Source: Promethearchaeota archaeon (GTDB taxonomy: Archaea; Asgardarchaeota; Lokiarchaeia; Sigyniarchaeales; SOKP01). From it: DNA of 19,871 nt. The notes under the pieces are model-generated. The model was not told where the DNA came from and made no database searches. It worked only from the letters and a program-made list of their open reading frames with translations. A program made the position numbers and the translations under genes. The stretch covers positions 1-19,871 of the forward strand of contig JBHLNS010000054.1 in NCBI GenBank assembly GCA_048941285.1. Direction: 5' to 3'. Positions 1 through 19,871 of the stretch are shown here, in pieces (positions within the stretch are counted from its first letter, which is position 1; every line of letters starts with the position of its first letter).

Positions 1-53
1 TTATGAATAAATTAATCTAATTATTATTTTAAATATAATGTAAGAAAGGTAAT

Positions 54-1250
54 TTAGATTGATTCGAAAATTTTTTTCATCCTATTTTTTAAAAATTCTA
101 TCTCATCTTCTTTTATATTCAAAGTAGGCAAAAGCCGAATGAATTCTCGGGATAGATTGAATCCAATGAGCATTCCGGCATCTAGCAACAAATTTTTTAA
201 CTTCAAAATTATTTCTTCACTGCCCATTCCTCTATATGGTTGAATTTGGATGCCAAAAATCATTCCTGTCGATCTTATTTCTTTAACAAATGGCTGGTTA
301 AGTGTGATTAAAAAATCACTGAGTTTCTGTATACTATCCTTGGAATTTTCAATAATTTGCTCCTCATTAAAAACACTTACTACAGATTTTACAACTGCCG
401 CTCCTAAAGGGTCTAATTGATGGGATTGGGCATAATATAATTCAGCTGGGGACAATTTCGATTCAAAAGTAGAATTGGTTATTATTGCACTTATAGGATA
501 TCCATTACCAAGAGCTTTACCAAGTACGACAACATCTGGTGTAATATCAAAGAGTTGATACCCAAATTTATAGCCAGTTCGTCCCATCCCGGTAGTAACT
601 TCATCTATCACAATTAAACCTCCAGATTCCTTAATTTTTTTACATATATATTGGATAAAGGCTTTACAGGGCTTAATTACCCCTCCACTCACCATAACCG
701 GTTCTAATATTAAACATGCAAAATCAGAAGGATACTCATGAAAAATTTTATCTATGTTAGGTTGATAAACTTCAAGACAGCTACATGGTTCTGAATTGCA
801 TATTGGATAACTTATTTTAAATGTTGATTCTTCTGAAGAAGTATAAGAGGACTTTTTAGCAGTACCATAAGCACCTAAATAAGAATCTTTGAGAGTAAGG
901 ACTTTATCACGCTTAGTAACCTTTTTGGCAAAATTAATACCAAATTCCATTGCTTCTGTACCACTGTTTAAAAATGTTAATTTATCATACTGAATTGGCA
1001 TAAACTTTAACAATTCTTCAGCAGCTTCGATAGTAATAGGCGTAAGAAATCCTTTATTTCGATGAATAATCTTATCTAGTTGTATTTTCATATCTTGAAT
1101 CACTCTTGGATGGTTATGACCTAGATTCACACACCACATACCTGATTCACAATCAAGATATTTTTTTCCATTTATATCCCAGATCCAAGAACCTTCTGCT
1201 TTTTTGAGAATAACTGATTCAAAAGAGTTTGTCTTAAGGATTTGATTCAT
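54..1250 (-). CDS. Class-III PLP-dependent aminotransferase (ArgD/GabT/dialkylglycine decarboxylase-like family); substrate unknown
   Basis: AEGSWIWDINGKKYLD N-terminal motif, NSGTEA, LEPV, IDEVTTGMGRTG, PLP-lysine motif PDVVVLGKALGNGYPISA, C-terminal IRLLP. Confidence 0.9.
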   Translation of the reverse strand: MNQILKTNSFESVILKKAEGSWIWDINGKKYLDCESGMWCVNLGHNHPRVIQDMKIQLDKIIHRNKGFLTPITIEAAEELLKFMPIQYDKLTFLNSGTEAMEFGINFAKKVTKRDKVLTLKDSYLGAYGTAKKSSYTSSEESTFKISYPICNSEPCSCLEVYQPNIDKIFHEYPSDFACLILEPVMVSGGVIKPCKAFIQYICKKIKESGGLIVIDEVTTGMGRTGYKFGYQLFDITPDVVVLGKALGNGYPISAIITNSTFESKLSPAELYYAQSHQLDPLGAAVVKSVVSVFNEEQIIENSKDSIQKLSDFLITLNQPFVKEIRSTGMIFGIQIQPYRGMGSEEIILKLKNLLLDAGMLIGFNLSREFIRLLPTLNIKEDEIEFLKNRMKKIFESI

Positions 1251-1329
1251 CGCTTTTTCTTATAAAAACTATTTATTTTTTAATACCAAAATGAACAAAT
1301 TTTCCATCTTTCTAAAATATATCTTAGAG

Positions 1330-2556
1330 TTATATCCTTTCAACCAAAATTGATATAATATTGTTTCCAAAGCCACCAAAATTACAGGTAATGCCTGTCT
1401 TAGCACCATCCACTTGTCTTTTTCCAGCTTCTCCTCTTAACTGCCAAACTAATTCAACAACTTGTGCAACACCTGTAGCTCCAAGTGGATGACCTCTGGC
1501 TTTTAATCCTCCTGAGGGATTAATTGGGATTTTCCCCCCAATTTGCGTTAATCCATCGTGAGCTGCTCTAGCCCCCACTCCTTTATTAAAAAATCCGATA
1601 TCTTCTGATTGAACAGCTTCAAGAATCTCAAAAGCATCATGTAATTCAGCAACATCAATATCTTCAGGTTTTTTATTAGCCATTTTATATGCTTGACCTG
1701 AACTAATCCTCAGAGCATTAAGAGTGGTTAGATCTTCTCGTTCATAAACTATATGAGTATCCGTAGCTTGCCCAATACCGGAAATAAGAATAGGTGTATC
1801 GCAATATTTTTTTGCATTATCTACATTGCATAATACTAAAGCTGCTGCTCCATCTGAAATTGGGCAAATATGAAACAATCTTAGTGGATCTGCTATTATT
1901 GGATTACTATTATTATCATTGAGAAATTCATGGATGTTATCCCAATTCCCCTTCCCTTTTTGGATTGCACTTTTCATAAAATCTTCAATTGATCTTTGAA
2001 AATGTGCTCTCGGATTTAGTGCTCCATTTTTATGATTTTTGATAGCAATATCTGAAATCCAATCCAGTTTAGCATTATACTTTTCGAGATAAGTTCTAGT
2101 TAACATACCAGCAAATGAAGGAAGAGAGACTCCATGGCGTCTTTCTGCATCAGGATGTGTTAATGTAGCGACATTTGAAGTAATGTATCCGGGAGTAGTG
2201 ATATGAGTCATTTTTTCTCCACCAACTACTAACACTAATTCGCTCATACCAGAGGCTATGGCTTGAAAACCTGCTTTAATAGCAGATCCTCCTGAAGCTG
2301 GCCCATTCTTTATATGATCCGCAGCAGCAGGAATCAGATTTATCTTATCAACAAGAACGCTTGCTACTCCAGAAAGGTGATTGAAAACTTCTGGGCTCAT
2401 TGCTCCAACATAAACAGAATCAAAATCTTTATTACTTGTGTTGGAATCTTCAATTGCTTCTAAAGATGCTTCAGATAATAAATCCATTAATTCTTTATCT
2501 TCTAATCTTCCGAAATTAGTATGGCCGATTCCAACTATTGCTACCTTATTCATCAT
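1330..2556 (-). CDS. Thiolase-domain protein, SCP2/archaeal-type (HDAF + GHP), lacking the canonical nucleophilic Cys
   Basis: VAIVGIGHTNFG start, CPISDGAAA, VAELHDAF, INPSGGLKARGHPLGATG and QLRGEAGKRQV. The nucleophile loop reads NGPASGG where NACASG is usual. Confidence 0.9.
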   Translation of the reverse strand: MMNKVAIVGIGHTNFGRLEDKELMDLLSEASLEAIEDSNTSNKDFDSVYVGAMSPEVFNHLSGVASVLVDKINLIPAAADHIKNGPASGGSAIKAGFQAIASGMSELVLVVGGEKMTHITTPGYITSNVATLTHPDAERRHGVSLPSFAGMLTRTYLEKYNAKLDWISDIAIKNHKNGALNPRAHFQRSIEDFMKSAIQKGKGNWDNIHEFLNDNNSNPIIADPLRLFHICPISDGAAALVLCNVDNAKKYCDTPILISGIGQATDTHIVYEREDLTTLNALRISSGQAYKMANKKPEDIDVAELHDAFEILEAVQSEDIGFFNKGVGARAAHDGLTQIGGKIPINPSGGLKARGHPLGATGVAQVVELVWQLRGEAGKRQVDGAKTGITCNFGGFGNNIISILVERI

Positions 2557-2592
2557 AAATAGAATTTTTCATTTAATAAAAAAAAGATGAAA

Positions 2593-3939
2593 TTATTTAG
2601 GATTTTCATTTCTTACAATTGTAGCGGCACCCATCCCCAAACCGACACACATTGACGATATTGCGAATTCTTTACCTGTTTTTTCGAGTTGATGAATGTT
2701 GGAACCAATGAGTCTACACCCTGTCATTCCAGTCGGATGTCCTAATGCTATTGCTCCGCCCCATGGATTAAATCGATCGTCCTTCCAATCTAATCCAAGC
2801 TCATAACAACTAGCGTAGACTACTGGACTAAAAGCTTCATTAATTTCTATGAAATCCATATCATTTAGGGTCATATTAGCTTTTTTTAAAGCTTTTGGTA
2901 TTGCTTCAAGAGGTCCAGTAAGCATCAAAACTGGATCGGTACCAACCACTGCAAAATTTACAATCGTTGCTCTTGGTCTTAGCCCTAATTCTTCTGCTAA
3001 GCCTCTAGTCATCCAAAGTTGAGCCGCTGCACCATCACTCACAGGACAACTATTTCCTGCTGTTAGAAAGGCTTTGCTCTTTCTTCCTGTTATCGTTCTT
3101 AAGCTCGCAAGTTTTTCCATTGATGTTCCTGGACGTGGGGTTTCATCGTTTTTTGTCAATTCTGATAAGCTTAGATCTTCAACAACTTGGTTTTTTTCAT
3201 TTAATAGAGGCTTTCCATTCTCATCAAGTTTTGGACACCAAATTGGTTCGATCTCTTTAGCTCTTTCATCCCAAGTTGAGCAAGCTTTTTCATGTGAATG
3301 TAATGAAAGACTATCCATCTCAATTCTAAAATCTTCTAAACTTAGACCCGCCTTTTTCATCCAATGTTGTCCCATAACATGAGCAGAATTAATTTGCCCA
3401 GCAAAAGAAGTCTTATGAGCCATTAATTGTTCCGCAACAAAAGGATGCGTCATAATTTTTCCATTTGGAGGGATCATTATTGGTTTATTCTGTTGTTTAT
3501 CAAAGACATTGCAGTCAGCCATAATTTCATATCGGTTTTGTACTTCCACTCCACCACATATTACGCAATCATGTATCCCTGAAGCAATTGCTTGCCAAGC
3601 TGATATTACAGATTGAGCACCGCTTGCACATTGTCGATTTATAGACATTCCTGGGACAGTTATAGGTAAGTGAGCTGCTAAAGCAGCAGTTCTTCCAATA
3701 TCAAGCGCACAATCACCAATTTGACTATTACAAGACACGATGGAATCACCAATTAATTTAGGATCAAATTCATTTCGTTTCAAAATTGCTTGATAACAAT
3801 GCACGACCAAATCGTCCCCTCGATGACGAACTATTGTACCGTTTCTTTTCCCTATTGGCGATCTTACATAATCAACTAATACAGGCTCTCGTTTTGAGTC
3901 TTTAAAGTAATTTTCATACATATTTATTGGTTCTGGCAT
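2593..3939 (-). CDS. Acetyl-CoA C-acyltransferase (canonical thiolase)
   Basis: All catalytic motifs are present: NRQCASG (nucleophile Cys), EINEAF, GGAIALGHPTGMTG and SMCVGLGMG. TAGNSCPVSDGAAA is also present, and a GTGA SD-like site lies upstream of the ATG. Confidence 0.95.
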   Translation of the reverse strand: MPEPINMYENYFKDSKREPVLVDYVRSPIGKRNGTIVRHRGDDLVVHCYQAILKRNEFDPKLIGDSIVSCNSQIGDCALDIGRTAALAAHLPITVPGMSINRQCASGAQSVISAWQAIASGIHDCVICGGVEVQNRYEIMADCNVFDKQQNKPIMIPPNGKIMTHPFVAEQLMAHKTSFAGQINSAHVMGQHWMKKAGLSLEDFRIEMDSLSLHSHEKACSTWDERAKEIEPIWCPKLDENGKPLLNEKNQVVEDLSLSELTKNDETPRPGTSMEKLASLRTITGRKSKAFLTAGNSCPVSDGAAAQLWMTRGLAEELGLRPRATIVNFAVVGTDPVLMLTGPLEAIPKALKKANMTLNDMDFIEINEAFSPVVYASCYELGLDWKDDRFNPWGGAIALGHPTGMTGCRLIGSNIHQLEKTGKEFAISSMCVGLGMGAATIVRNENPK

Positions 3940-4256
3940 AATTTTTCACTTTAAAAATTTCTTAATGAAACCAAATGCAATTTTACTAAAGAATTTTATT
4001 TATAATTCTAATAAGTATCTACATGTAACTTTTACAATTTTGAATATTTTTTTTTAAAGTTTGTTGAGATAGAGTTTTAATCATGGTGCAGGTCCTACAT
4101 TATATCTTTTTCTGCCGGCAATAAAAGAATACATAACAACATAACTTTTTTTAATATTTTTTATTTAAAAGAATTCAAATATTCAAACACTATTATCTTT
4201 TTAAATAAAAAAAAAATAAGATATTCCCTTTTTAATACAAGCTTAGCTGTTCTACA

Positions 4257-5450
4257 ATGGTATATATAGATAAAGCGAAATTAAGAACCTTATTCAAATG
4301 GTACATGCAAGAAGTAGGAGAAATTTTAGTCTCTGTGCTTATCGTGGATCGCGAAGGGTTAATAGTTGATATTTTAACAAGGGATAAAGAGAAAACAGAT
4401 GAGGATAAATTTATTGGTGCTTTTAGTTCATTAGTAGAAGTAGTTCTAAAAAAATTAACAAAAGATTTTGATCTTGGCACTTTTGGTGCTGGAACGTTTG
4501 ACACGGATAAATATCGATTTATTTTTTGTGAATCTGGAACTGACCATGTTCTAGTTTCAATACTCAGTCATACTGCTCTAGTTGATGATGTATTTCCATA
4601 CGCATATTTAACTGCTGATAAAGTAGCGAGGATAATTGATGGAAAATTACCTGTTAGCCCCGTAATTCCAAAAATACAGAGAGATACCGAACTAGAAAAA
4701 ATAAAACGAAAGATGGAACATTACCAAAGTAAGCCTCATTCATCAGAGTATGTCTATAAGCTTTCTCTACTTGGAGATGGAGGAGTCGGTAAGACAAGTA
4801 TGGTTCAAAGATATGTCTATGGAATCTTTAATAAGGATTATAAAGCTACAATTGGCACTTATATTTCTAAAAAAGAATGTGAATTTAAAGAATTGGGTAC
4901 ATCAGTAAGATTTATGATATGGGATTTAGCAGGGCAAAGCCAATTTGAACGTTTATGGCCAGATTATTTAACAGATTCACGTGCGGGAATCATAGTTTTT
5001 GATATAACAGATAGGGAATCATTTGAGCATGTAAAGAAATGGTATGACATTGTTTCACGAGTTGCATTACCAAATATAGTTTTGATCCTTGTAGGAAATA
5101 AAGTAGATCTTAACATTTCTAGGGTTGTCTCAACTGAAGAAGGTATGCAATTAGCTAAAAAGTTAGATATTTATTATATGGAAACCTCAGCAAAAACAAG
5201 TGAAAATATTGAAGATGTCTTTGTTTGGATTGCACTCCAAATAATCAACTTAAACATAGAAAAAGTAAGAGAAACTCTACTTGATAAACAAATTGAAGAA
5301 GGAACAAAATTTATAGTATCAAGTCCTCAATTAAGAATCTTAAATCAATATTTTATGAAACAACTAGATTATTGTATAGGAAAAAGTGATTCTAAAGAAA
5401 TAACTAAATGTCTAGACATCCTGAAAACAATTGAAAAAAATAAATTATAG
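4257..5450 (+). CDS. Roadblock/LC7-like domain fused to a Rab-like (Ras superfamily) small GTPase
   Basis: The N-terminal ~130 aa have a roadblock-like pattern (SVLIVDREGLIV...). The G domain has G1 GDGGVGKT, G2 ATIG, G3 WDLAGQ, G4 NKVD and G5 ETSAK, followed by a ~65-aa C-terminal extension. Confidence 0.9.
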   Translation: MVYIDKAKLRTLFKWYMQEVGEILVSVLIVDREGLIVDILTRDKEKTDEDKFIGAFSSLVEVVLKKLTKDFDLGTFGAGTFDTDKYRFIFCESGTDHVLVSILSHTALVDDVFPYAYLTADKVARIIDGKLPVSPVIPKIQRDTELEKIKRKMEHYQSKPHSSEYVYKLSLLGDGGVGKTSMVQRYVYGIFNKDYKATIGTYISKKECEFKELGTSVRFMIWDLAGQSQFERLWPDYLTDSRAGIIVFDITDRESFEHVKKWYDIVSRVALPNIVLILVGNKVDLNISRVVSTEEGMQLAKKLDIYYMETSAKTSENIEDVFVWIALQIINLNIEKVRETLLDKQIEEGTKFIVSSPQLRILNQYFMKQLDYCIGKSDSKEITKCLDILKTIEKNKL

Positions 5451-5464
5451 GTTCTGAATTTCAA

Positions 5465-8365
5465 TTAAATTTCGATGTAAAGGGCGGGTTTGAAAGGTTT
5501 AGCTTTTGTAGCTTTACTTTTAGGATCGAAATTAGAATTTATTATAATCTTTGAATTTACTCGTTTTTCTATATAAAATTTATATTGTTTTAATAATTCT
5601 CTTTCATTAATTTGGGGAAAATTAGTTTCCCAAATCCTGTCTTTCAATCCATTTTTTATGAAAGAAATTACTTCCTTGTTACTAATTAACCTTTTATTCT
5701 TTTTTAGCTCAGATATTATTTCATTGAAATTATCTTTTTTTAATGATATTAAATTTAAAACTTCATATTTCCATTCAGGTGCTAAATAGATATAGATTTC
5801 TCCAGATTTTTGTGATTTTACAATTTTTCTTATATTGAAAATATCATCAATAATATTTGAGATATAATCAAATTCACCCTCAAGGGTATTATTAATATAT
5901 TGTTTATTAAAATCTCCCCAAACTGCTTTTGATATAAATTCTTCATTTCCAGCAAGTTCCCATAATTCTTCACATAAATGAGGCATTGTTATTGAGAGTA
6001 ATTTTAGCCAATCTTTATAAATCAATTTGAAGACTAATAGAAAATCATCTAAATTCTCAATATCTCTATTAAATTCCTGAATTAGATTAAATATCTCATA
6101 AAATGCAATCTGTAGATATCTCCTTATATTATATTCTTCTAATCCCTTTAGCGCATCAAAAAATTTCTTAATAATTTTAGAGAGTATCACCATTGAATAT
6201 TTAGAGTTAATATTTTCAAATCTGGCTTCAATATTAATTGATTCTCTAATTGTTTTTGACATAAAAGTATAAAATTTAGTTATATGATTTTTCACTGTTT
6301 CTATTTCTTTTTCTCTAAAATCCATATAAACACCAAAATCTGCACCGTGAGATATATAAAACCTAAATAAGTCAGCAGAATATTTTTTTTTTATTTCAGC
6401 TAAAGGAATAAGATTTCCTTTTGATTTACCCATTTTTTGTCCTTCTACATTGACTGGTTCGATTAAAGTGATGACTTTTGGCCAATGTTTTTTTGGAAAA
6501 ATAGCAACATGATGGAATATATAAAAACTCAAATGATTAGATATATGCATTATAGCAGTGTGTCGATGGTCAACAGGGTACCAATAAATAAATTCTTTTT
6601 GGAGTTCTCTCAGTATATTTTCTCCAATATTTGTGTGTTTCGAAAGTTTTTTTAAATCTCCCTTCTCTAAGAATACAAAATTGAAAATTTCTGGAATTAA
6701 TTGTTCTGGTTTAATTTGATATTCTCTGATTTTATGAGATATTGTATAGAAAGCCATATATATAGTCGAATCACTTAGTGATTCTATAATCCACTCCTTA
6801 TCAAAGGGTAATTCGGTACCGAGCCCTCTTTTTCTAGCACACGGCCTCTTTTCAAGCCAATTAAAAATATTTTCAAAATTTAATCGATACTTATTGGGTA
6901 TAATTTTCATATTATTAAGGCATTCAAATGCTTTTTTCTTCCAATTCCCGGCATTAAAATTAAGAAACCATTGATTCTTAAGAATAGATACAATAATTTC
7001 CGCACCGCACTTACATCTTAAATTTCTAGTAACAGGCATATATATTTTATCCGCTTTATTCTCTTCAATTAAATCTAGAGCGACTTTTGTAGCAGCACTG
7101 CTAACGTTCATTCCTTGGTATTTGCCACATTTATCATTAAGTACACCATTATAGAATTCATATTTGTAATTCTCACTTGTTGCCAGGTCCAGTTTCTCCT
7201 CATCTTTTTGAGACTCAACATTATATTTCTCACAGTATATTTTTGCTGGAAAATCTTTGAATCCCTTTATTCCAATAATTTGAATTGGATAAATTAATTC
7301 AATTTCTCTTTCATTCAAATTGAATTTTTTAATTAATTGTGTATCTTTTTGTAAATCAATTAAAGCCATATAATCATAAGGAGCGTGAGCTGGAACGGAA
7401 TAAACAACTCCAGTTGCTGTGAATGTTTCAACAAATTCTCCGGGTAAAATCGGAATTTCTTTGATTCCATAGACGTCTCTAGCTTTTTTACCAATGATTT
7501 CACCCCCTTTAAAATTTTCTGATATTTTAATCTCCTTATTTTGGTTTTCTAATAACTTGGTTGCTTCATTAGAGATAAACCATATTTCTCCATTCACGGT
7601 AGCCTTGACATAATCTCCACTCGGTTTTATCCATATATTTGTTACTCCATATATTGTTTCTGGTCTTAAAGTGGATGCTACAAGAAATCCATCCTCAAAT
7701 GGGAATTTAATGCATATATATTCATTTATATTAAGATCTAATTCATCCCCACTTGCTATGTCATCTTCCCCCACAGCATTTTTGTCTCTAGGACAATATA
7801 AAATAGGATATTCTCCCTTTTCAATATAGCTTTTTTCTTTTAAATGAAAGTATTGCCATTCAATGAATTTATTATAGATCTTGTCTCCCGTAGTAAATTC
7901 TCTTCGCCAATCTAAACTCATCCCCATTGACTTGAAATCTAGTTTAATTGTGTTAGAAAAATAATTTACAATATTCCAAGGATTTACAAAGCCCTTGACA
8001 ATACTATTCACATTTTTCTGATCTTTAGTGTGTAATGATACATATTCTTTCATCCTAGTTATTTGTAGTTTATCGCCTCTTTCTATAGAGGATGAAATCG
8101 CTAAAACTGGAGTCCCAGTAATATGAAATGCCATGGGATATAATACGTTATACCCTTTCGCGCGGTAATATCTGGCAAATATATCTCCATTAATAAAGCT
8201 CCGTCCATGACCTATATGAGTAGGCCCAGAGGCATATGGGTAAGGAGAAGTAATTAGAATTTTCTCTTTATTTTTATCTGGGTTTGCATCGAATATTTTT
8301 GCTTTTTCCCATTTATCTTGCCATTTTTTTTCAATTTCTTGTGGATCATACATATTTTTATACAT
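5465..8365 (-). CDS. leuS: Leucine--tRNA ligase, archaeal/eukaryotic type. Start is probably ATG 8365 (or 8353), not the TTG at 8449 given in the ORF track
   Basis: IEKKWQDKW N-terminus, PYPYASGPTHIGH, CP1 editing motifs TLRPETIYG and ATGVVYSVPAHAPYD, WIIESLSDSTIYMAFYT, KMGKSKGN, C-terminal KAKPFKPALYIE. Confidence 0.96.
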   Translation of the reverse strand: MYKNMYDPQEIEKKWQDKWEKAKIFDANPDKNKEKILITSPYPYASGPTHIGHGRSFINGDIFARYYRAKGYNVLYPMAFHITGTPVLAISSSIERGDKLQITRMKEYVSLHTKDQKNVNSIVKGFVNPWNIVNYFSNTIKLDFKSMGMSLDWRREFTTGDKIYNKFIEWQYFHLKEKSYIEKGEYPILYCPRDKNAVGEDDIASGDELDLNINEYICIKFPFEDGFLVASTLRPETIYGVTNIWIKPSGDYVKATVNGEIWFISNEATKLLENQNKEIKISENFKGGEIIGKKARDVYGIKEIPILPGEFVETFTATGVVYSVPAHAPYDYMALIDLQKDTQLIKKFNLNEREIELIYPIQIIGIKGFKDFPAKIYCEKYNVESQKDEEKLDLATSENYKYEFYNGVLNDKCGKYQGMNVSSAATKVALDLIEENKADKIYMPVTRNLRCKCGAEIIVSILKNQWFLNFNAGNWKKKAFECLNNMKIIPNKYRLNFENIFNWLEKRPCARKRGLGTELPFDKEWIIESLSDSTIYMAFYTISHKIREYQIKPEQLIPEIFNFVFLEKGDLKKLSKHTNIGENILRELQKEFIYWYPVDHRHTAIMHISNHLSFYIFHHVAIFPKKHWPKVITLIEPVNVEGQKMGKSKGNLIPLAEIKKKYSADLFRFYISHGADFGVYMDFREKEIETVKNHITKFYTFMSKTIRESINIEARFENINSKYSMVILSKIIKKFFDALKGLEEYNIRRYLQIAFYEIFNLIQEFNRDIENLDDFLLVFKLIYKDWLKLLSITMPHLCEELWELAGNEEFISKAVWGDFNKQYINNTLEGEFDYISNIIDDIFNIRKIVKSQKSGEIYIYLAPEWKYEVLNLISLKKDNFNEIISELKKNKRLISNKEVISFIKNGLKDRIWETNFPQINERELLKQYKFYIEKRVNSKIIINSNFDPKSKATKAKPFKPALYIEI

Positions 8366-8387
8366 AAGCTTACTTTCTTTCTTTTTT

Positions 8388-8441
8388 TTTAATTGAATTA
8401 TTCCTTGAGTGAGCCAATAATTATGATCTCTTTCAATTAAA
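8388..8441 (-). promoter_or_regulatory. Second stem-loop in the leuS 5' leader (10-bp perfect inverted repeat)
   Basis: mRNA UUUAAUUGAA (8441-8432) is complementary to UUCAAUUAAA (8397-8388) and ends ~22 nt before the leuS ATG. The stem is AU-rich, so a chance match is possible. Confidence 0.35.
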
Positions 8442-8450
8442 TTTACCAAG

Positions 8451-8509
8451 CAAGCGAAAAAATCCGTGGAAAATCAAAAGAAAAAGAGCATAAGGATTTG
8501 TTTCGCTCA
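8451..8509 (-). promoter_or_regulatory. Candidate attenuator stem-loop in the leuS leader
   Basis: mRNA AGCGAAA-C-AAAUCC (8507-8494) pairs with GGAUUU-UUUCGCU (8465-8453): 13 Watson-Crick bp with one bulge. The 28-nt loop is UUAUGCUCUUUUUCUUUUGAUUUUCCAC. The 5' arm overlaps the leader-peptide UGA. Confidence 0.6.
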
Positions 8510-8593
8510 AAATAACAATAAAACTGCGAGTAAATTAACTAATAATGTTTTTTCTATTATATTCATCCTTAACGCAGTCTTATTTGAAATCAT
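8507..8593 (-). CDS. Putative Leu-rich leader peptide of leuS, MISNKTALRMNIIEKTLLVNLLAVLLLF (alternative start ATG 8566 gives 19 aa)
   Basis: Manual translation of the minus strand: ATG 8593 to TGA 8509-8507. It has 8 Leu in 28 codons, 7 of them in the last 12. It lies directly upstream of leuS on the same strand and is followed by a stem-loop with U-tracts. Confidence 0.65.
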   Translation of the reverse strand: MISNKTALRMNIIEKTLLVNLLAVLLLF

Positions 8594-8612
8594 TCTTATA
8601 AAAATATATGTG

Positions 8613-8634
8613 TGTTTATATTAAAATATTTCTA
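8613..8634 (-). promoter_or_regulatory. Putative archaeal BRE/TATA promoter for the leader-peptide/leuS transcript
   Basis: The minus strand reads TAGAAATATTTTAATATAAACA. The TATA-like element is ~22-33 nt upstream of ATG 8593, a spacing that would give a leaderless start at the leader ORF. The AT-rich background lowers specificity. Confidence 0.35.
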
Positions 8635-8775
8635 GGTTTTTACCTTATTTTGTTACTTGTGGATTAATTCCTATTGCGATAACTCGTTCTTAGAAAATAG
8701 TGCAAATTGTTAAATATATCCTCTTATTTCATTTTTTTGATATAATACCTGAACGAAAACGGGGAAAAGGATCTT

Positions 8776-11700
8776 ATGAAAAGAACTATTAAACAAAACC
8801 AAGTTGAAATTGAATCTAAAAGTATCAATAAATTATTACAAATTAGCCTCGATGCGATGAATGAAGCTGTTTTTGTAATTGATTTAAAACATAAAATCCT
8901 CCAATGTAATAAGGCAACTTTAAATATTCTAGGAAAGTCTAATTACCATGATGTCATAGGACATTCTTGTATGGAACTATTACATTGTACTACTGAACCA
9001 GTTGATTGGTGCCCTGTAAGAAGAATGTGGGAAACTGGTAAAAGAGAGGTTAACTTTCAATTATTGAATGGTAAATGGGCTGAAATGTCTGCTGAACCCA
9101 TCTATAATGATAAGGGTGAAATTACTGGAGCAGTTCATATCATCGCTGACATTAACGCCCGCAAAAGAGCAGAAGATGCATTAAAAGAATCAAAACAGCA
9201 ATATCTCATGATTCTAAATTCTTTGAGTGATGCTATGCATGTGGTAGATGAAGATTTAAGAATTATTTTCCAAAATCCTGCAATGAATCAATGGCTAGAA
9301 ATATTAAATTTAAACCCTGATAATATAGGTAAACCAATTTTCGAGGCATTTCCTTTTTTAGATCATTATAAAGTTTATAATGAATATAGCAAAATCTTCA
9401 AAGAAAAGAAACCTTTAAGCACAATTGAAGGTACAAAACTATTTAATCGAATAATATTTACTGAAACTTTAAAAATACCTATTATTAGTGAAGGTCAAGT
9501 AAAACAGATTATAACTATTCTGAGAGACATCACTGATCGGAAGAAATTTGAAGAAAATTTAAAGGCATCTGAAGAAAAATATAAAAACATCATCAATAAT
9601 TTGATGGATATTGTAATAGTAGTAGATTTAAACGGGAACTTCCAATATGTCAGTCCTCAAATTCTTGAGATTACTGGATTTAAACCAGAAGAGATGATTG
9701 GTAAAAATGGATTTAAGTTTATGCACCCTGATGATGTATTAAACGCTGCTGAAGTATTAAGAGAAGTAATGAATAGCAAAGAGAAAATCCACATCAAATA
9801 TCGTATAATCCATAAAGATGGACATTATATCGATGTATCTGCTAGCGGAAGGCTAGTTAATATTGCTGGAGAAGAAAGAATTTTCGTAGTTGTGAAAGAC
9901 ATATCCGACCAAAAGAGAGCAGAACATAAGTTAAAAGAATCAGAAAAAAACTATCGATATTTGATTGAAAATGCATTAGAAGGAGTTTGGGTTATAGATT
10001 CAAATGCACAAACAACTTTAGTTAATCCGAGTATGGCAAAAATATTAGGTTATTCAGTAGATGAGATGATTGGAAAATCTGTTTTATCTTTTATGGATAG
10101 TGAACAAGCAAAAATTACTAAAAAGCACTTAGAAAAAAGGAAAAAAGGTATTTCGGAGGAGAGAGACGCTATTTTTATCCATAAGAATGGAAATTTAGTT
10201 TATTTAAGAATTAAAGCGACCCCAATTTTCAATAGCAATGGTGTCTATGAAGGAACATATGCATTTTTGGCAGATATTACTAACAGTAAGCATGCTGAAG
10301 AAAAATTGAAAGAATCGGAGGATCAATTTAGAACCATTACCGAACAATCATTTATGGGAATTGTAATACTACAAGATGGAGTTTTTAAATATTTGAACGA
10401 ACAAACTGCAAAAATAAATGGATACACCATCGAAGAGATTCAAAATTGGAAGCCGAATGAATTTATAAAGATTATACACCCTGAAGATAGAGAATTTGTT
10501 ATGGAACAGGCTCGAAAAAAACAAACAGGTGATCCAGATGTTATATCTCACTATCAATATAGAGTTATTAAAAAAAATGGGGAAGTAATCTGGCTTGAAA
10601 ATTTTTCAAAAACTATAAACTATGGAGGGAAACCTGCAGATTTTATCATGACAATTGATATTAGCGACAAAATAAAAGCAGAACAAATGTTAAGGGAATC
10701 GGAAGAGAAATATCGATTAATTTCAGAAAATACGGATGATTTAATTGTAGTTTATAATGAAGATGGAATAATAGAATACCTAAATTCTGATACTCATTCA
10801 AGAGTTTTAGGGTATAATACTGATCAATTTTTAGAAAAATCTTTTAGAGACAAATTAGTACATAAAGATGATAGAGCAATAGCAGATAAATCTGGAAGTG
10901 AAGGTTTAGAAAAAGGAAATTTCCAATATCAATTTAGATTAAAACATCAAAATGGCAATTATATCTGGTTTGAGGTCTCCGGTAAAACTTTTAAAGACCA
11001 TTATGGTAATAGAAAAATTTTGTGTGTTTCAAGAAACATCAATGAAAAAAAATTAGCAGAACAGAAAATCAAAGAATCTAAAGAAAATTTCAGAACGATA
11101 GCTGAACAAGCTTTCATTGGGACATTAATCATTCAAGATGACAAAGTGGAGTATGTAAATAATGCTTTGTTACAAATTTTTGACTATTCTTTTGAAGAAG
11201 TCGTTCACTGGAAAAAAGATGATCTAATCAAGCTAATTTACCCGGAAGATTTACAATATTTAAGAGAATATCGCGAAAAATTGCGAAGTGGTGAATCCGA
11301 CATTAAACAGTATTATTCTTATAGAGTATTTACAAAATATGGTAAAATAAAATGGATAGATCAATATTCAAGACCTATTATTTATCGTGAAAAATCTGCG
11401 GAATTAGTCACTATTATGGATATTACTGAAAAGAAGAAGGCTGAAGAAGAATTAAAAAAGTTAAACAGTTTAAAATCTGAACTTCTTAGAAGGACTTCCC
11501 ATGAATTAAAAACACCGCTTGTATCCATAAAAGGTTTTTCTGATCTTTTATTAACTGTACATAAAGATAAATTAGATGATTATGTATTAGCTGCAATTCA
11601 TGAAATAAAACTTGGATGTGAACGATTAGAAAATCTTATTCAAGATATTTTAAAAACATCTGAGTTAGAATCTGAATTAGTTGAACTAAAGAAATCTGAA

Positions 11701-12162
11701 GAGGATTTATCATTCTTGATAAAATTATGCATAAGGGAGTTGCAAGGCTTAATCAGATTAAGGAATCATGAGATTCATTTAAATATCCATGATAAGTTGG
11801 TGACTAGATTTGAACCAGACCAAATCCATCTTGTTTTAAGTAATTTACTCAATAATGCTATAAAATATACCCCTCCAAATGGAAAAATCGAGATTAAATC
11901 GGCTTTTACCGACGATTATGTCCTAATTTCAATAGAGGATAATGGAATTGGAATAACAAGTGAAGAGAAGAAAAGGTTATTCACTCAATTTGGAAAAATT
12001 GAACGATATGGGCAAGGACTTGACATTATTTCTGAGGGTTCTGGATTAGGTTTATTTATAACTAAAAAAATTATTGAATTGCATGGTGGAACAATTAGGG
12101 TTAAGTCAAAGGGGAGGAACAAGGGTTCTACTTTCTATTTTACTCTTCCCTTGATTAAATAA
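8776..12162 (+). CDS. Cytoplasmic multi-PAS sensor histidine kinase (about 7 PAS/PAC repeats + HisKA + HATPase_c)
   Basis: Repeated PAS-PAC junctions (DITDRKKFEENLKASEEKY-like), H-box SHELKTPL, N-box NLLNNAIKYT, G1 DNGIGI and G2 GSGLGL. No transmembrane segment or receiver domain is visible. Confidence 0.95.
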   Translation: MKRTIKQNQVEIESKSINKLLQISLDAMNEAVFVIDLKHKILQCNKATLNILGKSNYHDVIGHSCMELLHCTTEPVDWCPVRRMWETGKREVNFQLLNGKWAEMSAEPIYNDKGEITGAVHIIADINARKRAEDALKESKQQYLMILNSLSDAMHVVDEDLRIIFQNPAMNQWLEILNLNPDNIGKPIFEAFPFLDHYKVYNEYSKIFKEKKPLSTIEGTKLFNRIIFTETLKIPIISEGQVKQIITILRDITDRKKFEENLKASEEKYKNIINNLMDIVIVVDLNGNFQYVSPQILEITGFKPEEMIGKNGFKFMHPDDVLNAAEVLREVMNSKEKIHIKYRIIHKDGHYIDVSASGRLVNIAGEERIFVVVKDISDQKRAEHKLKESEKNYRYLIENALEGVWVIDSNAQTTLVNPSMAKILGYSVDEMIGKSVLSFMDSEQAKITKKHLEKRKKGISEERDAIFIHKNGNLVYLRIKATPIFNSNGVYEGTYAFLADITNSKHAEEKLKESEDQFRTITEQSFMGIVILQDGVFKYLNEQTAKINGYTIEEIQNWKPNEFIKIIHPEDREFVMEQARKKQTGDPDVISHYQYRVIKKNGEVIWLENFSKTINYGGKPADFIMTIDISDKIKAEQMLRESEEKYRLISENTDDLIVVYNEDGIIEYLNSDTHSRVLGYNTDQFLEKSFRDKLVHKDDRAIADKSGSEGLEKGNFQYQFRLKHQNGNYIWFEVSGKTFKDHYGNRKILCVSRNINEKKLAEQKIKESKENFRTIAEQAFIGTLIIQDDKVEYVNNALLQIFDYSFEEVVHWKKDDLIKLIYPEDLQYLREYREKLRSGESDIKQYYSYRVFTKYGKIKWIDQYSRPIIYREKSAELVTIMDITEKKKAEEELKKLNSLKSELLRRTSHELKTPLVSIKGFSDLLLTVHKDKLDDYVLAAIHEIKLGCERLENLIQDILKTSELESELVELKKSEEDLSFLIKLCIRELQGLIRLRNHEIHLNIHDKLVTRFEPDQIHLVLSNLLNNAIKYTPPNGKIEIKSAFTDDYVLISIEDNGIGITSEEKKRLFTQFGKIERYGQGLDIISEGSGLGLFITKKIIELHGGTIRVKSKGRNKGSTFYFTLPLIK

Positions 12163-12255
12163 AAAAGAAAGAAAAAGTACTTGTTGAAAGAATTAAAACA
12201 ACCAAAAATTATTACAATCTAATCTTTTTTTAATAAATTTCAAATTATATTATTT

Positions 12256-12876
12256 ATGTCAATAACGAAAAAAGATGCTGAAATCCAAGCAGAAAAAATA
12301 GTTAGAAGAGTTTTAGACGAGAAAAATTATCTTCCTAAATTATTAGAAGGAATTAAAGCAAAGGAAGACTCAATACGATACCCAAATGCAATCGCTTTAG
12401 AAATCCTCAGTAAGGAGAATCCCGAAATCATTTATCCTGAATGGGAAATATTCGTTGAATTATTAAAAAGTAAAAATGCATATCACAAGTCGATTGCAAT
12501 CTCAACAATTTCAAATTTAAGTATAATAGATGAGCAAAATAAATTTGAAGAAATTTTTAAAGAATTTTTTAAACTCATTGATGATAAAAGTGTAATTGTT
12601 ACAAGAAAACTAGCTATTTATGCCGGTAAAATTGCTAAGGCTAAACCATTGTTAAGATCTAAGATTACAACCATTTTATTAAGTATTGATAATACTCAAC
12701 ATAGCCCTAGCCGCAAAGATTTAATTAAAGGAGATATTATTGAAAGTCTCAGTGAATATTTTAAAAATATTAGGAATAAAATTGAAATTATCAAATTTGT
12801 TAAAAATCAATTAAAAAGTAGTAGCCCAAGCACAGTAAAGAAAGCTAAAGAGTTCCTTTCAAGATGGGAAAAATAA
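12256..12876 (+). CDS. Hypothetical all-helical protein, HEAT/ARM-repeat-like
   Basis: Repeating helix-turn-helix patterns (LLKSKNAYHKSIAI, LIDDKSVIVTRKL, QLKSSSPSTVKKA); 206-aa ORF with an ATG start. Confidence 0.65.
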   Translation: MSITKKDAEIQAEKIVRRVLDEKNYLPKLLEGIKAKEDSIRYPNAIALEILSKENPEIIYPEWEIFVELLKSKNAYHKSIAISTISNLSIIDEQNKFEEIFKEFFKLIDDKSVIVTRKLAIYAGKIAKAKPLLRSKITTILLSIDNTQHSPSRKDLIKGDIIESLSEYFKNIRNKIEIIKFVKNQLKSSSPSTVKKAKEFLSRWEK

Positions 12877-12980
12877 ATTGATGATTATGTCAACAAAATT
12901 CTTAACAATATTTATTAAAACTTTTAATTTTTACCTAAATTATCCAAATTTAAATTAAAAAAATATTATTGTGAATTTAA

Positions 12981-14435
12981 ATGGTTGAATTTAATCCAAG
13001 GGTTTTAAGTAAAGAGGAATTAAGAGCAATATCAGCTGGTATAAATGAGGAAGAATTAGTACTATTTGATAAACATTTATTAGACAACTATTATGATGAA
13101 AATGTTTTAATAGAAGCTAAAGAGCCAGGATCTCCATGGATTATCGTAAAGAATCTTAAAACAGGGGAGTTTTCCGAAAAACTTGACTGCACTGCTCAAT
13201 TTTGGTCATTAGCATTAGGTTTTGCCCATCCTGATGTTAATTATGCTGTAGCTGAACAAATGAAGAGATTAACCCATATTAAGTCTGAAGGTGTTTGTCC
13301 ATCCCGTGCTAAATTTATAAATAAACTTTCTGAATTATGCCCAGGTCGATTGAAAGGAGGAAGAGTTGCTATTAATAACGAAGGGGGAAGCCTAGCAATC
13401 GAAGCTGCAATAAAATTTACACTAATAGCTTCTAGAACTGGAGATCATTTTCTAACATTTCGAGGGGGATACCATGGAAATACATTAGCTACGATAACAG
13501 CATCTCAACCTTTTCATACAATAACAAGATTTCGACCATTTGGGGTAGATTTTTTTACACGTGTTCCACAGCCTTATTGTTATCGTTGTATGTGGAATTA
13601 TAAAAATGGATTATATGGTAAAAAGGACCCAGAATGTAATCTCGAGTGTTTTACCTTAGTTAAAGAGTATTTAATGGGGTTAACATCAAGAAAACTAGCA
13701 GGAGTTATTTTAGAGCCTTGGCAAGCTGCAGGTGGACATGTACCATTTCCACCAGACTTTCTTATAAAATTAAGGGAAGTTTGCGACGAAGAAAAAATTT
13801 TCATAATCTATGATGAATCCCAAACGGGCGTGTGGAGAACTGGTAAATATTTTACTCTTACAGAGAAATATGAAAAAGAACTTGGAATTGATGTCTCTCC
13901 TGATATGATGTGCTTTACGAAAGCTATTGGTGGGGGCTTTCCATTAGGAGCTATGATTGCATCTAATAAAATCAAAAAGAGGTTTGGACCATCAGAAGAT
14001 CATACAACCTTCTGCAATGCCCCTATAGGTTGTACAGCAGGACTTGCATCAATTATGGTAATTGAAAGAGCAAAAATAGGAGAAAATTGTGAAGAAAGAG
14101 GAAAACAAATTACTAAACGATTAAAAGAATTTCAAGAAAGATATGAAAATATAGGAGATATACGTGGTCCAGGGTTATTCATAGGAATTGAATTAGTTAA
14201 GGATAAAGAATCAAGAGAACCTTTTACAGAATTAATGGAAGAAATGCTTCATGAGGGTATAAGGCAAGATGTATATTTTGGGCCTAGTATGCCTTATCTT
14301 AGTGGAACAGGGAAATTGTTAAAGCGAAATTTAATTAAAATAAAACCTCCACTTAATATTACTGAAGATGATGCCGATTTTATTTGTGATAAATTTGAAA
14401 ATGTATTAAGGACATCAATTAACAATTTAAAATAA
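12981..14435 (+). CDS. Class-III PLP-dependent aminotransferase (GabT-like); substrate unknown
   Basis: GYHGNT, PYCYRC, ILEPWQAAGG, YDESQTGVWRTG, PDMMCFTKAIGGGFPLGA, GDIRGPGLFIGIELVKD and KIKPPL, with a GTGA SD-like site upstream. Confidence 0.92.
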   Translation: MVEFNPRVLSKEELRAISAGINEEELVLFDKHLLDNYYDENVLIEAKEPGSPWIIVKNLKTGEFSEKLDCTAQFWSLALGFAHPDVNYAVAEQMKRLTHIKSEGVCPSRAKFINKLSELCPGRLKGGRVAINNEGGSLAIEAAIKFTLIASRTGDHFLTFRGGYHGNTLATITASQPFHTITRFRPFGVDFFTRVPQPYCYRCMWNYKNGLYGKKDPECNLECFTLVKEYLMGLTSRKLAGVILEPWQAAGGHVPFPPDFLIKLREVCDEEKIFIIYDESQTGVWRTGKYFTLTEKYEKELGIDVSPDMMCFTKAIGGGFPLGAMIASNKIKKRFGPSEDHTTFCNAPIGCTAGLASIMVIERAKIGENCEERGKQITKRLKEFQERYENIGDIRGPGLFIGIELVKDKESREPFTELMEEMLHEGIRQDVYFGPSMPYLSGTGKLLKRNLIKIKPPLNITEDDADFICDKFENVLRTSINNLK

Positions 14436-14442
14436 TCAAACT

Positions 14443-15687
14443 ATGAATTCTCGAGAACGTGTACTTACAAGCATTAATCATAAAGAACCAGATAGAGTTC
14501 CTATTGATCTTGCGGGGTTTCCAGTAACAGGAATTTCTGCTATTGCGTATCATAACTTAAAGGAATATCTAGGGATAAAAGCAGGTCATGTTAGAGTTTA
14601 TGATCTAATGCAGCAGCTAGCCTTACCTGAGGAAATGGTACTTGACTTATTCAAAGTAGATGTTTTAGATTTAGGAAGGACTTTCAACACAGAGAATGAG
14701 GATTGGTATGATATTAAAGTAAATGGATATGATTTTCAATATCCACATTGGTTTAAGCAAAAGCGTAATCCTGATGATTCTTATGATATCTATCATCGTG
14801 ATGGGACCATAATCGCAAGGATGACTAAGGATGCATTAGTTTTTGACCAAATGTATTATCCTTGCTTAAATAATTACCCTCAGACCTACATCGACTTTCA
14901 GAAAATGGCTTCGAAAAATCCATGGGTATCTCAAATAACTCCTCCTTTTAGTAATATAGGTCAAAAAAAATTTTGGAAGACTTTAAGAAATAATGCAATT
15001 ACCTTAAAAGAAAAGTCTAATAAAGTAATAACACTCAATTTAGGAAGTACTTCTTTTGAATTAGCAAGTTCATTTAGAAGATTGGACAAATTCTTGATTG
15101 ATTTAGTAAGAAATACTTCTCAAGTCGAAAAGTTTCTTGATTATTTGCTAGAATTTTTTTTGACTTCCTTCAAATTAATATGTGGTTATGTGGGAGATGT
15201 TGTTGATATTATAAAAATTGGTGATGATCTTGGTGAAAATAAAGGTCCTTTTATTAGTCCTAAAATTTTTCGAGAAATTTTTAAACCAAGGATTGCTGAA
15301 ATATGCGATTTCATTAAGAAAAATAGCTCAATGAAGATATTTTATCATTCCTGTGGTTCTATAGTCCCATTATTATCAGATCTGATAGATACTGGAATAG
15401 ATATTCTCAATCCTGTACAAATAAACGCTAGAGATATGGATCCTAAATTTTTAAAAGAAAACTTTGGTGATGACATTACTTTTTGGGGCGGTGGTGCGGA
15501 TACGCGGAATGTTATTAATAGAAAAAGTCCAGAAGAAGTTAAAAAGCATGTTTTAGAGCTTCTTGAAATTTTTTTTCCTGGTGGAGGATATATATGGAAT
15601 ACAGTTCATAATATTTTACCAGATGTGCCACCTCAAAACATAATTGCGATGTTTGAAGCTATCGAGGAATTTAATCATAAGTTATAG
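14443..15687 (+). CDS. Uroporphyrinogen decarboxylase / MtaA-CmuA methyltransferase family protein
   Basis: MNSRERV...HKEPDRVPID N-terminus, GDDLG...ISPKIFRE, Zn-site-like YHSCG, GIDILNPVQ, FWGGG and HNILPDVPPQNI. It starts 7 bp after the aminotransferase, suggesting an operon. Confidence 0.88.
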   Translation: MNSRERVLTSINHKEPDRVPIDLAGFPVTGISAIAYHNLKEYLGIKAGHVRVYDLMQQLALPEEMVLDLFKVDVLDLGRTFNTENEDWYDIKVNGYDFQYPHWFKQKRNPDDSYDIYHRDGTIIARMTKDALVFDQMYYPCLNNYPQTYIDFQKMASKNPWVSQITPPFSNIGQKKFWKTLRNNAITLKEKSNKVITLNLGSTSFELASSFRRLDKFLIDLVRNTSQVEKFLDYLLEFFLTSFKLICGYVGDVVDIIKIGDDLGENKGPFISPKIFREIFKPRIAEICDFIKKNSSMKIFYHSCGSIVPLLSDLIDTGIDILNPVQINARDMDPKFLKENFGDDITFWGGGADTRNVINRKSPEEVKKHVLELLEIFFPGGGYIWNTVHNILPDVPPQNIIAMFEAIEEFNHKL

Positions 15688-15690
15688 ACA

Positions 15691-16653
15691 TTATTCTAAT
15701 GATTCTTCACTCACAAGTCTCAAATATTGAATTGATTTTGGCTTAAATGAAAATTGATTTTTTTTATATGGAATTATCTTAACTTGAGGATAAAAATTGG
15801 CTAAATAAAGTGAAATACCTCTAATTTCGATATCATTAAGGAGAAACTTCACATTATTGAATTTTAAGAATCCTAATTGTCCTTTAATTTCATGTAAATT
15901 TCCAATTTCATGAAATCCGAAATAAACAGTATATCTTTTATCGGAAGAAAACCTCTGGTTGGAAATTACTGTTCCTATTTTATAGTGAGGAATTCCTCCA
16001 TCTAAAATGCATATTATATTGTTTATTCTTACTTTAAAACCATAAAAGGGGTAAAGATAATGATAAAAATGCTTTGGTAACTTTCCTAAAATTATTTCTG
16101 GGCAAATAGAACTTATTTCAATAGGTATCTCGTTTGCATTTTCTTGTTTGGAGATCTGCTTTACAATATTTTCATTTTCAATTGCTAATGAGAAATCTTT
16201 CCCACCTCTAGCACGAATAGCATCATTGGATGGCCTAAGTTCAAGGTGAAGATGAGGACTTGACCAATAAGCAAAATAACCATTTCGAATTGTTTTACCT
16301 AAAACGTCCCCTACATTAATAAATTCTCCAACGTTCACAATAGGCTTAACATGCATTATCTTCCATACGGACTCAGATTTATTACCATTATTAATTAAAA
16401 TTAAATAATCAACATTAACTCCATCAATGAATCTTGGTTTAGGAGCTGCTAAAGTCTTGATCTGTAAGACTTTTCCTGAAATTGGGCTCAGGACATCATA
16501 GTTTTCTAAAGTAAGATTTTGATAAATATCAATAGCTAATCCGTGCTGATGTGCATAATAAGGAGATGTACCTATACTAAAATGACTTGTCTGGGTTATA
16601 GAAACTCGATTATTGTTTACTTTGACAATATCGTAAAATCCAGATTTAGGCAT
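15691..16653 (-). CDS. Hypothetical protein with an N-terminal M23 metallopeptidase-like (HxxxxxD / HxH) domain
   Basis: AHQHGLAIDIY, VLSPISGKV, MHVKPIVNVGEFINVGDVLG and SSPHLHLELR follow the M23/duplicated-hybrid motif order. No obvious signal peptide. Confidence 0.7.
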   Translation of the reverse strand: MPKSGFYDIVKVNNNRVSITQTSHFSIGTSPYYAHQHGLAIDIYQNLTLENYDVLSPISGKVLQIKTLAAPKPRFIDGVNVDYLILINNGNKSESVWKIMHVKPIVNVGEFINVGDVLGKTIRNGYFAYWSSPHLHLELRPSNDAIRARGGKDFSLAIENENIVKQISKQENANEIPIEISSICPEIILGKLPKHFYHYLYPFYGFKVRINNIICILDGGIPHYKIGTVISNQRFSSDKRYTVYFGFHEIGNLHEIKGQLGFLKFNNVKFLLNDIEIRGISLYLANFYPQVKIIPYKKNQFSFKPKSIQYLRLVSEESLE

Positions 16654-16730
16654 ATAGGATTTATGATAAATTTATTAATTTTTTATTTAAGATAATTTCT
16701 TTTTAAAAAAATATCTTGCTTGTTCTTATT

Positions 16731-16745
16731 AAAAAAAGAAAAAAA
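16731..16745 (-). terminator. Putative U-tract terminator after the membrane-protein gene
   Basis: Minus strand TTTTTTTCTTTTTTT ~45 nt downstream of the stop at 16789. Confidence 0.35.
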
Positions 16746-16788
16746 TAATATTAATTTCTTAGAAATTTTTTTGTTCCTTAAATTGATT

Positions 16789-17226
16789 TTAATTAATTAC
16801 TCTCTTTTTTGAAGAATAAAATACGTAAATGGTTATAAGATTGAATACAAGCAAAATTGGTATTGAAATCATGATTGGAATATAATTGTGACCTGATGGA
16901 TCTAGTATTAATACTCCTGGAATAGAAATCAATAATGGAATTAATTCACTTATAACTCCCATAATTATGGTTTTCTTTATTGATACTTTATCCATGATAT
17001 ATCTTATCAAGTAATAGATCGCGATAAACCTAAAAAAATAATATGGAAAAAACTCCAAAACAGTAAACCATCTTAAAATAGATAAATCCCAATATTCCCA
17101 TAATATTGCCATTAGGCTATTGGGTCCAGGTCCTAAGTCTATATGAAAACCGTAGGGTGTAAGAATTACAATTATGAGAGAGATAAATCCGATAAAACAG
17201 AATATAAACTGATTTTTAGATGTCAT
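16789..17226 (-). CDS. Hypothetical membrane protein (~4 hydrophobic helices)
   Basis: 145-aa ORF with four hydrophobic stretches and a basic C-terminus; no family recognised. Confidence 0.75.
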   Translation of the reverse strand: MTSKNQFIFCFIGFISLIIVILTPYGFHIDLGPGPNSLMAILWEYWDLSILRWFTVLEFFPYYFFRFIAIYYLIRYIMDKVSIKKTIIMGVISELIPLLISIPGVLILDPSGHNYIPIMISIPILLVFNLITIYVFYSSKKRVIN

Positions 17227-17452
17227 ATTCTACTCTCTATGCAGTAAATTATTTTTAAACATATCAAAACTCTTAGTATTTATTAACATTTTGGTCAAAT
17301 TAACTATCAGTTTTGATATTAATTTTATTTATAATAAATTCCCTCCTTGAAAATTTTTAAATTCAAAAAAATTGTAAAAATTTTTTAGTAAAAATTCTCT
17401 AGCTATCCCAAAAAAGTCAAAATTTATTATCTTTGAATTCTTTTTTTTAATC

Positions 17453-17474
17453 AGTTCTTTAGAAATAAAGAATT
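17453..17474 (+). promoter_or_regulatory. GNRA-capped hairpin in the putative 5' UTR of the cold-shock gene
   Basis: TTCTTTA-GAAA-TAAAGAA forms a perfect 7-bp stem, extendable by G-U and A-U pairs. A TATA-like TTTATTAT lies at 17423-17430. Confidence 0.45.
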
Positions 17475-17493
17475 TTAACAGAAAATTTAAAAA

Positions 17494-17766
17494 TTGGTTT
17501 TAAAATTGGTAAAAGGAACAGTAAAATGGTTTAATAGCCGTAAAGGCTACGGATTTATAAGTTCTGAAGAAGGAAGCGATGTTTTTGTTCATTACACTGC
17601 CTTATCAGGCAGAGATGATGAATACAAAACATTAAATGAAAACGATAAAGTAGAATTTGAAGTAGTTGATGGTCAAAAAGGACCACAAGCTAGTAATGTT
17701 GTAATAACTGAGAAAGCTCCTCCTAATCCATATAATAGAGGCAGAAGAGGAAATTTCCGCTTTTAA
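17494..17766 (+). CDS. Cold-shock domain protein (CspA family) with a Pro/Arg/Gly-rich C-terminal tail; TTG start (17494 or 17506)
   Basis: [16 protein letters not shown] (RNP1), DVFVHY (RNP2), [13 protein letters not shown] and [10 protein letters not shown], followed by the tail [15 protein letters not shown]. Confidence 0.95.
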
Positions 17767-17860
17767 TGGTTTGAATAATTATAAATCTAAAAATAGTAAA
17801 ATATAAAATAAGAAATAATAATTAGTAAAAATCTGTTTTTGCGATTGTTATCGAATCTTA

Positions 17861-17887
17861 TTCTTTTTTTTTTTCTTTTTATTTTTA
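17861..17887 (+). terminator. Long U-tract terminator downstream of the csp gene
   Basis: TTC-T11-C-T5-A-T6 lies in the convergent csp/aIF-1A intergenic region, preceded by a short CGAT/ATCG inverted repeat (17842-17853). Confidence 0.55.
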
Positions 17888-17946
17888 TCATTGAAATTTA
17901 ATTAGTTAGAAATGAAAAATTTACCCAAATATCATAAAAAATTTAG

Positions 17947-18336
17947 TTAAAGAAGAATATTATTTAAATCCAGATTCTCTGGCACCAAACCCTTCCGTTC
18001 TAACCAAGAAATTTCATGTCTCAAATATCTCCAAGATATTTCACATTTTTCCTTTTGTCCTTGAATTTCTGTTTCGAACTCCCAAGGATTAATCACTACT
18101 AAATCACCCTTTCTTATCCAGACTCTTTTCTTTATTTTTCCTCGAATCCGCCCTAAGCGGTGTTTTCCGTCCTCACAATAGACACCCATCCTTTCTTGAC
18201 CATAAATATCGGTTACACGAGCAAACATTTCCCCATTTTTTCTATATGGCATTTTCACACGTTTTACTTCCGGCTGTGGGTTTGGTCCATAGGTTCTCCT
18301 TCCTTTTTTAACTTGCTTTTTTTTCATTTTTGGCAT
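17947..18336 (-). CDS. eif1a: Translation initiation factor aIF-1A
   Basis: GEMFARV, CEDGKHRLGRIRGKIKKRVWIRKGDLVVINPWEF and WRY...ISWLERKG match the aIF-1A/eIF1A signature. Confidence 0.96.
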   Translation of the reverse strand: MPKMKKKQVKKGRRTYGPNPQPEVKRVKMPYRKNGEMFARVTDIYGQERMGVYCEDGKHRLGRIRGKIKKRVWIRKGDLVVINPWEFETEIQGQKEKCEISWRYLRHEISWLERKGLVPENLDLNNILL

Positions 18337-18363
18337 TGATTATCAACTCTTTTTTGATTTATA

Positions 18364-18593
18364 ATTGTAAATCCCTTTTTCTTAGAACACCAAAATTAGA
18401 ATAATAATAAATTGATTCTATTGGACGAAAACTGGTAATATATATTGTATAGCACTTCGCAGAAAGCGAATTAATATTCAGAAAATAAAATACTATCTAA
18501 TATCCTTATTTACAATCCAATAAGGTAGAATATGATCCCTTATGTAATTTATGTTTTTTAAATACATAAATGATTCAGTAATTCTGAAATCAT
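18364..18593 (-). promoter_or_regulatory. Candidate structured 5' leader of aIF-1A (series of stem-loops)
   Basis: Inverted repeats at 18570-18593, 18547-18571, 18504-18525, 18456-18470 and 18397-18420 within a 387-bp noncoding gap. Confidence 0.35.
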
Positions 18594-18705
18594 ATATTAA
18601 ATAGAAAAATTAGGTTGGATTCAAGTGAAAAATAACATATATCTAGTGCTTTTTATAGTTTTAAAATTAATAGATTCTAAGATTTTTCTCTAATATTTTT
18701 TATAT

Positions 18706-18718
18706 AGAAAAAAAAGAA
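18706..18718 (-). terminator. Putative U-tract terminator after the UbiA-family gene
   Basis: Minus strand TTC-T8-CT a few nt after the stop at 18724. Confidence 0.35.
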
Positions 18719-18723
18719 TATTT

Positions 18724-19644
18724 TTATGAAAAGAAAGGAATTGGAAAAATTGTGCTAAAAATCATCGATAAGATATAAATCAATAGACTAGCGTGATAAC
18801 GGGGCAATAATTTAATAGCTGTGCTCGATGTTTGATTTTTCAAAAGGGTTATATTTGCTGTTATTAATAGGATAAAAGATAGACTAAACCCTATAAATGC
18901 GATCATTCCAAGTTTCAAAAAGAGTAGTAATATGGCGAAACTAATGTGAACAAGAGTAAAATAAGCAATCCATTTTACATTACCTTTTATACCATATAGA
19001 ATTGTGATTGTTTTCAGATTCTTTGCTTTATCGTTATCATAGTCTCCTAGATCATTTAATCCTAAGTGAGCCTGGGCCCAAGGATAAAGAAAAAACATGA
19101 TAAAAACGATTGTCATTGAAAAATTTCCATAGCATAAATAACCGGCTACAGGAAATAATGTTAAATCTGTTCTTCCTACTAATTGAGCAATTGGAAATTG
19201 TTGACGTCCCTTTTTCTTTTGATAAAATATTTCAACAGAATAAGCATAAATCATAATGATATATAGATAGAGATTATTAGGAAAAGGTAAAGTGGCTATT
19301 AAGGCTATAGTGATCCCTATAAAAATTAAAAAAATAATCAACGCTTCTCGAAAAGAGATTATATCATCAGATAAAGGTCTCTCTTTAAATGGTCTCCAAT
19401 ATTTCGTAAATTCATTATCAGTTCCTAATTTATCTATTTTTCTATCTACTATATCATTAAGCACCATTCCTGCTTCAAACCCAAATAAGCCTATAAAAAA
19501 TACAATTATTAATAATGGCAAAGAAAAATAATTGTTTTCTCTAAAGGCTATCAATAATCCTGAAATGAATAATAAAGGCCACACCGGAGCAAAGTGTGCT
19601 CGAGTTAAGTCTAAATAAGCTTTTAGCTTGGTTTTAAATGTCAT
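18724..19644 (-). CDS. UbiA-superfamily membrane prenyltransferase
   Basis: Asp-rich motifs NDIVDRKIDK and NDLGDYDNDK, an RP motif, multiple TM helices, and an AGGTG SD-like site upstream. Confidence 0.9.
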   Translation of the reverse strand: MTFKTKLKAYLDLTRAHFAPVWPLLFISGLLIAFRENNYFSLPLLIIVFFIGLFGFEAGMVLNDIVDRKIDKLGTDNEFTKYWRPFKERPLSDDIISFREALIIFLIFIGITIALIATLPFPNNLYLYIIMIYAYSVEIFYQKKKGRQQFPIAQLVGRTDLTLFPVAGYLCYGNFSMTIVFIMFFLYPWAQAHLGLNDLGDYDNDKAKNLKTITILYGIKGNVKWIAYFTLVHISFAILLLFLKLGMIAFIGFSLSFILLITANITLLKNQTSSTAIKLLPRYHASLLIYILSMIFSTIFPIPFFS

Positions 19645-19694
19645 TTTTTAATACACCTTATAATCTATTAAAATTTATGAAATTTAGCAAAATT

Positions 19695-19871
19695 CTAATT
19701 TTTACCTATATCATTTGAATTGATCTTTTGATCTTGTATATTGTTACTTTTCATTATTTTTCTCCCCAATGCATCAAAAAATCGTCCAGTAATTTTCTTC
19801 AAGGGATTTAAATGGACGTCATAGTAGTAAACTGTTCTCAACCAGTCATTTTCTAGAAAATACTCCACATC
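19695..19871 (-). CDS. 3' end of a gene truncated by the window edge; resembles the C-terminus of flavodoxin / NADPH-dependent FMN reductase family proteins
   Basis: Open frame from the edge: DVEYFLENDWLRTVYYYDVHLNPLKKITGRFFDALGRKIMKSNN...KN* (TAG 19697-19695). The family call rests on the recalled pattern D..Y....W....YYY...LNP.KK..G..FD. Confidence 0.6.
   Translation of the reverse strand, partial: DVEYFLENDWLRTVYYYDVHLNPLKKITGRFFDALGRKIMKSNNIQDQKINSNDIGKN

What the first reader, a model, noticed from the sequence alone, without database searches (positions are those of the whole stretch)
8507..8593. Unannotated Leu-rich leader peptide upstream of leuS: candidate ribosome-mediated attenuation in an Asgard archaeon
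Seen: the minus strand reads ATG ATT TCA AAT AAG ACT GCG TTA AGG ATG AAT ATA ATA GAA AAA ACA TTA TTA GTT AAT TTA CTC GCA GTT TTA TTG TTA TTT TGA. This gives MISNKTALRMNIIEKTLLVNLLAVLLLF*, with 7 Leu in the last 12 codons (LL-LL-LLL). It ends 141 nt before the likely leuS ATG (8365), and a TATA-like box is spaced for a leaderless start. Established: cognate-codon-rich leader peptides control bacterial operons such as leu, ilv, trp and his, and the synthetase operon pheST in E. coli. Transcription-translation coupling has been shown in some archaea. Inference: ribosome stalling at these codons when Leu-tRNA(Leu) is low up-regulates LeuRS. I know of no characterised leader-peptide control of an archaeal leuS.
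Basis: partly seen in the sequence, partly recalled or inferred. Interest (0 to 1): 0.9.

Follow-up and report, generated by a model that had tools for sequence, protein, structure and literature searches.

The report
Leucine-rich leader peptide before archaeal leuS
A conserved, apparently translated 28-codon leucine-rich mini-gene, embedded in a folded RNA leader, sits in front of an archaeon's leucyl-tRNA synthetase gene and looks like the amino-acid-sensing switches so far described only in bacteria.

Summary
The ORF at 8593..8507 (-) encodes 28 residues, 7 of the last 12 being Leu. Only the leuS start needs moving, from 8365 to the conserved ATG at 8353.

The ORF lies in a ~180-nt element (8596..8415) found in 104 of 131 sampled genomes of one archaeal family and in 0 of 125 genomes of 26 other families. 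Three helices show compensatory changes, and one of them pairs the uORF AUG with a distal strand. The reading frame is also kept: the ATG is present in 71 of 72 copies, insertions and deletions come in multiples of three (frame kept in 69 of 72), and the frame is open in 113 of 120 copies against 7 and 13 in the other frames. An oligo-U tract follows the stop by about 21 nt.

Leu-rich tails precede leuS of both the archaeal and, in another genus, the bacterial type. Related copies with Ile- or Val-rich tails precede other genes. A separate leader with an Ile-rich uORF precedes a second ileS in 30 of 30 loci.

Best reading (0.68): a translated leader that senses cognate aminoacyl-tRNA. This rests on comparative evidence only. 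No transcript data were obtained, and the direction and mechanism of control are unproven.

The parts
8615..8626 (-). TATA-like box TTTTAATATAAA, at -33..-22 from the uORF ATG. This is the putative promoter of a leaderless or near-leaderless leader transcript.
   Evidence: conserved in the 19-genome alignment; a TATA-like hexamer starts at -38..-24 in 103 of 115 copies. TATA-like words show a small genome-wide peak at about -32 from start codons. No transcription start was mapped.
8415..8596 (-). The whole conserved structured leader element (model R1).
   Evidence: built from 19 sequences; 188.4 bits in the window and the only strong copy in this genome; found in 104 of 131 other genomes of family f1.
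8507..8593 (-). The uORF: 28 codons plus a TGA stop, with a Leu-rich tail.
   Evidence: ATG kept in 71 of 72 copies; frame kept in 69 of 72; open for at least 20 codons in 113 of 120 copies, against 7 and 13 in the other frames.
8586..8593 (-). P1 5' strand, AUGAUUUC, which includes the uORF start codon.
   Evidence: pairs with 8430..8423. 84.9% of cells are paired and 4 of 8 pairs show changes on both sides. P1 was not part of the model that made the alignment.
8574..8584 (-). Hairpin 1 outer stem, 5' arm (uORF codons 4-7).
   Evidence: 94.9% of cells paired. 10 of 11 pairs show compensatory change across 72 copies.
8540..8559 (-). Hairpin 1 inner stem-loop (8559..8554 pairs with 8545..8540).
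   Evidence: 6 of 6 pairs show compensatory change, for example GC:22, AU:14, UA:11 at one pair.
8517..8527 (-). Hairpin 1 outer stem, 3' arm. It is made of the tail codons GCA GTT TTA TT.
   Evidence: A ribosome decoding the tail must open this stem (inference).
8494..8509 (-). Hairpin 2 (P3) 5' arm. It begins with the uORF stop codon UGA.
   Evidence: 92-94% of cells paired, and 11 of 14 pairs show compensatory change.
8476..8485 (-). Oligo-U tracts (T5, C, T4) in the loop of hairpin 2, starting 21 nt after the stop. This is a candidate archaeal termination signal.
   Evidence: TCTTT.TCT is invariant in the 19 sequences; a T4+ tract follows the stop within 90 nt in 115 of 116 copies, at a median of 21 nt. 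T5 tracts peak 0-40 nt after the stops of 2615 long ORFs in this genome.
8451..8465 (-). Hairpin 2 (P3) 3' arm.
8431..8447 (-). Conserved junction GGTAAATTTAATTGAAA. Its role is unknown; a second TATA-like word is possible.
   Evidence: TTTAAT..GAAAG is conserved.
8423..8430 (-). P1 3' strand, GAGAUCAU.
8354..8414 (-). Poorly conserved A-rich spacer before leuS, with no Shine-Dalgarno-like word.
   Evidence: By contrast, one search shows a genome-wide SD-like peak at -16..-9 from start codons.
5465..8353 (-). leuS, encoding archaeal-type leucyl-tRNA synthetase (962 aa).
   Evidence: TIGR00395 940.6 bits, NF008957 1086.5 bits; start fixed at 8353.

Best explanation
The 28-codon ORF is a translated leader peptide inside a ~180-nt structured 5' leader of leuS. 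Ribosome progress through its Leu codons most likely reports the supply of Leu-tRNA(Leu) and sets how much transcript continues into leuS.

Proposed sequence of events (inferred, not shown):
1. Transcription starts at or within a few bases of the AUG, directed by the TATA box at -33..-22.
2. A ribosome loads on the nascent 5' end.
3. The Leu-rich tail codons form the 3' arm of hairpin 1 and the stretch just before it, so a ribosome decoding or stalling there keeps hairpin 1 open.
4. The stop codon is the first triplet of hairpin 2. Two oligo-U tracts, the archaeal type of termination signal, lie 21 nt further on.
5. The distance between the leading ribosome and the polymerase at the U-tract decides between termination and read-through.
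6. In transcripts that read through, helix P1 pairs the AUG with a distal strand and closes the uORF. The decision would therefore be taken once, during transcription.

Shown here: the ORF, its frame and its Leu identity are under selection; the three helices are real; the link to leuS is specific.

Inferred: translation itself, the transcription start, termination at the U-tract, and the sign of the response.
For: Conservation:
- 19 of 19 same-genus leuS loci carry the ORF at about -240..-153 from the leuS start.
- Model R1 finds the element in 104 of 131 other genomes of family f1 and in 0 of 19 genomes of other families in the order sample.
- In a phylum sample it hits 15 of 25 f1 genomes and 0 of 125 genomes of 26 other families.
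- In genus g1, the five genomes without archaeal-type leuS have no leuS-type leader. Three have no R1 hit and two have only weak hits of another class.

Coding:
- The ATG is present in 71 of 72 copies.
- The segment inside hairpin 1 has lengths of 31, 34, 37, 40, 43, 46, 49 or 52 nt, and the frame is kept in 69 of 72 copies. One exception, L086, also lacks the ATG.
- Frame 0 is open for at least 20 codons in 113 of 120 copies, against 7 and 13 in the other two frames; composition predicts about 20%.
- The two Leu codons just before the 3' arm vary synonymously (TTA CTC, CTA CTT, TTG CTT, CTG CTG and others).

Structure:
- 90.9% of cells are paired, against 38-43% when partners are slid.
- 32 of 40 pairs show changes on both sides.
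- 0 of 500 shuffles reach the observed values.

Cognate specificity:
- In 51 leuS-linked copies the last 12 residues hold 5-9 Leu, 0-1 Ile and 0-3 Val.
- In 12 copies before an FrhB/TrmB-type gene they hold 3-8 Ile. Copies before small acidic ORFs hold 3-7 Val.
- Leu-rich leaders precede archaeal-type leuS (L088, L127, L128, L098) and, in genus g16, bacterial-type leuS (L095, TIGR00396 756.7 bits).
- A separate leader (model R2) with an Ile-rich uORF (5-8 Ile in the last 12, ATT ATT ATT invariant in every uORF the script read) lies 68-119 nt before an ileS paralogue in 30 of 30 fetched loci. The uORF itself was seen in 29 of 30.
- In G000, 18 short intergenic ORFs with at least 6 of one residue in the last 12 have a gene downstream. 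Two of them are these cognate synthetases. The 10 others checked precede unrelated genes.

Termination signal:
- A T4+ tract follows the stop in 115 of 116 copies, at a median of 21 nt.
- T5 tracts peak just after gene stops genome-wide.
Against: - No transcript evidence was obtained. The only RNA run offered covered 8679-8738, not the leader.
- There is no G+C-rich hairpin directly before the U-tract. The local hairpins are weak (-4.7 kcal/mol, z +0.42 for leuS; -5.7 kcal/mol, z -0.99 for ileS). No clear pair of mutually exclusive structures was found for the leuS leader.
- Masking a ribosome footprint at the Leu codons or at the stop does not change the predicted accessibility of the leuS start (0.58 against 0.55-0.56 in 51 leaders).
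- The tail codons are partly fixed by the stem they form: third positions of codons 23-27 are almost invariant, and codon-position entropy is only 0.47/0.51/0.61. Part of the hydrophobic composition therefore follows from a U-rich arm.
- The Ile- and Val-rich relatives precede genes with no known link to those amino acids. A further class has no amino-acid run at all.
- Copies within a class share ancestry, so the number of independent associations is small. I count three: archaeal-type leuS, bacterial-type leuS and ileS.
- If coupling simply suppresses termination, Leu shortage would lower LeuRS rather than raise it.
Confidence: 0.68

Rival explanations
1. The leader is translated and structured, but it does not sense a particular amino acid. 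Translation of the uORF would only be needed to load a ribosome on the 5' end and keep polymerase and ribosome coupled, or to remodel the leader. The Leu/Ile/Val tails would be a by-product of a U-rich stem arm read in one frame.
For: - The tail overlaps the 3' arm of hairpin 1, and its sequence covaries with the A-rich 5' arm.
- One class of the family has no amino-acid run.
- The Ile- and Val-rich copies precede genes with no known tie to those amino acids.
- Modelling shows no codon-position-specific switch.
Against: - Amino-acid identity is class-specific and stable. Ile is 0-1 of 12 in 51 leuS-linked tails but 3-8 in the FrhB-linked ones.
- The Leu codons outside the stem change synonymously.
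- Leu-rich tails precede two non-orthologous leuS genes.
- An unrelated leader pairs an Ile-rich tail with ileS.
Confidence: 0.14
2. The ORF encodes a functional small hydrophobic peptide in its own right. This could be a membrane micropeptide, or a type-I-toxin-like product whose mRNA is held shut by 5'-3' pairing. On this reading it only neighbours leuS.
For: - The frame is conserved.
- The C-terminus is hydrophobic.
- The AUG is sequestered in a long-range helix, which recalls the fold-back of hok-type toxin mRNAs (recalled, not tested).
- Some genomes hold 2-4 copies, and some copies stand in tandem.
Against: - The hydrophobic run is only about 9-14 residues, and the middle of the peptide is not conserved.
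- The position and orientation before leuS are fixed: 19 of 19 same-genus loci and copies in several other genera.
- Strict Leu-only, Ile-only and Val-only tails are not expected of a membrane anchor.
- The leader is missing exactly where archaeal-type leuS is missing.
Confidence: 0.08
3. The element is a non-coding structured RNA, such as a protein-binding or ligand-binding 5' leader (for example LeuRS autoregulation) or a small RNA. On this reading the open frame is incidental.
For: - Covariation is strong in three helices.
- Conservation extends about 90 nt beyond the stop.
- Third positions in the stem codons are invariant.
Against: - Insertions and deletions come in multiples of three.
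- Frame 0 is open in 113 of 120 copies, against 7 and 13 in the other frames.
- The ATG is kept in 71 of 72 copies.
- Leu codons change synonymously.
- There is no Rfam match.
Confidence: 0.06

Closest known systems
Classical leader-peptide attenuators of bacteria (leu, trp, his and ilv operons; pheST). Candidate attenuators upstream of leuS and trpS were also predicted in Streptomyces (PMC1262725; passages read).
   Same: A short ORF in the 5' leader carries a run of codons cognate to the regulated gene. It overlaps conserved RNA helices and is followed by a U-rich tract before the structural gene. A synthetase is the regulated gene, as in pheST and Streptomyces leuS.
   Different: - The host is an archaeon.
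- The uORF appears to be leaderless.
- There is no G+C-rich terminator stem next to the U run, and no recognisable 1:2 / 2:3 / 3:4 alternative.
- The U-tract lies in a hairpin loop.
- A long-range helix closes the AUG.
- Archaeal termination needs only oligo-U and/or FttA (PMC13681488; passages read).
- There is no sequence homology to the bacterial leaders.
Leaderless polycysteine short ORFs of mycobacteria, the 'ribulon' (bioRxiv 10.1101/834739; abstract and outline read).
   Same: A leaderless short ORF with a tract of one amino acid's codons acts as the sensor. Several loci with related sensory ORFs would form a ribosome-directed regulon. Here these are the Leu, Ile and Val classes.
   Different: [quoted passage not shown] Only the small-ORF class of the family has an SD/AUG-sequestering hairpin, and modelling there was inconclusive.
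T-box riboswitches of aminoacyl-tRNA synthetase genes.
   Same: A structured 5' leader of a synthetase gene that would respond to the charging of the cognate tRNA.
   Different: There is no Rfam T-box match and no conserved specifier loop or T-box sequence. The element carries a conserved reading frame, which T-boxes do not need.
tna operon leader TnaC
   Same: A peptide of about 24-28 residues is short enough to remain in the exit tunnel. A ribosome at the leader's stop codon would mask the RNA that a termination factor needs (Rho in TnaC; FttA could play that part here).
   Different: TnaC acts through a conserved peptide sequence and free tryptophan. Here the middle of the peptide is variable, and what is conserved is the codon identity of the tail.

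Membership tests
Classical leader-peptide transcription attenuator (bacterial type) | A short translated ORF in the 5' leader | tested here: met
   The frame is kept in 69 of 72 copies, the ATG in 71 of 72, and frame 0 is open in 113 of 120 against 7 and 13 in the other frames. Translation itself was not observed.
Classical leader-peptide transcription attenuator (bacterial type) | A run of codons cognate to the regulated gene | tested here: met
   7 Leu in the last 12 codons in the window. 5-9 Leu in 51 leuS-linked copies. Leu codons change synonymously.
Classical leader-peptide transcription attenuator (bacterial type) | Mutually exclusive antiterminator and terminator hairpins, with the terminator stem directly followed by a U run | tested here: not met
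   The U-tract lies in the loop of hairpin 2. The local hairpin before it is weak (-4.7 kcal/mol, z +0.42). No conserved alternative pairing was found for the leuS leader.
Classical leader-peptide transcription attenuator (bacterial type) | A termination signal between the leader ORF and the gene | tested here: inconclusive
   Oligo-U tracts (T5, C, T4) lie 21 nt after the stop. They are conserved in 115 of 116 copies and are of the kind enriched after gene stops in this genome. No 3' ends were mapped.
Classical leader-peptide transcription attenuator (bacterial type) | Read-through responds to the level of charged cognate tRNA | not testable with these tools
   This needs experiments or condition-resolved RNA data.
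Leaderless short-ORF translational attenuators (mycobacterial polycysteine sORFs) | The transcript begins with the sORF start codon | tested here: inconclusive
   A TATA-like box lies at -33..-22, and 103 of 115 copies have one at -38..-24. The transcription start was not mapped.
Leaderless short-ORF translational attenuators (mycobacterial polycysteine sORFs) | [quoted passage not shown] | tested here: not met
   There is no SD-like word before leuS. The accessibility of the leuS start is unchanged by masked ribosome positions (0.58 against 0.55-0.56).
T-box riboswitch | A match to the T-box covariance model (Stem I specifier, T-box sequence) | tested here: not met
   Rfam 15 scan of 8000-9200 at E up to 10 gave only two chance-level hits, mir-374 and OmrA-B.
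Type I toxin-antitoxin locus | A small hydrophobic toxin ORF with an overlapping or adjacent antisense RNA, in variable genomic contexts | tested here: inconclusive
   A small ORF with a hydrophobic tail and a sequestered AUG are present. No antisense RNA was looked for. The leuS-linked copies keep one fixed context in 19 of 19 same-genus loci and in other genera, which argues against membership.

The most novel reading that the evidence does not exclude
One archaeal family, probably of the Asgard group, uses classical-style ribosome-mediated attenuation. Leaderless, structured leader peptides with Leu-, Ile- or Val-codon tails would read the charging of the three branched-chain tRNAs. Through ribosome-polymerase coupling at oligo-U terminators, they would control paralogous synthetases (leuS of two types, ileS), an FrhB/TrmB-type regulator and a family of small acidic proteins. 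This would be an archaeal 'ribulon', and the first case of amino-acid-sensing attenuation outside Bacteria.
Probability: 0.4. Interest if true: 0.95.

Novelty: new variant of a known kind. Interest (0 to 1): 0.86.

Why it matters
Leader-peptide attenuation requires transcription and translation to be coupled on the same nascent RNA. It is a textbook mechanism in bacteria. My five literature searches found no described case in Archaea, and a 2025 perspective states that direct evidence for coupling in archaea is still scarce (PMC13681488; passages read).

A conserved, cognate-codon-rich and apparently leaderless uORF before leuS and ileS would be a natural reporter of such coupling. The lineage is probably close to the origin of eukaryotes, where coupling was later lost. 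The element would make it directly testable how an archaeal polymerase, its oligo-U and FttA termination, and the leading ribosome interact.

The work also yields two RNA families absent from Rfam, with covariance models in hand. In addition, it points to regulated second copies of LeuRS and IleRS.

Tried and rejected
- **Known RNA families.** The Rfam scan gave nothing above chance. T-box, riboswitch, C/D-box and H/ACA readings were considered by eye and dropped, because no defining boxes are conserved.
- **Expression.** The single RNA run offered (X1, contigs only) laid one 60-nt piece at 8679-8738 that continues into unlike sequence. Nothing covered the leader, so it says nothing about expression.
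- **Codon periodicity.** On the 19 close sequences periodicity was weak (0.47/0.51/0.61) and could not decide between coding and RNA. The wider family decided it.
- **Translational switch.** Partition-function folds with a ribosome footprint masked at the first tail codons, the last tail codons or the stop showed no consistent change in accessibility. This held for the leuS start (51 leaders) and for the SD/AUG of the small-ORF class (8 leaders).
- **Terminator hairpins before the U-tracts.** These are weak and no better than shuffles.
- **Other pairings and motifs considered by eye and not pursued.** No covariation was evident for pairing of the A-rich 5' arm with the U-tract, of the P3-loop CCAC with the 3' AGGUGG, or of the 5' arm with the junction TTTAATTG. 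The SD-like AGGUGG at the 3' end of many copies is 45-60 nt from the next start codon and is absent in G000, so it is not that gene's SD.
- **Other synthetases in G000.** No cognate-rich uORF lies before bacterial-type leuS, valS or the ~1050-aa ileS. None lies before the archaeal-type leuS of family f2 either (L020, L021).
- **FrhB/TrmB gene context.** The gene is monocistronic in two loci, so there is no operon clue.
- **Tools and sources not available.** Supplementary files of papers were not consulted.
Full report
**Observation.** The minus strand 8593..8507 reads exactly as quoted and encodes MISNKTALRMNIIEKTLLVNLLAVLLLF*, with 7 Leu in the last 12 residues. The gene downstream is archaeal-type LeuRS (TIGR00395 940.6 bits). 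Upstream on the other strand lies a divergent PAS-rich histidine kinase. One correction is needed. In 19 of 19 same-genus orthologues the LeuRS start aligns with the ATG at 8353, and only 2 of 19 have an ATG aligned with 8365. The uORF therefore ends 153 nt before leuS. The genome (G000: 3.55 Mb, 101 contigs, 29.7% G+C) was laid in the Python box. Of 1747 intergenic ATG ORFs of 20-60 aa, 14 (0.8%) reach 7 Leu in a 12-residue window and 2 do so in the last 12.

**Conservation upstream of leuS.** A search with the LeuRS N-terminus covered G000, 24 same-genus genomes and 16 same-order genomes. It found orthologues of 73-87% identity in 18 same-genus genomes, a diverged one (40%) in G013, and only bacterial-type LeuRS hits in five. 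All 19 loci, G000 included, carry an ORF of 27-44 aa at about -240..-153 from the leuS start, with a variable middle and a conserved ..LLAVLLL tail. The nucleotide alignment shows a conserved block of about 230 nt. It contains a TATA-like box, the ORF, and about 90 conserved bases beyond the stop. The flanks do not align.

**RNA structure.** RNAalifold on the 19 sequences and my refinement of it give two hairpins:
- Hairpin 1 lies inside the ORF. It has an outer stem, in which codons 4-7 pair with the tail codons, and an inner stem.
- Hairpin 2 has the stop codon as the first triplet of its 5' arm. Its loop holds an invariant TCTTT.TCT tract.

I built a covariance model (R1) and aligned 72 copies from several genera. 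On that alignment 90.9% of cells are paired, against 38-43% when the partners are slid. 32 of 40 pairs show changes on both sides (194 cells), and 0 of 500 shuffles reach these values. The alignment was fitted to hairpins 1 and 2, which favours them. Helix P1 was not in the model. P1 pairs AUGAUUUC, including the start codon, with GAGAUCAU about 165 nt downstream. It is still 84.9% paired, with 4 of 8 pairs changed on both sides. G.U pairs place the RNA on the leuS strand.

**Is the ORF read?** On the 19 close sequences codon periodicity is weak (entropy 0.47/0.51/0.61). The third positions of the stem codons are nearly invariant, so nucleotide-level constraint is real. The wider family decides the question:
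- The ATG is present in 71 of 72 copies.
- The segment between the innermost stem pair has lengths of 31, 34, 37, 40, 43, 46, 49 or 52 nt, so the frame is kept in 69 of 72 copies. One of the three exceptions, L086, also lacks the ATG.
- Over 120 copies, frame 0 is open for at least 20 codons in 113, against 7 and 13 in the other frames. Composition predicts about 20%.
- The two Leu codons just before the 3' arm lie outside the stem and change synonymously (TTA CTC, CTA CTT, TTG CTT, CTG CTG and others). All six Leu codons occur in the tails: TTA 246, CTT 30, TTG 27, CTC 23, CTA 14, CTG 5.

I conclude that both the fold and the reading frame are under selection.

**Distribution and classes.** In G000, R1 finds only the window copy plus one weak hit on contig C75. 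Across 151 genomes of the order it hits 104 of 131 other genomes of family f1. Ten further f1 genera besides the window's own are hit, and two genera, g12 (0 of 4) and g13 (0 of 5), are not. It hits 0 of 19 genomes of three other families. In a phylum sample it hits 15 of 25 f1 genomes and 0 of 125 genomes of 26 other families. I fetched 120 copies with their downstream DNA. They fall into four classes:
- (a) 51 copies precede a LeuRS gene. This was judged by an N-terminal motif and confirmed by tblastn for L001-L019 and L022, by Pfam for L083 and by NCBIfam for five more. Three further g1 copies were missed by the motif test.
- (b) 13 copies precede a ~480-aa protein with FrhB/FdhB, 4Fe-4S and TrmB-HTH domains (Pfam for 3; blastp for 13 of 13).
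- (c) About 20 copies precede small acidic ORFs of 56-78 aa with no Pfam match and a shared C-terminal motif. Some stand in tandem arrays.
- (d) A diverged class has a different peptide and no amino-acid run.

**Cognate specificity.**
- In class (a) the last 12 residues hold 5-9 Leu, 0-1 Ile and 0-3 Val. In class (b) they hold 3-8 Ile and 0-4 Leu. In class (c) they hold 3-7 Val.
- The Leu-rich tail persists through quite different tail sequences. It precedes archaeal-type LeuRS (L088, L127, L128, L098) and, in genus g16, bacterial-type LeuRS (L095, TIGR00396 756.7 bits).
- In genus g1 the leuS-type leader is absent from the five genomes that lack archaeal-type leuS.
Bacterial-type leuS, valS and the ~1050-aa ileS have nothing comparable. 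The 954-aa ileS paralogue on contig C94 has a 24-codon uORF, MNIVSKFLGFVKNMIMIISTIIII, with 7 Ile in the last 12, at -238..-163.
- That uORF is present in 6 of 6 orthologous loci. The ~1060-aa ileS type has none in 13 loci.
- A model of this second leader (R2) hits 40 of 135 genomes of the family, one copy each.
- All 30 fetched copies lie 68-119 nt before an ileS of this type. 29 of them carry the uORF, with 5-8 Ile in the last 12 and ATT ATT ATT invariant in every uORF the script read.
- The R2 fold again pairs the region of the uORF AUG with a segment beyond the stop. One pair there shows CG in 16 sequences and UA in 10.
- A genome-wide scan of G000 found 54 short intergenic ORFs with at least 6 of one residue in the last 12. 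Of these, 18 have a same-strand gene within 400 nt. Two are these cognate synthetases, the 10 others checked precede unrelated genes, and six were not checked.

**Signals around the leader.** The TATA-like box lies at -33..-22 from the uORF ATG. 103 of 115 copies have a TATA-like hexamer starting at -38..-24, and the genome shows a small TATA-like peak at about -32 from start codons. This fits a leaderless start but does not prove one. T5 tracts on the sense strand peak 0-40 nt after the stops of 2615 long ORFs (0.028-0.036 per position, against 0.010 further out and about 0.004 inside genes). That is as expected if oligo-U is the terminator here. The leader's T5-C-T4 begins 21 nt after the uORF stop, and a T4+ tract follows the stop in 115 of 116 copies at a median of 21 nt. 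leuS has no SD-like word, although SD-like words peak at -16..-9 genome-wide.

**How it most likely works.**

Shown here:
- a conserved fold;
- a conserved frame;
- conserved cognate codon identity;
- a conserved U-tract at a fixed distance from the stop;
- a specific link to leuS, and in a second family to ileS.

Inferred:
- The RNA starts at the AUG and a ribosome loads during transcription.
- While the ribosome decodes the tail it holds hairpin 1 open.
- When it reaches the stop it covers the 5' arm of hairpin 2 and stands about 21 nt behind a polymerase at the U-tract.
- The spacing between ribosome and polymerase decides between termination (intrinsic oligo-U or FttA-dependent; PMC13681488, passages read) and read-through into leuS.
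- P1 then closes the AUG in full-length transcripts.

The sign of the response cannot be derived. By analogy with bacterial synthetase leaders, shortage of Leu-tRNA should raise LeuRS. A simple coupling-suppresses-termination model would predict the opposite.

**What speaks against this reading, or is missing.**
- No transcript data cover the leader.
- There is no terminator/antiterminator pair of the bacterial kind, and the local hairpins before the U-tracts are weak.
- Equilibrium folding with masked ribosome positions shows no switch for the leuS start or for the SD/AUG hairpin of class (c).
- Part of the tail's hydrophobic make-up follows from the U-rich stem arm.
- The Ile and Val classes of R1 precede genes with no known tie to those amino acids.
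- Class (d) has no amino-acid run.
- Copies within a class are related, so I count only three independent cognate associations.

**Comparison and novelty.** The nearest known systems are bacterial leader-peptide attenuators. These include candidates predicted before leuS and trpS in Streptomyces (PMC1262725, passages read) and the leaderless polycysteine short ORFs of mycobacteria (10.1101/834739, abstract and outline read). The element works like these but is not a member of either. The defining hairpin logic of the first and the RBS-sequestering duplex of the second were tested and not met for leuS. There is no Rfam family. Five full-text searches found no archaeal leader-peptide or leuS-leader report. 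The library does not hold most subscription journals, and supplements were closed. I rate it a new variant of a known kind, with high interest. The Asgard assignment fits the Ras/Roc/Arf GTPases seen but was not tested.

Noticed in passing
G000:C94:40681-40836 (-); in locus L033 the uORF ATG is at 3821 and the stop codon ends at 3747: A second, separate leader family (model R2). It has a 24-codon Ile-rich uORF, MNIVSKFLGFVKNMIMIISTIIII, before a 954-aa ileS paralogue. It was found in 40 of 135 genomes of the family, and all 30 fetched copies lie before this type of ileS.
   Followed up: yes
G000:C32:123680-126469 (+) and the window's leuS; G000:C94 and G000:C10 for ileS: The genome holds two LeuRS genes, one archaeal-type (in the window) and one bacterial-type. 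It also holds two IleRS genes, of 954 aa and 1048 aa. In G000 only one gene of each pair carries a cognate-rich leader.
   Followed up: partly
L094 and L095 (G080:C6:1142988-1143158, G098:C41:3227-3400): In genus g16 an R1-family leader with a Leu-rich tail (..KVLLLLLL) lies 102 nt before a bacterial-type leuS (confirmed for L095 with TIGR00396 at 756.7 bits; L094 by N-terminal motif only). The Leu-rich leader has therefore been joined to a non-orthologous leuS.
   Followed up: partly
L086, L087, L096, L097, L099, L100, L102, L104, L126, L129, L131, L132, L136: R1-family leaders with Ile-rich tails (3-8 Ile in the last 12) precede a ~480-aa protein that combines 4Fe-4S, FrhB/FdhB (F420 hydrogenase beta-like) and TrmB helix-turn-helix domains. 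The gene is monocistronic in the two loci inspected. Any link to isoleucine is unknown.
   Followed up: partly
L113, L114, L117, L118, L120, L121, L122 (tandem pairs about 610 nt apart); also L073-L074, L080-L085, L089, L091: Other R1-family leaders (Val-rich tails, or a diverged class without a run) precede small acidic ORFs of 56-78 aa. These share a C-terminal E.ED..KM.YLR.KY-like motif and have no Pfam match. In one subclass an anti-SD CACCUC pairs with the SD GGAGGUG and the start codon, directly after the leader.
   Followed up: partly
G000:C75:372-538 (+) (L036): A weak R1 hit (28.6 bits) of the diverged class, with a peptide ending ..IRSIIKRE. There is no gene close downstream on the same strand. 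Nearly identical peptides occur in at least seven other genomes of the genus.
   Followed up: partly
window 8679-8738: One metatranscriptome contig (run X1) matches 60 nt of the divergent intergenic region at 95-99% and then continues into unlike sequence. This may be a short repeated or mobile segment. It lies outside the leader.
   Followed up: no
window 8776-12162 (+), 4257-5450 (+), 12256-12876 (+): The neighbours are a 1128-aa histidine kinase with many PAS domains (divergent from the leader promoter), a 397-aa Ras/Roc-family GTPase, and a 206-aa protein with a weak, sub-threshold Adaptin_N match. These eukaryote-like signature proteins fit an Asgard origin.
   Followed up: no
G000 genome-wide: T5 tracts on the sense strand peak 0-40 nt after stop codons (about 3 times the distal level). 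SD-like words peak at -16..-9, and TATA-like words show a small peak at about -32 from start codons. The organism seems to mix SD-led and leaderless mRNAs and to use oligo-U terminators.
   Followed up: partly

Follow-up and report, generated by a model that had tools for sequence, protein, structure and literature searches.

The interval at 8451..8575 that the initial annotation had singled out corresponds to the 3′ half of a leader that acts in cis and is some 175 nt long, which lies on the minus strand ahead of an archaeal-type leuS gene in the window, the 19,871-nt stretch of DNA that we analysed, and which probably serves as a ribosome-read leucine gauge of some kind. What speaks for a gauge is comparative sequence evidence, namely the conservation and covariation of a short upstream reading frame (uORF), of the stem-loop built around it (SL1), of the hairpin that follows (SL2, whose stem is helix A) and of a pairing between the SL2 loop and a downstream segment (helix C), together with the geometry of these parts and the link between the tail of the uORF peptide and the gene downstream. 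More tentatively, we propose a full chain in which a ribosome on the uORF reads the supply of leucyl-tRNA and thereby sets the expression of leuS, an accessory synthetase gene; translation of the uORF, a leaderless start, the output step and the polarity of the gauge are what we infer in this chain. Read 5′ to 3′ on the minus strand, the features of the locus are the following.

8617..8633, minus strand: putative archaeal promoter, with a BRE-like AGAAATA and a TATA-like TTTTAATATA, spanning −40 to −24 relative to the uORF AUG.
8507..8593, minus strand: leader uORF of 28 codons, MISNKTALRMNIIEKTLLVNLLAVLLLF, with its UGA stop at 8509-8507.
8517..8584, minus strand: SL1, a stem-loop around most of the uORF, made up of P1 and the apical P2.
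8584-8573 with 8528-8517, minus strand: P1, AAUAAGACUGCG paired with CGCAGUUUUAUU.
8540-8559, minus strand: P2, the apical hairpin of SL1.
8565..8575, minus strand: 5′ arm of helix B, a window-specific pairing whose 3′ arm is at 8488-8497.
8494..8507, minus strand: 5′ arm of helix A, AGCGAAACAAAUCC, AGCGAAA(C)AAAUCC.
8466..8493, minus strand: pyrimidine-rich SL2 loop, in which 8493-8480, the 5′ part, supplies the 5′ strand of helix C.
8453..8465, minus strand: 3′ arm of helix A, GGAUUUUUUCGCU, which in relatives reads GGAUUUGUUCGCU.
8435..8441, minus strand: A/U block UUUAAUU, nearly invariant columns immediately 5′ to the 3′ strand of helix C.
8421..8434, minus strand: 3′ strand of helix C, GAAAGAGAUCAUAA, pairing with 8493-8480 at −9.1 kcal/mol.
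5465..8365, minus strand: leuS, encoding a leucine--tRNA ligase of archaeal type, 966 aa when counted from the ATG at 8365.

The predicted leuS product matches the profiles NCBIfam TIGR00395 (940 bits) and PRK12300 (1087 bits). It is the second LeuRS of this genome, the other being of bacterial type and encoded on another contig (G000:C32), and it would be the gene that the leader RNA regulates. In 35 orthologues and in the other leader classes, the promoter block AAA.ATTT.AA.A is conserved, as is its distance from the ATG. This promoter-to-AUG geometry implies a leaderless or near-leaderless transcript, with the start placed from the spacing. leuS itself has no SD, although SDs of the GGAGGUGA type are in use in the genome, and the 60 nt 5′ of its AUG are A-rich and poorly conserved among orthologues. 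At one locus (L047) leuS begins about 25 nt past SL2, a spacing that leaves no room for a separate leuS promoter and thus points to cotranscription of leader and gene. Among the sequencing runs listed as containing the locus, 20 were of DNA type and none of RNA. The UUUAAUU block could possibly be loop 3 of a pseudoknot or else a second TATA-like element.

A uORF was found upstream of 41/41 orthologous leuS loci, 35 of them distinct. Across the 35 distinct leaders its length was 26 to 30 codons and the indels were multiples of 3, and it ended in TGA in 26 cases, in TAA in 8 and in TAG in 1. In the window, 7 of the final 12 codons encode Leu; the corresponding number was 5 to 8 in 35/35 leaders, with a genome Leu frequency of 9.9%, and these codons, mostly UUA, vary synonymously among orthologues. 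Upstream of more distant or bacterial-type leuS loci the uORF was absent from 64/65, and the sole exception (L022) belongs to a different LeuRS clade with the same leader. Leu-rich uORFs of such kind precede 14/2511 long ORFs in the genome; the genes downstream of the remaining 13 are unrelated to leucine, and these cases were treated as chance. Antisense frames across the uORF are not kept open, the best one being stop-free in 6/35 leaders. An overlapping second ORF (MSETNPY.LFLL), which starts in a TTGA/ATGA overlap, was discarded because 1-nt indels in relatives indicate no coding constraint. In the wider leader family, an ORF of 20 to 32 codons was kept in 83/83 distinct members (79 identified automatically and 4 by hand), starting at the promoter-proximal AUG (GUG in one) and ending, in most classes, at the foot of helix A; by our estimate a random 28-codon frame in DNA of about 30% GC has a chance of about 10% of staying open. 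The uORF thus has the look of a translated frame.

SL1 is the MFE fold in the window and in most orthologues. Among the 35 leaders, 83-93% of cells were paired in P1 and 80% in P2, with covariation for example at columns 15/72 and 38/51, and on the 83-member family alignment five of five leader helices covary. The terminal run of Leu codons is itself the 3′ strand of P1. The uORF peptide is variable over P2, and its N- and C-terminal conservation coincides with the two P1 strands. Since the 3′ strand of P1 must complement AAUAAUACUGC, the hydrophobic tail of the peptide is partly dictated by base pairing, and the composition of the peptide is not free of RNA constraints.

Helix A proved to be as the initial annotation had described it, a stem of 13 bp in which a single C bulges out (−11.8 kcal/mol when folded alone) and which begins inside the leader stop, its first base being the A of the UGA at 8509-8507. 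The conservation check that had been proposed for it came out in its favour, with 92.9% of cells paired and 6/13 pairs changed on both sides in the 35 distinct leaders, and RNAalifold returned helix A as the only consensus helix. In the 83 distinct family members these values were 92.8% of cells and 12/13 compensatory pairs on a model-fitted alignment. The window 3′ arm carries a G-to-U change, relative to the GGAUUUGUUCGCU of relatives, that weakens the stem. The unconstrained MFE structure of the 261-nt window leader (z = −2.43) takes helix C and lacks helix A, and in the nested fold of the full window leader the probability of helix A was 0.0. Helix A is missing from the nested MFE because nested folding cannot hold helices A and C together. 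In folds constrained by a ribosome on the terminal Leu codons, helix A persisted in 29/35 leaders, and with the ribosome at the stop it was present in 0/35, an outcome that follows from the mask itself. With that qualification, the earlier proposal that ribosome position decides whether this hairpin can exist is upheld by the folds.

The other half of that proposal was a switch between helix A and helix B. Helix B does exist in the window as it was written (10 pairs, −7.6 kcal/mol) and shares the AUCC bases with helix A, but it is not conserved. In the covariation check on the 35 leaders, 58.3% of its cells were paired and 88/500 shuffles reached its score, and its G-C pair at columns 26/106 was present in 5/35. 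A competition of the two helices for AUCC, with the ribosome choosing between them, draws some support from the fold of this window, where a ribosome on Leu25 gave helix B a probability of 0.83-0.93. Against it stand the pairing and covariation figures just given and the constrained folds, in which a B-like pairing won in 1/35 leaders, this window only, so that helix B fails as a conserved switch partner. We regard such a competition as scarcely credible; the relatives largely refute it, and it could survive only as a strain quirk. No conserved base-sharing antiterminator/terminator pair was found among the orthologous leaders. A pairing of the 2:3 type, between uORF codons 20-23 and the 5′ arm of helix A, was 87% paired, and we rejected it for lack of covariation, 419/500 shuffles reaching that pairing. 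A cmscan of 7900-9100 against Rfam at E ≤10 returned only mir-374 and OmrA-B at about 15 bits, which is chance level, and no T-box. A T-box pairing of the UGGN/ACCA type after SL2 was likewise set aside, the segment being not conserved, and as to whether the leader mimics tRNA-Leu, a search of the genome with aragorn gave no tRNA-Leu gene, with introns allowed or not.

The conserved partner of the SL2 loop turned out to be the purine segment 3′ of the hairpin, with which it forms helix C. The 8-bp core of helix C was 96% paired in the 35 leaders; in the 14-bp version 83.7% of cells were paired and 7 pairs had changes on both sides, a level that 6/500 shuffles reach. Across leader classes, the duplex of loop and downstream segment averaged −11.4 kcal/mol for cognate combinations, −8.7 for non-cognate and −5.5 for shuffled ones. 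The 14-bp version starts directly at the SL2 stem. Helices A and C share no bases or columns and each covaries; having no bases in common, they are not mutually exclusive. SL2 and helix C would form an H-type pseudoknot, or would fold one after another.

Within helix A, the pyrimidine-rich loop noted in the initial annotation, CUCUUUUUCUUUU at 8488-8476, is near-invariant among relatives. The two C of this tract were kept in 34/35 and 33/35 leaders, and their partner is the G of GAAAGAGA. Loops of the 83 family members are 57% U and 5% G, and a T run of at least 5 was present in 73/83 of them, compared with 54% of composition-matched shuffles. The U6 tract reported in the 3′ arm of helix A is there in the window but is no trait of the family, a run of at least 5 U in this arm occurring in only 4/83 members. 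The leaders do not qualify as hairpin-plus-U-run terminators, a T run of at least 4 within 12 nt past the 3′ arm being found in 15/83. We therefore agree with the earlier view that the layout is not the classical 3:4 hairpin with a U run; the U-rich tract sits in the hairpin loop.

A covariance model found the leader in 110/151 genomes of the order, often in 2-4 copies each. All 110 leader-bearing genomes belong to one Promethearchaeota (Lokiarchaeia-type) family, and none was found in the three other families sampled. When the leader was searched against its own genome with nhmmer, only the leuS copy was significant; the covariance model returned a weak second member there (G000:C75:375-505; 35 bits, E = 0.003). 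The association between peptide tail and downstream gene, for which there are only about 4-5 independent classes of leader, runs as follows. Leu-rich tails precede two LeuRS clades, with 50 automatically read peptides having 5-8 Leu and 0-1 Ile in the last 12 residues; a further tail read by hand (L218) is Leu-rich and stands in a LeuRS context, and leaders of the second LeuRS clade carry 7, 7 and 7 Leu. Ile-rich tails (14 peptides, Ile 3-8) precede an FrhB-TrmB protein, and Val/Leu-rich tails occur on the same scaffold in two further contexts. A Val-rich leader stands before the gene of an acyl-CoA dehydrogenase, an enzyme that is presumably catabolic. In one class (tails ...IRSIIKRE and ...IIPLVTVL) no amino acid forms a clear run, and the stop falls within the 5′ arm of helix A. 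We dismissed as an artefact a Phe-rich uORF ahead of 3-dehydroquinate synthase II, which runs antisense to the start of a divergent gene, where a Lys-rich N-terminus is encoded, and which was found at only 5/17 other same-genus loci searched.

In the mechanism that we propose, the promoter would make transcription begin on the AUG or right beside it, giving a leaderless mRNA. The 28-codon uORF would be translated, and the 5-8 Leu codons among its last 12 would at the same time be the 3′ strand of SL1. The stop abuts SL2, whose U/C-rich loop would pair with the purine segment 20-25 nt further on to close the pseudoknot through helix C. A ribosome held on the Leu codons would leave SL2 free to fold, and a ribosome at the stop, covering about 13 nt of the 5′ arm, would block it. 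When Leu-tRNA is short, SL2 and helix C would hide the U-rich tract and transcription, or the transcript, would continue into leuS (ON); when Leu-tRNA is plentiful, the tract would stay single-stranded and the RNA would be terminated or cut by U-tract/FttA-type termination (OFF). The U tract is transcribed before SL2 or helix C can close, so that masking comes too late to avert intrinsic termination there; it could act only on a slower, factor-dependent or post-transcriptional step. One observation counts against a gauge that is ON on shortage, since the Val-rich leader would then induce acyl-CoA dehydrogenase on valine shortage, which would be odd.

The same gauge could work with the opposite polarity, which we consider unlikely. 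A ribosome passing fast over the terminal Leu codons would then follow RNA polymerase closely and push it through the T5/T4 runs when the supply is plentiful (ON), and a stalled ribosome would leave the polymerase alone on the T tract to terminate, with SL2 and helix C acting afterwards, for example on RNA stability. The T runs are 22-37 nt downstream of the stop (nt 109-124 of the leader, with the stop at nt 85-87), a distance close to the P-site-to-active-site spacing of collided bacterial expressomes; under this arrangement no tract has to be masked after it has been transcribed, so that the difficulty of timing does not arise, and the polarity would be sensible for the Val-rich leader before acyl-CoA dehydrogenase. 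However, it leaves the strong conservation and covariation of helices A and C unexplained. It also makes a synthetase go OFF on shortage, opposite to what is known from bacteria, where pheST and the T-box synthetases are switched on by shortage of their amino acid. A translational output, in which the ribosome-dependent leader fold decides initiation on leuS, is improbable in our judgement. Such logic is displayed by the mycobacterial leaderless poly-Cys sORFs (bioRxiv 10.1101/834739, available part), and in the class that we call 'AT_conv' the downstream gene has a strong SD (GGAGGUGA) after a complementary CACCUC, where an SD-masking hairpin is possible. The lack of an SD at leuS and the A-rich, poorly conserved 60 nt upstream of it argue the other way, and no conserved pairing between leader and leuS start was noticed in a search that was not systematic.

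Two further explanations dispense with the uORF or with cotranscription. The leader might be an RNA-only pseudoknotted element that binds a protein (LeuRS or another), a tRNA or a small ligand, in which case the ORF would be a by-product of the A/U-rich P1 or would serve only to open SL1. We give this a small chance. It would fit with the covariation of every helix, with peptide conservation that coincides with the P1 strands, with variation of the peptide over P2, the RNA pairs of which covary, and with the one class that has no amino-acid run. It sits badly, however, with an ORF kept in 83/83 members, with 3n indels and with Leu kept via synonymous codon changes; tail composition, moreover, shifts with gene class on a constant scaffold, and the leader has no Rfam match. 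The other explanation, which we find highly improbable, is that the uORF and SL2 form an independent small unit ending at the U-rich tract, that leuS has its own promoter in the UUUAAUU block at 8435-8441, and that the two are linked only indirectly, through read-through or interference. The conserved TTTAAT-containing block does resemble the TTTTAATATA of the upstream promoter, and about 68 nt separate it from the leuS ATG downstream. Yet L047, with leuS about 25 nt after SL2, has no such block, the covarying 3′ strand of helix C follows the block and so must be transcribed with the loop, and the strict association of Leu-rich tails with LeuRS would be left unexplained.

The proposed gauge is like the bacterial leader-peptide attenuators (E. 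coli pheM-pheST; Streptomyces) in that a cognate-codon-rich uORF before a synthetase gene is followed by conserved RNA structure, and in that ribosome position would dictate which structure can form. The enrichment in cognate codons typical of trpL/leuL/pheM-type attenuators was found here, and their strand-sharing antiterminator and terminator were not found in the orthologous leaders. Unlike those attenuators, the leader hairpin has no trailing U run, the U-rich tract being in a loop that pairs downstream; the uORF is apparently leaderless, lies inside its own stem-loop and has its sensing codons next to the stop; and the host is an archaeon with a different termination machinery. In Streptomyces, attenuators were predicted before leuS and trpS (PMC1262725, available part). 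In mycobacteria, a ribosome stalled on a leaderless poly-Cys sORF blocks a duplex that covers the following gene's ribosome-binding site, and the sensory sORF design recurs at several loci that the authors term a 'ribulon' (bioRxiv 10.1101/834739, available part). The present leaders share with these sORFs a putatively leaderless and sensory first cistron and the several loci of one design, and differ from them in that the conserved downstream parts are a U-rich tract and a predicted pseudoknot, with no leuS-start duplex noticed in the unsystematic search.

T-box leaders of Firmicutes synthetase genes, which include the starvation-induced second copies thrZ and tyrZ, bind uncharged tRNA directly and do so without an ORF. 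The likeness to them is that an accessory synthetase copy stands under a leader that would report the charging of the cognate tRNA; the difference is that the leader here has an ORF and matches neither the T-box nor any other Rfam family. Archaeal termination relies on U-tracts with aCPSF1/FttA (available parts of PMC11616081 and PMC10450193). The T5-C-T4 tract, which is the most conserved single-stranded element of the leader, resembles these signals, but known archaeal U-tract sites mark the ends of genes or operons. Archaeal gene control is known almost entirely at the level of promoter recruitment. According to the available part of PMC8448881, no attenuation or antitermination mechanism was known in archaea as of 2021, and our literature search found no later report of archaeal attenuation and no publication describing this leader.

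It is conceivable, though we advance the idea with caution, that one Asgard (Promethearchaeota, Lokiarchaeia-type) family runs a whole set of leaderless, ribosome-read, pseudoknotted leaders tuned to Leu, Ile or Val, which would control the accessory LeuRS, an FrhB-TrmB regulator-like protein, small proteins next to an aminotransferase, and an acyl-CoA dehydrogenase. If this is true, these leaders would together form a 'ribulon' for branched-chain amino acids and would be the first control of attenuation type in Archaea, occurring in those prokaryotes that are most closely related to eukaryotes. It would show that archaea, too, have ribosome-read regulation, here assembled from components of their own, namely a leaderless mRNA, a signal of the U-tract kind and a pseudoknot, and it would offer a defined sequence for testing transcription-translation coupling and FttA-type termination. 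It would also bear on the origin of amino-acid-sensing uORFs in the lineage nearest the eukaryotes.

An upstream open reading frame (uORF) whose end is crowded with leucine codons lies ahead of leuS and runs directly into a conserved hairpin. The features concerned are these:

8593-8507, minus strand: uORF of 28 codons, MISNKTALRMNIIEKTLLVNLLAVLLLF, upstream of leuS, with 7 Leu in its last 12 codons
8507-8494 (AGCGAAA(C)AAAUCC) with 8465-8453 (GGAUUUUUUCGCU), minus strand: helix A, the stem of stem-loop SL2, -11.8 kcal/mol alone
8493-8480 (UUAUGCUCUUUUUC) with 8434-8421 (GAAAGAGAUCAUAA), minus strand: helix C, the conserved downstream partner of the SL2 loop
5465-8365, minus strand: leuS, archaeal-type leucine--tRNA ligase (TIGR00395 at 940 bits), downstream of the flagged interval
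G000:C32:123680-126466, another contig of the same genome, outside the window: second LeuRS, 929 aa (TIGR00396 core at 963 bits, residues 4-785)

The uORF was present in all 41 loci with a LeuRS N-terminus at least 65% identical, and removal of six duplicates left 35 distinct leaders. Across these 35 orthologues the consensus peptide is M(I/N)SNKTALKMNL.EK.SLVDLLAVLLL(S/L), the length is 26 to 30 codons with every indel a multiple of three, and the stop codon is TGA in 26, TAA in 8 and TAG in 1. The last 12 codons contain 5-8 Leu in 35/35 (genome-wide Leu, 9.9%); the leader Leu codons show synonymous variation, with a UUA share of 75% vs 51% in the genome (GC 29.7%). No antisense frame of the uORF was kept open across the orthologues. 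Among 65 more distant loci, including eight bacterial-type leuS, the leader was seen in one, L022, whose LeuRS N-terminus is 45% identical. Similar Leu-rich uORFs are found before 14 of the genome's 2511 long ORFs; besides leuS, these are 13 unrelated genes. In every member a conserved BRE/TATA-like block lies upstream of the uORF AUG, its end 23-24 nt away, which, with the usual archaeal promoter-to-start spacing, would place the transcript start at or adjoining that AUG; the uORF would then presumably be translated from a leaderless start. One account describes leaderless poly-Cys sORFs (bioRxiv 10.1101/834739). A divergent ORF of 1128 aa (8776-12162, plus strand), by eye a putative long multi-repeat sensor histidine kinase, starts 182 nt from the uORF start.

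The initial annotation had proposed two mutually exclusive helices, A and B, and we counted their pairs on one MAFFT alignment of the 35 leaders, together with those of P1 and P2 (the stem and apical hairpin of SL1, which holds most of the uORF). Helix A was recovered with exactly the proposed pairing and coordinates; its first base is the A of the UGA stop, and it encloses CUCUUUUUCUUUU. It had 92.9% of cells paired and 6/13 pairs changed on both sides, and was the sole consensus helix returned by RNAalifold on the 35 leaders. Helix B exists as written (-7.6 kcal/mol) and has AUCC in common with helix A, but 58.3% of its cells were paired, its covariation was not above that of shuffles, and its central G-C pair occurs in 5/35 leaders. 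Covariation was present in P1 (83-93% of cells paired) and in P2 (80%). Over the whole leader structure 88.8% of cells were paired, and 15 of the pairs were compensatory; shuffles gave 7.8 ± 1.5, none of 500 reaching 15. A 2:3-like pairing of uORF codons 20-23 with the helix A 5′ arm was rejected, since it showed no covariation despite 87% of cells being paired. The U6 tract noted earlier in the helix A 3′ arm is real in the window, where a G-to-U change creates it and weakens the helix, but U runs of at least five occur there in 4/83 family members. The region had no family match in Rfam.

Ribosome position had been suggested to select the fold, and constrained folding was performed on the nascent RNA to SL2 plus 5 nt in 35 leaders. 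In the free state, helix A had a mean probability of 0.98 and no helix B-like upstream pairing was seen. With a ribosome on the terminal Leu codons, helix A exceeded 0.5 in 29/35 leaders, and helix B-like pairing exceeded 0.5 in the window alone (1/35). With a ribosome at the stop, helix A formed in 0/35, its 5′ arm being covered by the mask, and helix B-like pairing was again absent. The window nascent RNA up to nt 145-155 gave helix A a probability of 0.98.

The 8-bp core of helix C was 96% paired in the 35 leaders, and its 14-bp version 83.7% paired with seven compensatory pairs, a result reached by 6/500 shuffles. Helices A and C have no bases in common, and if both form they would make an H-type pseudoknot; a nested fold has room for only one of them, and for this reason the MFE computed for the full window leader contains helix C and not helix A (z = -2.43). 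Helix C covaries between leader classes (GCCCUU/AAGGGC, AAACUCUUUCU/AGAAAGAGUUU, UGACCUUUUUC/GAAAAUGGUCA). Mean loop/downstream duplex energies were -11.4 (cognate), -8.7 (non-cognate) and -5.5 ± 2.3 kcal/mol (shuffled), and the cognate pair was better than or equal to 81% of other-class partners. Across the family the SL2 loop is 57% U and 5% G, and a T run of at least five is found in 73/83 loops vs 54% of shuffles.

A covariance model built from SL1 plus SL2 detected the leader in 110/151 genomes sampled from the order, with up to four matches per genome; one family accounted for 109 of these (109/131 of its genomes, spread over ten genera), against 0/19 for three other families. Sequence was retrieved for 40 of the lower-scoring matches listed and for the own-genome second match. 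On 99 loci the model gave 98 matches, 83 of them distinct. In the model-fitted alignment 86.4% of cells were paired, with compensatory changes in 32/35 pairs. An ORF from the promoter-proximal start is kept in 83/83 (79 automatically, 4 by hand; GTG start in one). The downstream class of each leader came from tblastn comparison with representatives, for which Pfam and NCBIfam supplied the names.

Downstream gene classes of the distinct leaders, with the last 12 residues of the uORF
LeuRS of the window's type, n = 48: Leu 5-8, Ile 0-1
LeuRS of a second clade, n = 3: Leu 7, 7, 7
483-aa FrhB/FdhB-like protein with TrmB domain, n = 15: Ile 3-8
Strong SD and 40-70-aa ORF, facing a convergent class-I aminotransferase, n = 15: Val/Leu-rich in 10, 5 without a clear run
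Acyl-CoA dehydrogenase, n = 1: tail VVVVDVVVVLL
No class given, n = 1

The apparent association of tail and gene class has some 4-5 independent classes as its basis; the tail is also constrained by P1 pairing, and one leader class lacks a clear amino-acid run. The own-genome copy (G000:C75:375-505, outside the window; L203), a weak match (35 bits, E = 0.003; uORF MSFSQYDTTDYWCGLHSYVKPIFIRSIIKRE), is among the five members without such a run. After it come GGAGGUGA and a ~60-aa ORF (…ILEYYQDWDS…), and a class-I (DapL-like) aminotransferase gene lies opposite in convergent orientation. The layout of leader, strong SD, 40-70-aa ORF and convergent aminotransferase recurs in L199, L200, L211, L219, L221, L222, L223 and L195, the small ORFs falling into two families, one with …AE..I..E.IAW at its end and the other with EYYQDW. 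Leader read-through there would be antisense to the aminotransferase, and a CACCUC shortly before the SD could hide it. L195 carries tandem copies of different classes (289-416 and 905-1054) ~600 nt apart, each with its own SD and small ORF. At L183:538-1989 and 14 homologous loci, the target of the Ile-rich leader class has FrhB/FdhB N- and C-terminal domains together with a 4Fe-4S motif, and carries a TrmB helix-turn-helix at its C-terminus. A Phe-rich small ORF before 3-dehydroquinate synthase II (G000:C1, ~230 nt upstream of 70881; L124:1269-1344) resembled a further amino-acid leader but was discarded as an artefact: it overlaps, in antisense, the Lys-rich start of a divergently oriented gene of 216 aa, and is kept in only 5/17 other same-genus loci searched.

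The genome has two LeuRS genes, the archaeal-type one in the window and the one on C32, which joins a bacterial-type core to an archaeal-like C-terminal domain (residues 612-928 matching leuS_arch/PRK12300); no Leu-rich uORF was found upstream of the latter. Bacterial-type leuS, called from matches to the N-terminus whose open frames span 927-958 aa, was seen in most of 41 genomes searched in the order, and an archaeal-type copy (at least 73% identity) in 18/24 other genomes of the genus; on this distribution the gene under putative leader control would be an accessory LeuRS. Aragorn gave 13 tRNA genes only and, with or without intron search, no tRNA-Leu gene across the genome, which suggests that many of its tRNA genes were left unassembled or carry interruptions.

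The findings on this leader are comparative; translation of the uORF, its leaderless start, the output and the polarity are inferred. We favour a scheme in which shortage would stall the ribosome, the stall would let SL2 and the pseudoknot fold, and the folded RNA would mask the U tract and permit read-through, a polarity with precedent for synthetase genes. The U tract is transcribed before the helices can close, so masking could act only on something slower, either a step that depends on a factor or one of RNA processing. Coupling of the opposite polarity also fits, agreeing with the T-run spacing and the acyl-CoA dehydrogenase case, and the output may instead be translational, above all in the class with an SD; a role of the leader as RNA only is weakened by the ORF statistics. 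For Streptomyces, leuS attenuators are predicted in PMC1262725. PMC8448881 states that neither attenuation nor antitermination is known in archaea. Full-text searches outside the subscription journals turned up no description of the leuS leader. Three features together point to a leader that would serve as a ribosome-read gauge. The uORF is promoter-proximal, keeps its frame and ends in a codon run that corresponds to the class of gene downstream; its stop codon is joined directly to a hairpin that covaries; and a U-rich tract lies within what would be a pseudoknot, also supported by covariation.
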